NCBI GenBank assembly: GCA_963515455.1 | Contig: CAUPXP010000007.1 | Location: 19,879-83,878 of the forward strand | DNA length: 64,000 nucleotides | Direction of reading: 5' to 3' | DNA from: Streptococcus mitis | GTDB lineage: Bacteria; Bacillota; Bacilli; Lactobacillales; Streptococcaceae | In this document: positions 1-64,000 of the stretch, piece after piece | Position numbering within the stretch: position 1 is the stretch's first letter | Layout of the letters: every line of letters begins with the position of its first letter | Position numbers and translations under genes: made by a program | The notes under the pieces: model-generated | Told to the model about the DNA's origin: nothing | The model's database searches: none | Seen by the model: only the letters and a program-made list of their open reading frames with translations

Positions 1-1
1 T

Positions 2-1348
2 TTGCAGGTTATTGCGGCCGACATAGATGATGGTTTTGCCATCGCTTGCCAGATACTGTTCTGGTTTTTTGCGTTTCTGGATTTTCTCCCGTTGTCTTCT
101 GCGGATAAAACCTGTTTGGATCAATTCTTCACGGATTTCAGCGATTTCTTCCAGTCCAGCTTGGTTGAGGACGGTCTCTACACTTTCCAAATAGAGAATG
201 GTTGCCTTGGTTTCCTCAATCAGATCAGTCAAGTATTTGACAGCTTCTTTGAGTTTCTGATACCGTTTAAAATAGCGTTGGGCATTCTGGTTGGGAGTCA
301 AGGCCTTATCAAGAGCAATCGTGATAGGTTGGTTGGTGTAGTAGTTGTCTAGGATAACCTGGTCTTGGTCGTTAGGCACTTGGTGGAGGAAGGTTGTCAG
401 CAATTCTCCTTTTTGACGAAATTCTTCAGCGTTGTCTGTCGCCAGTAACTCTCTTTCTTGTTTTTTAAGCTTATGACGATTTTTTTGAAGTTCATTTTCA
501 ACACGGCGAATGAGTTCACTGGCTTGCTGTTTGACGCGGTCTCGCTCAGCCTTGTCCTTATAGTAGGTGTCCAGCAAATCAGAAAGACTGGCAAAAGGCT
601 CTCCCACCTGATTTGCAAAAGGAACTGGACTGAAGGAAGTCTCAGTCAAGCAGGGTTTGGTTTCTTGATTGAAAAAGTTACGGAAAGTAGATAGTTTATC
701 ACTAACCAGTATCCTTTCCAATTCATTTGCTGTATCGCGTCCCAGACCTTGAAAGAGGTTTTGAAGGTTCTTAGCTGTCGTTTCCTGTGTTTGCAGGATT
801 TCAAAGAGTTTTTCATCCTTGACAGTAAAAGGATTAAGAGACTCGGTGCTTGGCGGAGCGATATAGGTAGATCCAGGAAGCAAGGTGCGGTAGTTATTTT
901 GTGAAAAGCCGACGTGTTTGATAACTTCGAGGATTTTATGACTGCTTTTATCGACCAGTAGAATATTACTGTGTTTACCCATAATCTCGATAATCAAGGT
1001 AGCCTGGATATGGTCTCCAATCTCGTTTTTATTGGAAACTGTCATTTCCACAATTCGGTCATTTTCCACTTGCTCAATCGACTCAATTAGGGCACCCTGC
1101 AAATATTTTCTTAAAACCATGATAAAGGTAGAAGGTTGGGCTGGGTTTTCAAAAGTTGTTTGGGTCAGCTGAATGCGTCCAAAAACTGGATGGGCAGAAA
1201 GGAGCAGGCGATGACTTTGGCGATTGCTACGGATTTGCAAGACTAATTCTTGTTCAAAAGGCTGATTGATTTTCTGAATGCGACCATTCACTAACTCTCT
1301 TCGCAATTCCTCAACCATGTGGTGTAAAAAAAATCCGTCAAATGACAT
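2..1348 (-). CDS. pavA: NFACT-family fibronectin-binding / ribosome-quality-control protein (PavA/FbpA/RqcH type). N-terminal 449 codons only; the C-terminus lies beyond the window start.
   Basis: Hand translation of the minus strand from the ATG (reverse complement of cat at 1346-1348) gives MSFDGFFLHHMVEELRRELVNGRIQKINQPFE... It stays open to the window edge (...SDGKTIIYVGRNNLQ). It is absent from the ORF track because it is truncated. Plus-strand ORFs 2..352 and 458..694 are antisense shadows. Confidence 0.85.
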   Translation of the reverse strand, partial: MSFDGFFLHHMVEELRRELVNGRIQKINQPFEQELVLQIRSNRQSHRLLLSAHPVFGRIQLTQTTFENPAQPSTFIMVLRKYLQGALIESIEQVENDRIVEMTVSNKNEIGDHIQATLIIEIMGKHSNILLVDKSSHKILEVIKHVGFSQNNYRTLLPGSTYIAPPSTESLNPFTVKDEKLFEILQTQETTAKNLQNLFQGLGRDTANELERILVSDKLSTFRNFFNQETKPCLTETSFSPVPFANQVGEPFASLSDLLDTYYKDKAERDRVKQQASELIRRVENELQKNRHKLKKQERELLATDNAEEFRQKGELLTTFLHQVPNDQDQVILDNYYTNQPITIALDKALTPNQNAQRYFKRYQKLKEAVKYLTDLIEETKATILYLESVETVLNQAGLEEIAEIREELIQTGFIRRRQREKIQKRKKPEQYLASDGKTIIYVGRNNLQ

Positions 1349-1452
1349 CGTTCTCTCCTTGTGATAGTATTCCATAGTATTATATCAAAAAGGTAGAATA
1401 AAATCATGGAAATGTGGTATAATAAAGCCAAGTAAAGAGAAACGAGAAGCAC

Positions 1453-1950
1453 ATGTATATTGAAATGGTAGATGAAACTGGTCAAGTTTCAAAAGAAATG
1501 TTGCAACAAACCCAAGAAATTTTGGAATTTGCAGCCCAAAAATTAGGAAAAGAAGACAAGGAAATGGCAGTCACTTTTGTGACCAACGAGCGTAGCCATG
1601 AACTCAATCTAGAGTACCGTGACACCGACCGTCCGACAGATGTTATCAGCCTTGAGTATAAACCAGAGTTGGAAATTGCCTTTGATGAGGAAGATTTGCT
1701 TGAAAATCTGGAATTGGCAGAGATGATGTCTGAGTTTGATGCCTATATTGGGGAACTATTCATCTCTATCGATAAGGCTCATGAGCAGGCTGAGGAATAT
1801 GGCCACAGCTTTGAGCGTGAGATGGGCTTCTTGGCAGTGCACGGCTTTTTACATATCAACGGCTATGATCACTACACTCCGGAAGAAGAAGCGGAGATGT
1901 TCGGTTTACAAGAAGAAATTTTGACAGCCTATGGACTCACAAGACAATAA
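1453..1950 (+). CDS. ybeY: rRNA maturation endoribonuclease YbeY
   Basis: 165 aa with the metal-binding motif [11 protein letters not shown]. Conserved ybeY-dgkA-era gene order. Confidence 0.95.
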
Positions 1951-2326
1951 ACGAAAATGGAAAAATCGTGACCTGATATCCAGTTTAGAATTTGCCATCA
2001 CAGGAATTTTTACTGCTATCAAGGAAGAACGCAATATGCAAAAACATGCAGTGACGGCTCTTGTAGTCATTCTTGCAGGTTTTGTTTTTCAGGTGTCACG
2101 AATCGAATGGCTCTTTCTCCTATTGAGCATTTTCTTGGTAGTAGCTTTTGAAATTATTAATTCTGCTATTGAAAATGTGGTGGATTTGGCCAGTCACTAT
2201 CATTTTTCCATGCTGGCTAAAAATGCCAAGGATATGGCGGCTGGCGCGGTATTAGTGGTCTCTCTTTTCGCAGCCTTAACAGGCGCATTGATTTTTCTCC
2301 CACGAATCTGGGATTTATTATTTTAA
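1931..2326 (+). CDS. dgkA: Diacylglycerol/undecaprenol kinase family membrane protein
   Basis: 131 aa with three hydrophobic helices. Overlaps ybeY by 20 nt and sits between ybeY and era. Confidence 0.9.
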
Positions 2327-2342
2327 ACAGTAAGAGGAAATT

Positions 2343-3242
2343 ATGACTTTTAAATCAGGCTTTGTAGCTATTTTAGGACGTCCCAATGTTGGGAAGTCAA
2401 CCTTTTTAAATCACGTCATGGGGCAAAAGATTGCCATCATGAGTGACAAGGCGCAGACAACGCGCAACAAAATCATGGGAATTTACACGACTGATAAGGA
2501 ACAAATTGTCTTTATCGACACACCAGGGATTCACAAACCTAAAACTGCCCTTGGAGATTTTATGGTTGAGTCTGCCTACAGTACCCTTCGCGAAGTGGAT
2601 ACCGTTCTTTTCATGGTGCCTGCTGATGAAGCGCGTGGTAAGGGGGACGATATGATTATCGAGCGTCTTAAGGCTGCCAAGGTTCCTGTGATTTTGGTGG
2701 TAAACAAGATTGATAAGGTCCATCCAGACCAGCTCTTGTCTCAGATTGATGATTTCCGTAATCAGATGGACTTCAAGGAAATCGTTCCTATCTCAGCTCT
2801 TCAGGGAAATAATGTCTCACGTTTAGTTGATATTTTGAGTGAAAATCTGGACGAAGGATTCCAATATTTCCCATCTGATCAAATCACAGACCATCCAGAA
2901 CGTTTCTTAGTTTCAGAAATGGTTCGCGAGAAAGTCTTGCACCTAACTCGTGAAGAGATTCCTCACTCAGTTGCTGTTGTAGTTGATTCTATGAAACGAG
3001 ATGAAGAGACAGATAAGGTCCATATCCGTGCAACCATTATGGTCGAGCGTGATAGTCAAAAGGGGATTATCATCGGTAAAGGTGGTGCTATGCTTAAGAA
3101 AATTGGTAGCATGGCTCGTCGTGATATCGAACTTATGCTAGGAGACAAGGTCTTCCTAGAAACCTGGGTCAAGGTCAAGAAAAATTGGCGTGATAAAAAA
3201 CTAGATTTGGCTGACTTTGGCTATAATGAAAAAGAATATTAA
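2343..3242 (+). CDS. era: GTPase Era
   Basis: 299 aa with G1 [10 protein letters not shown]3 DTPG and G4 NKID motifs, plus a C-terminal KH-like region. Confidence 0.97.
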
Positions 3243-3290
3243 GTAGAGGTGGGCTCATGCCTGCTTCTTGTTTTTACAGAAGGAGGATTT

Positions 3291-4115
3291 ATGCCTGAAT
3301 TACCTGAGGTTGAAACCGTTCGACGTGGCTTAGAAAAATTGATTATAGGAAAGAAGATTTCGAGTGTAGAAATTCGCTACCCCAAGATGATTAAGACGGA
3401 TTTGGACGAGTTTCAAAAGGAAGTGCCTGGTCAAGTTGTTGAGTCAATGGGACGTCGTGGTAAATATTTGCTTTTCTGCCTGACAGACAAGGTTTTGATT
3501 TCCCATTTGCGGATGGAGGGCAAGTATTTTTACTATCCAGACCAAGCACCTGAACGAAAACATGCCCATGTTTTCTTTCAGTTTGAAGATGGTGGTACGC
3601 TTGTTTATGAGGATGTTCGCAAGTTTGGTACTATGGAATTCTTGGCGCCTGACCTTTTGGAAGCCTACTTTCTTTCTAAAAAACTAGGGCCTGAACCAAG
3701 CGAACAAGACTTTGATTTACAGGTCTTTCAAGCTGCCCTAGCCAAGTCCAAAAAGCCTATCAAATCCCATCTTTTGGACCAGACTTTGGTAGCTGGACTT
3801 GGCAATATCTATGTGGATGAGGTTCTCTGGCGAGCTCAGGTTCATCCGGCAAGACCTTCCCAGACTTTGACGGCAGAAGAAGCGACAGCTATTCATGACC
3901 AGACCATTGCTGTTTTGGGTCAGGCTGTTGAAAAAGGTGGTTCCACCATTCGGACCTATACCAATGCCTTTGGGGAAGATGGAACCATGCAGGATTTTCA
4001 TCAGGTCTATGATAAGGCTGGTCAAGAATGTGTACGCTGTGGTACCATCATTGAGAAAATCCAACTAGGCGGACGAGGAACTCACTTTTGTCCTCAGTGC
4101 CAAAGGAGGGGCTGA
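3291..4115 (+). CDS. mutM: Formamidopyrimidine-DNA glycosylase (Fpg/MutM)
   Basis: Begins [14 protein letters not shown] (catalytic N-terminal Pro). C-terminal zinc finger CVRCG...CPQC. ATG 3291 is preceded by AGGAGG; the track's upstream extension from 3249 has no RBS. Confidence 0.93.
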
Positions 4116-4720
4116 TGGGAAAAATCATCGGAATCACTGGGGGAATTGCCTCTGGTAAGTCAACCGTGACAAATTTTCTAAGAAAGCAAGGCTTTCAAGT
4201 AGTGGATGCCGACGCAGTCGTCCACCAACTACAGAAACCTGGTGGTCGTCTGTTTGAAGCTCTAGTCCAGCACTTTGGTCAAAAAATTATCTTAGAAAAT
4301 GGAGAACTCAATCGCCCTCTCCTAGCTAGTCTCATCTTTTCAAATCCTGAAGAACGAGAATGGTCTAGGATAACTCAAGGAGAGATTATCCGTGAGGAAC
4401 TAGCTACGTTGAGAGACCAGTTTGCTCAGACAGAAGAGATTTTCTTCATGGATATTCCCCTACTTTTTGAGCAGGACTACGTCTCTTGGTTTGATGAGAC
4501 TTGGTTGGTCTATGTGGACCGAGATGTCCAAGTAGAACGTTTAATGAAAAGGGACAACTTGTCCAAAGATGAAGCTGAGTCTCGTCTGGCAGCCCAGTGG
4601 CCTTTAGAAAAAAAGAAAGGTTTGGCCAGCCATGTTTTAAACAACAATGGGAATCAGGACCAGCTTCTTACTCAGGTGTTCTCCCTGCTTGAGGGAGGTA
4701 AGCAAGATGACAGAGATTAA
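4115..4720 (+). CDS. coaE: Dephospho-CoA kinase
   Basis: [18 protein letters not shown]-loop. ATG 4115 overlaps the mutM stop (TGATG) and is preceded by AAAGGAGGGG. Confidence 0.9.
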   Translation: MGKIIGITGGIASGKSTVTNFLRKQGFQVVDADAVVHQLQKPGGRLFEALVQHFGQKIILENGELNRPLLASLIFSNPEEREWSRITQGEIIREELATLRDQFAQTEEIFFMDIPLLFEQDYVSWFDETWLVYVDRDVQVERLMKRDNLSKDEAESRLAAQWPLEKKKGLASHVLNNNGNQDQLLTQVFSLLEGGKQDDRD

Positions 4721-5906
4721 CTGGAAGGATAATCTGCGCATTGCCTGGTTTGGTAATTTTCTGACAGGAGCCAGTATTTCCTTAGTTGTGCCTTTTATGC
4801 CCATCTTTGTGGAAAGTCTGGGTGTAGGGAGTGAGCAAGTCGCTTTTTATGCAGGCTTAGCTATTTCTGTCTCTGCTATTTCCGCGGCGCTTTTTTCTCC
4901 TATCTGGGGCATCCTTGCTGACAAATACGGTCGAAAACCCATGATGATTCGTGCTGGTCTGGCCATGACTATCACTATGGGGGGATTGGCCTTTGTCCCA
5001 AATATTTATTGGTTAATCTTTCTTCGTTTATTAAACGGTGTATTTGCAGGATTTGTTCCTAATGCAACTGCCTTGATAGCCAGTCAGGTTCCCAAGGAGA
5101 AATCAGGCTCTGCCTTAGGTACTTTGTCTACTGGCGTAGTTGCAGGTACTCTAACTGGTCCCTTTATTGGTGGCTTTATCGCAGAATTATTTGGCATTCG
5201 TACAGTTTTCTTACTGGTTGGTAGTTTTCTATTTTTAGCTGCTATTTTGACTATTTGCTTTATCAAGGAAGATTTTCAACCAGTAGCCAAGGAAAAGTCC
5301 ATTCCAACAAAGGAATTATTTACATCAGTTAAATATCCCTATCTTTTGGTCAATCTCTTTCTGACCAGTTTTGTCATCCAATTTTCAGCCCAATCAATCG
5401 GCCCTATCTTAGCTCTGTATGTGCGCGACTTAGGCCAGACAGAGAATCTTCTTTTTGTCTCTGGTTTGATTGTGTCCAGTATGGGCTTTTCCAGTATGAT
5501 GAGTGCAGGAGTCATGGGAAAGCTAGGTGACAAGGTGGGCAACCATCGCCTCTTGGTTGTAGCCCAGTTTTATTCAGTTATCATCTATCTTCTCTGTGCC
5601 AATGCTTCTAGCCCCCTTCAACTAGGACTCTATCGATTCCTCTTTGGCTTGGGAACCGGTGCCTTGATTCCTGGAGTTAATGCCCTTCTCAGTAAGATGA
5701 CACCTAAAGCCGGTATTTCGAGGGTCTTTGCCTTTAATCAGGTATTCTTTTATCTGGGAGGTGTCGTTGGTCCCATGGCAGGTTCTGCAGTAGCAGGAAA
5801 ATTTGGCTACCATGCAGTCTTTTATGCGACAAGCCTTTGTGTTGCCTTTAGTTGTCTCTTTAACCTTCTTCAATTTCGAACATTATTAAAAGTAAAGGAA
5901 ATCTAG
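4707..5906 (+). CDS. pmrA: MFS multidrug efflux transporter (PmrA type)
   Basis: 399 aa from ATG 4707 (RBS GAGGGAGG), about 12 hydrophobic helices, starts [21 protein letters not shown]. The track start at 4647 overlaps coaE without an RBS. Confidence 0.85.
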
Positions 5907-6055
5907 TGCGAGTAAAAATTAATCTCAAATGTTCCTCTTGTGGCAGTATCAATTACCTAACTAGTAAAAATTCAAAAACCCATCCAGACAAGATCGAGGT
6001 TTTAAAATATTGTCCCAAGGAAAGAAAAGTAACCCTACATCTTGAATCTAAGTAG
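5906..6055 (+). CDS. rpmG: 50S ribosomal protein L33
   Basis: Not in the ORF track (49 aa). The GTG start shares one base with the pmrA stop (TAGTG). Hand translation: [49 protein letters not shown]. Confidence 0.85.
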
Positions 6056-6094
6056 ATTTTATGGTAAAATAATAGGGATTTTAAGGAGTTTGAT

Positions 6095-6328
6095 ATGTAT
6101 AACCTATTATTAACCATTTTATTAGTATTATCTGTTGTGATTGTGATTGCGATTTTCATGCAACCAACTAAAAACCAATCCAGCAATGTATTTGATGCCA
6201 GCTCAGGTGATTTGTTTGAACGCAGTAAAGCACGCGGTTTTGAAGCTGTAATGCAGCGATTGACAGGGATTTTAGTCTTTTTCTGGCTAGCCATTGCCTT
6301 AGCATTGACGGTACTATCAAGTAGATAA
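6095..6328 (+). CDS. secG: Preprotein translocase subunit SecG
   Basis: 77 aa with two TM helices. RBS AAGGAG. Conserved rpmG-secG-rnr-smpB order. Confidence 0.9.
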   Translation: MYNLLLTILLVLSVVIVIAIFMQPTKNQSSNVFDASSGDLFERSKARGFEAVMQRLTGILVFFWLAIALALTVLSSR

Positions 6329-6428
6329 GAAAATAATGGGCAAGACTAGGTCTTTGCCTCTTTTTATTTTTAAAGGATATTTGAGAAGGTTTTACAGTAA
6401 AAGAAAATTAAAAATCTAGAAAGAAAAT

Positions 6429-8783
6429 ATGAAAGATAGAATAAAAGGATATTTACAAGACAAGGGAAAGGTGACTGTCAATGACTTGGCTCAGGCTTTG
6501 GGAAAAGACGGGTCCAAGGATTTTCGTGAGTTGATTAAAACCTTGTCCCTAATGGAAAGAAAACACCAGATTCGCTTTGAAGAAGATGGAAGTCTGACCT
6601 TGGAAGTCAAGAAAAAACATGAGATTACTCTCAAGGGGATTTTTCATGCTCATAAAAATGGCTTTGGCTTTGTTAGTCTGGAAGGCGAGGAGGACGACCT
6701 TTTTGTAGGAAAAAACGATGTCAACTATGCTATTGATGGTGATACCGTTGAGGTCGTCATCAAGAAAGTCGCTGACCGCAATAAGGGAACAGCTGCCGAA
6801 GCCAAAATTATCGATATCTTAGAACACAGTTTGACAACTGTTGTCGGTCAAATCGTTCTAGATCAGGAAAAACCTAAGTATGCGGGTTACATCCGTTCAA
6901 AAAATCAGAAAATCAGTCAACCAATTTATGTTAAGAAACCAGCCCTAAAACTAGAAGGGACAGAAGTTCTTAAGGTCTTTATCGACAAATACCCAAGCAA
7001 GAAACATGATTTCTTTGTCGCTAGTGTCCTCGATGTGGTGGGGCATTCAACTGATGTCGGAATTGATGTTCTTGAGGTTTTGGAGTCTATGGATATTGTC
7101 TCCGAGTTTCCAGAAGCTGTTCTTAAGGAAGCAGAAAGTGTTCCTGACGCACCGTCTCAAAAGGATATGGAAGGCCGTCTGGACTTGAGAGATGAGATTA
7201 CCTTCACCATTGATGGCGCGGATGCCAAGGACTTGGACGATGCGGTGCATATCAAAGCATTGAAAAATGGCAATCTGGAACTTGGAGTTCACATTGCGGA
7301 TGTTTCCTACTATGTGACCGAGGGGTCTGCCCTGGACAAGGAAGCCCTTAATCGCGCGACTTCAGTCTATGTAACAGACCGAGTGGTTCCAATGCTTCCA
7401 GAGCGTTTGTCAAATGGAATCTGCTCTCTCAATCCCCAAGTTGACCGCCTGACCCAGTCTGCCATCATGGAGATTGATAAACATGGTCGTGTGGTTAATT
7501 ACACCATCACACAAACGGTTATCAAGACAAGCTTCCGTATGACCTATAGCGATGTCAATGATATCTTAGCGGGCGACGAAGAAAAGAGACAAGAATATAA
7601 GAAAATTGTTCCAAGTATCGAACTCATGGCCAAGCTTCATGAAACTTTAGAAAACATGCGTATGAAACGTGGAGCCCTCAATTTTGATACCAACGAAGCG
7701 AAGATTTTAGTGGATAAACAGGGTAAGCCTGTTGATATCGTTCTTCGTCAGCGTGGTGTTGCCGAGCGCATGATTGAGTCCTTTATGTTGATGGCCAATG
7801 AAACAGTTGCCGAGCATTTTAGCAAGCTAGAGCTACCTTTCATTTATCGTATCCATGAGGAGCCTAAGGCTGAAAAAGTTCAAAAGTTTATTGATTATGC
7901 TTCAAGTTTCGGTATTCGAATCTATGGGACTGCTAGTGAGATTAGCCAGGAGGCCCTCCAAGACATCATGCGTACTGTTGAGGGAGAACCTTATGCGGAT
8001 GTATTGTCCATGATGCTTCTGCGCTCTATGCAGCAGGCTCGCTATTCGGAGCACAATCACGGCCACTATGGATTAGCAGCTGACTATTACACTCACTTTA
8101 CCAGTCCGATTCGTCGTTATCCAGACCTTCTTGTTCATCGTATGATTCGTGATTACGGCCGTTCTAAGGAAATAGCAGAGCATTTTGAGCAAGTGATCCC
8201 AGAGATTGCGACCCAGTCTTCCAACCGTGAGCGTCGTGCTATCGAGGCTGAGCGTGAAGTCGAAGCCATGAAAAAGGCTGAGTACATGGAAGAATACGTA
8301 GGCGAAGAATACGATGCGGTTGTATCAAGTATTGTCAAATTTGGTCTCTTTGTTGAATTGCCAAACACAGTTGAAGGCTTGATTCATATCACAAATCTAC
8401 CTGAATTTTATCATTTCAATGAGCGGGATTTGACTCTTCGTGGAGAGAAATCAGGAACAACCTTCCGTGTAGGTCAGCAAATCCGTATTCGGGTTGAAAG
8501 AGCCGACAAGATGACGGGGGAAATTGACTTCTCTTACATTCCAAGTGAGTTTGATGTGATCGAAAAAGGCTTGAAACAGTCTAGTCGTAGTGACAGAGGG
8601 CGTGGTTCCAGTCGTCGTTCAGATAAGAAGGAAGATAAGAGAAAATCAGGACGCTCAAATGATAATCGCAAGCATTCACAAAAAGATAAGAAGAAAAAAG
8701 GAAAGAAACCTTTTTATAAGGAAGTAGCTAAGAAAGGAGCCAAGCATGGCAAAGGGCGAGGGAAAGGTCGTCGCACAAAATAA
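6429..8783 (+). CDS. rnr: Ribonuclease R (VacB)
   Basis: 784 aa. RNB-domain signature ([13 protein letters not shown]...). S1 domain near [20 protein letters not shown]. Lys/Arg-rich C-terminal tail. Confidence 0.95.
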
Positions 8784-9213
8784 AAAGGCGCGCCACGACT
8801 ATACAATCGTAGATACGCTAGAAGCAGGAATGGTCCTGACTGGAACTGAAATCAAGAGTGTGCGAGCTGCTCGAATCAATCTCAAGGATGGCTTTGCCCA
8901 AGTGAAAAATGGGGAGGTCTGGTTGAGCAATGTTCATATCGCTCCTTACGAAGAGGGCAATATCTGGAACCAGGAACCAGAACGTCGTCGCAAGCTCCTG
9001 CTCCATAAAAAGCAAATCCAGAAGTTGGAACAAGAGACTAAAGGAACAGGAATGACCCTAGTTCCCCTTAAAGTCTATATCAAAGATGGTTACGCCAAGC
9101 TCCTTTTAGGCCTAGCTAAAGGGAAGCATGACTATGACAAACGGGAGTCAATCAAACGTCGTGAGCAGAATCGCGATATTGCGCGCGTGATGAAAGCTGT
9201 TAATCAGCGATAA
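8746..9213 (+). CDS. smpB: SsrA-binding protein SmpB
   Basis: 155 aa, starts [21 protein letters not shown]... Overlaps the rnr tail by 38 nt. Confidence 0.95.
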
Positions 9214-9228
9214 AAAGAGGAAATGAAA

Positions 9229-10089
9229 ATGGAAAAACTAGTTGCCTATAAACGGATGCCCTTGTGGAATAAAGAAACCATGCCAGAGGCGGTTCAGCAG
9301 AAACACAACACCAAGGTTGGGACTTGGGGCAAGATTACTGTTTTAAAAGGAACTCTCAAGTTTATTGAATTGACAGAGAATGGGGAGGTTCTAGCTGAAC
9401 ACCTATTTGAAGCAGGGGCTGACAATCCCATGGCACAACCACAAGCCTGGCACCGAGTGGAAGCTGCCACAGACGATGTAGAATGGTACTTGGAATTTTA
9501 TTGTAAACCTGAGGATTATTTCCCTAAGAAATACAATACCAATCCTGTTCATTCAGAGGTCTTAGAGGCCATGCAGACAGTAAAATCAGGGAAAGCCTTG
9601 GATTTGGGCTGTGGTCAAGGTCGTAATGCACTCTTTCTAGCCCAGCAAGGTTTTGATGTGACGGCTGTAGATCAAAATGAACTGGCTCTTGAAATCTTGC
9701 AAAGCATTGTGGAGCAGGAAGACATGGATATGCCTGTTGGTCTTTACGATATCAATTCAGCCAGTATTAGCCAAGACTATGATTTTATCGTATCAACTGT
9801 TGTTCTCATGTTTTTGCAAGCAGACCGCATTCCTGAAATTATCAAAAATATGCAGGAGAAAACCACTGTTGGTGGTTACAATCTTATCGTTTGTGCCATG
9901 GACACGGAGGATTATCCTTGTTCAGTGAACTTCCCATTTACCTTTAAGGAAGGCGAACTAGCGAACTATTACAAGGACTGGGACTTGGTCAAGTACAATG
10001 AAAATCCAGGCCATTTGCACCGTCGTGACGAAAATGGCAATCGTATTCAACTACGCTTTGCGACCATGCTAGCCAAGAAAATCAAGTAA
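9229..10089 (+). CDS. tehB: Tellurite-resistance-type SAM-dependent methyltransferase (TehB family with N-terminal cupin-like extension)
   Basis: SAM motif ALDLGCGQGRNALFL. I chose ATG 9229 (8 nt after GAGG) over 9223 (2 nt spacing). Confidence 0.8.
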   Translation: MEKLVAYKRMPLWNKETMPEAVQQKHNTKVGTWGKITVLKGTLKFIELTENGEVLAEHLFEAGADNPMAQPQAWHRVEAATDDVEWYLEFYCKPEDYFPKKYNTNPVHSEVLEAMQTVKSGKALDLGCGQGRNALFLAQQGFDVTAVDQNELALEILQSIVEQEDMDMPVGLYDINSASISQDYDFIVSTVVLMFLQADRIPEIIKNMQEKTTVGGYNLIVCAMDTEDYPCSVNFPFTFKEGELANYYKDWDLVKYNENPGHLHRRDENGNRIQLRFATMLAKKIK

Positions 10090-10132
10090 ATATGTATGAA
10101 GATTGGGAATTTTCCTGATCTTTTTTCTTTTT

Positions 10133-10140
10133 TACGAATA
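10133..10140 (+). promoter_or_regulatory. cin-box (ComX/sigma-X late-competence promoter element) upstream of coiA
   Basis: Exact TACGAATA at 10133-10140, preceded by a T-rich tract and 21 nt upstream of the coiA ATG. Confidence 0.7.
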
Positions 10141-10161
10141 ATATAGAAAAGGAGGGAAATC

Positions 10162-11115
10162 ATGTTTTTTGCGAGAGATGCTAGGGGAGAGTTGGTAAAT
10201 GTGTTAGAGGATAAGCTTGAGAAGCAAGCATACACCTGCCCAGCTTGTGGAGGTCAGCTCCGTTTGCGGCAAGGACCAAGTGTCCGAACCCATTTTGCCC
10301 ATAAATCCTTAAAAGACTGTGATTACTCCTTTGAAAATGAAAGCCCAGAACACTTGGCCAATAAGGAATCTATCTATAAGTGGTTGAAAAAAGATGCAGA
10401 GGTGCAATTAGAATACCCCCTTCCAGAGCTTAAACAGATTGCGGATGTGTTTGTAAATGGCAATCTAGCTTTAGAGGTTCAGTGTAGTTCCTTGCCTCAA
10501 AAAGTTCTTAAGGAGCGTAGCGAGGGCTATCGTAGTCAGGGTTGCCAAGTACTGTGGTTGCTGGGTCAAAAACTGTGGCTAAAGGAGCGTTTGACACGTC
10601 TGCAAGAAGGTTTTCTTTATTTCAGTCAAAATGTGGGCTTTTATGTTTGGGAATTGGATGAGGAAAAACAGACTTTAAGACTCAAATATCTCATCCACCA
10701 AGACCTCCGCGGTAAACTCCATTATCAAATCAAGGAATTTCCCTATGGACAAGATAGTCTACTGGAGATATTACGTTTTCCCTATAAGAAACAAAAAATA
10801 TCGCATTTTACAGTTTCTCAAGATAAGGACATCTGTCGCTATATCCGGCAACAACTCTACTATCAAAATCCCTTTTGGATGAAAAAACAAGCAGAAGCCT
10901 ATCAAAAGGGGGAAAATCTCCTGACTTATGGGCTAAAAGAATGGTATCCACAAATTCGACCACTAGTAGGTGATTTTTGCCAAATTGAGCAGGATTTGAC
11001 CAGCTATTATCAGTATTTTCAAATCTATTACCAAGAAAATCCTCAAAATGATTGGCAAAAGCTTTATCCACCAGCCTTTTATCAGCAATATTTCTTGAAA
11101 AATATGGTAGAATAG
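10162..11115 (+). CDS. coiA: Competence protein CoiA
   Basis: 317 aa with N-terminal CPACGG...H zinc-ribbon-like motif. RBS AAGGAGGG. cin-box upstream and conserved coiA-pepF pairing. Confidence 0.9.
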   Translation: MFFARDARGELVNVLEDKLEKQAYTCPACGGQLRLRQGPSVRTHFAHKSLKDCDYSFENESPEHLANKESIYKWLKKDAEVQLEYPLPELKQIADVFVNGNLALEVQCSSLPQKVLKERSEGYRSQGCQVLWLLGQKLWLKERLTRLQEGFLYFSQNVGFYVWELDEEKQTLRLKYLIHQDLRGKLHYQIKEFPYGQDSLLEILRFPYKKQKISHFTVSQDKDICRYIRQQLYYQNPFWMKKQAEAYQKGENLLTYGLKEWYPQIRPLVGDFCQIEQDLTSYYQYFQIYYQENPQNDWQKLYPPAFYQQYFLKNMVE

Positions 11116-11133
11116 AAAGGATGGAGGAATATA

Positions 11134-12936
11134 ATGGTATTACAAAGAAATGAAATAAATGAAAAAGATACATGGGATCTATCAACGATCTACCCAACTG
11201 ACCAGGCTTGGGAAGAAGCCTTAAAAGATTTAACAGAAAAATTGGAGACAGTAGCCCAGTATGAAGGGCATCTCTTGGATAGTGCGGATAGCCTACTCGA
11301 AATTACTGAAATTTCTCTTGAAATGGAACGCCAAATGGAGAAGCTTTACGTTTATGCTCATATGAAAAATGACCAGGACACACGTGAAGCTAAGTATCAA
11401 GAGTATTACGCCAAAGCAATGACTCTCTATAGCCAGCTAGACCAAGCTTTTTCATTCTATGAACCTGAATTTATGGAAATCAGTGAAAAGCAGTATGCTG
11501 ACTTTTTAGAAGCTCAACCAAAATTGCAGGTTTATCAACACTATTTTGACAAGCTTTTGCAAGGCAAGGAACATGTTCTATCACAACGAGAAGAAGAACT
11601 ATTGGCTGGAGCTGGTGAAATCTTTGGTTCGGCAAGTGAAACCTTCGCTATCTTGGACAATGCGGATATTGTGTTCCCTTATGTCCTCGACGATGATGGT
11701 AAGGAAGTTCAGCTATCTCATGGGACTTACACACGTTTGATGGAGTCTAAAAATCGTGAGGTTCGCCGTGGTGCTTATCAAGCTCTTTATGCAACTTATC
11801 AACAATTCCAACATACCTATGCCAAAACCTTGCAAACCAATGTTAAGGTTCAAAACTACCGTGCCAAAGTTCGCAACTACAAGAGTGCGCGTCATGCAGC
11901 CCTAGCGGCCAATTTTGTTCCAGAGAGTGTTTATGACAATTTGGTAGCAGCAGTTCGCAAGCATTTGCCACTCTTGCATCGTTACCTTGAGCTTCGTTCA
12001 AAGATTTTGGGAATTTCAGACCTCAAGATGTACGATGTCTACACACCACTTTCTTCTGTTGAATATAGTTTTACCTACCAAGAAGCCTTAAAAAAGGCAG
12101 AAGATGCTTTGTCAGTCTTGGGTGAGGATTACTTGAGCCGTGTTAAACGTGCCTTCAGCGAGCGTTGGATTGATGTTTACGAAAACCAAGGCAAGCGTTC
12201 AGGGGCTTACTCTGGTGGTTCTTACGATACAAATGCCTTTATGCTTCTCAACTGGCAGGACAATCTAGACAATCTCTTTACTCTTGTCCATGAGACTGGT
12301 CACAGTATGCACTCAAGCTATACTCGTGAAACGCAGCCTTATGTTTACGGAGATTACTCCATCTTCTTGGCTGAGATTGCCTCAACCACTAATGAAAATA
12401 TCTTGACGGAGAAATTATTGGAAGAAGTGGAAGATGATGCAACGCGCTTTGCTATTCTCAATAACTTCCTAGACGGTTTCCGTGGAACAGTTTTCCGCCA
12501 AACTCAATTTGCTGAGTTTGAACACGCTATCCACCAAGCAGACCAAAACGGGGAGGTCTTGACAAGCGATTTCCTAAATAAACTCTACGCAGACTTGAAC
12601 CAGGAGTATTATGGTTTGAGTAAGGAAGACAATCCTGAAATCCAATACGAGTGGGCTCGCATTCCACACTTCTACTATAACTACTATGTATACCAATATT
12701 CAACAGGCTTTGCAGCAGCCTCAGCCTTGGCTGAAAAGATTGTCCATGGTAGTCAAGAAGACCGTGACCGCTATATCGACTACCTCAAGGCAGGCAAGTC
12801 TGACTATCCACTTAATGTCATGAGAAAAGCTGGTGTTGATATGGAGAAGGAAGATTATCTCAACGATGCCTTTGCAGTCTTTGAACGTCGTTTGAATGAG
12901 TTTGAAGCCCTTGTTGAAAAATTGGGATTGGCATAA
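11134..12936 (+). CDS. pepF: Oligoendopeptidase F (M3B)
   Basis: 600 aa with zinc motif [16 protein letters not shown]. Confidence 0.93.
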
Positions 12937-12937
12937 G

Positions 12938-13651
12938 ATGGTTGAATCATATAGTAAAAATGCCAACCATAACATGCGTCGCCCTGTTGTCAAGGAAGAA
13001 ATTGTGGACTTGATGCGTCAGCGTCAAAAGCAAGTCACAGGCTCTTTGAAAGAATTGGAAGACTTTGCCCGTAAGGAAAATATTCCCATCATTCCCCATG
13101 AAACGGTTGCTTATTTCCGTTTTCTCATGCAAACCATGCAACCTAAAAACATTCTGGAAATTGGGACGGCTATCGGTTTTTCTGCCCTCTTGATGGCAGA
13201 ACATGCGCCAAATGCCAAGATTACAACTATTGATCGCAATCCAGAAATGATTGGTTTTGCCAAGGAAAATTTTGCCCAGTTTGATAGTCGCAAGCAAATC
13301 ACGCTTTTAGAAGGAGATGCGGTAGATGTCTTATCTACACTGACAGAGTCTTATGATTTCGTCTTTATGGATTCAGCCAAGTCTAAATACATCGTTTTTC
13401 TGCCAGAAATCCTCAAACATTTGGAAGTTGGAGGTGTGCTTGTCTTGGATGATATTTTTCAAGGTGGTGATGTTGCCAAGGACATTATGGAAGTTCGGCG
13501 TGGCCAGCGAACCATTTACAGAGGACTTCAAAGACTATTTGATGCAACCTTAGACAATCCAGGACTCACCGCAACATTAGTACCTCTGGGGGATGGCATT
13601 CTCATGCTTCGTAAAAATGTAGCAGATGTTCAATTGCCTGACAGCGAATGA
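12938..13651 (+). CDS. Class I SAM-dependent O-methyltransferase (YrrM/TrmR-like)
   Basis: MVESYSKNANHNM...ILEIGTAIGFSALLMA SAM-binding fold. ATG 12938 lies 1 nt after the pepF stop; the track start at 12896 overlaps pepF. Confidence 0.85.
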   Translation: MVESYSKNANHNMRRPVVKEEIVDLMRQRQKQVTGSLKELEDFARKENIPIIPHETVAYFRFLMQTMQPKNILEIGTAIGFSALLMAEHAPNAKITTIDRNPEMIGFAKENFAQFDSRKQITLLEGDAVDVLSTLTESYDFVFMDSAKSKYIVFLPEILKHLEVGGVLVLDDIFQGGDVAKDIMEVRRGQRTIYRGLQRLFDATLDNPGLTATLVPLGDGILMLRKNVADVQLPDSE

Positions 13652-13717
13652 TTTTCAGAAAAATTTAAGAAAATATAGTAAAATAGATAGAGTAACACTT
13701 ATCTCAAAGGAGTAGAC

Positions 13718-14659
13718 ATGAAGAAAAAATTATTGGCAGGAGCCATTACACTATTATCAGTAGCAACTTTAGCAGCTTGTTCGAAAGGTTCAGAAGGAGC
13801 AGATCTTATCAGCATGAAAGGGGATGTCATCACAGAACATCAATTTTATGAGCAAGTGAAAAGCAATCCTTCAGCTCAACAAGTCTTGTTGAATATGACC
13901 ATCCAAAAAGTTTTTGAAAAACAATATGGCTCAGAGCTTGATGATAAAGAGGTTGATGATACTATCGCCGAAGAAGAAAAACAATATGGTGAAAACTACC
14001 AACGTGTCTTGTCACAAGCAGGTATGACTCTTGAAACACGTAAAGCTCAAATTCGTACAAGTAAATTAGTTGAGTTGGCAGTTAAGAAGGCAGCAGAAGC
14101 TGAATTGACAGATGATGCCTATAAGAAGGCCTTTGACGAATACACTCCAGATGTAACGGTTCAAATCATCCGTCTTGATAATGAAGATAAGGCCAAAGAA
14201 GTTCTCGAAAAAGCCAAGGCAGAAGGTGCTGACTTTGCTCAATTAGCCAAAGATAACTCAACTGATGAGAAAACTAAAGCGAATGGTGGAGAAATCACCT
14301 TTGATTCTGCTTCAACAGAAGTGCCAGAACAAGTTAAAAAAGCGGCATTTGCTCTAGATGTAAACGGTGTTTCTGATGTGATTACAGCCGCTGGCACACA
14401 AGCCTACAGTAGCCAATATTACATTGTAAAACTCATTAAGAAAACAGAAAAATCATCTAATATTGATGACTACAAAGAAAAATTAAAAACTGTTATCTTG
14501 ACTCAAAAACAAAATGATTCAACATTTGTTCAAAGCATTATCGGAAAAGAATTGCAAGCAGCCAATATCAAGGTTAAGGACCAAGCCTTCCAAAATATCT
14601 TTACCCAATATATCGGTGGTGGAGATTCAAGCTCAAGCAGTAGTGCATCAAGCGAATAG
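13718..14659 (+). CDS. prsA: Foldase lipoprotein PrsA/PpmA (parvulin-type PPIase family)
   Basis: Signal peptide with lipobox LAAC. 313 aa with a Ser-rich C-terminus. RBS AAAGGAG. Confidence 0.9.
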   Translation: MKKKLLAGAITLLSVATLAACSKGSEGADLISMKGDVITEHQFYEQVKSNPSAQQVLLNMTIQKVFEKQYGSELDDKEVDDTIAEEEKQYGENYQRVLSQAGMTLETRKAQIRTSKLVELAVKKAAEAELTDDAYKKAFDEYTPDVTVQIIRLDNEDKAKEVLEKAKAEGADFAQLAKDNSTDEKTKANGGEITFDSASTEVPEQVKKAAFALDVNGVSDVITAAGTQAYSSQYYIVKLIKKTEKSSNIDDYKEKLKTVILTQKQNDSTFVQSIIGKELQAANIKVKDQAFQNIFTQYIGGGDSSSSSSASSE

Positions 14660-14861
14660 TCCAAATCAATACAAATCTCTTTTGAGGTTTGTATTTTTTG
14701 AACCTGAATCTGGAAATGATTCTGTAAAAACAGTAAAATTCGAAGGATTGTAAGGTAAGAGTTTTTTTCTTTCTGAAAAAATGGTATAATAGCAATCAAA
14801 ACTAGAAAATAAAACGGAATTTGGAACAGATTTGTCTGTATCCTAGTAGAGTGGTGATACT

Positions 14862-16085
14862 ATGAAGATTAGTAAGAGGCACTTATTAAATTATTCCATC
14901 TTGATTCCCTACTTGCTTTTATCTATTTTGGGCTTGATTGTGGTCTATTCGACCACCAGTGCTATTTTAATTGAAGAAGGCAAGAGCGCTTTGCAATTGG
15001 TTCGAAACCAAGGAATCTTTTGGATTGTTAGTTTGATACTGATTGCCTTAATTTATAAATTGAGACTAGATTTTTTGAGAAATGAGCGACTAATCATTTT
15101 AGTTATATTGATAGAAATGGTTTTATTGTTCTTGGCTCGTTTTATTGGTATTTCCGTAAACGGGGCATACGGTTGGATTTCGGTTGCAGGAGTAACTATT
15201 CAGCCAGCTGAGTACTTAAAAATCATTATTATTTGGTATTTGGCTCACCGCTTCTCCAAACAGCAAGAAGAAATAGCTATTTATGATTTTCAAGTTTTGA
15301 CTCAAAATCAATGGCTTCCCCGTGCTTTTAATGATTGGCGATTCGTTCTCCTAGTTCTGATTGGAAGTTTGGGAATTTTCCCTGATTTAGGAAATGCAAC
15401 TATCTTAGTCTTGGTTTCCTTGATTATGTATACAGTTAGCGGAATCGCTTATCGCTGGTTTTCAACCATTCTGGCGCTCGTATCTGCCGCTTCTGTCTTT
15501 GTCTTGACCACTATCAGCCTTATCGGTGTTGAGACCTTTTCAAAAATTCCAGTATTTGGCTATGTAGCCAAGCGCTTTAGTGCCTTTTTTAATCCTTTTG
15601 CCGATCGTGCGGATGCGGGTCACCAGTTATCTAATTCTTATTTTGCCATGGTCAATGGCGGTTGGTTTGGTCTAGGTCTTGGAAACTCGATTGAAAAACG
15701 AGGTTATTTACCAGAAGCTCATACAGACTTTGTCTTTTCTATTGTGATTGAAGAATTTGGCTTTGTTGGTGCCAGTCTTATTTTAGCTCTCTTGTTTTTC
15801 ATGATTCTGAGGATTATCTTGGTCGGTATCCGAGCGGAGAATCCTTTCAATGCCATGGTTGCACTCGGTGTGGGAGGGATGATGTTGGTTCAGGTATTTG
15901 TCAATATCGGAGGGATTTCGGGCTTGATTCCATCTACAGGAGTAACCTTCCCCTTCTTGTCCCAGGGGGGGAATAGTCTTCTAGTCTTATCAGTGGCAGT
16001 GGCCTTTGTCTTGAATATTGATGCCAGTGAAAAACGCGCTAAGTTGTACCGAGAATTGGAAAATCAACCAATGAACCTTCTGTGA
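14862..16085 (+). CDS. ftsW: SEDS-family cell-division protein FtsW
   Basis: 407 aa polytopic membrane protein. SEDS motifs (PEAHTDFVFS, GVTFPFLSQGGNS). Located next to ppc. Confidence 0.85.
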   Translation: MKISKRHLLNYSILIPYLLLSILGLIVVYSTTSAILIEEGKSALQLVRNQGIFWIVSLILIALIYKLRLDFLRNERLIILVILIEMVLLFLARFIGISVNGAYGWISVAGVTIQPAEYLKIIIIWYLAHRFSKQQEEIAIYDFQVLTQNQWLPRAFNDWRFVLLVLIGSLGIFPDLGNATILVLVSLIMYTVSGIAYRWFSTILALVSAASVFVLTTISLIGVETFSKIPVFGYVAKRFSAFFNPFADRADAGHQLSNSYFAMVNGGWFGLGLGNSIEKRGYLPEAHTDFVFSIVIEEFGFVGASLILALLFFMILRIILVGIRAENPFNAMVALGVGGMMLVQVFVNIGGISGLIPSTGVTFPFLSQGGNSLLVLSVAVAFVLNIDASEKRAKLYRELENQPMNLL

Positions 16086-16109
16086 AGTAGAATAAAGAAA
16101 GGATAGTCT

Positions 16110-18806
16110 ATGTCTCTTCAAAAATTAGAAAATTATAGTAATAAAAGTGTTGTGCAAGAAGAAGTATTGATTCTAACAGAATTGCTGGAAGATATTACTA
16201 AAAATATGCTTGCCCCAGAGACCTTTGAAAAAATCATGCAGTTGAAAGAATTATCAACGCAGGAAGATTATCAAGGTCTAAACCGTCTAGTGACTAGCTT
16301 ATCAAATGATGAAATGGTCTATATTTCACGCTATTTTTCAATCTTACCTCTTTTAATTAATATTTCAGAGGATGTGGATTTAGCTTATGAAATCAATCAT
16401 CAAAATAATATTGATCAGGACTACTTAGGTAAATTATCTACAACGATCAAAATGGTTGCTGAAAAAGAAAATGCCGTTGAAATTCTTGAACACTTGAATG
16501 TTGTCCCTGTTTTGACAGCCCATCCAACACAAGTGCAACGAAAAAGTATGTTGGATTTAACAAATCATATTCATAGTCTTTTGCGTAAATACCGTGATGT
16601 TAAGTTGGGGTTGATCAATAAAGAAAAATGGCACAATGATTTGCGCCGTTACATCGAAATTATTATGCAGACAGACATGATTCGTGAGAAAAAATTAAAA
16701 GTGACTAACGAAATCACGAATGCTATGGAATATTACAACAGCTCCTTTTTGAAAGCTGTACCTCATTTGACGACGGAGTATAAGCGCTTAGCGCAAGCCC
16801 ATGGGCTGAATTTAAAACAGGCTAAACCGATCACCATGGGTATGTGGATAGGTGGTGACCGTGATGGGAATCCCTTTGTTACAGCAGATACCTTGAAACA
16901 GTCTGCACTTACTCAGTGTGAAGTCATCATGAACTATTATGATGAAAAGATTTACCAACTTTATCGTGAATTTTCTCTTTCAACTAGCATTGTCAACGTC
17001 AGCAAGCAAGTCAGAGAAATGGCTCGTCAATCCAAGGATAACTCGATTTACCGCGAAAAAGAGCTTTACCGTCGTGCCTTGTTTGATATTCAATCAAAAA
17101 TCCAGGCAACTAAAACCTATCTGATTGAGGATAAGGAAGTTGGGACTCGCTATGAAACCGCCAATGATTTCTACAAGGATTTGATTGCCATTCGAGATTC
17201 TCTACTAGAAAATAAGGGCGAGTCCTTGATTTCAGGTGATTTTGTGGAATTATTGCAGGCAGTAGAGATATTTGGTTTTTACCTAGCATCAATTGATATG
17301 CGACAAGACTCTAGCGTCTATGAAGCCTGTGTGGCAGAACTCTTGAAATCAGCAGGAATTCATTCTCGTTATAGCGAGTTAAGCGAAGAAGAAAAGTGTG
17401 ACCTTCTCTTGAAAGAATTAGAAGAAGATCCACGAATTCTTTCTGCGACTCACGCAGAAAAATCAGAATTATTAGCAAAAGAACTAGCTATTTTTAAGAC
17501 GGCTCGTGTTTTGAAAGATAAGTTGGGAGATGATGTCATCCGCCAAACCATCATTTCGCATGCTACCAGCCTTTCTGATATGCTAGAATTAGCTGTCCTA
17601 TTAAAAGAAGTAGGACTGGTGGATACGGAAAGGGCGCGTGTTCAGATTGTTCCCCTTTTTGAAACAATTGAAGACTTGGATCATTCAGAGGAAACAATGA
17701 GACAATATCTTTCTCTTAGCCTTGCCAAAAAATGGATTGCTTCACGCAATAACTACCAAGAAATCATGCTTGGTTACTCTGATAGTAATAAAGATGGCGG
17801 TTACTTATCATCATGTTGGACCCTTTACAAGGCTCAACAACAATTGACTGCTATTGGAGATGAATTTGGCGTTAAGGTTACCTTTTTCCATGGTCGTGGT
17901 GGTACTGTCGGTCGTGGTGGTGGGCCAACCTATGAAGCCATCACATCTCAACCGCTCAAGTCTATCAAGGATCGTATCCGCTTGACGGAGCAGGGTGAAG
18001 TAATTGGGAATAAATACGGTAATAAAGACGCCGCTTACTATAATCTTGAAATGCTAGTATCGGCAGCTATTAACCGTATGATTACTCAGAAGAAGAGCGA
18101 TACCAATACCTCAAATCGTTATGAAGCCATTATGGATCAAGTAGTGGACCGTAGTTACGATATCTACCGTGATTTGGTCTTTGGTAATGAGCATTTCTAT
18201 GATTATTTCTTCGAGTCAAGTCCAATCAAGGCTATTTCAAGTTTTAATATTGGTTCTCGTCCAGCCGCTCGTAAGACGATTACTGAAATCGGTGGTTTGC
18301 GTGCCATCCCTTGGGTCTTCTCATGGTCACAGAGTCGTGTTATGTTCCCTGGATGGTACGGGGTTGGTTCAAGCTTCAAGGAATTTATCGATAAAAATCC
18401 AGAGAATATTGCTATCTTACGAGATATGTACCAAAATTGGCCTTTCTTCCAATCGCTTCTTTCAAATGTTGATATGGTTTTGTCAAAATCAAATATGAAT
18501 ATTGCTTTTGAATATGCTAAACTTTGTGAAGATGAGCAAGTTAAGGCCATCTATGAGACTATTTTAAATGAATGGCAAATTACTAAGAACGTTATCTTGG
18601 CTATTGAAGGACATGACGAACTCTTAGCTGACAATCCATATCTAAAAGCTAGTCTGGATTACCGTATGCCTTACTTTAATATTCTCAACTATATTCAGTT
18701 AGAGTTGATTAAACGCCAACGTCGTGGAGAATTGTCAAGTGATCAAGAACGATTGATTCATATCACCATCAACGGAATTGCGACAGGATTGCGTAATTCA
18801 GGTTGA
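16110..18806 (+). CDS. ppc: Phosphoenolpyruvate carboxylase
   Basis: 898 aa with VLTAHPTQ and [14 protein letters not shown] signature motifs. Confidence 0.95.
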
Positions 18807-18847
18807 TAATTTTCAAGAGTGAATATCAAAAAAATTCTAATAGACTA

Positions 18848-18875
18848 TTGACAAGTAGTTTAAAAATGATATAAT
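18848..18875 (+). promoter_or_regulatory. Sigma-70 promoter of the T-box leader
   Basis: TTGACA at 18848-18853, a 16-nt spacer, and extended -10 TGaTATAAT at 18867-18875. Confidence 0.7.
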
Positions 18876-18904
18876 TTAACCATTCAGAAAAGTAATCGTA
18901 CAAA

Positions 18905-19118
18905 CTTTCAAGAGAGTCTGTGGTAGCTGAAAACAGATAAGTGATGATGATGAAAATTGGGCTGAATGTTATTTAGAATTTGAAATCATAAAAATTCGGT
19001 GAGCACACCTTACAGTGCATCTCGTTATTGCGAGACAGAGCGATAGGGAAATTCCCTATAATTGAGGTGGTACCGCGCATCGACGTCCTCACACAAGTTT
19101 TTTGTGTGAGGATTTTTT
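18905..19118 (+). promoter_or_regulatory. T-box leader (tRNA-sensing riboswitch) controlling the downstream ABC importer
   Basis: AGAGAG stem-I motif at 18911-18916. T-box sequence AATTGAGGTGGTACCGCG at about 19060-19077. A perfect intrinsic terminator follows immediately. Confidence 0.85.
19087..19118 (+). terminator. T-box attenuator terminator
   Basis: Perfect 10-bp stem CCTCACACAA/TTGTGTGAGG (19087-19096 / 19102-19111), followed by a T6 run. Confidence 0.85.
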
Positions 19119-19204
19119 GATGGAGGTTAGTATGGAAAGAAAACGATGGCGTCGCTTGTTTAGATAAGTGAAATATATTAAAGGAAATAAAAAGGAGAAA
19201 TAGA

Positions 19205-20200
19205 ATGAAAAATAAACGTTTAATTGGAATTATCGCTGCATTAGCAGTCTTAGTAGCAGGAAGCTTGATTTACTCTTCAATGAATAAACCAGAAGCTAAG
19301 AATGAGAAGAAAGTTGCCAAAGTTGGTGTCCTTCAGTTTGTGAGCCATCCATCTCTTGATTTGATTTATAAAGGGATCCAAGATGGACTTGCAGAAGAAG
19401 GATATAAAGATGATCAAGTTAAAATCGATTTTATGAACTCAGAAGGTGACCAAAGTAAGGTTGCGACAATGAGTAAACAATTGGTTGCAAATGGGAATGA
19501 CCTTGTGGTTGGTATTGCAACACCAGCTGCTCAAGGATTGGCTAGTGCCACAAAAGATCTACCTGTTATCATGGCTGCTATTACAGACCCAATTGGTGCG
19601 AACTTGGTCAAAGATTTGAAAAAACCAGGTGGCAACATTACAGGGGTATCTGACCACAATCCAGCTCAACAACAAGTTGAACTCATCAAAGCTTTGACAC
19701 CAAATGTGAAAACAATCGGAGCTCTTTACTCAAGCAGCGAAGACAATTCAAAAACACAGGTCGAAGAATTTAAGGCTTATGCTGAAAAAGCAGGTTTGAC
19801 AGTGGAAACATTTGCAGTTCCTTCAACAAATGAAATTGCTTCAACAGTCAATGTTATGACTAGCAAAGTTGATGCTATCTGGGTTCCAATCGACAACACC
19901 ATTGCATCTGCATTTTCAACAGTTGTATCAAGCAATCAATCAGCTAAAAAGCCAATCTATCCAAGCGCGACTGCCATGGTAGAAGCAGGTGGCTTGGCAT
20001 CAGTTGTAGTTGACCAACATGATCTCGGTGTGGCAACTGGTAAAATGATTGCACAAGTCTTGAAAGGTGCAAAACCAGCCGATACTCCAGTCAATGTATT
20101 TTCAACTGGTAAGTCAGTAATTAACAAAAAATTGGCACAAGAGCTAGGTATTACGATTCCTGAATCTGTTCTAAAAGAAGCAGGACAAGTGATCGAATAA
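19205..20200 (+). CDS. ABC transporter substrate-binding lipoprotein-like protein (ABC_sub_bind/BMP-like family; predicted TrpX-type amino-acid binding component)
   Basis: 331 aa with an N-terminal signal/anchor. RBS AAGGAG. First gene behind the T-box leader. Confidence 0.85.
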   Translation: MKNKRLIGIIAALAVLVAGSLIYSSMNKPEAKNEKKVAKVGVLQFVSHPSLDLIYKGIQDGLAEEGYKDDQVKIDFMNSEGDQSKVATMSKQLVANGNDLVVGIATPAAQGLASATKDLPVIMAAITDPIGANLVKDLKKPGGNITGVSDHNPAQQQVELIKALTPNVKTIGALYSSSEDNSKTQVEEFKAYAEKAGLTVETFAVPSTNEIASTVNVMTSKVDAIWVPIDNTIASAFSTVVSSNQSAKKPIYPSATAMVEAGGLASVVVDQHDLGVATGKMIAQVLKGAKPADTPVNVFSTGKSVINKKLAQELGITIPESVLKEAGQVIE

Positions 20201-20275
20201 TCTGTAATGGAGGAGTTGGGGACATCTCCTCCAATTTTTTACAATAGAAATCATATAGAAAAGGTTAAGAAACAG

Positions 20276-21142
20276 ATGATATTATCTATTATTTCTCAAG
20301 GATTTGTCTGGGCTATTCTAGGTCTGGGAATCTTTATGACATTTAGGATTTTAAACTTTCCAGATATGACGACAGAAGGTTCCTTCCCTCTTGGGGGAGC
20401 TGTTGCTGTCACTTTGATAACCAAAGGCGTGAATCCCTTTTTAGCAACACTTGTTGCTGTTGGAGCCGGTTGTTTGGCTGGAATGGCAGCAGGACTTCTT
20501 TATACAAAAGGAAAAATCCCAACCTTGCTCTCAGGGATTTTGGTGATGACTTCTTGTCACTCAATCATGCTTTTGATTATGGGACGTGCAAATTTAGGCT
20601 TGCTTGGAACTAAGCAAATTCAGGATGTTTTGCCTTTTGATTCGGATTTGAATCAACTCTTGACAGGTCTAATCTTTGTCAGTCTTGTCATTGCTCTCAT
20701 GCTCTTTTTCTTGGACACCAAACTTGGACAAGCCTATATTGCTACAGGTGACAATCCTGATATGGCTAGAAGTTTCGGGATTCATACCGGACGCATGGAG
20801 CTCATGGGTTTGGTCTTATCAAATGGTGTGATCGCCCTTGCAGGCGCTCTCATTGCCCAGCAAGAAGGTTATGCTGATGTATCTCGAGGAATCGGGGTTA
20901 TCGTTGTGGGGCTTGCAAGTTTGATTATTGGGGAAGTTATTTTTAAGAGTTTGAGCTTGGCAGAACGTTTGGTTACCATCGTTGTAGGTTCTATCGCTTA
21001 TCAATTCTTAGTGTGGGCAGTTATCGCACTTGGCTTTAATACAAGTTACCTTCGTCTATATAGTGCAGTGATTTTAGCAGTCTGCCTCATGATTCCAACA
21101 TTTAAGCAAACCATCTTGAAAGGAGCCAAGTTAAGCAAATGA
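20276..21142 (+). CDS. ABC transporter permease
   Basis: Polytopic membrane protein. The start at MILSIISQGF (20276) is preferred; the track extension from 20207 would leave no gap after the upstream gene and has no RBS. Confidence 0.8.
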   Translation: MILSIISQGFVWAILGLGIFMTFRILNFPDMTTEGSFPLGGAVAVTLITKGVNPFLATLVAVGAGCLAGMAAGLLYTKGKIPTLLSGILVMTSCHSIMLLIMGRANLGLLGTKQIQDVLPFDSDLNQLLTGLIFVSLVIALMLFFLDTKLGQAYIATGDNPDMARSFGIHTGRMELMGLVLSNGVIALAGALIAQQEGYADVSRGIGVIVVGLASLIIGEVIFKSLSLAERLVTIVVGSIAYQFLVWAVIALGFNTSYLRLYSAVILAVCLMIPTFKQTILKGAKLSK

Positions 21143-21897
21143 CAGCAATTGTAGAATTAAAAAATGCAACCAAAGTCGTTAAAAATGGCTTTGATGAAGA
21201 AAAGATTATTTTAAATGATGTTTCCTTAGAAATTTTTGAACAGGATTTTATCACGATATTAGGTGGAAATGGTGCTGGTAAATCAACCCTTTTTAACACC
21301 ATTGCAGGAACCTTGTCCTTAACCAGTGGAACCATCCGTATTTTAGGTGAGGATGTTACCAAGTATTCACCAGAGAAGAGAGCCAAGTATCTGTCACGTG
21401 TTTTCCAAGATCCTAAGATGGGGACAGCTCCTCGTATGACAGTGGCAGAGAATCTCTTGATTGCCAAGTTTCGTGGTGAAAAGCGTGGATTGTTACCAAG
21501 ACGTTTGGCTAGCTATAAGGATGAATTTCAGGCAACCATTGAAAAAGTGGGAAATGGTCTTGAGAAACACTTGAATACACCGATTGAGTTTTTATCAGGT
21601 GGTCAAAGACAGGCCTTGAGTCTCTTGATGGCAACCTTGAAGCGACCTGAATTACTCTTGTTAGACGAGCATACTGCAGCTCTTGATCCAAAGACCAGTG
21701 TCGCACTCATGGAATTGACGGATGAATTTGTCAAGAAAGACCAGTTGACAGCTCTTATGATTACTCACCACATGGAAGATGCTCTTAAGTATGGCAATCG
21801 CTTAATTGTCATGAAAGAAGGACGGATTATCCAAGATTTGAACCAAGAAGAAAAAGCAAAAATGAAAATCTCTGATTATTATCAACTCTTTGAATAA
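21139..21897 (+). CDS. ABC transporter ATP-binding protein
   Basis: Walker A GGNGAGKST, signature LSGGQRQ, Walker B LLLLDE. ATGA overlap with the permease. Confidence 0.92.
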   Translation: MTAIVELKNATKVVKNGFDEEKIILNDVSLEIFEQDFITILGGNGAGKSTLFNTIAGTLSLTSGTIRILGEDVTKYSPEKRAKYLSRVFQDPKMGTAPRMTVAENLLIAKFRGEKRGLLPRRLASYKDEFQATIEKVGNGLEKHLNTPIEFLSGGQRQALSLLMATLKRPELLLLDEHTAALDPKTSVALMELTDEFVKKDQLTALMITHHMEDALKYGNRLIVMKEGRIIQDLNQEEKAKMKISDYYQLFE

Positions 21898-21986
21898 AGT
21901 AGGGAAAATGAGTGAAATGGTTTACTTTTTTTCTGAAATAAAGTATACTATATAAAGTAAACTATGATAACATGGAGGTATTGTGT

Positions 21987-23747
21987 ATGGTTGACAAACA
22001 AGTCATTGAAGAAATCAAAAACAATGCCAACATTGTGGAAGTCATAGGAGATGTGATTTCTTTACAAAAGGCAGGACGGAACTATCTAGGGCTCTGTCCT
22101 TTTCATGGTGAAAAAACACCTTCTTTCAACGTTGTAGAGGACAAGCAGTTTTACCACTGTTTTGGTTGTGGCCGCTCGGGTGATGTCTTTAAATTCATCG
22201 AGGAGTACCAAGGGGTTCCCTTTATGGAGGCTGTCCAAATCTTAGGTCAGCGTGTGGGGATTGAGGTTGAAAAACCGCTTTATAGTGAACAGAAGCCAGT
22301 TTCTCCTCACCAAGCTCTTTATGATATGCACGAAGATGCGGCTAAATTTTATCATGCTATTCTCATGACAACGACCATGGGGGAAGAGGCCAGAAACTAC
22401 CTTTATCAGCGTGGTTTGACAGATGAAGTGCTCAAGCATTTTCGGATTGGTTTAGCACCTCCAGAACGCAACTATCTCTATCAACGTTTGTCTGATCAGT
22501 ATCGTGAAGAGGATTTCCTAGATTCAGGACTGTTTTATCTCTCGGATGTCAATCAATTTGTAGACACCTTTCACAATCGCATTATGTTTCCCCTGACAAA
22601 TGACCGGGGAAAGGTCATTGCCTTCTCAGGTCGTATCTGGCAGAAAACGGATTCACAAACTTCTAAGTATAAAAATAGCCGATCGACTGCAATTTTTAAC
22701 AAAAGTTACGAATTATATCATATGGATAGGGCAAAAAAATCTTCTGGAAAAGCCAGTGAGATTTACCTGATGGAAGGGTTCATGGATGTCATCGCAGCCT
22801 ATCGGGCTGGAATCGAAAACGCTGTGGCGTCCATGGGAACGGCCTTGAGTCATGAGCATGTTGAGCATCTGAAAAGGTTAACCAAGAAGTTGGTTCTTGT
22901 TTATGATGGTGATAAGGCTGGGCAAGCTGCGACATTGAAAGCCTTGGATGAAATTGGTGATATGCCTGTGCAAATCGTCAGCATGCCTGATAACTTGGAT
23001 CCAGATGAATATCTACAAAAAAATGGACCAGAAGACTTGGCCTATCTATTAACAAAAACTCGTATTAGTCCGATTGAGTTCTACATTCATCAGTATAAGC
23101 CTGAAAATAGTGAAAATCTGCAGGCCCAGATTGAGTTTATTGAAAAAATAGCTCCCTTGATTGTTCAAGAAAAGTCTATCACTGCTCAAAACAGTTATAT
23201 TCATATTTTAGCTGACAGTCTGGCGTCCTTTGATTATGCCCAGATTGAGCAGATTGTTAATGAAAGTCGTCAGGCGCAAAGGCAGAATCGCATGGAAGGG
23301 ATTTCCAGACCGACGCAAATCACAATGCCTGTCACCAAGCAGTTATCGGCTATTATGAGGGCAGAAGCCCATCTACTTTATCGGATGATGGAATCTCCTC
23401 TTGTTTTGAACGATTACCGCTTGCGAGAAGACTTTGCATTTGATACACCTGAATTTCAGGTCTTATATGACTTGCTTGGCCAGTATGGAAATCTTCCTCC
23501 GGAAGTTTTAGCAGAACAGACAGATGAAGTTGAAAGAGCTTGGTATCAGGTTTTAGCTCAGGATTTACCTGCTGAGATATCGCCACAGGAACTTAGTGAA
23601 GTAGAAATGACTCGTAACAAGGCTCTCTTGAATCAGGACAATATGAGAATCAAAAAGAAGGTGCAGGAAGCTAGCCATGTAGGAGATACCGACACAGCCC
23701 TAGAAGAATTGGAACGTTTAATTTCCCAAAAGAGAAGAATGGAGTAA
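21987..23747 (+). CDS. dnaG: DNA primase
   Basis: Zinc finger [11 protein letters not shown]...CFGCG and TOPRIM region (EGFMDVIA...VYDGDKAG). ATG 21987 lies 7 nt after GGAGG. Confidence 0.95.
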
Positions 23748-23749
23748 TA

Positions 23750-24859
23750 ATGGCAACAAAACAAAAAGAAGTAACAACATTTGACGTACAAGTAGCAGAA
23801 TTTATCCGTAATCATAAGCAAAAAGGGACAGCAACAGATGATGAAATCAATGCTAGTCTTGTCGTTCCTTTTACCTTGGACGCTGATGGGATTGAAGATC
23901 TCTTGCAACGGATTCAAGATGCAGGAATTTCTATCACAGATAACGAAGGAAATCCAAGTGCGCGTGTTCTTAGTGCTGAAGAAGAACCAGAACTCAGTGA
24001 TGAGGACTTGATTGGGTCGACTTCTGCTAAGGTTAATGACCCTGTCCGTATGTACTTGAAAGAAATCGGGGTCGTTCCTCTTTTGACCAATGAAGAGGAA
24101 AAAGAGTTAGCACTGGCTGTTGAAGCGGGTGACATCGAAGCTAAACAACGCCTTGCGGAAGCAAACCTTCGTTTGGTTGTTTCTATAGCCAAACGCTATG
24201 TCGGTCGTGGTATGCAGTTCCTTGACTTGATTCAAGAAGGAAATATGGGCTTGATGAAGGCTGTTGACAAGTTTGATTATTCTAAAGGATTCAAGTTCTC
24301 AACTTACGCAACTTGGTGGATTCGTCAGGCCATCACTCGTGCTATTGCAGATCAAGCTCGTACTATCCGTATCCCAGTCCACATGGTTGAAACCATCAAT
24401 AAATTGGTCCGTGAACAGCGGAATCTCCTTCAAGAATTGGGACAAGATCCGACACCAGAACAGATCGCTGAACGTATGGATATGACACCTGATAAGGTTC
24501 GTGAAATCTTGAAGATTGCCCAAGAACCGGTATCCCTTGAAACTCCTATCGGTGAAGAGGATGATAGCCATCTTGGAGACTTTATCGAAGATGAAGTGAT
24601 TGAAAATCCAGTGGATTATACGACTCGTATCGTCTTGCGTGAGCAGTTGGATGAAGTCTTAGATACTCTTACAGACCGTGAAGAAAATGTTCTGCGTCTA
24701 CGTTTTGGACTAGATGATGGGAAAATGCGCACTCTTGAAGATGTGGGGAAAGTCTTTAACGTGACTCGCGAGCGTATCCGTCAGATTGAAGCTAAAGCTT
24801 TGAGAAAACTACGCCAACCAAGTCGCAGCAAACCGCTTCGTGATTTTATTGAAGACTAA
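23750..24859 (+). CDS. rpoD: RNA polymerase sigma factor RpoD (sigma-A)
   Basis: 369 aa with region 2.4 [16 protein letters not shown] and region 4 [20 protein letters not shown]. Confidence 0.97.
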
Positions 24860-24873
24860 GAGTGAGGATGAAT

Positions 24874-25203
24874 ATGGCTTATACAGAAGAGCAAATTGAT
24901 AACATCAAAACACGCATTTTAACAGCCTTGGAAGAAGTTATCGACCCTGAGTTGGGAATCGATATTGTCAATCTTGGTTTGATTTATGAGATTCGTTTCG
25001 ATGGCGACACAGGGCAAACAGAGATTGATATGACTTTGACAACTATGGGTTGTCCCTTGGCAGACCTTTTGACAGACCAGATTTATGATGCCATGACAGA
25101 GGTACCAGAAGTAACGGATACTGAGGTTAAATTAGTCTGGTATCCAGCCTGGACAGTTGAAAAAATGAGTCGCTATGCACGCATTGCCCTAGGCATTAAG
25201 TAA
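24874..25203 (+). CDS. DUF59/MIP18-family metal-sulfur cluster assembly protein
   Basis: MAYTEEQIDNIK...VIDPELGIDIVNLGLIY...TTMGCPLAD, the typical DUF59 core. Confidence 0.8.
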   Translation: MAYTEEQIDNIKTRILTALEEVIDPELGIDIVNLGLIYEIRFDGDTGQTEIDMTLTTMGCPLADLLTDQIYDAMTEVPEVTDTEVKLVWYPAWTVEKMSRYARIALGIK

Positions 25204-25318
25204 ACAAATAAAAGCATGTGAGAGATTATTGGAAGAGCGAGGAAATTTCCCCCTCTTTTCCTCTAGTCTCTCCTTTCTTTTGCTGATTTTATTCAAAGAA
25301 AATGATATAATAGTAGTT

Positions 25319-26362
25319 ATGGAAAAAAAGAAATTACGCATCAATATGTTGAGTTCAAGTGAGAAAGTGGCAGGACAAGGAGTTTCAGGTGCCTACCGTG
25401 AATTAGTTCGTCTTCTTCACCGTGATGCCAAGGACCAATTGATTGTTACAGAAAATCTTCCAGTAGAGGCAGATGTGACTCACTTTCATACAATTGATTG
25501 CCCCTATTATTTGTCAACATTTCAAAAGAAACGCTCAGGAAGGAAAATTGGCTATGTGCATTTCTTGCCTGATACACTTGAGGGGAGTTTGAAAATTCCA
25601 TTTTTCTTAAAGGGAATTGTGAAACGCTATGTATTTTCTTTTTACAACCGGATGGAGCACTTGGTTGTGGTCAATCCTATGTTTATCGAGGATTTGGTGG
25701 CAGCTGGTATTCCACGTGAAAAAGTGACCTATATTCCTAACTTTGTAAACAAGGAAAAATGGCATCCTCTTCCACAGGAAGAGGTAGCGAGACTGCGTAC
25801 AGAGCTAGGTCTTAGTGACAATCAGTTTATCGTAGTAGGTGCTGGTCAAGTTCAGAAACGCAAAGGGATTGATGATTTTATCCGTCTGGCTGAGGAATTG
25901 CCTCAGATTACCTTTATCTGGGCTGGTGGTTTCTCTTTTGGTGGTATGACAGATGGTTATGAACGCTACAAGAAAATGATGGAAAATCCTCCTAAAAATT
26001 TGATTTTTCCAGGTATTGTATCGCCAGAGCGGATGCGCGAATTGTATGCCCTAGCGGACCTTTTCTTGTTGCCTAGTTACAATGAACTCTTTCCGATGAC
26101 TATTTTAGAGGCTGCCAGTTGTGAAGCTCCGATTATGTTGCGTGATTTAGATCTTTATAAGGTGATTTTGGAGGGGAATTATCGGGCGACAGCAGATAGA
26201 GAAGAGATGAAAGAAGCTATTCTGGAATATCAAGCAAATCCTGCTGCCTTAAAGGATCTCAAAGAAAAGGCTAAGAATATTTCTAGAGAGTATTCTGAAG
26301 AGCATCTGTTACAGATCTGGTTGGAATTTTATGAGAAACAAGCCGCTTTAGGGAGAAAGTAA
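25319..26362 (+). CDS. cpoA: Glycosyltransferase (GT4), CpoA-type diglycosyl-diacylglycerol synthase
   Basis: 347 aa starting MEKKKLRINMLSS. Paired with a second GT4 gene, as in the pneumococcal glycolipid locus. The track extension from 25229 is low-complexity and has no RBS. Confidence 0.8.
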   Translation: MEKKKLRINMLSSSEKVAGQGVSGAYRELVRLLHRDAKDQLIVTENLPVEADVTHFHTIDCPYYLSTFQKKRSGRKIGYVHFLPDTLEGSLKIPFFLKGIVKRYVFSFYNRMEHLVVVNPMFIEDLVAAGIPREKVTYIPNFVNKEKWHPLPQEEVARLRTELGLSDNQFIVVGAGQVQKRKGIDDFIRLAEELPQITFIWAGGFSFGGMTDGYERYKKMMENPPKNLIFPGIVSPERMRELYALADLFLLPSYNELFPMTILEAASCEAPIMLRDLDLYKVILEGNYRATADREEMKEAILEYQANPAALKDLKEKAKNISREYSEEHLLQIWLEFYEKQAALGRK

Positions 26363-26377
26363 AAAGTGAGGTAATCT

Positions 26378-27703
26378 ATGCGAATTGGTTTATTTACAGA
26401 TACCTATTTTCCTCAGGTTTCAGGTGTTGCGACCAGTATTCGAACCTTGAAAACAGAACTTGAAAAGCAGGGGCATGCTGTTTTTATCTTTACGACAACA
26501 GATAAGGATGTCAATCGTTATGAAGATTGGCAAATTATCCGCATTCCAAGTGTTCCTTTCTTTGCTTTTAAGGATCGCCGCTTTGCCTATCGAGGATTCA
26601 GCAAGGCACTGGAAATTGCTAAACAGTATCAGCTAGATATTATTCACACTCAGACAGAATTTTCTCTTGGCCTGTTGGGAATTTGGATTGCGCGAGAACT
26701 GAAAATTCCCGTTATTCATACCTATCACACCCAATACGAAGACTATGTGCATTATATTGCCAAGGGAATGCTGATTCGTCCTAGCATGGTTAAGTATCTG
26801 GTCAGAGGTTTCCTGCATGACGTGGATGGGGTGATTTGTCCTAGTGAGATTGTCCGTGATTTGCTATCTGACTATAAGGTTAAGGTTGAAAAACGCGTCA
26901 TTCCAACAGGGATTGAATTAGCCAAGTTTGAGCGTCCGGAAATCAAGCAGGAAAATTTGAAAGAACTGCGTAGTAAACTAGGGATTCAAGATGATGAAAA
27001 GATGTTGCTTAGTCTTTCCAGAATTTCCTATGAAAAAAATATTCAAGCAGTTTTAGTAGCTTTTGCAGAAGTTCTGAAAGAAGAAGACAAGGTTAAACTG
27101 GTGGTAGCTGGGGACGGTCCTTATCTGGATGACCTCAAAGAGCAAGCTCAGAAACTAGAGATTCAAGACTCTGTTGTCTTTACAGGGATGATTGCTCCTA
27201 GTGAGACAGCTCTTTATTATAAGGCGGCGGATTTCTTCATCTCGGCATCGACAAGTGAAACCCAAGGCTTGACCTACTTGGAAAGCTTAGCCAGTGGGAC
27301 GCCTGTCATTGCACATGGAAATCCTTATCTGGACAATCTTATCAGTGATAAAATGTTTGGAACCTTGTACTATGGAGAACATGATTTGGCTGGTGCTATT
27401 TTGGAAGCCCTGATTGCAACGCCAGATATGAATGAGCATACCTTATCAGAGAAATTGTATGAGATTTCAGCTGAGAACTTTGGGAAACGAGTGCATGAGT
27501 TTTATCTGGATGCCATTATTTCAAATAACTTCCAGAAAGATTTGGCTAAAGATGATACGGTTAGTCAGCGTATCTTTAAGACAGTTTTGTATCTACCGCA
27601 AAAGGTGGTCGCTGTACCGGTAAAAGGCTCTAGACGCATGCTGAAGGCTTCAAAAACACAGTTAATCAGCATCAGAGATTATTGGAAAGACCATGAAGAA
27701 TAG
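26378..27703 (+). CDS. Glycosyltransferase (GT4), monoglucosyl-diacylglycerol synthase type
   Basis: 441 aa starting MRIGLFTDTYFPQVSGVATS, with the E-x7-E-like motif SETQGLTYLESLASGTPV. Confidence 0.85.
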   Translation: MRIGLFTDTYFPQVSGVATSIRTLKTELEKQGHAVFIFTTTDKDVNRYEDWQIIRIPSVPFFAFKDRRFAYRGFSKALEIAKQYQLDIIHTQTEFSLGLLGIWIARELKIPVIHTYHTQYEDYVHYIAKGMLIRPSMVKYLVRGFLHDVDGVICPSEIVRDLLSDYKVKVEKRVIPTGIELAKFERPEIKQENLKELRSKLGIQDDEKMLLSLSRISYEKNIQAVLVAFAEVLKEEDKVKLVVAGDGPYLDDLKEQAQKLEIQDSVVFTGMIAPSETALYYKAADFFISASTSETQGLTYLESLASGTPVIAHGNPYLDNLISDKMFGTLYYGEHDLAGAILEALIATPDMNEHTLSEKLYEISAENFGKRVHEFYLDAIISNNFQKDLAKDDTVSQRIFKTVLYLPQKVVAVPVKGSRRMLKASKTQLISIRDYWKDHEE

Positions 27704-27717
27704 AAAGAGGAACAGCT

Positions 27718-27909
27718 ATGAAAAAACAATTAATGAGAAGTGGGCATGACAAAAAGATTGCGGGTGTTTGTGCCGGAGTGGCCCATTATCTTGATATGGA
27801 TCCAACTATCGTTCGCGTAATATGGGGTGTTCTTGCTTGCTGTTACGGAGCGGGAATTGTAGCTTATATCATTTTATGGATTATTGCACCAGTAGCAACT
27901 GACTATTGA
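27718..27909 (+). CDS. PspC-domain membrane protein
   Basis: 63 aa. RSGHDKKIAGVCAGVAHYLDMDPTIVRVIW is a PspC-domain signature. One TM helix. Confidence 0.75.
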   Translation: MKKQLMRSGHDKKIAGVCAGVAHYLDMDPTIVRVIWGVLACCYGAGIVAYIILWIIAPVATDY

Positions 27910-27967
27910 AAACTAGCTGAATTCATGCTAAGATAATAGAAAATAGAATGTAACGAAGGAGAGAAAA

Positions 27968-28102
27968 ATGGCATTTGGAGATAACGGAAATCGTAAAAAA
28001 ACTATGTTTGAGAAAATAACCTTGTTTATCGTGATTATCATGCTGGTAGCAAGTTTATTGGGAATTTTTGCAACTGCAATTGGTGCCCTCAGTAATCTAT
28101 AA
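27968..28102 (+). CDS. Small hydrophobic protein (44 aa, single TM)
   Basis: Not in the track. Strong RBS AAGGAGAG 6 nt upstream. Hand translation: MAFGDNGNRKKTMFEKITLFIVIIMLVASLLGIFATAIGALSNL. Confidence 0.5.
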   Translation: MAFGDNGNRKKTMFEKITLFIVIIMLVASLLGIFATAIGALSNL

Positions 28103-28165
28103 AATAGATTCAAGAAAATTTAGTGACTGGGATTTCCCAGCCCTTTTTTAAAGTGAGAAGAAAAA

Positions 28166-29476
28166 ATGAGTATGTTTTTAGATACAGCCAAGATTAAGGT
28201 CAAGGCTGGTAATGGTGGTGATGGCATGGTTGCCTTTCGCCGTGAAAAATATGTCCCTAATGGTGGTCCTTGGGGTGGTGATGGTGGTCGTGGAGGCAAT
28301 GTCGTCTTCGTTGTAGACGAAGGTTTGCGTACTTTGATGGATTTCCGCTATAATCGCCATTTCAAGGCTGATTCTGGTGAGAAAGGAATGACCAAAGGGA
28401 TGCATGGCCGTGGTGCTGAGGATCTTAGAGTTCGAGTGCCGCAAGGTACGACTGTCCGTGATGCAGAGACTGGCAAAGTTTTAACAGATTTGATTGAACA
28501 TGGGCAAGAATTTATTGTAGCCCACGGTGGTCGTGGTGGACGTGGAAATATTCGTTTCGCGACACCAAAAAATCCTGCACCGGAAATCTCTGAAAATGGA
28601 GAACCAGGTCAGGAGCGTGAGTTACAATTGGAACTAAAAATCTTGGCAGATGTAGGTTTAGTAGGATTTCCATCTGTTGGGAAATCAACACTGCTCAGTG
28701 TTATTACCTCAGCTAAACCTAAAATCGGCGCCTACCACTTTACGACCATTGTACCAAATCTTGGTATGGTTCGTACCCAATCGGGTGAATCCTTTGCAGT
28801 AGCCGACTTGCCAGGTTTGATTGAAGGGGCTAGTCAAGGTGTTGGTTTGGGAACTCAGTTCCTCCGTCACATTGAGCGTACACGTGTCATCCTTCACATC
28901 ATTGATATGTCAGCTAGCGAAGGCCGTGATCCTTATGAGGACTACTTAGCTATCAATAAGGAGTTAGAGTCTTATAACCTCCGTCTCATGGAACGTCCAC
29001 AGATTATCGTAGCCAATAAGATGGATATGCCTGAGAGTCAAGAAAATCTTAAAGAATTTAAGAAAAAATTGGCTGAAAACTACGATGAATTTGAAGAGTT
29101 ACCAGCTATCTTCCCGATTTCTGGATTGACTAAGCAAGGTCTGGCAACACTTTTGGATGCTACAGCTGAATTGTTAGACAAGACACCAGAATTCTTGCTC
29201 TATGACGAGTCTGATATGGAAGAAGAAGCTTACTATGGATTTGACGAGGAAGAAAAAGCCTTTGAAATTAGCCGTGATGATGATGCGACATGGGTGCTTT
29301 CTGGTGAAAAACTCATGAAACTCTTTAATATGACCAACTTTGATCGTGACGAATCAGTCATGAAATTTGCCCGCCAACTTCGTGGTATGGGGGTTGATGA
29401 AGCCCTTCGTGCGCGTGGTGCTAAGGATGGGGATTTGGTCCGCATTGGTAAATTTGAGTTTGAATTTGTAGACTAG
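28166..29476 (+). CDS. obg: GTPase Obg/CgtA
   Basis: 436 aa with a Gly-rich Obg fold ([16 protein letters not shown]), G1 GFPSVGKST, and a C-terminal TGS-like/OCT domain. Confidence 0.97.
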
Positions 29477-29485
29477 GAGACTGGT

Positions 29486-29644
29486 ATGGGAGATAAACCG
29501 ATATCTTTCCGAGATGCGGATGGTAATTTTGTTTCCGCCGCAGACGTTTGGAATGAAAAGAAATTGGAAGAACTATTTAATCGTCTCAATCCAAATCGTG
29601 CTCTGAGATTGGCACGAACTAAAAAAGAAAATCCATCTCAGTAA
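29486..29644 (+). CDS. Small conserved-looking hypothetical protein (52 aa)
   Basis: Not in the track. RBS AGGAG 7 nt upstream. MGDKPISFRDADGNFVSAADVWNEKKLEELFNRLNPNRALRLARTKKENPSQ. A strong terminator follows. Confidence 0.45.
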   Translation: MGDKPISFRDADGNFVSAADVWNEKKLEELFNRLNPNRALRLARTKKENPSQ

Positions 29645-29651
29645 AGAATAT

Positions 29652-29689
29652 AACAAAATTCCGTGCCATATCAGACACGGAATTTTGTT
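29652..29689. terminator. Bidirectional intrinsic terminator between the obg operon and convergent argR
   Basis: Perfect 14-bp stem AACAAAATTCCGTG/CACGGAATTTTGTT with A/T runs on both sides. Confidence 0.85.
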
Positions 29690-30158
29690 ATTCTTCAAAG
29701 AAAAATGGTGGAGCGAATTTTTTCAATTCTTCAAAGCATTTTTGAGCAGCTTCTGCATCTTCGCAGATGACGAGACAGACATCATCGCCACAGAGAGTAG
29801 CGATAGCGTCAGGGAAGCTCAAAGCATCAATGATAGAACCAAAGGATTGAGCCAGTCCAGGAAGGGTTTTTAGTAGGACTTGGTGTTGAACTGGGTGCAT
29901 CAAGACAAGGGCGTCTTCCATGTAGAGTTCGAGACGTTTTTCCCATTTTGAGATAGAACCTGTATTAAGAACGTAGTAAGAGTTATCCTCTTCGCGGACT
30001 TTTGACAGGTTCATATTTTTGATGTCGCGTGAGAGAGTTGCCTGGGTAACTTGAATGTCGTTATCAGCAAGAAGGGCTTGCAACTCAGCCTGTGTATGAA
30101 TCTTGTTTTTTGCAACAAGAGCGCGTATGAGTTGGTGGCGGTGTTCAGATTTATTCAT
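29688..30158 (-). CDS. argR: Arginine repressor family regulator (ArgR/AhrC paralog)
   Basis: 156 aa. N-terminal winged helix (RHQLIRALV...TQATLSRDIKNMNL) and C-terminal oligomerisation domain (GDDVCLVICED). Confidence 0.85.
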   Translation of the reverse strand: MNKSEHRHQLIRALVAKNKIHTQAELQALLADNDIQVTQATLSRDIKNMNLSKVREEDNSYYVLNTGSISKWEKRLELYMEDALVLMHPVQHQVLLKTLPGLAQSFGSIIDALSFPDAIATLCGDDVCLVICEDAEAAQKCFEELKKFAPPFFFEE

Positions 30159-30176
30159 AATAATTTAACTCCTTTT

Positions 30177-32450
30177 TTAGTAAGGTATTGTAAGTGTGGA
30201 CTGAGCGAGGTCGACAGTCAAGTGGTAGTCGGTATTGTCACGGATTGTGATTTCAAAGTCAGTAGTATAGAGGACTAAACGAAGAGTATCTCCTTCTTTT
30301 AACTTGTAAATAGTTGGTTGCAGTTCAAATTGCACATCCATCCATTCATCTGCAGTAATATCCTCTACTAACAGTAAATTATTTCTATTTTGTAAATTAA
30401 GGTAACCTTTTGTCACGACGCGTTGTGCATTTTCACGAAAAGGCAATTCGTTAAGATTTTCCAACATGTAGTAGCGTCCATTATCAATGGTTCTAGAACC
30501 TAAAATAGCTGGATAAGGTTGTAGGTATTTCTTCTGTCCAAATTCTAGCAGTTGGGCTGATAAAAGCCCCTTGTTTGTGCTGGATTTGATCCGAAGATTG
30601 AGTTGAGCTCGACCGTTCAAGTGAAGATCTTTGGTTACAGGAAGGTCAATAGTAATCTGATTGACTTTCCCTTGATAGAGTTCTGTATTGAAGGTCTGGT
30701 ATGTCTTACCATAACGATCAAAATCTTTATCTGAGTACTGGTTTTGAATGACTTTCTCTTCTTGACCAAGTGAGAAGGTTTCAAAGTTTTCTTGCCCACC
30801 GAAGTTATCAAGTGATAACCAAGTCTGAGGGGTTGTATTGTCCTGCCAGATAACAGTAGGAAGTTGGAAATCTGTATCTTGTCCCAGTAATTTCTTTGTC
30901 AACAAAGCATTCATGGATTCACGGAAGTCAATTGATTGCCAATTGTTCATGTAAACATGGGCACCATTATGGAAAAAGAGGTGCTTGTTAATATGAGCAG
31001 GCAGGGCATGGAACATCTGGTAAACATGAAGCGGTTTGACATTCCAATCCTGAGAACCATGGGTAAAGACAACCTCTGCTTTTACCTTATGGGTATTGAG
31101 CAGATAGTTGCGGTCATGCCAAAACTGGTTGTAGTCGCCAGACTTGCGATCCAGTTGCACTTTTACTTTTTCTAAGTCAGCTTGGTGAGCCTCATTACCA
31201 CGGATATAGTCACCAGCCAGGAGATTACGAGAGTAGGTTAGTTCAGCCAGGGAGTCAAAATCCTCACCTGGATAACCACCTGGGCTAGTTACCAGACCGT
31301 TTTCACGGTAGTAGTTGTACCAAGATGAAATGCCAGCCTCGGCAATGATAACCTCTAAACCATCGACTCCTGTAGTCGCAAGACCATTGGACATGGTTCC
31401 AAGATAGGAAAGTCCAGTTGTGGCAACTTTTCCGTTTGACCAGTTAGCTTTGACTTGACGTTGGCGCGTATGGTCGGTAAAGGCACGGCAACGACCATTA
31501 AGCCAATCAATGACATTTTTATAAGCCTCGATTTGATGGTAGTCTCCATTAGTCATGAAACCTGTGGAGTCTTTGGTACCAATACCTGACACATAGAGAT
31601 TAGCAAAACCTCGTGGAAGGAAATAGTCATTAAGAGTATAGCTAGAGTTGATATGAGTTAGCTTTTCCTCAGCTTCAGCCACAAGCTCAGCTTGGCCTTG
31701 AGGTTGGACGAGATTGAGTTGAGGTTCCTCTAGTTCAATCTTATGAGCAGGTTTCACCTCAAGCTCGCCCTCCATCTTGTAGAGAGCCTTATCGCTTGCC
31801 TTGTCATTTGTTCCCTGATGATAGGGACTGGCTGTCATGATGGCAGGGATTTGCCCCTCATAACGTGGACGAATAATGCTGACCTTGACTAGATCTGGTA
31901 AGCCTTTTTGGTCAGTATCGACACGAGACTCAACGTAAACGACTTCACGAATGACATCATGGCTAGAAAAAGTAGCCAAACTCTTGCCGTTAAAGTAGTG
32001 ATAGTCATTATCCTCAGGGATAAGACCATCGCTAACAAGTTGGTCGATAAGAGTATTTCCCTTTTTGGTGCGAGTATTGAGTAACTGATAGAGATTTTCA
32101 ATCAAGTCACCATATACAATAGGAAATCCAGTCTCTTTACGAAAAGCTTCACTGTCTTCGAAGTCAACCAAATAAGAAAAGCCTAAAAGTTGAAAAGCAA
32201 CAGTATAAAAAATATCTGCTGTCAAGTCTTTGTCAGATTTGAAAAAAGTTAATATGTTAGTTTCTTTATCTATAGCTAAGCAGGAGAGTGGATAGTCGGT
32301 GTTCTCATAAGTGAAAAAGAAGCGACGTAAAAAAGTTTCCAGTAATTCCTTGGGATTGGCTGTGTTTTGTAAATCAAAGCCATATTTTTTTAGTTCAGAT
32401 AAGATATTTTCTTTTGGAAAAGTGATATAACTATATTGATTAAAACGCAT
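30177..32450 (-). CDS. pepX: Xaa-Pro dipeptidyl-peptidase PepX (S15)
   Basis: 757 aa starting MRFNQYSYI..., with the serine nucleophile context GLSYLGT. Confidence 0.93.
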
Positions 32451-32796
32451 AGAACCTCCATATAGAATGATAGTTAAGGTTATTATATCAAAAAAAAAGC
32501 AGAAAGGGAATTGTTAACTGCAAAAGGAAATAATCCAATAAAAATGAATAAAGTGCTAAATTCAATATAGAGAACAGTGTAATAATAGATATAATAGTTA
32601 TAATATAAAAATTCTAGGAGATTTATATTATATGTTTTCTATTTTTATATATAATATAGTATAAATATAAAAAAACGATGACAAAATACAAATGGATAGA
32701 AAGTAAATTAGTAAGCTGATGAAATTTTTCTCAAGAGCAGCCTTTTATAGGTGAAAATGGTATAATATAGTGAGAAGGATAGAGGAGAAGTGTAAA

Positions 32797-35700
32797 TTGA
32801 TCGCACAACTAGATACAAAAACAGTCTATAGTTTTATGGAAAGCGTCATTTCGATTGAAAAGTATGTGAGAGCAGCTAAAGAATACGGCTACACTCATCT
32901 GGCTATGATGGATATTGACAATCTTTATGGTGCTTTCGACTTTCTAGAGATTACAAAAAAATACGGCATTCATCCTTTACTAGGGCTTGAAATGACTCTT
33001 TTAGTGGATGAGCAGGAAGTGAATTTGCGCTTTTTAGCTCTATCTAGTGTGGGCTATCAGCAGCTGATGAAACTCTCAACAGCCAAGATGCAGGGGGAGA
33101 AAAGTTGGTCAGTCCTGTCCCAGTATCTGGAGGATATTGCGGTCATTGTGCCTTATTTTGAAGAGATTGAGTCTCTAAATCTAGGCTGTGATTATTATAT
33201 TGGAGTTTATCCAGAAACACTGACAAGCGAATTTCATCGTCCTATTTTGCCCCTCTATCGGGTCAACGCTTTTGAAAGCAGGGATAGAGAAGTTCTTCAA
33301 GTATTAACAGCGATTAAAGAAAATCTACCGCTCAGAGAAGTTCCCTTGCGCTCACGACAAGATGTCCTTATATCAGCAAGTTCTTTAGAGAAATTATTCC
33401 AAGAACGTTTTCCTCAAGCCTTGGAAAACTTAGAAAAGCTTATTTCAGGTATTTCTTACGATTTGGATACTAGTTTGAAACTGCCTCGTTTTAACCCAGC
33501 TAGACCAGCAGTAGAAGAGTTGAGAGAACGCGCTGAGCTTGGGCTTGCCCAGAAGGGATTGTCTAGTAAAGAATATCAAGATCGACTAGACCAAGAATTG
33601 GCTGTTATTCATGATATGGGCTTTGATGATTATTTCTTGGTTGTCTGGGATTTGCTGCGTTTTGGACGTTCGAATGGCTATTATATGGGAATGGGACGGG
33701 GTTCTGCAGTAGGTAGCTTGGTTTCCTATGCCTTGGATATTACAGGGATTGACCCAGTAGAGAAAAATCTGATTTTTGAACGTTTCCTCAATCGTGAACG
33801 CTATACCATGCCTGATATTGATATTGATATCCCAGATATTTATCGTCCAGATTTTATCAGGTATGTTGGCAATAAATATGGTAGTAAACATGCGGCACAA
33901 ATCGTTACTTTTTCAACTTTTGGAGCCAAGCAAGCTCTACGAGATGTATTGAAACGCTTTGGTGTGCCAGAGTATGAATTGTCTGCAATTACCAAGAAAA
34001 TCAGTTTTCGTGACAATCTCAAGTCGGCCTATGAGGGTAACCTCCAGTTTCGTCAGCAAATCAATAGTAAGTTAGAATACCAAAAAGCCTTTGAAATTGC
34101 TTGCAAGATAGAGGGCTACCCAAGACAAACCTCTGTCCATGCGGCTGGTGTTGTGATTAGCGACCAGGATTTGACCAACTATATCCCTCTGAAGCACGGT
34201 GATGAAATTCCACTGACTCAGTATGATGCTCATGGAGTTGAAGCCAGTGGGCTTTTGAAGATGGATTTTCTGGGACTGCGAAATTTGACCTTTGTCCAGA
34301 AGATGCAAGAGTTGCTTGCTGAATCAGAAGGTATTCATCTGAAAATAGAAGAAATTGATTTGGAAGACAAAGAAACGCTGGCTTTATTTGCTTCTGGCAA
34401 TACAAAAGGTATCTTTCAATTTGAACAACCTGGTGCCATTCGCCTGCTCAAGCGTGTGCAGCCAGTCTGTTTTGAAGATGTCGTAGCAACTACTTCCCTA
34501 AATCGACCAGGTGCTAGTGATTATATCAATAATTTTGTAGCTAGAAAACATGGGCAGGAAGAAGTGACTGTTCTGGATCCAGTACTAGAGGATATTTTGG
34601 CTCCAACCTACGGAATTATGCTCTATCAGGAGCAGGTTATGCAGGTGGCTCAGCGATTTGCCGGATTTACTCTTGGGAAAGCCGATATTTTGCGCCGAGC
34701 TATGGGGAAAAAGGATGCCTCTGCTATGCATGAGATGAGGGCTTCCTTTATTCAAGGTTCATTAGAAGCGGGACATACTGCGGAAAAGGCAGAGCAGGTC
34801 TTTGATGTTATGGAGAAGTTTGCAGGCTATGGTTTTAACAGGTCACATGCCTATGCATACTCAGCCTTGGCCTTCCAGTTGGCTTATTTCAAAACGCATT
34901 ATCCAGCCATTTTTTATCAGGTCATGTTGAATTCTGTCAACAGTGATTACTTAACAGATGCCTTAGAAGCAGGCTTTGAAGTAGCGCCTCTGTCCATAAA
35001 TACCATTCCCTATCACGATAAAATTGCCAACAAGTCTATCTATCTAGGATTGAAATCGATTAAGGGAGTCAGCAATGATCTGGCTCTATGGATTCTTGAA
35101 AACAGACCCTATTCTAACATTGAAGATTTTATAGCTAAATTACCTGAAAATTATTTGAAACTTCCTCTGCTAGAACCTTTGGTAAAAGTTGGTCTTTTCG
35201 ATTTATTTGAAAAAAATCGTCAAAAAGTATTCAATAATTTAGCTAATCTATTTGAATTTGTAAAAGAGTTAGGAAGTTTGTTTGGAGATACTATTTATAG
35301 CTGGCAGGAATCGGAAGATTGGACGGAACAAGAAAAATTCTATATAGAACAAGAGCTTTTAGGGATAGGTGTCAGCAAACATCCCCTACAAGCTATTGCA
35401 AGTAAGGCTATTTACCCGATTACCCCAATTGGGAATTTGTCAGAAAATAGTTACGCTATTATTTTGGTTGAAGTTCAGAAGATAAAAGTAATTCGTACCA
35501 AAAAGGGCGAAAACATGGCTTTCTTACAGGTAGATGATAGTAAGAAAAAATTGGATGTCACTCTCTTTTCAGACTTATATCGTCAGGTTGGGCAGGAAAT
35601 AAAAGAGGGAGCCTTCTACTATATAAAAGGAAAGATCCAGTCACGTGATGGCCGTCTGCAAATGATTGCACAAGAAATAAGAGAAGCAGTTGCTGAACGC

Positions 35701-35898
35701 TTTTGGATACAGGTAAAAAATCATGAATCGGATCAAGAAATTTCACGTATTTTAGACCAATATAAAGGTTCAATCCCAGTCATTATCAGGTATGAAGAGG
35801 AACAGAAAACAATCGTTTCTCCCCATCATTTTGTAGCTAAATCCAATGAATTAGAAGCGAAGTTGAATGAAATCGTTATGAAAACGATTTATCGCTAA
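32797..35898 (+). CDS. dnaE: DNA polymerase III alpha subunit DnaE
   Basis: PHP domain start (M/L)IAQLDTKTVYSFMES. TTG 32797 lies 7 nt after AGGAGAAG. An extended -10 TGgTATAAT at 32758-32766 makes the track GTG at 32770 unlikely to be transcribed with a leader. Confidence 0.9.
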   Translation: MIAQLDTKTVYSFMESVISIEKYVRAAKEYGYTHLAMMDIDNLYGAFDFLEITKKYGIHPLLGLEMTLLVDEQEVNLRFLALSSVGYQQLMKLSTAKMQGEKSWSVLSQYLEDIAVIVPYFEEIESLNLGCDYYIGVYPETLTSEFHRPILPLYRVNAFESRDREVLQVLTAIKENLPLREVPLRSRQDVLISASSLEKLFQERFPQALENLEKLISGISYDLDTSLKLPRFNPARPAVEELRERAELGLAQKGLSSKEYQDRLDQELAVIHDMGFDDYFLVVWDLLRFGRSNGYYMGMGRGSAVGSLVSYALDITGIDPVEKNLIFERFLNRERYTMPDIDIDIPDIYRPDFIRYVGNKYGSKHAAQIVTFSTFGAKQALRDVLKRFGVPEYELSAITKKISFRDNLKSAYEGNLQFRQQINSKLEYQKAFEIACKIEGYPRQTSVHAAGVVISDQDLTNYIPLKHGDEIPLTQYDAHGVEASGLLKMDFLGLRNLTFVQKMQELLAESEGIHLKIEEIDLEDKETLALFASGNTKGIFQFEQPGAIRLLKRVQPVCFEDVVATTSLNRPGASDYINNFVARKHGQEEVTVLDPVLEDILAPTYGIMLYQEQVMQVAQRFAGFTLGKADILRRAMGKKDASAMHEMRASFIQGSLEAGHTAEKAEQVFDVMEKFAGYGFNRSHAYAYSALAFQLAYFKTHYPAIFYQVMLNSVNSDYLTDALEAGFEVAPLSINTIPYHDKIANKSIYLGLKSIKGVSNDLALWILENRPYSNIEDFIAKLPENYLKLPLLEPLVKVGLFDLFEKNRQKVFNNLANLFEFVKELGSLFGDTIYSWQESEDWTEQEKFYIEQELLGIGVSKHPLQAIASKAIYPITPIGNLSENSYAIILVEVQKIKVIRTKKGENMAFLQVDDSKKKLDVTLFSDLYRQVGQEIKEGAFYYIKGKIQSRDGRLQMIAQEIREAVAERFWIQVKNHESDQEISRILDQYKGSIPVIIRYEEEQKTIVSPHHFVAKSNELEAKLNEIVMKTIYR

Positions 35899-35974
35899 AA
35901 ATACGGAAAATAGAAGAATTTTAAAATCAAATGTGATATAATTAATAAGAATGTTAAAAGAAAAAGGAGCATAA

Positions 35975-36988
<1,014 letters not shown>

Positions 36989-37046
36989 TTTACAATTTAG
37001 TTAATAAGACCAAAAAGGTCATATATATAAAGGAGTCACAAAAATC

Positions 37047-38552
37047 ATGAACAAACGTGTAAAAATCGTTGCAACTTTGGGTCCTGCGGTAGAAATCCGT
37101 GGTGGTAAAAAATTCGGTGAGGACGGATACTGGGGTGAAAAACTTGATGTTGAAGCTTCAGCTAAAAACATTGCTAAATTGATTGAAGCTGGTGCTAACA
37201 CATTCCGTTTCAACTTCTCACACGGTGACCACCAAGAACAAGGTGAGCGTATGGCAACTGTTAAACTTGCTGAAAAACTTGCAGGTAAAAAAGTTGGTTT
37301 CCTTCTTGATACAAAAGGACCAGAAATCCGTACAGAATTGTTCGAAGGTGAAGCTAAAGAGTATTCATACAAAACTGGTGAGAAAATCCGTGTTGCAACT
37401 AAACAAGGAATCAAATCAACTCGTGAAGTGATTGCATTGAACGTTGCTGGTGCTCTTGATATCTATGATGATGTTGAAGTTGGTCGTCAAGTTTTGGTTG
37501 ACGATGGTAAACTTGGTCTTCGTGTGGTTGCTAAAGATGACGCAACTCGTGAATTTGAAGTTGAAGTTGAAAACGATGGTATCATCGCTAAACAAAAAGG
37601 TGTGAACATTCCTAACACTAAAATTCCTTTCCCAGCTCTTGCTGAACGCGATAACGACGATATCCGTTTCGGTCTTGAACAAGGTATCAACTTCATCGCT
37701 ATTTCATTCGTACGTACTGCAAAAGACGTGAATGAAGTTCGTGCAATCTGTGAAGAAACTGGAAACGGACACGTTCAATTGTTCGCTAAAATCGAAAACC
37801 AACAAGGTATCGACAACTTGGATGAAATCATCGAAGCTGCTGATGGTATCATGATCGCTCGTGGTGACATGGGTATCGAAGTACCATTCGAAATGGTTCC
37901 AGTTTACCAAAAAATGATCATCACTAAAGTAAACGCTGCTGGTAAAGTTGTTATCACTGCAACAAACATGCTTGAAACAATGACTGAAAAACCACGTGCA
38001 ACTCGTTCAGAAGTATCAGACGTATTTAACGCTGTTATCGACGGAACTGACGCTACAATGCTTTCAGGTGAGTCTGCAAACGGTAAATACCCACTTGAGT
38101 CAGTAACTACAATGGCTACAATCGATAAGAACGCTCAAACTCTTCTTAACGAATACGGACGTTTGAACTCAGATTCATTCGAACGTAACTCTAAGACAGA
38201 AGTAATGGCTTCAGCTGTTAAAGATGCTACTAACTCAATGGACATTAAATTGGTTGTAACTCTTACTAAGACAGGTCACACTGCACGTTTGATCTCTAAA
38301 TACCGTCCAAATGCTGACATCTTGGCATTGACATTCGACGAATTGACAGAACGTGGATTGATGTTGAACTGGGGTGTTATCCCAATGTTGACAGATGCTC
38401 CATCTTCAACTGACGATATGTTCGAAATTGCTGAACGTAAAGCAGTCGAAGCAGGTCTTGTACAATCTGGTGACGATATCGTTATCGTAGCTGGTGTACC
38501 ACTTGGAGAAGCTGTTCGTACAAACACAATGCGTATCCGTACAGTACGTTAA
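37047..38552 (+). CDS. pyk: Pyruvate kinase
   Basis: 501 aa with IVATLGPA, NFSHG and MIARGDMGIEVP motifs. Confidence 0.97.
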   Translation: MNKRVKIVATLGPAVEIRGGKKFGEDGYWGEKLDVEASAKNIAKLIEAGANTFRFNFSHGDHQEQGERMATVKLAEKLAGKKVGFLLDTKGPEIRTELFEGEAKEYSYKTGEKIRVATKQGIKSTREVIALNVAGALDIYDDVEVGRQVLVDDGKLGLRVVAKDDATREFEVEVENDGIIAKQKGVNIPNTKIPFPALAERDNDDIRFGLEQGINFIAISFVRTAKDVNEVRAICEETGNGHVQLFAKIENQQGIDNLDEIIEAADGIMIARGDMGIEVPFEMVPVYQKMIITKVNAAGKVVITATNMLETMTEKPRATRSEVSDVFNAVIDGTDATMLSGESANGKYPLESVTTMATIDKNAQTLLNEYGRLNSDSFERNSKTEVMASAVKDATNSMDIKLVVTLTKTGHTARLISKYRPNADILALTFDELTERGLMLNWGVIPMLTDAPSSTDDMFEIAERKAVEAGLVQSGDDIVIVAGVPLGEAVRTNTMRIRTVR

Positions 38553-38564
38553 TTAAAATGAAAA

Positions 38565-38611
38565 AGCCTATCATATCAAGCCTTATAGCCTGTATGATGG
38601 GCTCTTTTTTT
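38565..38611 (+). terminator. pfkA-pyk intrinsic terminator
   Basis: Stem AGCCTATCATA/TATGATGGGCT (one G-U pair), followed by a T-run at 38604-38611. Confidence 0.8.
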
Positions 38612-38823
38612 GTCTATGGAGCACAAATGGGGCAAAACTTTTTACTTTCGATTTAATGCGACGGTATCAAGTGCGTCAAATACTGCTTGCTCCAGACTTT
38701 TTGTAACGTGAGTATAGATCTAATTGGTAGTTTTCGGATTTATGCTCAAACTGTGACATGATAGCTTTTAAAGTTATGTTGTTTTTACGTAAACTTCATA
38801 AAATGTTTAGTTCAAATACAGAT

Positions 38824-38854
38824 AAAAAATAACTCCTTGATGATTCAAGGAGTT
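38824..38854 (-). terminator. ldh intrinsic terminator
   Basis: Perfect 10-bp stem AACTCCTTGA/TCAAGGAGTT with a 4-nt loop. The plus-strand A-run 38824-38830 gives the minus-strand T-run. Confidence 0.85.
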
Positions 38855-38867
38855 GTCTATAGTTAAA

Positions 38868-39896
<1,029 letters not shown>

Positions 39897-40048
39897 TTAT
39901 TTTAATTCTATCACTTTTAAAAAGCTTTGTCACGAATATGCCTTTCAGTTCTTGATGTAAACGTTTTAGCTAATTTGGATACCTGAAATATGGCGGACAT
40001 TATGGTATAATATTATTAATTACTAATAGTGAAATGAGGCATTTATTA

Positions 40049-42517
40049 ATGCAGGATAGAAATTTAGTGAATGTCAATCTGACAAAGGAGATGAAGACGA
40101 GCTTTATCGATTACGCCATGAGTGTTATCGTAGCCCGGGCTCTTCCTGATGTTCGAGATGGCTTGAAACCTGTTCACCGTCGAATTCTCTACGGAATGAA
40201 TGAATTGGGTGTTACTCCAGACAAACCTCATAAAAAATCTGCTCGTATTACAGGAGACGTCATGGGTAAATACCACCCACACGGGGATTCCTCTATTTAT
40301 GAAGCCATGGTTCGTATGGCTCAATGGTGGAGTTACCGTTACATGCTTGTAGATGGGCATGGAAACTTTGGTTCCATGGATGGTGATGGTGCTGCCGCCC
40401 AGCGTTACACTGAGGCACGTATGAGCAAGATTGCTCTAGAGATGCTTCGTGATATCAATAAAAATACGGTTGACTTCGTTGATAACTATGATGCCAATGA
40501 ACGTGAACCCTTGGTTTTGCCAGCTCGTTTTCCAAACCTTTTGGTCAATGGAGCAACTGGTATCGCTGTTGGTATGGCAACCAATATTCCACCTCATAAC
40601 CTGGGTGAGACCATTGATGCAGTGAAGTTGGTCATGGACAATCCTGAAGTGACTACCAAGGACTTGATGGAAGTCTTGCCTGGTCCAGATTTTCCAACAG
40701 GTGCCCTTGTCATGGGGAAATCAGGCATTCATAAGGCTTATGAAACGGGTAAAGGTTCTATTGTCCTACGTTCTCGTACCGAAATCGAAGAAACTAAGAC
40801 TGGCCGTGAGCGCATTGTTGTAACAGAATTTCCTTATATGGTCAACAAAACCAAGGTGCATGAGCATATTGTTCGCTTGGTTCAGGAAAAACGCATTGAG
40901 GGGATTACAGCAGTACGTGATGAGTCAAACCGTGAAGGTGTTCGATTTGTTATTGAAGTCAAGCGCGATGCCTCAGCCAATGTTATCCTCAATAACCTCT
41001 TTAAGATGACCCAGATGCAAACCAACTTTGGTTTCAATATGCTTGCTATCCAAAATGGTGTACCGAAGATTTTATCCCTTCGTCAGATTTTGGATGCTTA
41101 TATCGAGCACCAAAAAGAAGTAGTTGTTCGTCGGACACGTTTTGATAAGGAAAAAGCGGAAGCACGCGCTCATATCTTAGAAGGTCTCTTAATTGCGCTA
41201 GACCATATCGATGAAGTGATTCGTATCATCCGTGCTAGTGAAACGGATGCGGAAGCACAAGCGGAGTTGATGAGTAAGTTCAAGCTTTCTGAACGACAAA
41301 GTCAGGCTATCCTAGACATGCGTCTTCGTCGTTTGACAGGTTTGGAACGTGATAAGATTCAGTCTGAGTATGATGACTTGTTGGCTCTGATTGCGGATTT
41401 GGCGGATATTCTTGCTAAGCCAGAACGTGTTTCTCAAATCATCAAAGACGAATTGGATGAAGTTAAGCGTAAGTTTGGCGACCAACGTCGTACGGAATTG
41501 ATGGTCGGTGAAGTCTTAAGCCTCGAAGATGAGGACCTGATTGAAGAATCGGATGTCTTAATTACACTGTCAAACAAAGGTTACATCAAACGTCTGGACC
41601 AAGCTGAGTTTACCGCTCAAAAACGTGGTGGACGTGGTGTTCAAGGGACAGGCGTTAAGGATGACGATTTTGTTCGTGAGTTAGTGTCGACTAGCACCCA
41701 TGATCACCTGCTCTTCTTCACAAATAAAGGACGTGTCTATCGCCTGAAAGGTTATGAAATTCCTGAGTATGGTCGGATGGCCAAAGGACTACCAGTAGTT
41801 AATCTCTTGAAATTGGATGAAGGCGAAAGTATTCAGACTATTATCAATGTTGAGTCTGAACGCAGTGATGATGCTTATCTCTTCTTTACAACCCGTCATG
41901 GTATTGTGAAGAGAACGAGCGTTAAGGAATTTGCTAACATTCGTCAAAATGGACTTAAAGCACTGAACCTAAAAGATGAAGATGAGTTGATTAATGTCTT
42001 GTTGACGGAAGAAGATACGGATATTATTATTGGTACCAAGTTTGGTTATGCAGTTCGTTTTAATCAATCAGCTGTTCGTGGCATGAGTCGTATCGCCACA
42101 GGTGTGAAAGGTGTGAATCTCCGTGAGGGAGACACAGTAGTTGGTGCTAGCGTAATTACTGATCAAGACGAGGTTCTTATCATTACTGAAAAAGGATATG
42201 GTAAGCGTACAGTCGCGACTGAATATCCAACAAAAGGTCGTGGTGGTAAAGGGATGAAGACGGCTAATGTGGCTGAAAAAAATGGTCCTCTATCAGGTCT
42301 CTTGACTGTGAAAGGTGATGAAGACTTGATGATTATCACTGATACAGGTGTCATGATTCGAACCAATGTTGCCAATATTTCACAAACAGGACGCTCAACT
42401 ATGGGAGTTAAAGTAATGCGTCTGGATCAAGATGCTAAAATTGTGACCTTTACAACGGTTGCAGCGGCAGAAAAAGAAGAAGTTGGGACAGAAAACGAAA
42501 CAGAAGGTGAAGCATAA
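40049..42517 (+). CDS. gyrA: DNA gyrase subunit A
   Basis: 822 aa from [15 protein letters not shown] sequence [13 protein letters not shown]. Catalytic Tyr context [10 protein letters not shown]. Confidence 0.97.
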
Positions 42518-43260
42518 TGTCTCAAAAAAATAATAAGAAGAAAAACAAACGAAAAAATCTGCTGACAAATATCCTAGCAGGATTTCTGATACTACTATCA
42601 ATTGCTTTGATTTTTAATGCTAAAATTCGTGATATTTTCATAGTTTGGAATACCAATAAGTACCAAGTTAGTCAGGTATCAAAAGAAAAAATAGAAGAAA
42701 ATCAGGATACAGAAGGAAATTTTGATTTTGATTCTGTCAATGCAATCTCTTCTGAAGCGGTTCTAGCTTCTCAATGGGATGCTCAAAAATTACCAGTTAT
42801 CGGCGGAATTGCAGTCCCTGAATTAGAAATGAATCTGCCAATTTTTAAAGGGCTTGATAATGTCAATCTCTTCTATGGTGCTGGTACCATGAAACGCGAT
42901 CAAGTGATGGGGAAAGGAAATTATAGTCTAGCTAGTCATCATATTTTTGGTGTCAATAATGCTAATAAAATGTTATTTTCTCCTTTGGATAACGCTAAAA
43001 ATGGTATGAAGATTTATCTAACCGATAAAAATAAAGTTTATACTTATGAAATACGTGAAGTCAAACGTGTTACACCGGATCGTGTTGATGAAGTTGATGA
43101 TAGAGATGGGGTAAATGAGATTACATTAGTAACCTGTGAAGACCTTGCTGCTACAGAACGTATTATTGTAAAAGGCGATTTGAAAGAAACAAAAGAATAT
43201 TCACAAACATCTGATGAAATCCTAACAGCTTTCAATCAACCATATAAACAATTTTATTAA
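42517..43260 (+). CDS. srtA: Class A sortase
   Basis: 247 aa with an N-terminal TM anchor and catalytic TLVTC motif. The ATG overlaps the gyrA stop (TAATG). Confidence 0.93.
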   Translation: MSQKNNKKKNKRKNLLTNILAGFLILLSIALIFNAKIRDIFIVWNTNKYQVSQVSKEKIEENQDTEGNFDFDSVNAISSEAVLASQWDAQKLPVIGGIAVPELEMNLPIFKGLDNVNLFYGAGTMKRDQVMGKGNYSLASHHIFGVNNANKMLFSPLDNAKNGMKIYLTDKNKVYTYEIREVKRVTPDRVDEVDDRDGVNEITLVTCEDLAATERIIVKGDLKETKEYSQTSDEILTAFNQPYKQFY

Positions 43261-43265
43261 TACAA

Positions 43266-43298
43266 ATCAGTGAAATCCTGGATTTCACTGATTTTTTT
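43266..43298 (+). terminator. gyrA-srtA intrinsic terminator
   Basis: Stem ATCAGTGAAATCC/GGATTTCACTGAT, followed by a T7 run. Confidence 0.8.
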
Positions 43299-43400
43299 AA
43301 GATTTTCATAAAAATAAACTTTTATGAAATACAGAAAACGCTTCCTAAATTCAAAAGTTTGTGATATAATTATCAGGTAAAAAATTTTTAGGAGTTTATT

Positions 43401-44198
43401 ATGGTTTCTTCAGAATTTATCTCAAAGATTGAATTTGCTTGCAAGAAGAAGGAAAGTCTTTATAGTCAAAGCAAATTTAAGTATGCGATTCGTTCTATGT
43501 TCGCAGGTGCATTTTTAACCTTCAGTACAGCTGCTGGTGCAGTTGGGGCTGACTTGATTAATAAAATTGCACCAGGTAGTGGACGCTTCCTCTTCCCCTT
43601 TGTCTTTGCTTGGGGATTGGCCTACATTGTTTTTTTGAATGCCGAGTTGGTAACATCAAACATGATGTTCTTGACTGCAGGTAGTTTCTTGAAAAAAATT
43701 TCTTGGAGAAAAACAGCTGAGATTTTACTTTACTGTACCTTGTTCAACCTTATAGGGGCTTTGATAGCAGGTTGGGGCTTTGCCCACTCAGCAGCTTATG
43801 CGAATCTGACACACGATAGTTTCATCTCAGGTGTTGTTGAGATGAAGTTAGGTCGCTCAAATGAATTAATCTTGCTTGAGGCGATTTTGGCAAATATTTT
43901 CGTAAATATTGCGATTCTTTCATTTGTTTTGGTCAAAGATGGTGGTGCCAAACTTTGGCTTGTGTTGTCAGCTATTTACATGTTTGTATTCTTAACAAAC
44001 GAGCACATTGCGGCTAACTTTGCTTCTTTCGCGATTGTGAAATTCAGTGTTGCTGCGGATTCAATTGCTAACTTCGGTGTTGGAAATATGCTTCGCCACT
44101 GGGGTGTAACCTTCATCGGAAACTTTATTGGAGGAGGCCTCTTGATGGGTCTTCCATATGCCTTCCTCAATAAAAACGAAGATACTTATGTAGATTAA
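43401..44198 (+). CDS. Formate/nitrite transporter (FNT) family channel
   Basis: 265 aa with six hydrophobic helices and an FNT-like core (LVTSNMMFLT..., NFIGGGLLMG). RBS AGGAG. Confidence 0.85.
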   Translation: MVSSEFISKIEFACKKKESLYSQSKFKYAIRSMFAGAFLTFSTAAGAVGADLINKIAPGSGRFLFPFVFAWGLAYIVFLNAELVTSNMMFLTAGSFLKKISWRKTAEILLYCTLFNLIGALIAGWGFAHSAAYANLTHDSFISGVVEMKLGRSNELILLEAILANIFVNIAILSFVLVKDGGAKLWLVLSAIYMFVFLTNEHIAANFASFAIVKFSVAADSIANFGVGNMLRHWGVTFIGNFIGGGLLMGLPYAFLNKNEDTYVD

Positions 44199-44205
44199 GA
44201 AAATG

Positions 44206-44230
44206 AGCACGATTGAGTCGTGCTTTTTTC
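44206..44230 (+). terminator. Intrinsic terminator after the FNT gene
   Basis: Stem AGCACGA/TCGTGCT with a 5-nt loop and a T-run. Confidence 0.75.
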
Positions 44231-44345
44231 ATTTTCAAAATAAGATAATAGCTATTTCTTATATCAAAATATAGAAAACTGATATTTGTAAACTATAACT
44301 CAAGGTGCTACAATATCCTTAATGAAACTATATGGAGGTCGCCTT

Positions 44346-45626
44346 ATGACTCGTGATTTTAAATTTGAAACTCTGCAACTACATGCTGGGCAAGTAGTTG
44401 ATCCAGCTACTAAGTCTCGTGCAGTGCCGATTTATCAGACAACATCCTTTGTTTTTGATGATACGCAGGAAGGTGCCGATTTGTTTGCCTTGAGAAAACC
44501 AGGGAACATTTATACTCGTATCACCAACCCTACAACAGCTGCCTTTGAAGAAAGAATTGCTGCCCTTGAAGGTGGTGTTGGAGCTCTTGCAACAGCATCA
44601 GGTATGGCTGCAGTGACTTATACGATTTTGGCGCTTGCCCACGCTGGTGACCATGTTGTAGCAGCATCAACTATTTACGGTGGGACTTTCAATCTCTTGA
44701 AAGAAACCCTTCCTCGTTATGGGATCACAACAACCTTTGTCGATGTGGATAATTTGGAGGAAGTGGAAGCAGCTATCAATGACAATACCAAGCTTGTCTT
44801 GATTGAAACCTTGGGGAATCCCTTGATAAACATTCCTGACTTGGAAAAATTGGCTGAGATTGCGCATAAACACCAGATTCCACTCGTTTCGGATAATACC
44901 TTTGCCACACCTTACTTGATTAATGTATTTTCTCACGGTGTAGATATTGCTATTCACTCGGCGACTAAGTTTATCGGTGGGCATGGTACGACTATTGGAG
45001 GAGTGATTGTCGATAGTGGTCGTTTTGACTGGGCGGCTTCAGGGAAATTCCCTCAATTTGTTGAGGAAGACCCAAGCTATCATAACTTGAGCTATACTCG
45101 TGATGTGGGTGCGGCTGCCTTTATTATCGCTGTCCGTGTTCAATTGCTTCGTGATACAGGTGCAGCCTTGTCACCATTTAATGCCTTCTTGTTACTCCAA
45201 GGACTTGAGACACTCTCTCTTCGTGTGGAACGCCATGTGCAAAATGCAGAGAAAATTGTTGATTTTCTCGTCAACCATCCTAAGGTAGAAAAGGTAAATT
45301 ATCCAAAACTTGCAGATAGTCCTTATCATGCCTTGGCTGAGAAATACTTGCCTAAAGGTGTGGGCTCCATCTTTACCTTCCATGTCAAAGGGGGAGAGGC
45401 AGAAGCCCGCAAGGTAATTGATCATTTAGAAATCTTCTCTGATCTTGCAAATGTGGCAGATGCTAAATCGCTTGTTGTCCATCCAGCAACAACCACTCAT
45501 GGTCAATTGTCAGAAAAAGACCTAGAATCAGCAGGTGTTACACCTAACCAAATCCGTTTGTCAATCGGTCTTGAAAATGTAGAAGATTTGATTGAAGACT
45601 TGCGCTTGGCCTTGGAAAAAATTTAA
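44346..45626 (+). CDS. PLP-dependent O-acetylhomoserine/O-acetylserine sulfhydrylase (MetY/CysD family)
   Basis: MTRDFKFETLQLHAGQ start and PLP-lysine context HSATKFIGGHG. ATG 44346 lies 7 nt after GGAGG. Confidence 0.9.
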   Translation: MTRDFKFETLQLHAGQVVDPATKSRAVPIYQTTSFVFDDTQEGADLFALRKPGNIYTRITNPTTAAFEERIAALEGGVGALATASGMAAVTYTILALAHAGDHVVAASTIYGGTFNLLKETLPRYGITTTFVDVDNLEEVEAAINDNTKLVLIETLGNPLINIPDLEKLAEIAHKHQIPLVSDNTFATPYLINVFSHGVDIAIHSATKFIGGHGTTIGGVIVDSGRFDWAASGKFPQFVEEDPSYHNLSYTRDVGAAAFIIAVRVQLLRDTGAALSPFNAFLLLQGLETLSLRVERHVQNAEKIVDFLVNHPKVEKVNYPKLADSPYHALAEKYLPKGVGSIFTFHVKGGEAEARKVIDHLEIFSDLANVADAKSLVVHPATTTHGQLSEKDLESAGVTPNQIRLSIGLENVEDLIEDLRLALEKI

Positions 45627-45640
45627 AGTAAAAGAAGATA

Positions 45641-45668
45641 AACAGTGGGTTTCGACTCACTGTTTTTG
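45641..45668 (+). terminator. Intrinsic terminator after the sulfhydrylase gene
   Basis: Stem ACAGTGGG/CTCACTGT (one mismatch), followed by a T5 run. Confidence 0.7.
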
Positions 45669-45683
45669 ATTTTCCCTCAGGCA

Positions 45684-45692
45684 TGATATAAT
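45684..45692 (+). promoter_or_regulatory. Extended -10 promoter element upstream of the DUF2130 gene. It is the only visible promoter ahead of the 47004-50570 cassette.
   Basis: TGaTATAAT at 45684-45692, 29 nt upstream of ATG 45722. RBS AGAGGAA. Confidence 0.55.
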
Positions 45693-45721
45693 GGTTAAAG
45701 AAGTCTAGAAAGAGGAACGAT

Positions 45722-47014
45722 ATGAACGAAATCAAATGTCCTAACTGTGGGGAAGTCTTTACAGTAAATGAGAGCCAGTATGCTGAACTTCTGTCTCAAG
45801 TGAGAACAGCAGAGTTTGATAAGGAATTGCACGATAGGATGAAGCAGGAACTGGCCTTGGCTGAGCAAAAGGTAATGAATGAACAACAGACCAAACTAGC
45901 TCAAAAAGACCAAGAAATTGCGCGATTACAGAGTCAAATCCAAAACTTTGATACAGAAAAAGAATTGGCCAAGAAAGAGGTTGAACAGACAAGTAATCAG
46001 GCCTTATTGGCTAAGGATAAGGAAGTACAGGCCTTGGAAAACCAATTGGCTACCTTGCGTTTGGAGCATGAAAATCAACTGCAAAAGACACTCTCTGACC
46101 TAGAAAAAGAACGGGATCAGGTTAAAAACCAGCTTCTTTTGCAGGAAAAGGAAAACGAGCTTTCTCTTGCTTCTGTCAAGCAAAACTACGAAGCACAGCT
46201 CAAGGCAGCTAGTGAACAAGTCGAATTTTATAAGAATTTCAAAGCTCAACAATCTACAAAAGCTATCGGGGAAAGTCTGGAACACTATGCAGAAAGTGAG
46301 TTTAACAAGGTCCGCAGTTTTGCCTTTCCAAATGCTTACTTTGAAAAGGATAACAAGGTTTCTGCGCGTGGGTCTAAAGGGGACTTTATCTTCCGTGAGT
46401 GTGATGAAAATGGAGTGGAAATCATTTCCATCATGTTTGAGATGAAAAATGAAGCAGATGGAACAGAGAAGAAGCACAAGAATGCAGATTTTTACAAGGA
46501 ATTGGACAAGGACCGTCGGGAGAAGAACTGTGAATATGCGGTTTTGGTGACCATGCTTGAGGCCGATAACGATTACTTTAATACAGGGATTGTTGACGTC
46601 AGCCATGAGTACGAAAAGATGTATGTGGTTCGTCCTCAATTCTTTATCCAGTTGATTGGTCTCTTACGGAATTCGGCGCTTAATTCCTTAAAATTTAAGC
46701 AGGAGTTGGCCTTGGTTCGGGAGCAAAATATCGATATTACACATTTTGAGGAAGACTTGGATGCCTTTAAGCTAGCCTTTGCCAAGAACTATAATTCAGC
46801 TTCGACTAACTTTGGCAAAGCTATCGATGAAATTGACAAGGCCATAAAACGGATGGAAGAGGTCAAGAAATTCCTAACCACATCTGAAAACCAACTCCGT
46901 CTAGCTAATAATAAATTGGAAGATGTTTCCGTCAAAAAACTAACTCGAAAAAATCCAACTATGAAAGCGAAGTTTGAAGCGCTGAAGGGGGAGTTAGAAA
47001 GCAGTGGAAAATGA
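45722..47014 (+). CDS. DUF2130-like protein: N-terminal CxxC zinc-ribbon, long coiled coil, C-terminal PD-(D/E)xK-like nuclease fold
   Basis: 430 aa starting MNEIKCPNCGEVFTV. Gln/Glu/Lys-rich heptad region. Nuclease-like motif GDFIFRE...IISIMFEMKNE (about 46378-46452). Confidence 0.8.
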   Translation: MNEIKCPNCGEVFTVNESQYAELLSQVRTAEFDKELHDRMKQELALAEQKVMNEQQTKLAQKDQEIARLQSQIQNFDTEKELAKKEVEQTSNQALLAKDKEVQALENQLATLRLEHENQLQKTLSDLEKERDQVKNQLLLQEKENELSLASVKQNYEAQLKAASEQVEFYKNFKAQQSTKAIGESLEHYAESEFNKVRSFAFPNAYFEKDNKVSARGSKGDFIFRECDENGVEIISIMFEMKNEADGTEKKHKNADFYKELDKDRREKNCEYAVLVTMLEADNDYFNTGIVDVSHEYEKMYVVRPQFFIQLIGLLRNSALNSLKFKQELALVREQNIDITHFEEDLDAFKLAFAKNYNSASTNFGKAIDEIDKAIKRMEEVKKFLTTSENQLRLANNKLEDVSVKKLTRKNPTMKAKFEALKGELESSGK

Positions 47015-47015
47015 A
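46994..47015 (+). repeat. Left copy of the direct repeat flanking the cassette (TTAGAAAGCA + GTGG + AAAATGAA)
   Basis: Compared by eye with 50577-50594. The 10-nt block and the 8-nt block are identical; the left copy carries a 4-nt insertion. Confidence 0.85.
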
Positions 47016-48674
47016 TTATTAGTATTGAATACTGAGGAAGTAAATGAGTCTGAAAATTTAAACTATGATGAGTTAGAAGAACTATTGGAACAGCAATTTA
47101 CAATGGAGTTCTCTAATCTTGAGAAATTAGAACTAGAATGTAAAGAAATTAGTTCACCGGATAAATTAGGAGATGTTGTTTTAGATGAAATTTGGAGTCA
47201 ATTTGCGAACCAAATTGGTTTAGATATGACAAGCGACACGCTTCTTAAGCAGTATAACGATAAACATCCTAATGGTTATACAAAAGAAGAGGGTGCTAAA
47301 ATAATGAAAGATAAAAGGTATACTGATGCAAATAATGCTATGAAAGAAAGGCAAAAAAATGGAAATTTAAAGGATGAATATACTGGAAAAACAATAAAAA
47401 TTAACGAAAAAGCTAATTTGGATCACGTCATACCAAGAAAACAGATTTTTGAAAACCCATGGAGGAAAATAGCAGATATTGAAACTTCTGATTTAGCCAA
47501 TAAATCAGAAAATTTGGCAGGAACTAATGAATCTCTTAATAAAAGTAAAGGCGCAAAATCTAATAGCGAGTATATAAAGAAAAGAGAAGCAAGAGAAAAA
47601 AATCTTAAAGAACAAGTTGAAAGAGCTAATAAAAAAATTGATAAGATGAATATCTCAGATGCCGAAAAGCGAAATCTTAAGGCTGAAAATAATAAAAAAT
47701 TAAATGATAAATTGGCTGCTGATTCAGATAAGATGATTAAAGTTGAAAAAAGTGCAAAGAAAGCTATGTATAAACCAATAGCAAAGAAAGCTGCAGTTAG
47801 AATGGCGAACAAGGCAGGTAAAGACGCAGTTAAAGCTATGTTTGTTGCAGCGTTATTTGGGATGTTGAAAGAAATAATGAATGCTTTGGTTCGTTTTTTT
47901 AAATCTAAAAAACGTTCGTTTGATACATTCTTAGATGAAATGAAAAATGCACTTCATTCCTTCTTTGGTAAAATTAGAGATTTTATTAAAGTGGGTGTAG
48001 ATAGTTTTGTTGGAAGCATCGTAGGAGAAATTATTGGTGCTTTCGCTGAAAAACTAAGAAAGTTACCAAATTTGGTAAAACAATTATTTGGTTCAATTAG
48101 AGAAAGTATCTCTTATCTATCAAACCCTGAAAATCAATCTCATTCTACTGCAATTAAAATTGCCCATGTTTCAAAAATTATTACATCCGCATTATTAGGT
48201 GTAGGAGCAATGTTTTTAGGAGAATATTTTGAACAGTTCTTAAATAAGATACCAGGTATGACTTTTGAAATAAAACTTCTAGGAACAATTGCTAATATTT
48301 TAGGGATGTTCTTTGCAAGTTTACTAACTGGAATCTTGGGAGCGATAATCATTAACGGACTTGATGGTTTTATATCAAGGAAACTACAAGATGAGAACAA
48401 AAAACAACAAGTTGATAAGAAGAACGAATTGCTAAGAATTCAGGATGTTCAAATTTTTGTTGCCGAGCAAAATGTTGCTGTTAAGCGAAATGATATCTTC
48501 AGTAAGATGGCTAAGAACCATCAAAAACTAAGAGAACTACTTGGCAATGTTGATGAAGAGTTTTCTAATTCAAAGATTGATTTCAAACAGCGATTATTAG
48601 CTAATGAAATTTACTTTGATGAAAAGCAAAGTGAACTTGAAGAAATGCAAAATGCATTAAACGATTTATTATAG
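47004..48674 (+). CDS. HNH (beta-beta-alpha-Me) nuclease domain protein fused to a multi-helix membrane region and a C-terminal coiled coil (cassette gene 1)
   Basis: 556 aa. GTG start 11 nt after GGGGAG. HNH motif DEYTGKTI...NLDHVIPRK...SENLAGTNESLNKSKGAKSN (aa about 124-186, nt about 47373-47561). Hydrophobic segments ITSALLGVGAMFLGEYF and LLGTIANILGMFFASLLTGILGAIIINGL. Confidence 0.7.
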   Translation: MENELLVLNTEEVNESENLNYDELEELLEQQFTMEFSNLEKLELECKEISSPDKLGDVVLDEIWSQFANQIGLDMTSDTLLKQYNDKHPNGYTKEEGAKIMKDKRYTDANNAMKERQKNGNLKDEYTGKTIKINEKANLDHVIPRKQIFENPWRKIADIETSDLANKSENLAGTNESLNKSKGAKSNSEYIKKREAREKNLKEQVERANKKIDKMNISDAEKRNLKAENNKKLNDKLAADSDKMIKVEKSAKKAMYKPIAKKAAVRMANKAGKDAVKAMFVAALFGMLKEIMNALVRFFKSKKRSFDTFLDEMKNALHSFFGKIRDFIKVGVDSFVGSIVGEIIGAFAEKLRKLPNLVKQLFGSIRESISYLSNPENQSHSTAIKIAHVSKIITSALLGVGAMFLGEYFEQFLNKIPGMTFEIKLLGTIANILGMFFASLLTGILGAIIINGLDGFISRKLQDENKKQQVDKKNELLRIQDVQIFVAEQNVAVKRNDIFSKMAKNHQKLRELLGNVDEEFSNSKIDFKQRLLANEIYFDEKQSELEEMQNALNDLL

Positions 48675-48683
48675 GAGAATGTT

Positions 48684-49484
48684 ATGTCAGAAGAATTAGA
48701 GATTCAAGTTTTAGCAAATTCTGAAAGATTTAATGAAAAAAAACAAGAGTTAAAAGCCTTTAGTGAAGAGATCCCTGAACAGTCAGATTTACCAACAGTT
48801 CCAACAGATGATCCTATGTTAGGCTTTATTGGAATGGAATATGATGTTAAGGGTAAAGATTTGAACGCTCTTACTGATGCTGTTCAAAATAGAATGATTG
48901 AACAAAATATTCACATAAAAAAGATTATTCAAGAATTTAATACTATTTACGAAACTTTCCAAATATTGGATGATGAGTATATTCAAAGTATTTCAAAATC
49001 TTTGATTGCAGCCAAAGAGGCAAATAATAAAGCTATACAGGGATTGCACGAAATAGAAGAATATCAAATAGGTAATAACAAACTATTAGATGATGTTTTT
49101 AAACAGAATAAAGATTTAATTGATATATTGAAGAAACATCATAAAAAGCTAGAAGAGTTAGAACAACTTGAAGATAAGCAAAGTGAAATTCATAATGAAA
49201 TTGATAGTTTAAAAGCGAAGCTAAAAACATTAGTGAAAATAGAAAATAGTTTTAACGATTTGCGTTTCCAAGTTGAAGAAACACAAAATAATCTTAAAAA
49301 CGATGTAGATAAGATGAATGTTCGATTAATAGAGGAAGGTAAAAATCTTACTTTAATTGTCGAGAAATTTCAAACTGAACTAGAGGAAAAACAAAAAGAG
49401 ATTAGTTTCCTTAGAAAAGGATTCTATACTCTTGGAGTCGCTGTTGTTATAATAGTATTATTTCTATTATTTAAAGGAATGTAG
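48684..49484 (+). CDS. Tail-anchored coiled-coil protein (cassette gene 2), unknown function
   Basis: 266 aa. RBS AGGAG 6 nt upstream. Heptad-rich Glu/Lys/Asn/Gln sequence. Single C-terminal TM FYTLGVAVVIIVLFLLF. Confidence 0.7.
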   Translation: MSEELEIQVLANSERFNEKKQELKAFSEEIPEQSDLPTVPTDDPMLGFIGMEYDVKGKDLNALTDAVQNRMIEQNIHIKKIIQEFNTIYETFQILDDEYIQSISKSLIAAKEANNKAIQGLHEIEEYQIGNNKLLDDVFKQNKDLIDILKKHHKKLEELEQLEDKQSEIHNEIDSLKAKLKTLVKIENSFNDLRFQVEETQNNLKNDVDKMNVRLIEEGKNLTLIVEKFQTELEEKQKEISFLRKGFYTLGVAVVIIVLFLLFKGM

Positions 49485-50570
49485 ATGATTAGTGAAACTT
49501 ATTTAAAATTGTTAAAATCGGAAGTGAAAAAACTGGATGATTTAACAAATAATACTTATGAATTGGAAATAATTCTTCAAGATATAGTTGATAATCTTAA
49601 AAATGCTGAGTTAGAATTTATAAAACGATTAGGAAACTTGACAAGTAAAGAGACATTCTCAAAAATCAAAGATAAGCAAACTAGCATATTGGAATTATTG
49701 TATAAATATCTTGGCTCTAGAGTTATTGATACAAATTATTTAATTTTGAAAGAAACAAATAATAAATCATTTGAAGAACTAGCAAATGATTTAAAGTCCT
49801 TAATAGGTTTAGAAAATGTTAAGAAAGAAATTAAAGATTTAGTAGCGTTTAATAAAGTTCAACAAAGTAGAGAAAAAATCGGTCTTAAAAAAACAAACAG
49901 AACTATGCATATGGCGTTTTTAGGTAATCCAGGTACAGGTAAAACAACAGTTGCTAGAATTGTTGGTAATATGTATCGTTCTCTAGGAATACTAAGTAAA
50001 GGTCACTTTATAGAGGCAAGTAGAACAGACTTAATAGCAGAATATCAAGGACAGACGGCTTCGAAAGTGAAGAGATTGATACAAAAAGCCAAAGGTGGTG
50101 TATTGTTTATTGATGAAGCATATAGTATTACTGAAAACGATAAAAGTGATAGTTATGGTCGGGAGTGTTTAACTGAGTTAACAAAAGCATTAGAAGACTA
50201 TCGTGATGATTTGGTGGTTATTGTTGCTGGATATGATGAATTGATGAAAAAATTTTTTGAATCTAATCCTGGGTTAAAATCAAGATTTAATTATTTTATT
50301 ACGTTTGAAGATTATACGGTGAACCAAATGTTTGATATTTTTCTTTCATATTGCAAAAATGAAGAGTACATTTTGCATGATTCTGCAAAAGAAAAATTAA
50401 AAAAATATTTAGAATTACATAGTAGCAATCCTGAAAATAAAAATGCAAATGGGCGATTTGTAAGAAATGTATTTGACAGTATAATTATGAACCAAGCAAT
50501 AAGATTAGCCACACTATCTTTTGTTACAAAAGATAATTACATTACGATTCTTGAAGAAGATATTTCATGA
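49485..50570 (+). CDS. AAA+ ATPase of the CbbX/SpoVK/EccA clade (cassette gene 3)
   Basis: 361 aa. Walker A GNPGTGKTT (49923-49949) and Walker B GGVLFIDEAYS (D210/E211, about 50094-50126). Family-typical LIGLENVKKEI...VAGY...NPGLKSRF. The ATG abuts the upstream TAG. Confidence 0.85.
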   Translation: MISETYLKLLKSEVKKLDDLTNNTYELEIILQDIVDNLKNAELEFIKRLGNLTSKETFSKIKDKQTSILELLYKYLGSRVIDTNYLILKETNNKSFEELANDLKSLIGLENVKKEIKDLVAFNKVQQSREKIGLKKTNRTMHMAFLGNPGTGKTTVARIVGNMYRSLGILSKGHFIEASRTDLIAEYQGQTASKVKRLIQKAKGGVLFIDEAYSITENDKSDSYGRECLTELTKALEDYRDDLVVIVAGYDELMKKFFESNPGLKSRFNYFITFEDYTVNQMFDIFLSYCKNEEYILHDSAKEKLKKYLELHSSNPENKNANGRFVRNVFDSIIMNQAIRLATLSFVTKDNYITILEEDIS

Positions 50571-50576
50571 ATGAAA

Positions 50577-50594
50577 TTAGAAAGCAAAAATGAA
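50577..50594 (+). repeat. Right copy of the direct repeat flanking the cassette (TTAGAAAGCAAAAATGAA); contains the truB start codon
   Basis: Identical 10-nt and 8-nt blocks to 46994-47003 and 47008-47015. Confidence 0.85.
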
Positions 50595-51468
50595 CGGTAT
50601 TATCAACTTAAAAAAAGAAGCAGGGATGACCTCGCATGATGCGGTTTTTAAACTGCGTAAGATTTTGGGAACCAAGAAAATTGGTCATGGTGGGACCTTG
50701 GATCCGGATGTAGTGGGCGTTTTGCCCATTGCGGTTGGCAAGGCGACACGCATGGTCGAGTTTATGCAGGACGAGGGTAAGGTCTATGAGGGGGAAATAA
50801 CTCTGGGCTATTCCACGACGACTGAGGATGCCAGTGGGGAAGTGGTCGCAGAGACACCTGTTTTGTTGCCCCTGGATGAAAAAATTGTCGATGGAGCGAT
50901 TGCTAGCTTGACTGGGCCTATTACTCAGATTCCACCTATGTATTCGGCTGTCAAGGTTAATGGTCGTAAGCTCTATGAGTATGCGCGTGCTGGTCAGGAA
51001 GTGGATCGTCCAGAGCGTCAGGTTACGATTTATCAATTTGAGCGGACAAGTCCGATTTCTTATGAGGGTCATCTTGCACGATTTACTTTTCGTGTGAAAT
51101 GTAGCAAGGGAACCTATATTCGTACCTTATCGGTTGACTTGGGAGAGAAGCTTGGTTATGCGGCTCATATGTCACATCTGACTCGAACTAGTGCAGCTGG
51201 TTTACAGCTAGAAGACGCTCTTACCTTGGAAGAAATTGCTGAAAAAATGGAGGCTGGTCAATTGAACTTTCTCCATCCTCTAGAGATTGGGACAGGCGAC
51301 CTTGTCAAAGTTTTCCTAAGTCCAGAAGAGGCTACAGAAGTACGCTTTGGTCGTTTTATCGAGCTCGACCAAACAGAACAAGAATTGGCTGCTTTTGAAG
51401 GAGATAAATTACTAGCCATTCTTGAAAAACGGGGCAATCTCTATAAGCCGAGGAAGGTTTTTATCTAA
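50590..51468 (+). CDS. truB: tRNA pseudouridine-55 synthase
   Basis: 292 aa starting [17 protein letters not shown], with catalytic Asp context GHGGTLDP. Confidence 0.95.
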
Positions 51469-51578
51469 TCTAACTGGAGTTTGGGGATGGAATTCTTCCC
51501 CTAGACTATCCAAATCAGACTATAAATTTTGTAAAAAATGTGATAGAATAGACGACGGATAAAAAAACGGAGGATAGC

Positions 51579-52217
51579 ATGCAAAATAGACCAATCATTA
51601 TCGGAGTGACAGGTGGTTCTGGTGGGGGTAAGACCAGTGTTTCAAGAGCCATTTTATCGCATTTCCCTGATGAAAAGATTTCCATGATTGAGCATGATTC
51701 ATACTACAAGGATCAGTCTCACTTGACCTTTGAAGAGCGTGTCAAAACCAACTATGACCATCCTTTTGCCTTTGATACAGACTTGATGATTGAGCAGATA
51801 AAGGAATTGTTGGCAGGGCGTCCGGTGGACATCCCGACTTATGACTATACAGAGCATACACGAAGCAGCAAAACCTATCGTCAGGAGCCTCAAGATGTCT
51901 TTATCGTTGAGGGGATTTTGGTCTTGGAGGACAAGCGCCTGCGCGATTTGATGGATATCAAGATTTTTGTGGATACGGATGACGATGTGCGCATTATTCG
52001 TCGGATCAAGCGTGACATGGAAGAGCGTGGCCGTAGTCTCGATAGCGTTATTGACCAGTACTTAGGTGTGGTCAAACCTATGTACCATCAGTTTATCGAA
52101 CCAACCAAGCGTTATGCGGATATCGTCATTCCTGAGGGAGTCAGCAATACTGTTGCTATCGATCTTTTGACAACCAAGATTGCAAAGATTTTGGAAGAAG
52201 CTCGAAACAGTAAATAA
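51579..52217 (+). CDS. udk: Uridine kinase
   Basis: 212 aa with P-loop [21 protein letters not shown]. Confidence 0.95.
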
Positions 52218-52343
52218 ACAGATGTGGAGGCCTTGCCTCCTTTTTTATTTTTCACTCATAATGGTACATAAATGGAGATTTTTAGGCATATTTTTGGTAT
52301 AATAATACCCATGAAAGAGCAAGAAAATGAATAGTAGGTGGAG

Positions 52344-53684
52344 ATGGAAAAGTATTTATCGGTAACAACTTTGACCAAGTATCTGAAAATGAAATTCGAT
52401 AAAGACCCTTACTTGGAACGGGTCTATTTAACTGGTCAAGTTTCCAACTTTCGTAAACGACCTACTCACCAATATTTCTCCCTAAAGGATGACCATGCAG
52501 TTATTCAAGCGACTATTTGGTCTGGGGTTTATCAGAAATTAGGCTTCGACCTGGAAGAAGGGATGAAAATCAATGTGATTGGGCGCGTGCAGGTCTATGA
52601 ACCAAGTGGTAGCTACTCCATCATCATAGAAAAGGCAGAGCCTGATGGGGTTGGGGCGCTTGCGATTCAGTTTGAACAACTCAAGAAAAAATTGACAGAA
52701 GAAGGCCTGTTTCAAGAACGCTTCAAGCAACCTCTGCCCCAATTTTCTAAGAGAATTGGTGTAGTAACCAGTCGCAGTGGAGCCGTGATTCGAGATATTA
52801 TCACGACTGTCAGCAGGCGATTTCCAGGTGTCGATATTCTTCTCTATCCGACCAAGGTTCAAGGAGATGGAGCGGCAGAAGAAATTGCTCGAAATATTGC
52901 GCGTGCCAATCAACGTGACGATTTGGATTTGCTCATTATTGGTCGTGGTGGTGGTTCCATAGAGGATCTCTGGGCCTTTAACGAAGAAATTGTGGTACGA
53001 GCTATTTTTGAATCTCGTTTGCCAGTTATCTCTAGTGTGGGGCATGAGACGGATGTGACCTTGGCAGATTTTGTGGCAGATAGACGGGCTGCGACACCGA
53101 CGGCTGCTGCTGAACTAGCAACACCTGTGACCAAGTTGGATGTATTGGCTCATTTGCAAAATCAGGAAAAACGGATGGCAACAGCAGTCCGAAATGTCCT
53201 ATCAAAGAAACAAGAAGCTTTGAAAAAATGCAGTCAGTCTGTTATCTTTAGACAGCCAGAACGTTTGTATGATGGCTATTTGCAACGCTTAGATCAACTG
53301 CAACTGCGCTTAAAACAAAGTTTACGTACACGGATTTTTGATAGCAACCAACTAGTACAAGCAAGGACGCATCAACTGGTCCAATTATCACCTATTACCA
53401 AAATCCAACGCTATCAGGACCGGCTTGCTCAGTTGGACAAGCTCCTACGTAGCCAAATGGCGCTGATTTATGATGCCAAGGTTGCTGAAGTCAAGAGATT
53501 ATCAGAAGCTTTGCTGATGTTGGATACCAGTCGAATCGTGGCGCGTGGTTATGCAATTGTCAAAAAAGAAGAGTCCGTGGTTGATTCGGTTGAGAGTTTG
53601 AAGAAAAAAGACCAAGTGACGCTGTTGATGCGAGATGGTCAAGTAGAATTAGAGGTTAAAGATGTCAAAACAAAAGAAATTTGA
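52344..53684 (+). CDS. xseA: Exodeoxyribonuclease VII large subunit
   Basis: 446 aa from [17 protein letters not shown] fold followed by the catalytic region [11 protein letters not shown]. Confidence 0.93.
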
Positions 53685-53874
53685 GGAAAATCTAGCAGAA
53701 CTGGAGACCATTGTCCAAAGTTTGGAAAATGGTGAAATTGCTCTGGAAGATGCGATTGCTGCCTTTCAAAAGGGTATGGTCTTGTCAAAAGAGCTCCAAG
53801 TGACGCTGGACAAGGCTGAAAAGACCTTGGTCAAGGTCATGCAAGAAGACGGAACAGAAAGTGATTTTGAATGA
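53662..53874 (+). CDS. xseB: Exodeoxyribonuclease VII small subunit
   Basis: 70 aa starting [31 protein letters not shown]. Overlaps xseA by 23 nt. Confidence 0.92.
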
Positions 53875-54746
53875 AGAAGCAAGAAAAATTAGCTCTTGTT
53901 GAGTCGGCTTTGGAAGATTTTTATGGAGACCAGCAGTTTGCCTTTAGTTTGCGAGAGTCTGTTCTCTATTCCATTCATGCTGGTGGCAAGCGTATTCGAC
54001 CTTTTCTCTTGTTAGAAGTTTTGGAAGCCTTGCATATTGCCATCAAACCTGCTCACGCGCAGGTGGCTGCGGCCTTGGAAATGATTCATACAGGGAGCTT
54101 GATTCACGATGATCTTCCTGCCATGGATGATGACGATTACCGTCGGGGACACTTGACCAACCACAAGAAATTTGGAGAAGCAATGGCAATTTTGGCTGGA
54201 GATGCCTTATTCCTAGATCCTTACGCCTTGATAGCGCAGGCAGATTTGCCAAGTCAGATCAAGGTGGACTTGATTGCCAACTTATCGCTTGCTTCAGGAA
54301 GTCTGGGCATGGTAGCAGGCCAGGTTTTGGACATGGAAGGTGAACACCAGCATTTGTCTTTGGAAGAACTTCAGACCATTCATGCCAATAAGACTGGGAA
54401 ATTACTAGCCTATCCCTTCCAAGCGGCTGCTATCATTGCGGAATTGGCACCTGAAATGCAGGCAAAGCTGAAAACTATTGGGGAATTGATTGGACTTGCT
54501 TTTCAAGTCAGAGATGATGTACTGGATGTGACCGCCAGTTTTGAGGAAATCGGCAAGACGCCTCAAAAGGACTTGCAGGCAGAAAAATCAACCTATCCTG
54601 CCTTGTTGGGCTTGGAAGAGGCCATTGCCTTTTGTAACCAAACTCTGGATCAAGCTAATGCCAAATTAGACGACATTGCCCAGCAGGTTCCCTTTGAAAC
54701 AGAATCGATTGTAAGTGTAGTAGAAAGTTTGAGAATCAATGGCTAA
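53871..54746 (+). CDS. ispA: Farnesyl/geranyl diphosphate synthase
   Basis: 291 aa with the first DDxxD ([17 protein letters not shown]) and second DDxxD (QVRDDVLD) motifs. Confidence 0.92.
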
Positions 54747-55554
54747 GGAAAGAGTGGATGTACTAGCTTATAAACAGGGCTTGTTTGAAACGCGAGAACA
54801 AGCCAAACGTGGCGTCATGGCTGGACTAGTCGTTGCAGTCCTGAACGGAGAACGATTTGACAAGCCAGGAGAGAAAATTCCAGATGACACCGAGCTAAAA
54901 CTCAAGGGTGAAAAACTCAAGTATGTCAGCCGTGGTGGCTTGAAATTAGAAAAGGCCTTGCAGGTCTTTGATTTGTCAGTTGATGGGGCGACCACAATTG
55001 ATATCGGTGCTTCTACTGGAGGCTTTACCGATGTCATGTTGCAAAATGGTGCTGAGTTAGTCTTTGCAGTTGATGTTGGTACCAATCAGTTGGCTTGGAA
55101 ATTGCGCCAAGACCCAAGGGTTGTCAGCATGGAGCAGTTTAATTTCCGCTATGCTGAAAAGACTGATTTCGAGCAGGAACCGAGTTTTGCCAGCATTGAC
55201 GTGAGTTTTATTTCCCTCAGTCTGATTCTTCCGGCCTTGCATCGTGTCTTGGCTGAACAAGGTCAGGTCGTGGCTTTGGTTAAGCCCCAGTTTGAGGCAG
55301 GACGTGAGCAGATTGGGAAAAATGGTATTATTCGAGATGCCAAGGTTCACCAAAATGTTCTTGAAGCTGTCACAACCATGGCAGTAGAGGAAGGCTTTTC
55401 AGTCCTTGGTTTGGACTTTTCTCCCATCCAAGGTGGGCATGGAAATATTGAATTTTTAGCGTATTTGAAAAAAGAAGAGTCAGCAAGCAATCAGGTTCTT
55501 GCTGAGATTGAAGAAGTAGTAGAGAGGGCGCATAGTCAATTTAAAAATGAATAA
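54739..55554 (+). CDS. tlyA: TlyA-family rRNA 2'-O-methyltransferase (annotated hemolysin A in streptococci)
   Basis: 271 aa with an N-terminal S4 domain and an FtsJ-like SAM motif (IDIGASTGGFTD). Confidence 0.85.
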   Translation: MAKERVDVLAYKQGLFETREQAKRGVMAGLVVAVLNGERFDKPGEKIPDDTELKLKGEKLKYVSRGGLKLEKALQVFDLSVDGATTIDIGASTGGFTDVMLQNGAELVFAVDVGTNQLAWKLRQDPRVVSMEQFNFRYAEKTDFEQEPSFASIDVSFISLSLILPALHRVLAEQGQVVALVKPQFEAGREQIGKNGIIRDAKVHQNVLEAVTTMAVEEGFSVLGLDFSPIQGGHGNIEFLAYLKKEESASNQVLAEIEEVVERAHSQFKNE

Positions 55555-55978
55555 AAAAGAGAGACTTGAAAAAATTAGACGATTTGTGACAGATTATCAA
55601 ATCGGTACACAAGAAGAAATCGTAGAACATTTGAAAGAGGCTGGCATCACTGCCACTCAGGCAACGGTATCCCGAGATATCAAAGAGCTAGGTATTGTCA
55701 AAATTCCTTTGAGAGACAACACCTATGTCTATGAATTGCCAAAATCAATCGTAAAAAGTTTGCAACTGGCTGAAGACAATATCGAATCGGCAGACTTGAT
55801 GGACAAGATGATCAATCTTCAAGTTATTCCAGGAAATACGGCTTTTGTAAAAGCTCAGTTAACCGAGACGTTTGCGGACAAGATTTTTAGCTGTTTGGCT
55901 GATGATAGCTCGATTTTAGTCATTGCCAGAAGTGAAAGTCTAGCTGAGGAAATCTTTGAACAAGTAAAAAATTGGTAG
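55547..55978 (+). CDS. argR: Arginine repressor family regulator (ArgR/AhrC paralog)
   Basis: 143 aa with wHTH TQATVSRDIKELGI. Embedded in the tlyA-argR-recN operon. Confidence 0.85.
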   Translation: MNKKERLEKIRRFVTDYQIGTQEEIVEHLKEAGITATQATVSRDIKELGIVKIPLRDNTYVYELPKSIVKSLQLAEDNIESADLMDKMINLQVIPGNTAFVKAQLTETFADKIFSCLADDSSILVIARSESLAEEIFEQVKNW

Positions 55979-55984
55979 GTCTAT

Positions 55985-57652
55985 ATGTTACTTGAAATTT
56001 CGATAAAAAACTTTGCCATTATTGAGGCTATTTCCCTTAATTTTGAAAAGGGGATGACTGTCCTGACTGGTGAAACGGGTGCAGGGAAGTCGATTATCAT
56101 TGATGCCATGAATATGATGTTGGGAGCTCGTGCGACGACAGATGTTATTCGTCATGGTGCGCCAAAGGCAGAGATAGAGGGGCTTTTCTCAGTTGAGAAT
56201 AGTCGCCTTTTACAGGAAATTTTTGATGAGCAAGGTTTGGAATTGGGTGATGAAATCATCATCCGTCGGGAAATCTTGCAAAATGGTAGGAGTATCAGCC
56301 GTGTGAATGGCCAGATGGTCAATCTGTCTGTTTTGCGTGCTATTGGGCAACATCTGGTGGATATACATGGTCAGCATGACCAAGAAGAGTTAATGCGTCC
56401 CCAACTGCATATCCAGATGTTGGATGAATTTGGCGATGCAGCTTTTTGGGCCTTGAAAGAAACCTATCAAACGAGTTTTGATGCCTATCGAAAAATGCGC
56501 AAGCAGGTTCTGGAAGTCAAGAAAAACCAACAGGAACACAAGGCACGTATTGAAATGTTGGAATTTCAAATGGCAGAGATTGAGGCAGCAAACTTACATG
56601 CTGGAGAAGATCTGGCTCTCAATCAAGAGCGAGAGAAACTCCTCAACCATAAAAATATTGCGGATACACTGACCAATGCCTACAGCATGTTGGACAATGA
56701 CGATTTTTCAAGTCTGGCCAATGTTCGTTCGGCCATGAATGACATGGAAAGTGTTGAAGAGTACGACCCGGAATATCGTGAAATTTCAAGCTCACTATCT
56801 GAGACCTACTATGTCTTAGAAGACATTAGCAAACGTCTGGAAGCTATTATTGAGGACCTTGATTTTGACGGCAATCGTCTTATGCAGGTCGAGAATCGCT
56901 TGGATCTCCTTCATACCATTACCCGTAAGTATGGTGGGACTGTAGACGATGTCTTGCTTTATTTTGCCAAAATTACAGAAGAATACAATCTCCTGACAGG
57001 CAATAATCTTTCTTCTGAAGACATGGAAGCAGAGCTCAAGAAATTAGAAGTCAATCTTGTTGATTTGGCAGGTCAGCTTGCATCTGCTCGTCATGATTTG
57101 GCCCAGCAGCTAGAAGCAGAGATTAAACAAGAACTGCAAGACCTCTATATGGAAAAAACCCAGTTTCAGGTTCGTTTTAGCAAGGGAAAATTCAGTCGTG
57201 AGGGAAATGAAATGGTCGAGTTTTACATTTCAACCAACCCTGGCGAAGACTTTAAACCCTTGGTTAAGGTTGCGTCTGGTGGGGAATTATCCCGTCTCAT
57301 GCTAGCCATTAAGTCTGCCTTTTCACGTAAAGAAGGCAAGACCAGCATAGTCTTTGATGAGGTGGATACAGGAGTTTCAGGCCGTGTAGCTCAGGCTATT
57401 GCACAGAAGATTCACAAGATTGGCCAGCATGGTCAGGTTCTGGCTATTTCCCATTTGCCACAAGTGATTGCGATTGCGGATTATCAATTCTTTATTGAGA
57501 AGATTAGCAATGACCATTCAACAGTTTCGACTGTTCGTCTTTTGACGGTTGAAGAGCGAGTGGAAGAAGTTGCTAAGATGTTGGCAGGTGATGATGTGAC
57601 GGAAGCAGCCCTGACGCAAGCCAGAGAATTGTTGAGAAACAGGGAGAAATAA
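55985..57652 (+). CDS. recN: DNA repair protein RecN
   Basis: 555 aa with Walker A GETGAGKS, a coiled-coil middle, SMC signature SGGELSR and Walker B IVFDEVD. Confidence 0.95.
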   Translation: MLLEISIKNFAIIEAISLNFEKGMTVLTGETGAGKSIIIDAMNMMLGARATTDVIRHGAPKAEIEGLFSVENSRLLQEIFDEQGLELGDEIIIRREILQNGRSISRVNGQMVNLSVLRAIGQHLVDIHGQHDQEELMRPQLHIQMLDEFGDAAFWALKETYQTSFDAYRKMRKQVLEVKKNQQEHKARIEMLEFQMAEIEAANLHAGEDLALNQEREKLLNHKNIADTLTNAYSMLDNDDFSSLANVRSAMNDMESVEEYDPEYREISSSLSETYYVLEDISKRLEAIIEDLDFDGNRLMQVENRLDLLHTITRKYGGTVDDVLLYFAKITEEYNLLTGNNLSSEDMEAELKKLEVNLVDLAGQLASARHDLAQQLEAEIKQELQDLYMEKTQFQVRFSKGKFSREGNEMVEFYISTNPGEDFKPLVKVASGGELSRLMLAIKSAFSRKEGKTSIVFDEVDTGVSGRVAQAIAQKIHKIGQHGQVLAISHLPQVIAIADYQFFIEKISNDHSTVSTVRLLTVEERVEEVAKMLAGDDVTEAALTQARELLRNREK

Positions 57653-57653
57653 G

Positions 57654-58382
57654 ATGACAGACTATTATGTAATTGGAGATGTTCATGGAAAAGCTGGGAT
57701 GCTAGAAGACCTTCTCAAAACCTGGGATGGTCAGACCCAGTTGCTCTTTCTAGGGGACTTGATTGATCGTGGTGAAGATAGTCGCCGTGTCCTTGAAATG
57801 GTCAAGGACTTGGTTGACAATCAAGGGGCTATCTGTTTGTCAGGAAATCACGAGTATATGTTTTTGACTTGGCTAGATGACCCAGAAGAAAGCTATGACC
57901 ACTATCGTCGCAATGGTGGAGATACAACCATTAACTCTATCCTAGGTCGTCCCTTGGATGCACCAGTTGATGGGGTTGAAGATGCCAAGCGTGTTGCTAC
58001 TGAAGCGGCAGATTTGGTCGAATTTATTCGTCAAATGCCATTTGTTGTAGAGACAGATAAGTATATCTTCGTTCACGCAGGTATTGATTTAACTTTGGAT
58101 GACTGGCATGAAACCACAGATTATAAAAAAGTCTGGCTTAGAAAACCATTCCACGAAGCAGAAAATCATACTGAAAAAATCATTGTCTTTGGGCATACAC
58201 CAGTTTATGGTTTGCTGAAGCAAGAGCGTGGTACTGCTGAGCTTTGGACTACAGAAGATGGCAAGATTGGGATGGATGGAGGAGCTGTTTATGGTGGTGT
58301 CCTTCATGGGATTGTCTTTACAGACCAAGGAATGACAGAACACCACTTTATCGAAAATGACGGCTTTGTCGCTGAAGATTAG
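57654..58382 (+). CDS. Metallophosphoesterase (PPP-family Ser/Thr phosphatase / ApaH-PrpE-like)
   Basis: GDVHG, GDLIDRG and GNHE motifs in canonical order. Confidence 0.85.
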   Translation: MTDYYVIGDVHGKAGMLEDLLKTWDGQTQLLFLGDLIDRGEDSRRVLEMVKDLVDNQGAICLSGNHEYMFLTWLDDPEESYDHYRRNGGDTTINSILGRPLDAPVDGVEDAKRVATEAADLVEFIRQMPFVVETDKYIFVHAGIDLTLDDWHETTDYKKVWLRKPFHEAENHTEKIIVFGHTPVYGLLKQERGTAELWTTEDGKIGMDGGAVYGGVLHGIVFTDQGMTEHHFIENDGFVAED

Positions 58383-58460
58383 TACTCCTAGCAGGGTATG
58401 GTCTTGTCAAAATGTCAAAAACAATTTATAATAAATAGATACCCTGAAAGGAAGAGAATC

Positions 58461-60284
58461 ATGAACTTAGAAGAATTGAAAAAACGACAGGAGAAGATCC
58501 GTAACTTCTCTATTATCGCCCATATTGATCACGGGAAGTCGACTCTAGCAGACCGCATTTTGGAAAAAACAGAGACAGTTTCAAGTCGTGAAATGCAGGC
58601 CCAACTTTTGGATAGTATGGATTTAGAGCGGGAACGTGGGATTACCATTAAGTTGAATGCCATTGAGCTGAATTACACTGCAAAAGATGGGGAAACTTAT
58701 ATTTTTCACTTGATTGATACACCAGGACACGTTGACTTTACCTATGAAGTTTCCCGTTCGCTAGCTGCCTGTGAGGGAGCGATTTTGGTGGTCGATGCTG
58801 CCCAAGGGATTGAGGCTCAAACCCTTGCCAACGTTTATCTGGCTTTGGATAATGATTTGGAAATCATGCCAGTCATTAACAAGATTGACCTGCCGGCTGC
58901 AGACCCTGAGCGCGTGCGTACTGAGATTGAGGATGTCATTGGTTTGGATGCCAGTGAAGCAGTATTGGCTTCTGCCAAGGCTGGTATCGGTATCGAAGAA
59001 ATCCTCGAGCAAATTGTAGAAAAAGTACCAGCGCCAACAGGTGATGTGACGGCGTCACTTAAGGCCTTGATTTTCGACTCTGTTTACGATGCCTACCGTG
59101 GGGTTATCCTCCAAGTGCGTGTCATGGACGGAGTGGTCAAACCTGGCGATAAGATTCAGCTCATGAGCAATGGCAAGACCTTTGATGTTACGGAAGTCGG
59201 TATTTTTACTCCGAAAGCAGTTGGTCGTGATTTCCTTGCGACTGGTGACGTTGGTTATATTGCAGCTTCTATTAAGACGGTTCAGGATACTCGTGTGGGT
59301 GATACAGTTACTTTGGCAACCAATCCTGCGGCAGAGCCATTACATGGCTACAAGCAGATGAATCCTATGGTCTTTGCGGGTCTCTACCCAATCGAATCAA
59401 ACAAGTACAATGACCTGCGTGAAGCGCTTGAAAAATTGCAACTGAATGATGCTAGTCTCCAATTTGAACCAGAAACATCTCAGGCACTTGGATTTGGTTT
59501 CCGTTGTGGTTTCCTTGGACTTCTTCATATGGATGTTATCCAAGAACGTTTGGAACGTGAGTTCAACATCGACCTCATCATGACAGCTCCGTCTGTTATC
59601 TATAAGGTTAATTTGACTGACGGTGAGTCTATGGATGTGTCCAACCCGTCTGAGTTTCCAGACCCAACCAAGATTGCGACCATTGAGGAGCCTTATGTTA
59701 AGGCGCAGATCATGGTACCACAGGAGTTCGTCGGGGCAGTAATGGAATTAGCTCAGCGCAAGCGTGGTGACTTTGTGACTATGGACTATATTGATGATAA
59801 CCGTGTCAATGTTATCTATCAAATTCCGCTGGCTGAAATCGTCTTCGACTTCTTTGATAAACTCAAATCTTCGACACGTGGTTATGCAAGTTTTGACTAC
59901 GAATTGTCAGAGTATCGCCCATCTAAGCTGGTGAAAATGGATATCCTTCTCAATGGAGACAAGGTGGATGCCCTCAGTTTTATCGTTCACAAGGACTTTG
60001 CCTACGAACGCGGAAAACTCATCGTTGATAAGCTTAAGAAAATCATCCCTCGTCAACAATTTGAGGTGCCAATTCAAGCAGCTATTGGACACAAGATTGT
60101 GGCTCGTACTGATATCAAGGCCCTTCGTAAGAACGTACTTGCTAAATGTTATGGTGGTGACGTTTCTCGTAAACGCAAACTCCTTGAAAAACAAAAAGCT
60201 GGTAAGAAACGCATGAAAGCCATCGGATCAGTAGAAGTCCCACAAGAAGCCTTCCTCAGCGTCTTGAGTATGGATGAAGAATAA
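58461..60284 (+). CDS. lepA: Elongation factor 4 (LepA)
   Basis: 607 aa from [31 protein letters not shown] 58461 follows AAGGAAGAG; the track extension from 58398 is unsupported. Confidence 0.97.
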
Positions 60285-60340
60285 GTTGTCATAATTTCTT
60301 TTCCTTGTTCACAGGAAATTTATATAAGAATCAATAGAAA

Positions 60341-60367
60341 AGCAGGCTTAAATGGTCTGCTTTTTTA
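60341..60367 (+). terminator. lepA intrinsic terminator
   Basis: Stem AGCAGGC/GTCTGCT (one G-U pair), followed by a T-run. Confidence 0.75.
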
Positions 60368-60480
60368 GTTTCTAGAACAGAAAAAATGCTGGTAGTATTT
60401 GTTTGTGTGTTTATTTTTATATAACAAACTATAAACACAACAAAAATATAAAAAAAGAGACAAAAATCAACAGAAAATTA

Positions 60481-60509
60481 TTGACAACGATTTCATATAG
60501 TGTTATACT
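60481..60509 (+). promoter_or_regulatory. Promoter of the galactitol-type PTS operon, with a cre-like site overlapping the -35
   Basis: TTGACA at 60481-60486, a 17-nt spacer (its last 3 nt are the TGt extension), and extended -10 TGtTATACT at 60501-60509. TTGACAACGATTTCAT (60481-60496) resembles the CcpA cre consensus. Confidence 0.6.
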
Positions 60510-60545
60510 TATGACATAAAGTTAATGGAAAGAAGGGAAAACCTT

Positions 60546-61022
60546 ATGGGATTAGATCATTTCTTTGACAAAAACCTTGTGTTTTGCTTAGAAGCGAATA
60601 ATCAAGAACATCTCTTTGATCAGGTTGCAACTTTATTGGAAGAACGAGAAATCGTAACTCCAACCTATCGTGAAGCCTTGATCACGCGTGAAAAGTCATT
60701 TCCAACTGGCTTAGATATGGAATTTTTGGGTAAGGATTTGCCGAATGTAGCTATTCCTCACACAGATATTGTTCATAATCTGGCTGAAAAAGTTGTGGTC
60801 GTTCGATTAGAGAAACCGGTGACTTTCCACAATATGATTGCGCCGGATAAGGAAGTAGAAGTATCTTTACTCTTCTTTATCATTAATAACTCAAGTTCAA
60901 GTCAAACGAATATTCTTGCTCAGTTGATGGACTTCTTCACAGGAAATGGTCATCTTGAAGACCTATCAAAAATTTCTGAACCAGAAGCCCTCTATGCTTA
61001 TATCGCTGAAGCAATCGCTTAA
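60546..61022 (+). CDS. PTS EIIA component (galactitol/fructose-mannitol type)
   Basis: PTS_EIIA_2-like core IAIPHTD (phospho-His context). The ATG 60546 start (8 nt after GAAGGG) is preferred to 60525. Confidence 0.8.
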   Translation: MGLDHFFDKNLVFCLEANNQEHLFDQVATLLEEREIVTPTYREALITREKSFPTGLDMEFLGKDLPNVAIPHTDIVHNLAEKVVVVRLEKPVTFHNMIAPDKEVEVSLLFFIINNSSSSQTNILAQLMDFFTGNGHLEDLSKISEPEALYAYIAEAIA

Positions 61023-61060
61023 TCTTGTCTATTAAAAATATTAAATCGGAGGAGATCCAT

Positions 61061-61366
61061 ATGATTAAAATTCTTGCTGCCTGCGGTGCAGGTGTTAACT
61101 CAAGCCACCAAATTAAAAGTGCTCTTGAAGAAGAACTTTCAAACCGTGGTTACGATGTGCACTGTGATGCAGTCATGGTCAAAGACGTTAACGAAGACCT
61201 TATCAAAGGTTATGACATCTTCACACCAATTGCTGCGACAGACCTTGGTTTTGACCCAGGTATTCCAGTTATCGAAGCTGGACCAATCTTATTCCGTATC
61301 CCAGCTATGAGTGCTCCAGTATATGATAATATTGAAGCAGCCATTAAAGAACACGGGTTAAGCTAA
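61061..61366 (+). CDS. PTS EIIB component (galactitol type)
   Basis: 101 aa starting MIKILAACGAGVNSS, with the active-site Cys near the N-terminus. RBS GGAGGAG. Confidence 0.85.
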   Translation: MIKILAACGAGVNSSHQIKSALEEELSNRGYDVHCDAVMVKDVNEDLIKGYDIFTPIAATDLGFDPGIPVIEAGPILFRIPAMSAPVYDNIEAAIKEHGLS

Positions 61367-61413
61367 TTTTAATTTGTTAACATTCATATAACATAAAAAA
61401 GGGAGGAACTGTT

Positions 61414-62889
61414 ATGGATGCAATCTTTGACCTAATCAAAAAGGTTTTCACGCCCGTCTTAGATATGGGTGGACCTGTCATCATGTTAATCATTTTGACA
61501 GTATTGGCTTTACTTTTTGGAGTGAAATTCTCCAAAGCGCTTGAAGGTGGTATCAAACTTGCCATCGCTCTTACTGGTATCGGAGCTATCATCGGTATGC
61601 TCAATGGTGCTTTCTCAGCATCACTTGCAAAATTCGTTGAAAACACAGGTATCCAATTAAGTATCACTGACGTTGGTTGGGCACCACTTGCTACAATCAC
61701 TTGGGGATCTGCTTGGACACTATACTTCTTGCTCATCATGTTGATTGTCAACGTAGTGATGCTTGCTATGAAGAAAACCGATACACTTGATGTCGATATC
61801 TTCGATATCTGGCACTTGTCTATCACAGGTCTTTTGATTAAATGGTATGCTGATAACAACGGTGTGAGCCAAGGGGTTTCACTCTTGATTGCTACAGCAG
61901 CTATCGTCCTTGTCGGTGTGTTGAAAATTATCAACTCTGACTTGATGAAACCTACATTTGATGACCTTCTTAACGCACCAAGTTCATCACCAATGACATC
62001 AACTCACATGAACTACATGATGAACCCAGTTATCATGGTTTTGGATAAGATTTTTGAAAAATTCTTCCCAGGTCTTGATAAATACGACTTTGACGCCGCA
62101 AAATTGAACAAGAAAATCGGTTTCTGGGGTTCTAAATTCTTTATCGGTTTCATCCTTGGTATCGTTATCGGTATTATGGGAACTCCACATCCAATTGCAG
62201 GGGTTGAAGATGCAGATAAATGGCGTCTTGTTATCAGAGGATGGTTGTCTCTTGGTTTGACTGCCGGTGTATCTTTGGAACTCTTCTCACTTATCGGTTC
62301 ATGGTTCATCGCAGCCGTAGAACCACTTTCACAAGGTATTACAAACGTTGCTACTAAACGTCTTCAAGGACGTAAATTCAACATCGGTCTTGACTGGCCA
62401 TTCATCGCTGGTCGTGCTGAAATCTGGGCTTGTGCCAACGTACTTGCACCAATTATGTTGATTGAAGCAGTGCTTCTTTCAAAAGTCGGAAATGGTATCT
62501 TGCCACTTGCAGGTATCATCGCTATGGGTGTTACTCCAGCTCTCTTGGTTGTAACTCGTGGTAAATTGCTCCGTATGATCATCTTTGGAACACTCTTGTT
62601 GCCACTCTTCCTTCTTTCAGGTACACTTATCGCACCATTTGCAACAGAACTTGCTAAAGGTGTAGGTGCCTTCCCAGCAGGTGTGAGTGAAACTCAATTG
62701 ATTACTCACTCTACTCTTGAAGGACCAATCGAAAAACTTCTTGGTTGGACAATTGGTAACACTACAACTGGTGATATCAAAGCAATCCTTGGTGCTGTAG
62801 TCTTCCTTGTATTCTATATCGGTATCTTTGCTTGGTACAGAAAACAAATGATCAAACGTAACGAAGAGTACGCAGCAAAAGCAAAATAA
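61414..62889 (+). CDS. PTS EIIC permease (galactitol type, GatC family)
   Basis: 491 aa polytopic membrane protein directly downstream of IIA/IIB. RBS GGGAGGA. Confidence 0.88.
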   Translation: MDAIFDLIKKVFTPVLDMGGPVIMLIILTVLALLFGVKFSKALEGGIKLAIALTGIGAIIGMLNGAFSASLAKFVENTGIQLSITDVGWAPLATITWGSAWTLYFLLIMLIVNVVMLAMKKTDTLDVDIFDIWHLSITGLLIKWYADNNGVSQGVSLLIATAAIVLVGVLKIINSDLMKPTFDDLLNAPSSSPMTSTHMNYMMNPVIMVLDKIFEKFFPGLDKYDFDAAKLNKKIGFWGSKFFIGFILGIVIGIMGTPHPIAGVEDADKWRLVIRGWLSLGLTAGVSLELFSLIGSWFIAAVEPLSQGITNVATKRLQGRKFNIGLDWPFIAGRAEIWACANVLAPIMLIEAVLLSKVGNGILPLAGIIAMGVTPALLVVTRGKLLRMIIFGTLLLPLFLLSGTLIAPFATELAKGVGAFPAGVSETQLITHSTLEGPIEKLLGWTIGNTTTGDIKAILGAVVFLVFYIGIFAWYRKQMIKRNEEYAAKAK

Positions 62890-62904
62890 TGCGCTCCTAT
62901 AAAA

Positions 62905-63060
62905 TGTAAGCTCAATGAAAATCAAAGAGCAAACTAGGAAGCTAGCCGCAGGTTGCTCAAAATACAGTTTTGAGGTTGTAGATAAGACTGACGAAGTCAG
63001 TGACCATATCTACGGCAAGGTGACGCTGACGAAGTTTGAATTGGATTTTCGCAGAGTGTA
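62905..63060 (-). repeat. BOX element (boxA-boxB-boxC read on the minus strand)
   Basis: Minus-strand reading gives boxA-like CACTCTGCGAAAATCCAATTCAAACTTCGTCAGCGTCACCTTGCCGTAGATATGG. It also gives boxB-like CTGACTTCGTCAGTCTTATCTACAACCTCAAAACTGTATTTTGAGC and boxC-like TGCGGCTAGCTTCCTAGTTTGCTCTTTGATTTTCATTGAG. Confidence 0.85.
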
Positions 63061-63069
63061 AATTGTTGA

Positions 63070-63112
63070 AACTAGGTTGTCATACCATTAGGAGTGACAG
63101 CCTAGTTTTTTA
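63070..63112 (+). terminator. Intrinsic terminator downstream of the PTS operon and BOX element
   Basis: 13-bp stem AACTAGGTTGTCA/TGACAGCCTAGTT (one G-U pair), followed by a T6 run. Confidence 0.85.
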
Positions 63113-63139
63113 TAAACTATCAAGAAATCGGAGAAAATA

Positions 63140-64000
63140 ATGGTAATTGAATTAAAATCAGAACAATTAAGAGTTCAATTTAACAGTTTTGGTGGGGCTC
63201 TTTCTTCTATAAAAGATGTTGAGGGACTTGAGTATTTGTGGCAAGGGGATGCTACTTATTGGAGTGGACAAGCTCCTGTTCTCTTTCCTATTTGTGGTTC
63301 ACTGAGAGAGGATACAGCACTTTATATAGATGATAATGGACAAGAAAGTAAAGGAAAGATTCCTCGTCATGGTTTGGTTCGCAAGAAAGAATTTGAATTA
63401 GTTGAACAGACAGATAAGAGTGTAACTTTTGCAATTGAAGACGATGAGAATAGCTATCAAAACTATCCTTATCATTTTCGCCTAGAAATCACTTATAGCC
63501 TTACTGGCAAGACAGTACGAACTCAATACAAAATAATTAATAAAGAAACTAGCAAGGTCATGCCTTACTTTATTGGTGGACATCCAGGATTTAATTGTCC
63601 TCTACTGGATGATGAAGTCTATGAAGATTATTATCTAGAGTTTGAGAAAGAAGAGACTTGCTCTGTTCCACGCCCTTTCCCAGAAACGGGGATGCTTGAC
63701 TTTCAAGATAGAAGTCCATGGTTAGAAAATCAAAAAGAATTAGACCTAAGCTATGATCTTTTCAGCACAGATGCAGTGACTTTGGATGAATTGCAATCTC
63801 GAACAATTGCCCTTCGTTCCCGTAAACATGATAAGGGATTGAAAGTGCACTTTGCAGAGTTTCCAAACCTCATCATCTGGTCAACTTTGAACAAGGGACC
63901 TTTCATTGCCTTTGAACCATGGTCTGGCTTGTCAACATCCCTTGAAGAAGGAGATCATTTAGAAGATAAGAAGAATGTTCGTCTCTTAGAAGCCAATCAG
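63140..64000 (+). CDS. Aldose 1-epimerase (galactose mutarotase-like) family protein; 3' end beyond the window
   Basis: Hand-read ORF starting MVIELKSEQLRVQFNSFGGALSSIKDVEGLEYLWQGDATYWSGQAPVLFPICG, open to the window end (287 codons). RBS GGAG 7 nt upstream. Absent from the track because it is truncated. Confidence 0.8.
   Translation, partial: MVIELKSEQLRVQFNSFGGALSSIKDVEGLEYLWQGDATYWSGQAPVLFPICGSLREDTALYIDDNGQESKGKIPRHGLVRKKEFELVEQTDKSVTFAIEDDENSYQNYPYHFRLEITYSLTGKTVRTQYKIINKETSKVMPYFIGGHPGFNCPLLDDEVYEDYYLEFEKEETCSVPRPFPETGMLDFQDRSPWLENQKELDLSYDLFSTDAVTLDELQSRTIALRSRKHDKGLKVHFAEFPNLIIWSTLNKGPFIAFEPWSGLSTSLEEGDHLEDKKNVRLLEANQ

Follow-up and report, generated by a model that had tools for sequence, protein, structure and literature searches.

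A low-GC Streptococcus mitis cassette encoding an HNH nuclease, a tail-anchored coiled-coil protein, and a CbbX-like AAA+ ATPase as a candidate membrane-associated defense system

The window analyzed here, a 64,000-nucleotide stretch of DNA from Streptococcus mitis, contains three adjacent genes whose products are an unusual set, and the question that they raise is what these products do together. An earlier note on this sequence proposed that the genes form an undescribed defense or conflict system. The cassette is AT rich and encodes a membrane-embedded HNH nuclease, a tail-anchored coiled-coil protein, and a CbbX-like AAA+ ATPase. Gene 1 (positions 47004 to 48674, plus strand) is a 556-aa ORF with a GTG start, gene 2 (48684 to 49484, plus strand) is an ORF of 266 aa, and gene 3 (49485 to 50570, plus strand) is an ORF of 361 aa. 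ORF calling gave the same strand, positions, and lengths as had been reported, and direct reading of the sequence confirmed both the 9-nt gap between genes 1 and 2 and the abutment of genes 2 and 3, where TAG is followed immediately by ATG (49482 to 49487). The low GC content that had been noted is also evident (0.27 to 0.30 over 47 to 50 kb versus ~0.42 in the flanks). One small correction is that gene 1, from its GTG start, shares 11 nt with the end of the upstream DUF2130 ORF; the position of this start is supported by the S. sanguinis allele, which has ATG at the same place.

The genes on either side lie outside the cassette. On the left is a DUF2130 gene (45722 to 47014, plus strand; Pfam DUF2130, E = 4.5e-81), and on the right is truB (50590 to 51468, plus strand; Pfam TruB_N and TruB_C_2 matches). 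The DUF2130 protein is the product of a core gene and has a zinc ribbon, a coiled coil, and a domain of the PD-(D/E)XK superfamily, in which DUF2130 has been placed previously (PMC3424549). A DUF2130 gene is present beside empty sites, where truB is 21 nt from it, and in none of the non-streptococcal cassette loci. The cassette boundaries are marked by a 10-nt direct repeat, TTAGAAAGCA. The left copy (46994 to 47003, plus strand), located from the sequence and from junction alignments against two empty sites (L070 and L076), overlies the stretch of the empty sites that contains the DUF2130 stop codon and the truB RBS, and the right copy (50577 to 50586, plus strand; sequence and junction alignment) directly precedes the truB start codon. 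In this allele, the junction took the place of the DUF2130 stop codon, so that the ORF runs on for 6 more codons. No regulator, promoter, or terminator belonging to the streptococcal cassettes rises above chance, and these copies appear to be embedded in a housekeeping operon.

Gene 1 encodes, in order, an acidic helical N-terminal region, an HNH domain, a hydrophobic helical (membrane) domain, and a C-terminal coiled coil. The N terminus had been described as acidic, and its first 60 aa carry a net charge of -15. The HNH domain (ββα-Me, Cas9/HNH_4-like) is encoded at 47361 to 47573 (plus strand; approximately residues 120 to 190), with the catalytic D140-H141 codons at 47421 to 47426, followed by N166, N170, and N179-x-S181-K182. 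The residues that had been singled out, D140, H141, N170, and N179, are where the earlier note placed them and are conserved in 94%, 95%, 98%, and 96%, respectively, of 84 full-length family representatives, in which N166 (94%) and K182 (93%) are also conserved. Conservation of the motif as a whole is 86 to 98% in the 84 diverse gene 1 relatives, and the D, the H, and three N residues are invariant in a 39-sequence trimmed alignment of the domain. The match to Pfam HNH_4 misses the gathering threshold (16.5 bits versus 22; E = 0.0085; residues 125 to 151 only), since the model is broken by a ~20-aa short-helix insert between the first and second β-strands. A structural model of the HNH fragment (pLDDT 94) has β-strands at residues 137 to 141 and 171 to 175 and an α-helix at residues 176 to 182. 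When this fragment was searched with Foldseek, the best matches were Cas9 HNH domains (probability 0.96 to 0.99), followed by other His-Me nucleases, and nearly all of the 50 matches listed were His-Me nucleases, with E-values of only 0.03 to 3. The domain therefore combines a modeled ββα-Me fold with the catalytic Asp-His and the structural/metal-binding Asn residues of the HNH/His-Me finger superfamily. Based on motif conservation and the fold matches, which uphold the original HNH assignment, we conclude that gene 1 carries a real Cas9-type HNH (His-Me finger) nuclease domain that is predicted to be active. It shares with the Cas9 domain the ββα-Me fold and the D-H … N … N pattern, and zinc-binding cysteines are absent; however, the Cas9 domain is fused to an RNA-guided scaffold, whereas that of gene 1 is fused to a membrane domain.

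This hydrophobic/amphipathic helical domain is encoded at 47826 to 48383 (plus strand; approximately residues 275 to 460) and is delimited by the Kyte-Doolittle profile and by helices predicted by AF2. Hydrophobic helices had been proposed for this region, and the Kyte-Doolittle profile contains one strong helix (window centers 431 to 449) and three weaker ones. The glycine-zipper-like GILGAIIINGLDG that had been pointed out is indeed present at residues 443 to 455, within a strong TM-like helix (approximately residues 425 to 459), and G443 and P417 are conserved in 94% and 88%, respectively, of the 84 family representatives. In the AF2 model (mean pLDDT 83), the helices span residues 275 to 300, 306 to 335, 349 to 373, 382 to 413, and 429 to 555. 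A structural search with the membrane domain, which also bears on the idea of a pore effector, gave only non-significant fold matches. In the AF2 prediction, the C-terminal coiled-coil helix (48384 to 48671, plus strand; approximately residues 461 to 556) extends the TM helix without a break, and a small extra protein encoded in related loci resembles this coiled coil (28% identity over 136 aa). The gene 1 family comprises 598 clusters at 50% identity.

Gene 2 encodes a tail-anchored coiled-coil protein. Its single C-terminal TM segment, already recognized in the earlier note, has window centers at residues 249 to 257, is followed by 3 residues, and is encoded at approximately 49401 to 49472; the gene 2 products of the 9 non-streptococcal loci examined all have a C-terminal TM segment as well. 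Conservation in Lactococcus covers the N-terminal ~150 aa (39% identity over residues 16 to 164). Profile matches are to generic coiled coils only, and one gene 2 homologue has a sub-threshold Apolipoprotein-type match.

Gene 3 encodes a soluble AAA+ ATPase of the CbbX/SpoVK/EccA clade with intact motor motifs. It matches Pfam AAA (E = 8.2e-19) and AAA_lid_6 (E = 2.2e-15), and its NCBIfam E-values are 1e-85 for SpoVK, 4e-70 for CbbX, and 2e-65 for EccA, although it falls below the equivalog cut-offs of all three models (286.6 versus 422.95 bits, 236.4 versus 459.25 bits, and 221.4 versus 466.65 bits, respectively). In the PDB, it matches CbbX (2e-59) and EccA1 (5e-43). These NCBIfam and PDB matches agree with the CbbX-clade assignment made earlier, and K153 (Walker A), D210/E211 (Walker B), LIGLE, VAGY, and NPGLKSRF are all at the positions given for them. 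The AAA+ module and lid are encoded at 49776 to 50564 (plus strand; residues 98 to 360), and their motifs align to those of CbbX. K153, the pore-loop Y187, D210/E211, R267, and the sensor-2 NGRxxRN (residues 322 to 328) are invariant in 12 homologues, so that the protein has the AAA+ core, Walker A and B motifs, pore-loop aromatic residue, Arg finger, and AAA_lid_6 lid of its clade. The helical N-domain (49485 to 49775, plus strand; residues 1 to 97) can be aligned across the 12 system homologues. Of 246 plasmid records that match gene 3, 30 were listed, and among these only the Lactococcus cassette copies align from residue 1, while the other matches begin at residue 41 or later, mostly at ~90. 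From these alignments, the far N-terminal part of gene 3 appears to be specific to this three-gene system.

The kinship with CbbX, the red-type Rubisco activase, and with SpoVK and EccA lies in the AAA+ core and AAA_lid_6, and the alignment with CbbX over residues 98 to 360 includes the pore-loop Tyr, the Arg finger, and sensor-2. By analogy, gene 3 probably works as CbbX does, forming a ring and pulling at a terminal segment of its partner. It differs from all three in its scores below the equivalog cut-offs, in its genomic context, and in having a far N-terminal part that only Lactococcus cassettes match among the plasmid matches listed. No genes for Rubisco, sporulation, or T7SS are near gene 3 within the window.

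The three genes travel together. They are colinear in 34 streptococcal loci, all at the DUF2130-truB hotspot, and in 10 non-streptococcal loci from distant Firmicutes and plasmids (Lactococcus plasmids, Fictibacillus, Enterococcus, Lachnospiraceae, Jeotgalibaca, Streptococcaceae, Brachyspira, Suipraeoptans, and Ruminiclostridium), and the linkage holds although gene 1 identity drops to 22 to 27%. Whether they co-occur across genomes as a unit was a question left by the earlier note, and in these loci they do. Median dN/dS is 0.14 for gene 1, 0.19 for gene 2, and 0.09 for gene 3; by this measure, the cassette genes are functional and under purifying selection. The S. sanguinis cassette genes are 80 to 94% identical to those of the window, with dS of 0.29 to 0.72; in the S. 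sanguinis flanks, identity is 75 to 76% and dS has reached or passed saturation. The dS values of the three genes within single loci are uncorrelated. By these comparisons, the cassette is mosaic and has been exchanged horizontally across species, and its low GC content, the flanking 10-nt repeat, and the variable state of its chromosomal site are further signs of mobility. Cassettes are also carried on plasmids, with IS elements flanking them. Several copies have decayed, which suggests that the selective benefit of the cassette is conditional.

The DUF2130-truB site, empty in some genomes, has at least 12 other states elsewhere. Its alternative occupants include an HsdR and a 1060-aa protein resembling ThsA/SIR2 N termini. 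It also holds an α/β-hydrolase, a GNAT protein, an oxidoreductase-like gene (identified by eye), and a hemerythrin/PAS protein. Since these last four are ordinary accessory genes, location alone is no proof of a defense function. Beyond the hotspot, WYL regulators are directly upstream of 3 cassettes of the AAA+ type, and ~10 of 67 neighbor proteins match PADLOC models, among them 2 Mrr-type enzymes, a type I R subunit, PDC-S02, and WYL. The WYL regulators, the restriction enzymes (Mrr and type I), and the HsdR and ThsA/SIR2-like occupants of the hotspot give the cassette the kind of defense-like surroundings for which the earlier note suggested looking.

The earlier note had found no fit to the named defense systems that it considered, and a PADLOC profile search agrees. 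For the combination of AAA+ ATPase and tail-anchored protein, no named system was matched in PADLOC-DB v2 or in the searchable literature, and genes 2 and 3 match no system-specific defense model in PADLOC. Their matches to IetA, DolB, TRIP13, LmuB, and JetC are generic AAA+ or coiled-coil matches. IetAS was rejected as a candidate: gene 3 matches IetA only in the generic P-loop (residues 105 to 216; E = 6e-9), the NCBIfam IteA score is 25 bits versus a cut-off of 510, and the protease gene is absent. Lamassu and Zorya were also rejected, because gene 2 has only low-scoring coiled-coil matches to LmuB, JetC, and DruC, and no window protein matches LmuA, ZorA, or ZorB at E ≤ 0.1 in PADLOC. The Lactococcus gene 2 homologue similarly has low-scoring coiled-coil matches to LmuB, ZorA, and JetC, and none of the four Lactococcus operon proteins matches a lactococcal Abi model in PADLOC. 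We attribute the weak matches to LmuB, JetC, IetA, DolB, and ZorA to shared composition. Like Zorya, Kiwa, Tmn, IetAS, and Lamassu, the cassette combines a nuclease or NTPase with long coiled coils and a membrane component, but it has no MotAB-like ZorAB, KwaAB, YobI-type Tmn, IetS protease, or LmuA.

The description of the cassette as undescribed, however, does not hold for gene 1. It matches the PADLOC candidate family PDC-M40B (E = 1.1e-10, 38.9 bits; residues 96 to 514 against positions 88 to 499 of the 547-position model), and this membership means that it has in part been described already. The match is a weak one, as an E. coli plasmid member, next to which PDC-M40C is found, reaches 1.2e-101; in the window, neither gene 2, gene 3, nor the DUF2130 protein matches PDC-M40A or PDC-M40C in PADLOC. 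In PDC-M40 and PDC-M09A-linked operons, PDC-M40B proteins share the whole architecture of gene 1 (HNH and then hydrophobic helices, ~520 to 570 aa), and PDC-M40 and the present cassette both occur on plasmids and in mobile regions, often behind WYL regulators. They differ in that the gene 1 match is distant (1e-10 versus 1e-101 to 1e-31 for proteobacterial, clostridial, and phage members) and in that the partners there are PDC-M40C, PDC-M09A-like, and YkgJ proteins, whereas here they are a tail-anchored coiled coil and a CbbX-type AAA+ ATPase. In other operons, PDC-M40B relatives are partnered with JukA, PDC-M40C, or PDC-M09A-like proteins, the last of which are weakly similar to LeoBC. Such varied partnering is the behavior of a shared effector. 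We found no experimental work on the AAA+-type cassette or on PDC-M40 in the literature searched.

The partnership with JukA is seen on a Raoultella plasmid in a WYL-JukA-gene 1-like operon, in which the gene 1 relative is straight after JukA, in the effector position. Juk has been described as a sensor that pairs with diverse effectors, HNH proteins included (PMC13282480). Juk effectors (e.g., the pore-forming JukB) act at a membrane structure located where infection takes place, and a variable partner module directing a membrane-active effector is the same logic that we propose for the cassette. The cassette differs from Juk in that its partner module consists of an AAA+ ATPase and a tail-anchored protein and in that its hosts are Gram positive, with no known jumbo-phage link; no window protein matches JukA or JukB in PADLOC.

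Based on these comparisons, the reading that we moderately favor is that the cassette is a mobile, membrane-associated conflict system, most likely directed against phage or foreign DNA. It is best read as a variant of a membrane-associated defense system whose effector family is already listed as a candidate. The effector would be gene 1, a cytoplasm-facing Cas9-type HNH DNase placed in or at the membrane by its hydrophobic helices, and gene 2 would be a tail-anchored partner that scaffolds or restrains it there. Gene 3 would be a hexameric CbbX-type remodeller that docks through its system-specific N-domain and, with ATP, threads or tugs by way of pore-loop Y187, so as to convert the gene 1-gene 2 assembly between latent and active states or to reset it. 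DNA would then be cut at the membrane, probably close to where it enters the cell. In this scheme we infer the trigger, the sensing protein, the direction in which the ATPase exerts control, and the topology, as well as the route of killing, which could be DNA cleavage, membrane damage, or both.

Much of this evidence could also fit a selfish or exclusion module, either a toxin/regulator set of the addiction type or a device that keeps out incoming DNA (natural transformation, conjugation) mainly to the benefit of the cassette or its carrier, with the AAA+ ATPase restraining a toxic membrane nuclease. Mitis-group streptococci, which host the cassette, are naturally competent, and a membrane-anchored nuclease sits where DNA comes in. 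Plasmid carriage with flanking IS elements, horizontal exchange, mosaicism, and the absence of a dedicated regulator from streptococcal copies are consistent with this explanation as well. We nevertheless consider it unlikely, since retention of one chromosomal site, dS comparable to that of the flanks, purifying selection, and presence in many species exceed what an addiction module needs, and since the relatives are tied to WYL and JukA; its large overlap with the defense reading makes the two hard to tell apart by sequence.

It is quite improbable that the cassette is instead a membrane-stress or remodelling module, comparable to PspA/ESCRT-III with Vps4 or to dynamin-like Leo, in which the ATPase assembles and disassembles long helical membrane-binding proteins and the HNH domain serves mainly to tether DNA or the nucleoid. 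That AAA+ ATPases take apart helical membrane polymers is an established paradigm, the products of genes 1 and 2 are mostly long helices in which some segments are amphipathic or hydrophobic, and both the Apolipoprotein-type match and the LeoBC-like partners of the gene 1 family point the same way. However, the near-invariant catalytic HNH residues argue for real nuclease chemistry, gene 3 belongs to the CbbX clade rather than with Vps4 or PspF, the Pfam profiles for PspA, Vipp1, and ESCRT are unmatched, and a patchy, low-GC, horizontally exchanged distribution does not suit a general stress role. HNH domains are common toxin warheads and gene 3 is related to the T7SS protein EccA, but export of gene 1 as a nuclease toxin for interbacterial competition, handed over by an EccA-like chaperone ATPase, is very unlikely, because T7SS or other secretion genes are in none of ~45 loci examined, gene 3 scores 221 bits against the EccA cut-off of 467 and is without the TPR N-domain of EccA, the hydrophobic helices of gene 1 are internal and a signal peptide and an LXG/WXG-type Pfam match are absent, and no small immunity-like gene is kept beside gene 1 in Streptococcus.

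Within the favored reading of a membrane-associated conflict system, a more specific and tentative version, which we regard as possible rather than likely, is that a CbbX-type ring threads or extracts the tail-anchored restraint and thereby allows the membrane HNH nuclease to cleave invading DNA where it enters. If so, this would be a form of Gram-positive entry-site immunity and a new role for the Rubisco-activase/SpoVK/EccA clade, with an effector family shared with bacteria that couple it to the jumbo-phage sensor JukA.

The cassette consists of three ORFs on the + strand, gene 1 (47004-48674; 556 aa, GTG start), gene 2 (48684-49484; 266 aa), and gene 3 (49485-50570; 361 aa), and these ORF calls match the coordinates, lengths, and strand in an earlier note made from the sequence alone. 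Both junctions also read as described there: genes 1 and 2 are separated by a 9-nt spacer, with a GGAG that overlaps the stop codon of gene 1, and the ATG of gene 3 directly follows the TAG stop codon of gene 2. The region is AT-rich as claimed, with a GC content of 0.27 to 0.30 from 47 to 50 kb versus ~0.42 in the surroundings. The GTG start of gene 1 overlaps the 3' end of the upstream DUF2130 ORF by 11 nt, and this start position is supported by the S. sanguinis allele, which has an ATG at the same place.

Based on profile and structure-database sequence matches, we assign the gene 3 product to the CbbX/SpoVK/EccA clade of AAA+ ATPases, in agreement with the earlier note. It contains the Pfam domains AAA and AAA_lid_6, matches NCBIfam models for SpoVK (1e-85), CbbX (4e-70), and EccA (2e-65), each under its equivalog cutoff, and matches the PDB sequences of CbbX (2e-59) and EccA1 (5e-43). 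The 12 homologues from the system show no variation at Walker A residue K153, Walker B residues D210/E211, pore-loop residue Y187, R267, or the sensor-2 NGRxxRN motif, and in the gene 1 and gene 3 alignments every motif position that had been proposed is correct. Gene 3 matches 246 plasmid records, and among the 30 listed, the alignment starts at residue 1 only in the cassette copies from Lactococcus; in the others it starts no earlier than residue 41, and in most at ~90. The gene 3-like ATPases of phages also lack the N-domain of the system, and the gene contexts of two further plasmid-borne CbbX-like ATPases (Limosilactobacillus and Bacteroides) were uninformative. The gene 2 product has only generic coiled-coil profile matches, and over its N-terminal ~150 residues it shares 39% identity with the Lactococcus counterpart. 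Hydropathy analysis shows the single C-terminal transmembrane (TM) anchor expected for it, followed by only three residues, and the protein is therefore tail-anchored. An ORF with a C-terminal TM segment is found at this position in all nine non-streptococcal loci whose ORFs were examined.

The gene 1 product had been proposed to carry an HNH motif, although its Pfam HNH_4 match is sub-threshold (E = 0.0085). A search of 1.84 billion representatives yielded a family of 598 clusters at 50% identity (E ≤ 0.001), mostly ~550 aa long. Among 84 full-length representatives (20 to 43% identity), D140 (94%), H141 (95%), N166 (94%), N170 (98%), N179 (96%), S181 (86%), and K182 (93%) are conserved. An AlphaFold model of residues 96 to 215 (pLDDT 94) matches almost only His-Me/HNH nucleases in Foldseek, led by Cas9 HNH domains (probability 0.96 to 0.99) and followed by a type II restriction enzyme, Gme HNH, Vvn/endonuclease I, Cap5, and BrxU, all with E values of 0.03 to 3. 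Motif conservation and fold both bear out the HNH assignment. The domain carries an insert of ~20 residues, forming short helices, between the two β-strands, and this insert accounts for the sub-threshold HNH_4 score.

Outside the HNH domain, the gene 1 protein is modeled confidently as long helices (mean pLDDT 83), and residues 429 to 555 are predicted to be one continuous helix that runs from a TM segment into the C-terminal coiled coil. Hydropathy and charge analysis upholds the acidic N terminus (net charge of -15 across the first 60 aa) and the hydrophobic and amphipathic helices noted earlier, with one strong TM-like helix (window centers 431 to 449) and three weaker amphipathic ones. 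For this helical part, the PDB yielded no significant relative by structure or by sequence: the full-length fold search gave a best E value of 0.6, and the family profile retrieved only designed helical repeats and noise from PDB sequences, with the BrxU HNH region at E = 0.65. In the full-length search, the tripartite α-pore-forming toxins SmhB and AhlB appeared only at nonsignificant E values of 1.4 to 6, and a pore-former reading of gene 1 is unsupported. Public records name members of the family (P0059 and P0109; plasmid hits H9, H10, H24, and H25) "cation diffusion facilitator family transporter," "cobalamin adenosyltransferase," "ATPase," or "membrane protein," names that domain analysis does not support.

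The three genes form a conserved unit, recurring across genomes in streptococcal and in distant loci. A scan of one genome per species, seeded with a close 10-sequence alignment (in place of the overly diverse 76-sequence alignment A1), found 42 loci (L-numbers designate these and the other loci examined). In the 34 with streptococcal flanks (S. mitis, S. oralis, S. infantis, S. australis, S. sanguinis, S. vulneris, and S. nidrosiense), the order is always DUF2130-gene 1-gene 2-gene 3-truB. The other eight (Fictibacillus, Enterococcus, Lachnospiraceae, Jeotgalibaca, a Streptococcaceae MAG, Brachyspira, Suipraeoptans, and Ruminiclostridium) have gene 1 and then gene 3 on the same strand, with a tail-anchored coiled-coil ORF of 244 to 532 aa in the interval. 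Two Lactococcus plasmids share the order gene 1 homologue (22% identity), a 124-aa gene, gene 2 homologue, and gene 3 homologue (57% identity). Some non-streptococcal loci likewise have an optional fourth gene between genes 1 and 3 (L133:5817-6227, L042:8637-8981, L046:8644-9024, L047:7919-8275, and L001:8599-8973), which encodes a small, N-terminally anchored protein of 114 to 136 aa (114 to 131 aa in those of the eight scan loci that have it) and is absent from the streptococcal version. In L133, this protein is similar to the C-terminal part of gene 1 that comprises the TM segment and coiled coil (28% identity over 136 aa), suggesting a paralogous partner helix. DUF2130 was considered as a fourth component and rejected: every cassette locus outside the streptococci lacks it, and it occurs at empty sites; it is therefore a neighbor.

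Several single records merit separate mention. A contig of 4.5 kb assigned to the bin "uncultured Carnobacterium sp." (L017; CAJPNA010000140.1) carries the cassette with flanks 96% (DUF2130) and 97% (truB) identical to those of the window, and is probably a binning error rather than a transfer to Carnobacterium. In Jeotgalibaca caeni (L042), the cassette lies ~1.3 kb from an ORF (L042:4456-5628, - strand) with an integrase-like N terminus, as judged by eye only, which adjoins ORFs resembling ribosomal protein genes; this arrangement suggests a small integrative island. An 8-kb contig labeled "viral" carries the operon, and no identifiable phage genes were seen on it.

Median pairwise dN/dS values relative to the window are 0.14 for gene 1, 0.19 for gene 2, and 0.09 for gene 3, compared with 0.02 for DUF2130 and 0.06 for truB, which indicates that the cassette genes are kept by selection, but less tightly than their flanks. 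Within single loci, dS relative to the window differs sharply among the three genes (0.42, 0.07, and 0.97 in L019; 0.39, 0.03, and 0.12 in L013), indicating recombination mosaics. The S. sanguinis flanks are 75 to 76% identical to those of the window, with dS at or beyond saturation (2.29 for truB; not computable for DUF2130), whereas the cassette genes are 80 to 94% identical, with dS of 0.29 to 0.72; the cassette was therefore transferred between species after the species split. A few streptococcal copies look decayed in tblastn, with partial matches to gene 1 (L036 to L038) or gene 3 (L008, L011, and L038), and some lineages apparently tolerate loss of function.

Exact-sequence lookups of the two flanking proteins, TruB and DUF2130, returned the same strain only, with no empty-site information, and we used instead a metagenome scan seeded with DUF2130 (loci L048 to L079 and L101; the site corresponds to window positions 47014-50590). 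In streptococci, the interval between DUF2130 and truB is a hotspot of cassette swapping: three loci (L070, L076, and L077) have an empty site of 21 nt, and elsewhere the interval holds inserts of ~0.4 to 5.3 kb in at least 12 states. Some inserts are ordinary accessory genes (α/β-hydrolase, GNAT, an oxidoreductase-like gene identified by eye, and a DUF438/hemerythrin/PAS protein). Low-GC cargo includes a 1,060-aa protein whose first ~50 residues match ThsA/SIR2 models (L050; GC 0.27), a type I HsdR (L072), and a 4.5-kb block of small membrane proteins without family matches (L051). Between the cassette and truB of S. australis lies an oxidoreductase-like gene in reverse orientation (L029:10561-12124), so the hotspot can hold the cassette plus another insert.

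Copies of a 10-nt direct repeat, TTAGAAAGCA, border the window cassette on both sides (46994-47003 and 50577-50586); the repeat corresponds to the single stop-codon/RBS stretch of the empty site. This repeat was seen only in junction alignments; a repeat finder set to ≥14 nt found none flanking the cassette. On either side of the SIR2-like insert of L050 there is a copy, in direct orientation, of ~70 nt from the 3' end of DUF2130 (L050:7440-7570 versus L050:4140-4240). This arrangement, unlike the 10-nt repeat of the window cassette, hints at recombination with duplication of the target. A promoter and terminator scan inside the cassette found nothing above shuffled expectation, and the sole convincing terminator is upstream of DUF2130; the cassette is therefore probably transcribed together with DUF2130 and truB.

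The gene 1 protein falls in the PADLOC candidate family PDC-M40B (E = 1e-10, near full length). In a sample of annotated relatives, the partners of this family are PDC-M40C on an E. coli plasmid; JukA, the Juk sensor, in a WYL-JukA-gene 1-like operon on a Raoultella plasmid; a PDC-M09A-like protein (PGAP "chemotaxis protein" in Duffyella) with YkgJ-family proteins on Duffyella and C. difficile plasmids; a PGAP "chemotaxis protein" with a YkgJ-family protein on a Vibrio plasmid, by annotation only; a PDC-M09A-like protein in Aeromonas jumbo phages; and a larger multigene set on a C. butyricum plasmid. A WYL regulator comes first in four of these operons. Jumbo Aeromonas phage D3 (L128, record 150948-153544) encodes a full-length family member (524 aa; PDC-M40B, E = 9e-31) directly after the PDC-M09A-like gene, as do phages D6, D9, and LAh10, so this candidate defense gene pair is also phage-borne. 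In Juk, JukA is described as recruiting diverse effectors, including the pore-forming JukB, to the phage early-infection vesicle (preprint 10.1101/2022.09.17.508391; review PMC13282480). Given this effector diversity and its own several partners, the gene 1 family behaves like a shared effector module.

The AAA+-type cassettes themselves also have defense-associated neighbors. A WYL regulator is immediately upstream in three of the eight non-streptococcal chromosomal loci, and ~10 of 67 neighboring proteins match PADLOC models at E ≤ 1e-5 (three WYL, two Mrr-type type IV enzymes, one type I R subunit, two PDC-S02, one PDC-S15, and one mad2). The cassette of Lactococcus pUC073A lies between IS982 elements and adjoins a type I R subunit. 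Linkage, mobility, and context support the earlier proposal of a candidate conflict system. The further claim that the system is undescribed stands for the combination but not for the nuclease: gene 1 with a tail-anchored coiled coil and a CbbX-type AAA+ protein has no named system in PADLOC-DB v2 (2023) or the searchable literature, in which we also found no description of PDC-M40 or of a CbbX/SpoVK-type ATPase in phage defense, but the gene 1 family is already cataloged as a defense candidate. What appears new is its pairing with the other two components.

ATPases of the CbbX clade form rings and pull on a terminal stretch of their partner protein, as established for CbbX on Rubisco. In the most economical model, which we infer from these features, genes 1 and 2 would form a membrane-anchored coiled-coil assembly that holds the nuclease latent. 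The N-terminal half of gene 1 with its HNH domain, both coiled coils, and gene 3 would most simply all be placed on the cytoplasmic side. Gene 3 would dock through its system-specific N-domain and, upon an infection-linked cue, remodel the assembly, either activating gene 1 or resetting it afterwards, with DNA cut at the membrane as the outcome. The abutting genes 2 and 3 are compatible with production as a complex. Less probably, the cassette could be a selfish or exclusion module, which sequence alone does not separate from host defense. A membrane-remodeling or stress role is disfavored, given that the catalytic residues of the HNH domain are nearly invariant and that the cassette is mobile and patchily distributed. 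A secretion-linked toxin is disfavored, as there are no secretion genes in any of ~45 loci and gene 1 has internal hydrophobic helices.

If validated, the cassette would add a defense system that is common among oral streptococci of humans and lactococci of dairy origin, would give the CbbX/SpoVK/EccA clade a role in immunity, and would make a widespread membrane-nuclease family the shared effector of at least four partner modules (JukA, PDC-M40C, PDC-M09A-like, and AAA+/tail anchor), a modularity that would offer a useful handle on the control of membrane-proximal nucleases. The DUF2130-truB hotspot is a convenient natural cassette-swap site for comparisons in mitis-group streptococci.

Three parts are recognized in the DUF2130 protein of the window (45722-47014): a zinc ribbon (CPNC) at the N terminus, a long coiled coil, and a C-terminal domain that a 2012 survey placed in the PD-(D/E)XK nuclease superfamily (PMC3424549). 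The protein has no match in PADLOC or the PDB. Its ORF is 6 codons longer in the window because the insertion junction replaced its stop codon.

Follow-up and report, generated by a model that had tools for sequence, protein, structure and literature searches.

Lacks reportedly used in 1986 the term 'intercellular cassette mechanism' for pneumococcal cassettes, and Prudhomme and colleagues are said to have described in 2002 homology-facilitated illegitimate recombination in Streptococcus pneumoniae. Oliveira et al. (2017; PMC5635113) found MGE-free hotspots to be over-represented in transformable species and the core genes beside them to show recombination. The pneumococcus exchanges heterologous loci via flanking homology (PMC3573125), as with the capsule locus between dexB and aliA and the DpnI, DpnII and DpnIII cassettes, which are swapped by transformation through homologous flanks (PMC3573125, PMC4471560). 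A merodiploid model for S. pneumoniae comprises recombinase-independent trapping of foreign DNA near a homologous anchor, with duplications in the recipient (PMC3784515).

The locus described here lies in a 64-kb window of Streptococcus mitis DNA, the whole stretch that was analysed, where a cassette of three genes (g1, g2 and g3) sits between DUF2130 and truB. It resembles the MGE-free hotspots of PMC5635113: two core genes bracket variable, strain-specific cargo without integrase or transposase, the host clade is transformable, and turnover includes empty, alternative and degraded alleles. It differs from them in that the point of insertion can be placed to a single nucleotide, in a translational leader of ~10 nt inside an operon, and in that nearly all cargo is co-oriented and promoterless, with junction duplications in several classes. 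As in pneumococcal exchange, non-homologous gene sets alternate at one position and some of the cargo is phage-defence related; unlike the pneumococcal loci, the DUF2130-truB site can also be truly empty and has a much larger set of alternatives, and exchange is here the probable reading of sequence comparisons. The published S. pneumoniae duplications span 100-900 kb between long repeats, whereas those at this site measure 8-160 nt (PMC3784515). Like the PDC-M40/JukA-associated operons (bioRxiv 10.1101/2022.09.17.508391), the cassette encodes a protein, g1, that matches PDC-M40B. A strong PDC-M40B protein encoded on a Raoultella plasmid comes directly after a JukA sensor homologue; the streptococcal cassette, in contrast, is without JukA, and g1 is partnered by a coiled-coil membrane protein and by an AAA+ ATPase of the CbbX/SpoVK type. 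The cassette probably goes back to a single illegitimate insertion, long ago, in the leader of truB, followed by spread through transformation and flanking homologous recombination.

Results

The DUF2130-truB-udk operon is encoded on the forward strand of the window. It is limited on the left by a terminator-like hairpin that closes the upstream gene (45640-45665) and on the right by a terminator-like GC hairpin followed by a T run (52226-52240); a scan of 45665-52226 found nothing terminator-like except one weak 5-bp stem within truB. An extended -10-like element, TGATATAAT, read from the sequence at approximately 45683-45691, is the likely operon promoter. It precedes DUF2130 (45722-47014; Pfam PF09903, 4.5e-81; 54 streptococcal homologues), the conserved left flank. 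Next comes the low-GC block (47004-50570), composed of g1 (47004-48674, 556 aa, GTG start), g2 (48684-49484, 266 aa) and g3 (49485-50570, 361 aa, with its stop codon at 50568-50570). The conserved right flank is truB, encoding tRNA pseudouridine synthase B (50590-51468), and a uridine-kinase-like gene (51579-52217; PF00485 PRK) ends the operon. GC content is 0.40-0.49 in the flanks and 0.25-0.32 within the block; taken whole, the cassette has 0.29 against 0.40-0.44 beside it. Gene spacings across the locus are -11, 9, 0 and 19 nt. The short gap between cassette and truB (19 nt from the g3 stop) and the lack of a terminator between them, both noted earlier, were verified, and the cassette would be read through from the DUF2130 promoter.

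Each edge of the block carries one copy of a direct repeat, TTAGAAAGCA. The left copy (46994-47003) is the resident truB leader, with a Shine-Dalgarno-like AGAAAG, and would now serve g1; the right copy (50577-50586) is the truB leader that abuts truB and is followed by AAA and the ATG at 50590. As an exact 10-mer the repeat occurs only twice in the 64-kb window, both times at the junctions. With one mismatch allowed, 8 matches were found against 8.8 expected, so that only the exact junction pair stands out. GTGG occupies 47004-47007, and AAAATGAA follows at 47008-47015 and recurs at 50587-50594; all coordinates and strings in the earlier note proved correct. Its extension of the repeat through AAAATGAA and a shared TATTA did not hold. 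GTGG-AAAATGAA-...TATTA encodes the E-N-E-x-L N-terminus of g1, which is conserved also in distant homologues without a truB neighbour, and these letters are native g1 coding sequence, no part of the duplication. The GTG at 47004 is the g1 start, as had been suggested: in S. sanguinis (locus L042) the same codon is ATG, and another homologue (L111) begins GTGAAAAATGAA.

Among the carriers, the left junction is TGAGAAAGCA in 24 of 30 and the right one is TTAGAAAGCA or TCAGAAAGCA, leaving a common core of AGAAAGCA plus a matching T two bases upstream. The repeat that carriers share thus amounts to 8-9 nt of truB ribosome-binding leader, spanning leader positions -11 to -4, perhaps -13, with the start codon outside. 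The duplication claimed earlier for the truB start region includes the Shine-Dalgarno leader of truB and stops short of its start codon. Junction comparison shows the perfect 10/10 match to be specific to the window's lineage. Left-copy polymorphisms (TAG versus TGAG, GGAAG, AAAAC) mirror the alleles of empty sites. All six out-group copies of the module, which lie in unrelated contexts, have GGAG-type g1 leaders without AGAAAGCA, which argues that the left copy is target-derived. Both copies probably act as Shine-Dalgarno elements.

It could be argued that g1 and truB merely have similar Shine-Dalgarno-type leaders and that the insertion occurred right after the DUF2130 stop, with no duplication. 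Of the window's 49 gene leaders, 9 contain AGAAAG, versus ~1% of background 25-mers, which means that convergence could account for part of the repeat; the leader of DUF2130 itself is CTAGAAAGAGGA, the left copy is variable among carriers, and several other cargo classes begin directly past the DUF2130 stop with their own GGAGG leader and no evident duplication. Against convergence, the identity exceeds AGAAAG, reaching AGAAAGCA and the upstream T, none of the six out-group g1 leaders contains AGAAAG, and a chance match would have a probability of ~1e-3 by a rough estimate that allows for Shine-Dalgarno bias. We regard convergence as unlikely; a cassette relative outside the site (>70% identity) with AGAAAGCAGTG upstream of g1 would favour it.

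Comparison with real empty sites supports the block as an insertion relative to them, as the earlier note had proposed. Of 50 genomes of streptococcal species, 14 have such sites. These are of the form GGGGAG-TGA-GAAAGCAAAA-ATG, with the variants GGGGAGTGAGAAAGCAAAAATGAACGG in 6 species representatives and GGGGAGTAGAAAGCAAAAATG in 2, and include the pneumoniae, pseudopneumoniae, mitis, oralis and cristatus lineages. They end DUF2130 at TGA or TAG; across lineages TAA, TAG and TGA variants exist. The empty junction reconstructed earlier, GGGGAGTTAGAAAGCAAAAATGAACGG, was found in none of the fetched genomes. It differs from real empty sites by one base, inside the native DUF2130 stop codon, and would carry DUF2130 reading ~20 codons into truB. 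The window has TTA (46995-46997) at the position of the relatives' native stop (TGA, TAG or TAA). This is a private TGA-to-TTA stop-loss, with TGA in 21 of 21 metagenomic carriers; it adds 6 codons to DUF2130 (430 aa, versus 424 aa in relatives) and turns the repeat into a perfect 10/10 match. Because of this change the TGA at 47012-47014 serves as the DUF2130 stop, as stated earlier, in the window's lineage; elsewhere the native stop lies upstream.

We next consider whether the cassette could be ancestral in the mitis group, the empty sites being products of precise deletion between the short repeats, or imports of such products. A repeat-to-repeat deletion would yield exactly the empty sequence seen, the cassette is old and highly diverse, and a remnant allele testifies to internal deletions; but the GC content marks the cassette as foreign, empty sites occur in distant lineages with lineage-specific stop-codon variants, at least 28 genomes hold unrelated cargo at the same point, and homologous modules exist in unrelated contexts elsewhere. 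Ancestry followed by loss is accordingly quite improbable.

Among streptococci of the mitis and sanguinis groups, the DUF2130-truB junction is a hypervariable hotspot. In 50 of 54 streptococcal loci the two genes either adjoin each other or enclose an insert. The occupancy survey covered the 50 streptococcal species genomes in which a single contig held both flanks; there, 14 sites were empty, 1 had a 57-nt spacer, 6 held the full cassette, 1 held a remnant and 28 held other cargo, confirming the variability that the tabulation suggested earlier had been meant to reveal. The other cargo measures 0.5-6.2 kb, and 24 protein families were counted in all. No mobility genes were detected in the 10 cargo-family representatives scanned. 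Stretches of truB 5' sequence are duplicated in two variants, L035 (~110 nt) and L031 (~160 nt), and one further cargo class has a second copy of ~16 nt from the end of DUF2130.

Searches of the three cassette proteins against Pfam, NCBIfam and PADLOC gave no integrase or transposase, and a repeat search found no terminal inverted repeats of the block, bearing out the earlier observation. A non-autonomous element moved in trans by a transposase or site-specific recombinase, with the repeat as target-site duplication or att core, would account for the flanking direct repeat of target sequence and for the duplications in other variants (~16, ~110 and ~160 nt), but is very improbable, since terminal inverted repeats, hairpin or attC-like structures and a recombinase are all lacking, the insert opens precisely on a start codon and closes 6-9 nt past a stop codon, all 30 located carrier junctions fall at the DUF2130-truB site, the repeat is not conserved between copies or carriers, and a single enzyme would give one fixed duplication length rather than lengths that vary among cargo classes.

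Three classes of element were also rejected. A transposon or insertion sequence does not fit a block without terminal inverted repeats or transposase whose junctions share one site and whose repeat copies differ in most carriers, with no fixed-length target duplication. An integron gene cassette is contradicted by a 19-nt 3' spacer without inverted repeat (no attC hairpin) and by the lack of an integrase. An integrase-borne genomic island would need a tyrosine or serine recombinase, and none was found; it would also need conserved, identical attL and attR cores, and in 24 of 30 junctions the left copy is TGAGAAAGCA, against TTAGAAAGCA or TCAGAAAGCA on the right.

The cassette occupies the identical site in S. 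sanguinis (L042) at 80-95% nucleotide identity. The flanks there are of sanguinis type, save for a mitis-type stretch of ~25 nt at the 3' end of DUF2130. Imported sequence beside the cassette spans at most ~25 nt on the left and ~22 nt on the right, lengths at the margin of what RecA-mediated exchange allows, unless the tracts were once longer and have since been overwritten. Flank identity dips beside the insertion site, and the cassette is internally mosaic, with a recurrent deletion allele. Instead of a recent insertion in this strain, the cassette is an old, mosaic, population-wide allele, most likely spread by natural transformation and flanking homologous recombination.

The g1 protein has long helices, hydrophobic segments at 423-457 and residues invariant among homologues (D140-H141, N166, N170, N179 and K182), around which the model shows strands and a helix at pLDDT 85-94. 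It scored 16.5 bits against Pfam HNH_4, below the 22-bit cut-off; a PDB profile match to BrxU had E = 0.19, and a fold search was uninformative. We regard g1 as a putative HNH/His-Me finger, HNH-like membrane protein. The PADLOC model PDC-M40B (B component, PDLC04630) matches it over residues 96-514 and matches 13 of 15 g1 homologues; the match of g1 is weak, E = 1.1e-10 versus 8e-64 for the enterobacterial (Raoultella) protein. Neither JukA nor PDC-M40A was matched by g2 or g3; JukA turned up only at the Raoultella locus. The g2 product is a coiled-coil protein with a C-terminal membrane anchor (245-263). The g3 product is a CbbX/SpoVK/EccA-type AAA+ ATPase with AAA_lid_6 (PF00004, 8e-19; PF17866, 2e-15; CbbX 3zuh, E = 1.8e-59); its scores lie under the equivalog cut-offs of SpoVK, CbbX and EccA, placing it in the family but outside those orthologue groups. 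The g1-g2-g3 architecture is kept in Lactococcus and metagenomic relatives, and in other Firmicutes the module recurs beside restriction-modification and other defence genes. The cassette is thus an uncharacterised candidate anti-phage defence module.

Discussion

The earlier reading of the locus stands for the insertion, the hotspot, the absence of self-mobility genes and the g1 start, and is revised for the junction sequence, the repeat extent and the general DUF2130 stop. The spread by transformation and recombination that it favoured is consistent with the data. For an origin by one old insertion with later spread, the following course may be envisaged. Illegitimate recombination of the micro-homology type would, on a single occasion long ago, have placed a promoterless low-GC three-gene module in the short truB leader. 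The foreign DNA would begin exactly at the g1 start codon, and the 8-9-nt Shine-Dalgarno-like leader piece (T.AGAAAGCA) would have been left on both sides of the block, so that the resident leader would serve translation of g1, and the copy that of truB. Later moves between strains and species would have used crossovers in or beside DUF2130 and truB, with the cassette allele in competition for the site against empty alleles and a multitude of alternative cargoes. A subsequent G-to-T change in the window's lineage removed the native DUF2130 stop, extended the reading frame to the TGA at 47012 and incidentally perfected the repeat to a 10-mer.

No donor context closer than ~50% identity was found for the cassette, which puts its founding event beyond reconstruction. 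Since a simple double crossover of linear DNA yields no target duplication, something more must be assumed, for which a circular intermediate, a staggered break and interchromatid integration are candidates. A bolder idea, which we hold to be quite improbable, is that the recurrent junction duplications (8-9, ~16, ~110 and ~160 nt) reflect a specific, recombinase-free capture mechanism. In such a mechanism, transforming DNA might find its anchor in the leader or the 5' end of truB and integrate by a Campbell-type or interchromatid route. If it were true, the DUF2130-truB operon would be an integron-like platform in which a host promoter expresses promoterless foreign cassettes and each incoming gene receives a ready-made ribosome-binding site.

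Cassette swapping at a core-gene site is ordinary, well-understood genome variation, and the current understanding stands. As an example resolved to the nucleotide, the locus shows how transformable commensal streptococci maintain a common accessory slot, in a housekeeping operon, without mobile-element machinery. The accessory genes in this slot appear to be partly anti-phage, and, since the module adjoins defence genes in other Firmicutes, it would be sensible to test the cassette for defence against phage. The DUF2130-truB site could help in the hunt for new accessory systems in oral streptococci.

Results

The cassette consists of three closely packed open reading frames in the same orientation, g1 (47004-48674), g2 (48684-49484) and g3 (49485-50570), lying between two copies of a short direct repeat, TTAGAAAGCA, at 46994-47003 and 50577-50586. 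The right copy runs directly into AAAATGAA (50587-50594) and the truB ATG at 50590; on the left, GTGG (47004-47007) stands between the repeat and AAAATGAA (47008-47015), within which the DUF2130 stop codon of the window, TGA, is located (47012-47014). All of these strings and positions agree with those in the earlier note. The exact 10-mer was found at the two junctions only when the 64-kb window was searched. GC content is 0.25-0.32 within the cassette versus 0.40-0.49 in the flanks. The intergenic spacings from DUF2130 through g1, g2 and g3 to truB are -11, 9, 0 and 19 nt. The last of these, from the g3 stop to truB, had been described as terminator-free and is so: between hairpins at 45640-45665 and 52226-52240, no terminator-like site was found except a weak 5-bp stem within truB. 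The cassette therefore sits inside the DUF2130-truB-udk operon, and we infer that DUF2130, the cassette, truB and udk are co-transcribed. Promoter-like matches showed no excess.

We retrieved 54 streptococcal loci around DUF2130, taking one genome per species, 50 of which contained truB on the same stretch. Among these 50, the DUF2130-truB junction was empty in 14, contained a 57-nt spacer in one (S. pacificus), the same three-gene cassette in six (L001, L002, L004, L013 and L019 of the mitis/oralis group and L042 of S. sanguinis), a deletion remnant of the cassette in one (L023), and unrelated cargo of 0.5-6.2 kb in 28. Tabulating occupancy of the junction, as the earlier note had proposed, thus reveals a variable hotspot. 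Four loci with no truB in the retrieved downstream flank (L003, L006, L034 and L049; up to ∼6 kb in L003) were left out of the count; they may carry larger inserts or rearrangements, or simply reach the contig end. Proteins encoded at the site clustered into 24 families, and the cargo includes a GNAT acetyltransferase, an alpha/beta-hydrolase, an oxidoreductase on the opposite strand and arrays of uncharacterised membrane-protein paralogues. Members of family F1, membrane proteins of ∼270 aa in tandem arrays of two to five paralogues (cargo of L040, L030, L024 and L035), gave no Pfam or PADLOC match; the arrays are often accompanied by families F8 and F9. In S. suis (L052), a 911-aa SF1 helicase with a DUF2726 domain lies downstream of DUF2130 at the hotspot. 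It strongly matches the PADLOC models MkoA/MkoC (Mokosh), PDC-S37 and Hhe and is predicted to be another defence-type cargo.

An empty site had been reconstructed by removing one repeat copy plus the intervening ∼3.58 kb, but the resulting 27-mer was absent from every genome fetched. Empty sites read ...GAAGGGGGAG-TGA-GAAAGCAAAA-ATGAACGG, verbatim in six loci (L005, L008, L010, L011, L026 and L054) and one base different from the reconstruction; minor variants have TAG and are one base shorter (L007 and L022), or have TAA (S. cristatus L043). The difference falls on the second position of the native DUF2130 stop codon, and in the reconstructed version DUF2130 would run ∼20 codons into truB. 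The stop is intact in other GTDB carriers (TGA in most, TAG in L013), and a degenerate scan of metagenome contigs gave TGA at 21 of 21 carrier junctions. TTA is confined to the window and L108, a locus of the same lineage found by exact protein identity. The window thus carries a private TGA-to-TTA stop-loss (46995-46997), which adds six codons (LESSGK) and makes DUF2130 overlap the g1 start by 11 nt. The TGA at 47012-47014 does end DUF2130 in the window, as previously proposed, but this 'borrowed' stop and the six-codon tail are derived, and the same mutation accounts, by chance, for part of the perfect 10/10 repeat match. DUF2130 itself (45722-47014) carries a CxxC motif in its N-terminal part together with a long coiled coil and a D...E-x-K-like motif (GDFIF...FEMK). 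Its homologues of ∼50% identity in Neisseria, Saccharibacteria, Bacteroides and a Methanomethylophilaceae archaeon (loci L055-L080) suggest that DUF2130 is also horizontally mobile.

At 30 carrier junctions, the left repeat copy is TGAGAAAGCA in 24, and the right copy is TTAGAAAGCA, TCAGAAAGCA, TTAGAAAGCG or TTAGAAAGTA; the core common to both copies is AGAAAGCA with a matching T two bases upstream. A longer repeat, in which the truB start was duplicated through a GTGG indel, AAAATGAA and TATTA, had been proposed and is rejected, since this stretch is native g1 coding sequence. GAA-AAT-GAA encodes an E-N-E motif kept at the N-terminus of distant g1 homologues. The N-terminus reads V-E-N-E-L-L-V-L-N in the window, M-G-N-E-I-L-V-Q-N in S. 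sanguinis and M-A-N-E-N-V-L-Q-N in a 22% identical homologue on a Lactococcus plasmid; further distant homologues begin MEKENEIL, MDGENAVLN and MNENSVM. In L111, an unrelated contig encoding a 53% identical relative, g1 starts GTGAAAAATGAAAAT (GTGAAAAATGAA). A truB neighbour is absent from the Lactococcus, distant and 53% identical homologues alike. In six out-group copies of the module, the leader is of the ordinary GGAG type and lacks AGAAAGCA, which argues that the left AGAAAGCA is resident truB-leader sequence and that the foreign DNA starts exactly at the g1 start codon. Polymorphisms of the left copy (TAG vs TGAG, GGAAG, AAAAC) match variants among the empty-site alleles, as would be consistent with a resident left copy.

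The two copies could also have arisen by chance or convergence. The hexamer AGAAAG complements the very 3' end of 16S rRNA and occurs in 9 of 49 gene leaders of the window vs ∼1% of background 25-mers, indicating that the repeat is a leader of the Shine-Dalgarno type, of which g1 and truB have one copy each. With such a leader the probability of coincidence is well above 4^-10; by our own estimate it would be ∼1e-3.

The cassette occupies one site only in all carriers compared. Its sequence is a mosaic that varies more than the flanks do. At the amino-acid level, carriers match the window at 85-98% for g1, 68-97% for g2 and 70-99% for g3 vs ∼97% for DUF2130, and nucleotide identity in adjacent 200-nt bins of the cassette varies from 75% to 100%. 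A deletion allele joining g1(1-236) to a g3 fragment (∼292-338) is present in at least six contigs (L023 at 11283-12122, L098, L103, L104, L105 and L106); as these are several independent contigs, the degraded allele circulates in the population. The mosaicism, the diversity and this recurrent deletion indicate that the cassette is an old population-level allele, not a recent arrival in this strain. L042 of S. sanguinis has a cassette with 80-95% nucleotide identity to that of the window. Its DUF2130 and truB share ∼60-80% identity with the window, and 90-100% with other S. sanguinis nearly as far as the junctions. The mitis-type stretch of its DUF2130 is confined to the last ∼25 nt (GCGCT.AAGGGAGAGTGA, ending -LKGE*), and truB is sanguinis-type from about base 9. 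Judged from this identity pattern, L042 appears to show an inter-species transfer into the homologous site with crossovers very near the cassette; these either relied on very short homology or brought in longer tracts that have since been overwritten. The closest non-streptococcal relatives (P0123-P0126 and P0133; 43-53% identity) are too divergent or fragmentary to show the original ends, and phage and plasmid collections yielded relatives of only 22-31% identity and no close cassette copy on a mobile element.

The g3 product is a CbbX/SpoVK/EccA-type AAA+ ATPase (Pfam AAA and AAA_lid_6; CbbX 3zuh, E = 1.8e-59) scoring under equivalog cut-offs, and g2 encodes a coiled-coil protein with a C-terminal membrane anchor. 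In the g1 AlphaFold model (mean pLDDT 66), the invariant residues D140-H141, N166, N170, N179 and K182 fall in a region of pLDDT 85-94 and suggest an HNH-like module; beyond it come long helices and hydrophobic segments at 423-457. Foldseek comparison of the whole model with the PDB gave long-helix noise only and nothing at E ≤ 0.001, and the best PDB profile matches reached E = 0.13-0.19; sequence and fold searches thus did not confirm g1 as a nuclease. A protein of the Aeromonas jumbo phages D3, D6, D9 and LAh10 (∼260 kb; hits H16-H22) aligns with the putative HNH region of g1 (residues 104-275) at 31% identity.

The PADLOC candidate model PDC-M40B is matched by g1 and 13 of 15 homologues; a literature search on 'PDC-M40' returned no papers. 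The three-gene architecture recurs on a Lactococcus cremoris plasmid beside a type I R-M system and IS982 (g3 57%, g2 39% identical), and in two metagenomic/genomic contexts, one adjoining MutH-like, WYL and M78 genes. On the Raoultella planticola plasmid p3045-3 (L082, 3408-6218), one operon encodes a WYL regulator, a JukA homologue (2.6e-58) and a strong PDC-M40B protein (8e-64). The last follows the JukA homologue, so that a g1-type protein is paired with this jumbo-phage sensor. JukA is known to pair with variable effectors (bioRxiv 10.1101/2022.09.17.508391). The PDC-M40B matches, the defence-gene neighbours of the module and the JukA pairing make a defence role for the cassette, with g1 as effector, plausible.

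Discussion

Transposon, integron and integrase models are rejected: no recombinase or terminal inverted repeats were found at the cassette, in agreement with the earlier note, only a single site is used, and the repeat copies are not conserved. The lack of mobility genes, the single site, the many alternative alleles and the naturally transformable clade instead fit hotspots without mobile elements, which diversify through recombination at flanking core genes (PMC5635113); in pneumococcus, heterologous loci are swapped via flanking homology (PMC3573125). The earlier interpretation, acquisition by transformation and recombination, thus holds in outline, with corrections to the empty-site sequence, to where the DUF2130 stop came from and to how far the duplication reaches.

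How the founding insertion arose is harder to explain, since a plain double crossover with linear DNA leaves no target duplication. Junction duplications recur at the hotspot in other cargo classes. One class (L024, L009, L029, L030 and L028) ends with a diverged copy of ...TGAAGGGGGAGTGAGAAAGCAA and retains GGGGAGTGAGA on the left, and two multi-gene cargo arrays contain internal pseudo-copies of the truB leader and 5' end, of ∼160 nt in L031 (13610-13771) and ∼110 nt in L035 (15198-15306). These pseudo-copies indicate duplication of the truB start by earlier insertions. Such duplications could result if transforming DNA integrated by a circular (Campbell-type) or an interchromatid route; of the two, only the interchromatid one is documented, at a far larger scale (PMC3784515). 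Selection probably retains those insertions in which truB is still translated and the first incoming gene gains a ribosome-binding site.

The DUF2130-truB hotspot with its cassette belongs to an already known kind of feature. Its interest is mainly that the hotspot yields accessory and defence cargo and that it carries an uncharacterised three-gene module.

Follow-up and report, generated by a model that had tools for sequence, protein, structure and literature searches.

The window, a 64,000-nucleotide stretch of Streptococcus mitis DNA, carries an open reading frame at 47004..48674 (+) whose 556-residue product joins an HNH nuclease domain to a membrane hairpin and a helical tail. We consider this protein, with a probability of roughly 0.55, to be the effector in a module of three genes that was acquired horizontally and most likely guards its host against phages or other foreign DNA. 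An effector role in a conflict system, already suggested in a preliminary description of this DNA, fits the context: the GC content is low, defense and mobile genes are found among the neighbors, and the protein matches PDC-M40B, a candidate family of PADLOC.

The gene starts with a GTG codon, with GGGGGAG just upstream, and an identical or near-identical 556-residue product is called in many assemblies of the S. mitis group. The preliminary description had placed the start at 47373; that position is codon D124, the first residue of the HNH motif, and the true gene start lies 369 nt further upstream. The stop codon of the preceding DUF2130 gene overlaps the nuclease start by 11 nt. Residues 1-90 (47004..47273, +) form an acidic helical region with a net charge of -18 and no signal peptide, in which an AlphaFold2 (AF2) model places helices at residues 21-48 and 53-71 and the motif P52..L55-G..W..Q-F..Q..G is kept across the family. 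The nuclease protein had no match in NCBIfam or PHROGs, and searching the PDB by sequence with the full protein and the family profile returned nothing relevant. Foldseek comparison of the full-length model with the PDB gave only long-helix noise (best E value, 0.5), and residues 88-262 were therefore modeled alone.

The HNH core (residues 120-190; 47361..47573, +) is of the Cas9/HNH_4 type and has no zinc-binding cysteines. The motif noted earlier is present as quoted, with D124-E-Y-T-G, D140-H141, N170, and N179-K-S-K182. D140-H141 (47421..47426, +) are the predicted metal ligand and general base, and N170...N179-x-x-K182 (47511..47549, +) comprise a predicted structural asparagine, a predicted metal-binding asparagine, and a conserved lysine. 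Across 77 full-length relatives sharing approximately 20-40% identity, the active-site residues D124, D140, H141, and N166 are kept in 74, 73, 75, and 73 sequences, respectively; N170 and N179 are each kept in 76 and K182 in 73. As judged from this alignment, the HNH motif is far beyond chance and the active site is under selection. The Pfam model HNH_4 (PF13395) matches the effector with an E value of 0.0085 and 16.5 bits, below the 22-bit gathering cut-off, and just 3/77 relatives reach an E value below 0.01. By sequence, the effector HNH is thus a divergent subfamily that the PF13395 model misses, and the domain would be expected to act as a metal-dependent nuclease.

In line with a beta-beta-alpha-Me fold, the check that the preliminary description had set, the AF2 model of residues 88-262 (pLDDT, 96.2) has a strand-strand-helix core in which strands at 137-141 and 171-175 lead into a helix at 176-182, the Pfam score remaining below threshold. 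The best PDB matches of this model in Foldseek were Cas9 HNH domains, and SspE-CTD and Gme HNH were also found; the match to GeoCas9 (8f43) had a probability of 0.95 and a root mean square deviation of 3.5 Å over 86 columns. The Foldseek E values were weak (0.16-1) and, with the sub-threshold HNH_4 score, count against the overall interpretation. Alignment with hhalign placed the DH/N/N/K residues in register with D839-H840/N854/N863/K866 of SpCas9, with the same N-x3-T-x4-N-x2-K spacing as in N854...N863..K866. Residue register and the top Foldseek matches thus bear out the proposed resemblance to the cysteine-less HNH of Cas9: the protein shares with Cas9 HNH and HNH_4 a cysteine-less beta-beta-alpha-Me core with the pattern D-H...N...N-x-x-K. 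It differs from Cas9 by an insertion of about 15 residues between the DH strand and the first asparagine, and its HNH is not set in a RuvC or guide-RNA scaffold. A Lys/Arg-rich helical stalk follows (residues 191-273; 47574..47822, +). Lysine and arginine make up 32% of residues 180-270, and three long helices are packed on the HNH core in the AF2 model (pLDDT, >90). From its basic charge alone, the stalk may bind DNA.

The second half of the protein begins with two amphipathic helices, as previously described. The first (residues 274-299; 47823..47900, +) has a mean Kyte-Doolittle (KD) value of 1.20, a hydrophobic moment of 0.92, and five charged residues. The second (residues 326-348, VGSIVGEIIGAFA; 47979..48047, +) is glycine-zipper-like, and AF2 confidence is low (<50) for residues 332-348. 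An integral membrane protein was taken to need at least one run of about 20 uncharged hydrophobic residues with a KD value of at least 1.6 that is kept in relatives, and residues 426-453 provide one. Transmembrane helix 2 (TM2; residues 426-456; 48279..48371, +) is free of charge across this stretch, with a KD peak of 2.43 (family-mean peak, 2.28); G443 within it and P424 in the preceding loop are near-invariant. Probable transmembrane helix 1 (TM1; residues 384-408, hydrophobic core 392-406; 48153..48227, +) is borderline here, with a KD value of 1.55, against a family mean of 1.6 and values above 1.8 in several relatives. Of the two strongly hydrophobic helices in the preliminary description, TM2 is therefore definite and TM1 only probable. 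The fusion of the nuclease to a membrane-inserting half was confirmed: the hairpin is kept family-wide, and homologues from E. coli, Citrobacter, Lactococcus, plasmids, and phages have it too. This conservation argues that the fusion is functional rather than accidental.

The C-terminal tail (residues 457-556; 48372..48671, +) had been described as a coiled coil of about 100 residues. AF2 predicts helices at 429-522 and 527-555, making one long helix continuous with TM2. The 3.5-residue hydrophobic periodicity of residues 460-556 was not significant, as 22% of shuffles reached the same power, whereas the 266-residue partner protein described below, the positive control for this test, beat all 2000 shuffles. 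We therefore refer to a helical tail rather than to a coiled coil. The net charge rises from -1 ahead of TM1 to 0 in the intervening loop and +2 beyond TM2. This positive-inside signal is weak and, together with the borderline TM1, counts against the overall interpretation. The lack of a signal peptide, the highly charged 380 N-terminal residues, and the presence of a tail-anchored protein and a soluble ATPase as partners suggest an N-in topology, in which the HNH domain, basic stalk, and C-terminal tail probably all face the cytoplasm. If TM2 alone spanned the membrane, the tail would lie outside the cell and could not meet the ATPase.

Two co-operonic partners, missed by the preliminary description, offer the best lead on the control of the effector. 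The first (48684..49484, +), beginning 9 nt past the nuclease gene, encodes the 266-residue coiled-coil protein, which has a tail anchor at residues 247-263 (nt 49422-49472); a homologous or equivalent middle gene is present in related operons. The second (49485..50570, +) encodes a 361-residue AAA+ ATPase of the CbbX/SpoVK/EccA type with intact Walker A (GNPGTGKT, nt 49923-49946) and Walker B (LFIDEAY, nt 50103-50123) motifs, and lies downstream of the nuclease gene in every related operon. It matches the Pfam models AAA (8e-19) and AAA_lid_6 (2e-15), sharing with CbbX (the red-type Rubisco activase), SpoVK, and EccA the AAA core, Walker A/B motifs, and AAA_lid_6. Its closest solved structures, over residues 98-360, are CbbX (3zuh/3syl, 2e-59) and EccA1 (5e-43), and it has a private N-terminal domain of about 97 residues. 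The NCBIfam matches to spore_V_K (1e-85), CbbX (4e-70), and EccA (2e-65) all fall below the equivalog cut-offs, and by these scores the ATPase is a family-level relative, not an orthologue, of SpoVK, CbbX, or EccA. As streptococci lack Rubisco, sporulation, and an ESX system, it is likely to be a paralogue recruited to a new client.

Other candidate components and roles were rejected. DUF2130 is not a fourth component, being absent from all nonstreptococcal loci and, in S. sanguinis, diverging like truB (75-76%) and unlike the module. A secreted toxin of the T7SS/LXG type was also discarded, since only the generic AAA core of the CbbX type resembles EccA, the adjacent genes include none of a T7SS, and the HNH does not lie at the C-terminal tip. 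A promoter scan of the locus gave a count equal to the shuffle expectation.

The preliminary description regarded the fusion as unusual. It is not rare: clustering at 50% identity divides the family into 598 clusters, and PADLOC already lists it as PDC-M40B. The PADLOC profile PDC-M40B (PDLC04630) matches residues 96-514 of 556 over profile positions 88-499 of 547 (E value, 1.1e-10), and a homologue on E. coli IncF/IncHI plasmids matches it end to end (1.2e-101). Annotation pipelines wrongly label the nuclease "cation diffusion facilitator" or "cobalamin adenosyltransferase." The triad of nuclease, coiled-coil gene(s), and AAA+ ATPase recurs at 36 loci of diverse origin (Bacillota, Fusobacteria, Treponema, Victivallaceae, and a Lactococcus plasmid), and the same operon arrangement holds for relatives at approximately 30% identity. 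Genes within two positions of the operon include WYL regulators (5), phage integrases (5), and serine recombinases (3), as raw counts. Gabija, a type I restriction endonuclease, a CBASS cyclase, MADS components, and other PADLOC defense candidates (PDCs) are further neighbors. Homologues of the effector also directly adjoin JukA, an Eleos-like dynamin, or a PDC-M09A-like protein. A family member is carried by Aeromonas jumbo phages, and a phage HNH-TM homologue matches the HNH core (E value, 3e-8).

PDC-M40, put forward as a defense candidate by PADLOC, combines three families in the order A>>B>>C; PDCs were chosen for lying embedded in BREX, DISARM, or type I restriction-modification loci (Payne et al. 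preprint, 10.1101/2024.01.29.577857). Component B is of the same family as the effector, and both have the HNH and TM-hairpin architecture. The partners differ, being here another coiled-coil protein and a CbbX-type AAA+ ATPase, and neither neighbor gene in the window matches the PADLOC profiles PDC-M40A or PDC-M40C at an E value of 1 or less. A PDC-M40C gene does come after the homologue on E. coli plasmids. The triad of HNH-TM protein, coiled-coil protein, and AAA+ ATPase had no model or matching system in PADLOC-DB v2.0.0, the single defense library searched. In the literature consulted, "PDC-M40" was named in no main text, and no description was found of a membrane-anchored HNH family or of a combination of HNH, TM, and AAA/SpoVK; the family goes unmentioned in a lactococcal plasmidome paper, an Abi review, an S. 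thermophilus defense paper, and the DefensePredictor paper.

In the window, GC content is 0.28-0.31 for the three module genes and 0.41-0.46 for the genes that flank them. Compared across streptococci, the module has diverged further (88-91% identity) than its flanks (93-98.5%); in S. sanguinis it is 80-94% identical, whereas its flanks are only 75-76% identical. An identical internal deletion of the module occurs in six genomes, and the deletion remnants keep a soluble HNH fragment (residues 1-236, in an in-frame fusion) as an open reading frame. Collectively, these sequence features make the module look foreign and dispensable. The retention of a soluble remnant is hard to square with high toxicity of the nuclease once untethered, unless this fragment is unexpressed or inactive. 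Among 31 streptococcal orthologues, no hypervariable sensor patch was found.

The closest functional parallel is SNIPE (PD-lambda-1), a membrane-anchored nuclease with a cytoplasmic catalytic domain, in which membrane localization stops self-cleavage and positions the enzyme where phage DNA enters, and which becomes toxic once its TM is removed (Saxton et al., Nature 2026, PMC13190303). SNIPE also has a basic DNA-binding region beside the nuclease; the stalk described here is likewise basic, with a putative role in binding DNA. The two differ in that SNIPE, a single protein, carries its TM at the N terminus along with DUF4041 and GIY-YIG, while the effector here has an HNH, a C-terminal hairpin, and two conserved partners, including an ATPase. 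Pfam found no GIY-YIG or DUF4041 in the effector and PADLOC no PD-Lambda-1, and there is no sequence relationship to SNIPE.

We propose that a Cas9-type HNH endonuclease would be anchored in the cytoplasmic membrane by its C-terminal half, which would insert there as a hairpin of helices. By analogy with SNIPE, this tether would keep a nonspecific nuclease off the nucleoid and may also put it where foreign DNA enters. ATPases of the CbbX/EccA type come from a class of remodelers that pull on a terminal tail of their protein substrates, and the ATPase and the tail-anchored coiled-coil protein could license or restrain the nuclease, for example by engaging the C-terminal tail of the effector when infection is sensed. 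In this scheme the fusion, the conserved active site, the recurring triad, the foreign composition, and the defense and mobile-element surroundings are observations, whereas nuclease activity, topology, trigger, the part played by the ATPase, and the defense phenotype are predictions.

Coupling of an HNH nuclease to other machinery is known from two defense systems. In Zorya type II (ZorAB and the HNH protein ZorE), the nuclease is coupled to a membrane complex whose signaling tail is a long coiled coil, and in Septu the HNH protein PtuB is regulated by the ATPase PtuA. In both, the nuclease is a separate soluble protein, whereas the effector here is membrane-fused. The ZorA/B, ZorE, PtuA, and PtuB profiles of PADLOC gave no significant match, the sole ZorA match being a weak one to the coiled coil of the Lactococcus middle protein.

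In the related loci, effector homologues lie directly downstream of JukA and directly upstream of a LeoBC/LeoA-like dynamin of the Eleos type; the window has neither JukA nor a dynamin, and its NTPase is of the CbbX/EccA class of AAA+ proteins. The Juk preprint reports uncharacterized HNH proteins beside jukA, and together these associations suggest that the family behaves as a swappable effector. A bolder and tentative extension, which we consider possible but would not put at even odds, is that bacteria and jumbo phages plug a portable HNH-membrane cassette into at least five unrelated control modules: the CbbX-type AAA+ ATPase with its coiled-coil protein, the Eleos-like dynamin, JukA, the PDC-M09A-like membrane protein, and PDC-M40C. 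In streptococci, an infection that perturbs the membrane would then cause the AAA+ unfoldase to switch the nuclease on mechanically, through a pull on the tail of the nuclease or its extraction from the bilayer. Remodeling driven by ATP would thereby be coupled to spatially restricted DNA cleavage.

The first alternative in the preliminary description was a dual effector; read as acting by abortive infection, it is in our view unlikely, although it is the strongest of the competing explanations. In such a scheme, the ATPase and coiled-coil sensor would activate the protein, the glycine-zipper and amphipathic helices would form a pore or disrupt the membrane, the HNH would degrade DNA, and the cell would die. 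The two amphipathic helices beyond the TM hairpin, the G/A/S small-residue spacing in TM2, and the near-invariance of G443 and P424 are compatible with this, as is the uncertainty of AF2 at residues 332-348, which is expected of a state-changing segment; furthermore, some relatives pair with membrane-remodeling dynamin-like GTPases, and many defense effectors are TM proteins. However, no pore-forming family was matched by sequence or fold, a conserved intact nuclease would be superfluous if the membrane were the target, and a TM on a nuclease can serve localization alone, as SNIPE shows. On that direct experimental precedent, we would provisionally rank membrane sequestration of the nuclease, the second alternative in the preliminary description, above the dual effector (PMC13190303).

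The chromosomal setting raises a different possibility. In many species of the mitis and sanguinis groups, the module occupies a fixed site flanked by DUF2130 and truB, there is no terminator between these two genes, and the module appears to be co-transcribed with its flanks. A single fixed site of this kind counts against the preferred interpretation, as it could mark a long-resident housekeeping set. At the membrane of naturally competent streptococci, the proteins might then process DNA that is entering, segregating, or damaged, for example, with the ATPase as a chaperone. EndA, a membrane-anchored beta-beta-alpha-Me nuclease, provides a precedent, serving DNA uptake in pneumococci. We nevertheless find a nondefense role improbable, given the foreign composition of the module, its loss or decay in several lineages, and the presence of a family member in jumbo phages; the triad is also found in noncompetent taxa, on plasmids, and beside integrases and defense genes.

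The family is also frequent on plasmids (74 PLSDB records), and on small plasmids its gene lies beside relaxase/MobC and toxin-antitoxin genes. With the integrases and recombinases found close to other loci, this could suit a selfish addiction or competition module in which the membrane nuclease is the toxin and its partners the antidote or a delivery aid. The absence of a secretion signal, of adjacent secretion-system genes, and of a small immunity-like gene conserved alongside makes this slightly less credible still, and the immediate flanks of the streptococcal locus contain no recognizable mobile-element genes. Least probable is a catalytically dead HNH-like domain that only binds DNA or acts as a scaffold in a mainly membrane or structural protein: the sub-threshold HNH_4 score, the statistically weak structural matches, and the tolerance of a soluble remnant in some genomes would allow it, but the D-H pair, two asparagines, and lysine are each kept in more than 94% of the 77 distant relatives, as is typical of active enzymes.

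That a membrane nuclease can tell self from nonself through where it sits, and not through sequence, is a very recent demonstration, made with SNIPE. If our preferred interpretation of a membrane-tethered defense nuclease is true, this effector family would be a second, unrelated, and far more modular solution, in which an HNH fold is anchored by a C-terminal hairpin and works with NTPase partners. Its members are widespread: Gram-positive commensals from the human mouth and gut have them, as do resistance plasmids of enterobacteria and jumbo phages. The module would also offer a tractable case for how a classic-clade AAA+ remodeler controls a membrane protein in bacterial immunity, and its presence and decay in the naturally transformable mitis-group streptococci are relevant to gene flow in that group.

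The nuclease is encoded by an ORF at 47004..48674 (+) that specifies 556 aa from a GTG start. The upstream DUF2130 gene ends 11 nt past this start, an 11-nt overlap, and a Shine-Dalgarno-like run, GGGGGAG, precedes the GTG. The preliminary description's start, 47373, lies inside the ORF at codon D124, where the quoted motif begins; its numbering of H141 is that of the full ORF. Many Streptococcus mitis/oralis-group assemblies contain 556-aa proteins that are identical or 92-100% identical; their annotation is "hypothetical protein" or, in error, "cation diffusion facilitator family transporter." Besides that transporter name, public records call family members "cobalamin adenosyltransferase," "ATPase," or "membrane protein"; no profile run here supports any of the four.

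Pfam HNH_4 matched the protein below its cut-off (E = 0.0085; 16.5 bits against 22 bits), and sequence searches of NCBIfam, PHROGs, and the PDB gave no match. An exhaustive HMMER search over 1.84 billion representatives recovered 598 family clusters at E<=1e-3, of which 310 reached E<=1e-10; protein lengths were mostly 520-620 aa. When 77 full-length members (20-40% identity to the window protein) were aligned, near-invariance was limited to columns D124, D140, H141, N166, N170, N179, K182, P424, and G443, with the catalytic columns retained in 73-76 of the 77 sequences. An AlphaFold2 model of aa 88-262 (pLDDT, 96.2; pTM, 0.87) possesses the strand-strand-helix core expected for HNH. Its best PDB matches were the HNH domains of NmeCas9, GeoCas9, and ThermoCas9, followed by SspE-CTD and the Gme HNH nickase; these matches are statistically weak (E-values, 0.16-1), that to GeoCas9 having a probability of 0.95 and an rmsd of 3.5 Å over 86 columns. 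In hhalign, D140-H141/N170/N179/K182 fell opposite D839-H840/N854/N863/K866 of SpCas9. The domain is a divergent member of the HNH superfamily, closest to the Cas9 HNH domain, and like the latter lacks zinc-binding cysteines. From the active-site columns, the modeled fold, and the Cas9 matches, we conclude that the HNH motif noted earlier is genuine and marks a Cas9-type HNH nuclease of a subfamily outside Pfam's reach, which is probably active.

The conserved active site is joined to a conserved membrane hairpin. The segment at aa 426-456 is clearly hydrophobic (charge-free over aa 426-453; 19-residue Kyte-Doolittle peak, 2.43), and that at aa 384-408 is weaker (peak, 1.55). Family-mean hydropathy is 2.28 and 1.6, respectively, several relatives exceed 1.8 at aa 384-408, and the near-invariant P424 lies in the short loop between the two. 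Two amphipathic stretches, aa 274-299 and 326-348 (mean hydropathy, about 1.2; 4-5 charges each), are not clear TM helices. The proposed HNH-membrane fusion is a conserved layout, and a search for homologues with the same fusion found it in E. coli, Citrobacter, Lactococcus, small-plasmid, and phage proteins. Because the N-terminus is strongly acidic, lacks a signal peptide, and belongs to 380 charged residues ahead of the first hydrophobic segment, the default topology, judged from hydropathy, would be N-in, with the tail also cytoplasmic given two TM helices; the positive-inside signal is weak (net charge, -1, 0, and +2). The tail, previously described as a coiled coil, is modeled as a single, very extended helix running on from TM2 (429-522, then 527-555). 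Its heptad periodicity does not exceed that of shuffled sequences, unlike that of the neighboring 266-aa protein, which does so overwhelmingly; we therefore refer to the segment as a helical tail.

This 266-aa protein, which is tail-anchored at its C-terminus (aa 247-263) and has a strong coiled coil, is encoded at 48684..49484 (+), starting 9 nt past the nuclease gene. Immediately 3' of it, at 49485..50570 (+), lies the gene for a 361-aa AAA+ ATPase with intact Walker A and B motifs, AAA_lid_6, and a private N-domain of ~97 aa. Residues 98-360 of the ATPase match CbbX structures (2e-59) and EccA1 (5e-43); it does not reach the equivalog cut-offs for SpoVK, CbbX, or EccA. Within this class, CbbX acts by threading a terminal tail of Rubisco, its client. 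Phages, too, have a related ATPase, as aa 13-350, including most of the private N-domain, match phrog_4339 (E = 3e-35), a phage family of unknown function with 552 positions.

To trace the module, window genes were used in tblastn searches of 80 loci returned by a GTDB species-genome scan. All three genes occurred together in every streptococcal locus and in 36 non-streptococcal loci of diverse origin (Gracilibacillus, Bacillus, Paenibacillus, Sporosarcina, Lachnospiraceae, Peptostreptococcus, Phascolarctobacterium, Fusobacteria, Treponema socranskii, and Victivallaceae), whose middle gene encodes either about 390 aa or, in two parts, about 120 + about 370 aa. The triad was also present on a Lactococcus lactis plasmid and in relatives of only about 30% identity. 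In this clade, the nuclease is obligatorily linked to both partners, the tail-anchored coiled-coil protein and the AAA+ ATPase of the CbbX/EccA class. The upstream DUF2130 gene (45722..47014; N-terminal zinc ribbon, coiled coil, and DUF2130 domain) seems to be an insertion-site neighbor rather than a component, since it is absent from non-streptococcal loci; flanking by DUF2130 and truB is confined to streptococci. No terminator was found between DUF2130 and truB, and a strong one follows metY. Elsewhere in the window, a T-box leader (RF00230, 111 bits; 18876..19093, +) was the sole Rfam family detected, and tRNA genes were absent from the results.

Foreign composition, mobility, and decay characterize the module. 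Its genes have a GC content of 28-31%, and DUF2130, truB, and metY 41-46%. Mean identity across streptococci is 88-91% for module proteins and 93-98.5% for the flanks. In S. sanguinis (KLC04R), the module proteins are 80-94% identical to those of the window and the DUF2130/truB flanks 75-76%; the module being closer than its flanks suggests that streptococcal species have exchanged the module by recombination at a conserved site. One internal deletion, equivalent to about window 47712..50358, is common to six genomes (S. oralis subsp. tigurinus, S. infantis SK970, S. halitosis, and others; L078-L083), which argues that the module is dispensable and decaying. In the remaining ORF of 303-332 aa (e.g., L080:8001-8999), aa 1-236 of the nuclease are fused in frame to the lid of the ATPase (from about aa 292), and the HNH domain is intact but untethered.

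The module lies repeatedly near defense and mobile-element genes. Among the 126 proteins encoded by the two genes on each side of the operon over diverse loci (raw counts from sampled contexts) were phage integrases (5), WYL regulators (5), serine recombinases (3), helicases, Gabija GajA/GajB, a type I restriction enzyme, a CBASS cyclase, MADS components, and several other PADLOC candidates. By tblastn, the nuclease family is present on 74 PLSDB plasmids, mostly of Klebsiella, Photobacterium, and Escherichia. PADLOC phage defense candidates (PDCs) were selected because BREX, DISARM, or type I RM loci surround them (10.1101/2024.01.29.577857); PDC-M40, of which 79 instances are listed, is a cassette of three families (PADLOC). 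PDC-M40B matched an E. coli plasmid homologue (1e-101), followed by PDC-M40C, and the window protein (1e-10); because components A and C are absent from the window, its system is not PDC-M40.

Other homologues have different partners. In Citrobacter, one directly follows JukA, with a WYL gene; the Juk preprint mentions uncharacterized HNH proteins next to jukA. An 873-aa homologue on a metagenomic Rep3/MobC small plasmid (L087:4882-9979; also L088 and L089) directly precedes an 819-aa dynamin-like GTPase matching Eleos LeoBC/LeoA profiles, a pairing that links the family to membrane-remodeling GTPases. Homologues on Vibrio and Duffyella plasmids each follow a PDC-M09A-like membrane protein and are succeeded by a YkgJ-family gene, with WYL and TerB upstream in Vibrio. 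The same pair occurs in 260-kb Aeromonas jumbo phages (LAh10, NC_070956.1, L094:2757-5353; D3, D6, and D9). The LAh10 gp080 model matches the window HNH domain (Foldseek E = 3e-8; TM, 0.72). With a TM hairpin as well, gp080 is a full HNH plus TM-hairpin member of the family; it is mislabeled "cobalamin adenosyltransferase," and its partner "chemotaxis protein." Given the JukA, LeoBC/LeoA-like, and PDC-M09A-like pairings, the HNH-TM protein behaves as a swappable effector, combined with differing NTPase or sensor modules. The triad with a CbbX-type AAA+ ATPase has no counterpart in PADLOC-DB v2.0.0, and a literature search found no paper describing it; the nuclease itself belongs to the PDC-M40B family.

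Collectively, these findings favor, with a probability of roughly 0.55, a membrane-held, ATPase-gated nuclease acting on invading DNA. This reading has an experimental precedent in SNIPE, a membrane-bound GIY-YIG nuclease that cuts phage DNA during injection and, without its TM, is toxic and cuts the nucleoid (PMC13190303). A similar working is proposed for the module, which is not a SNIPE member because GIY-YIG and DUF4041 are absent. It is rather unlikely that the protein is an abortive effector coupling nuclease activity to membrane damage. Smaller weight still is given to a housekeeping role in DNA handling, to a mobile-element addiction or competition toxin, and to a catalytically dead HNH domain.

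As a membrane-held, gated enzyme, the nuclease would face the cytoplasm, with its anchor holding it off the nucleoid, and would cut invading DNA at or near the membrane. The ATPase would gate the nuclease, and the coiled-coil protein may serve as a membrane adaptor or sensor.
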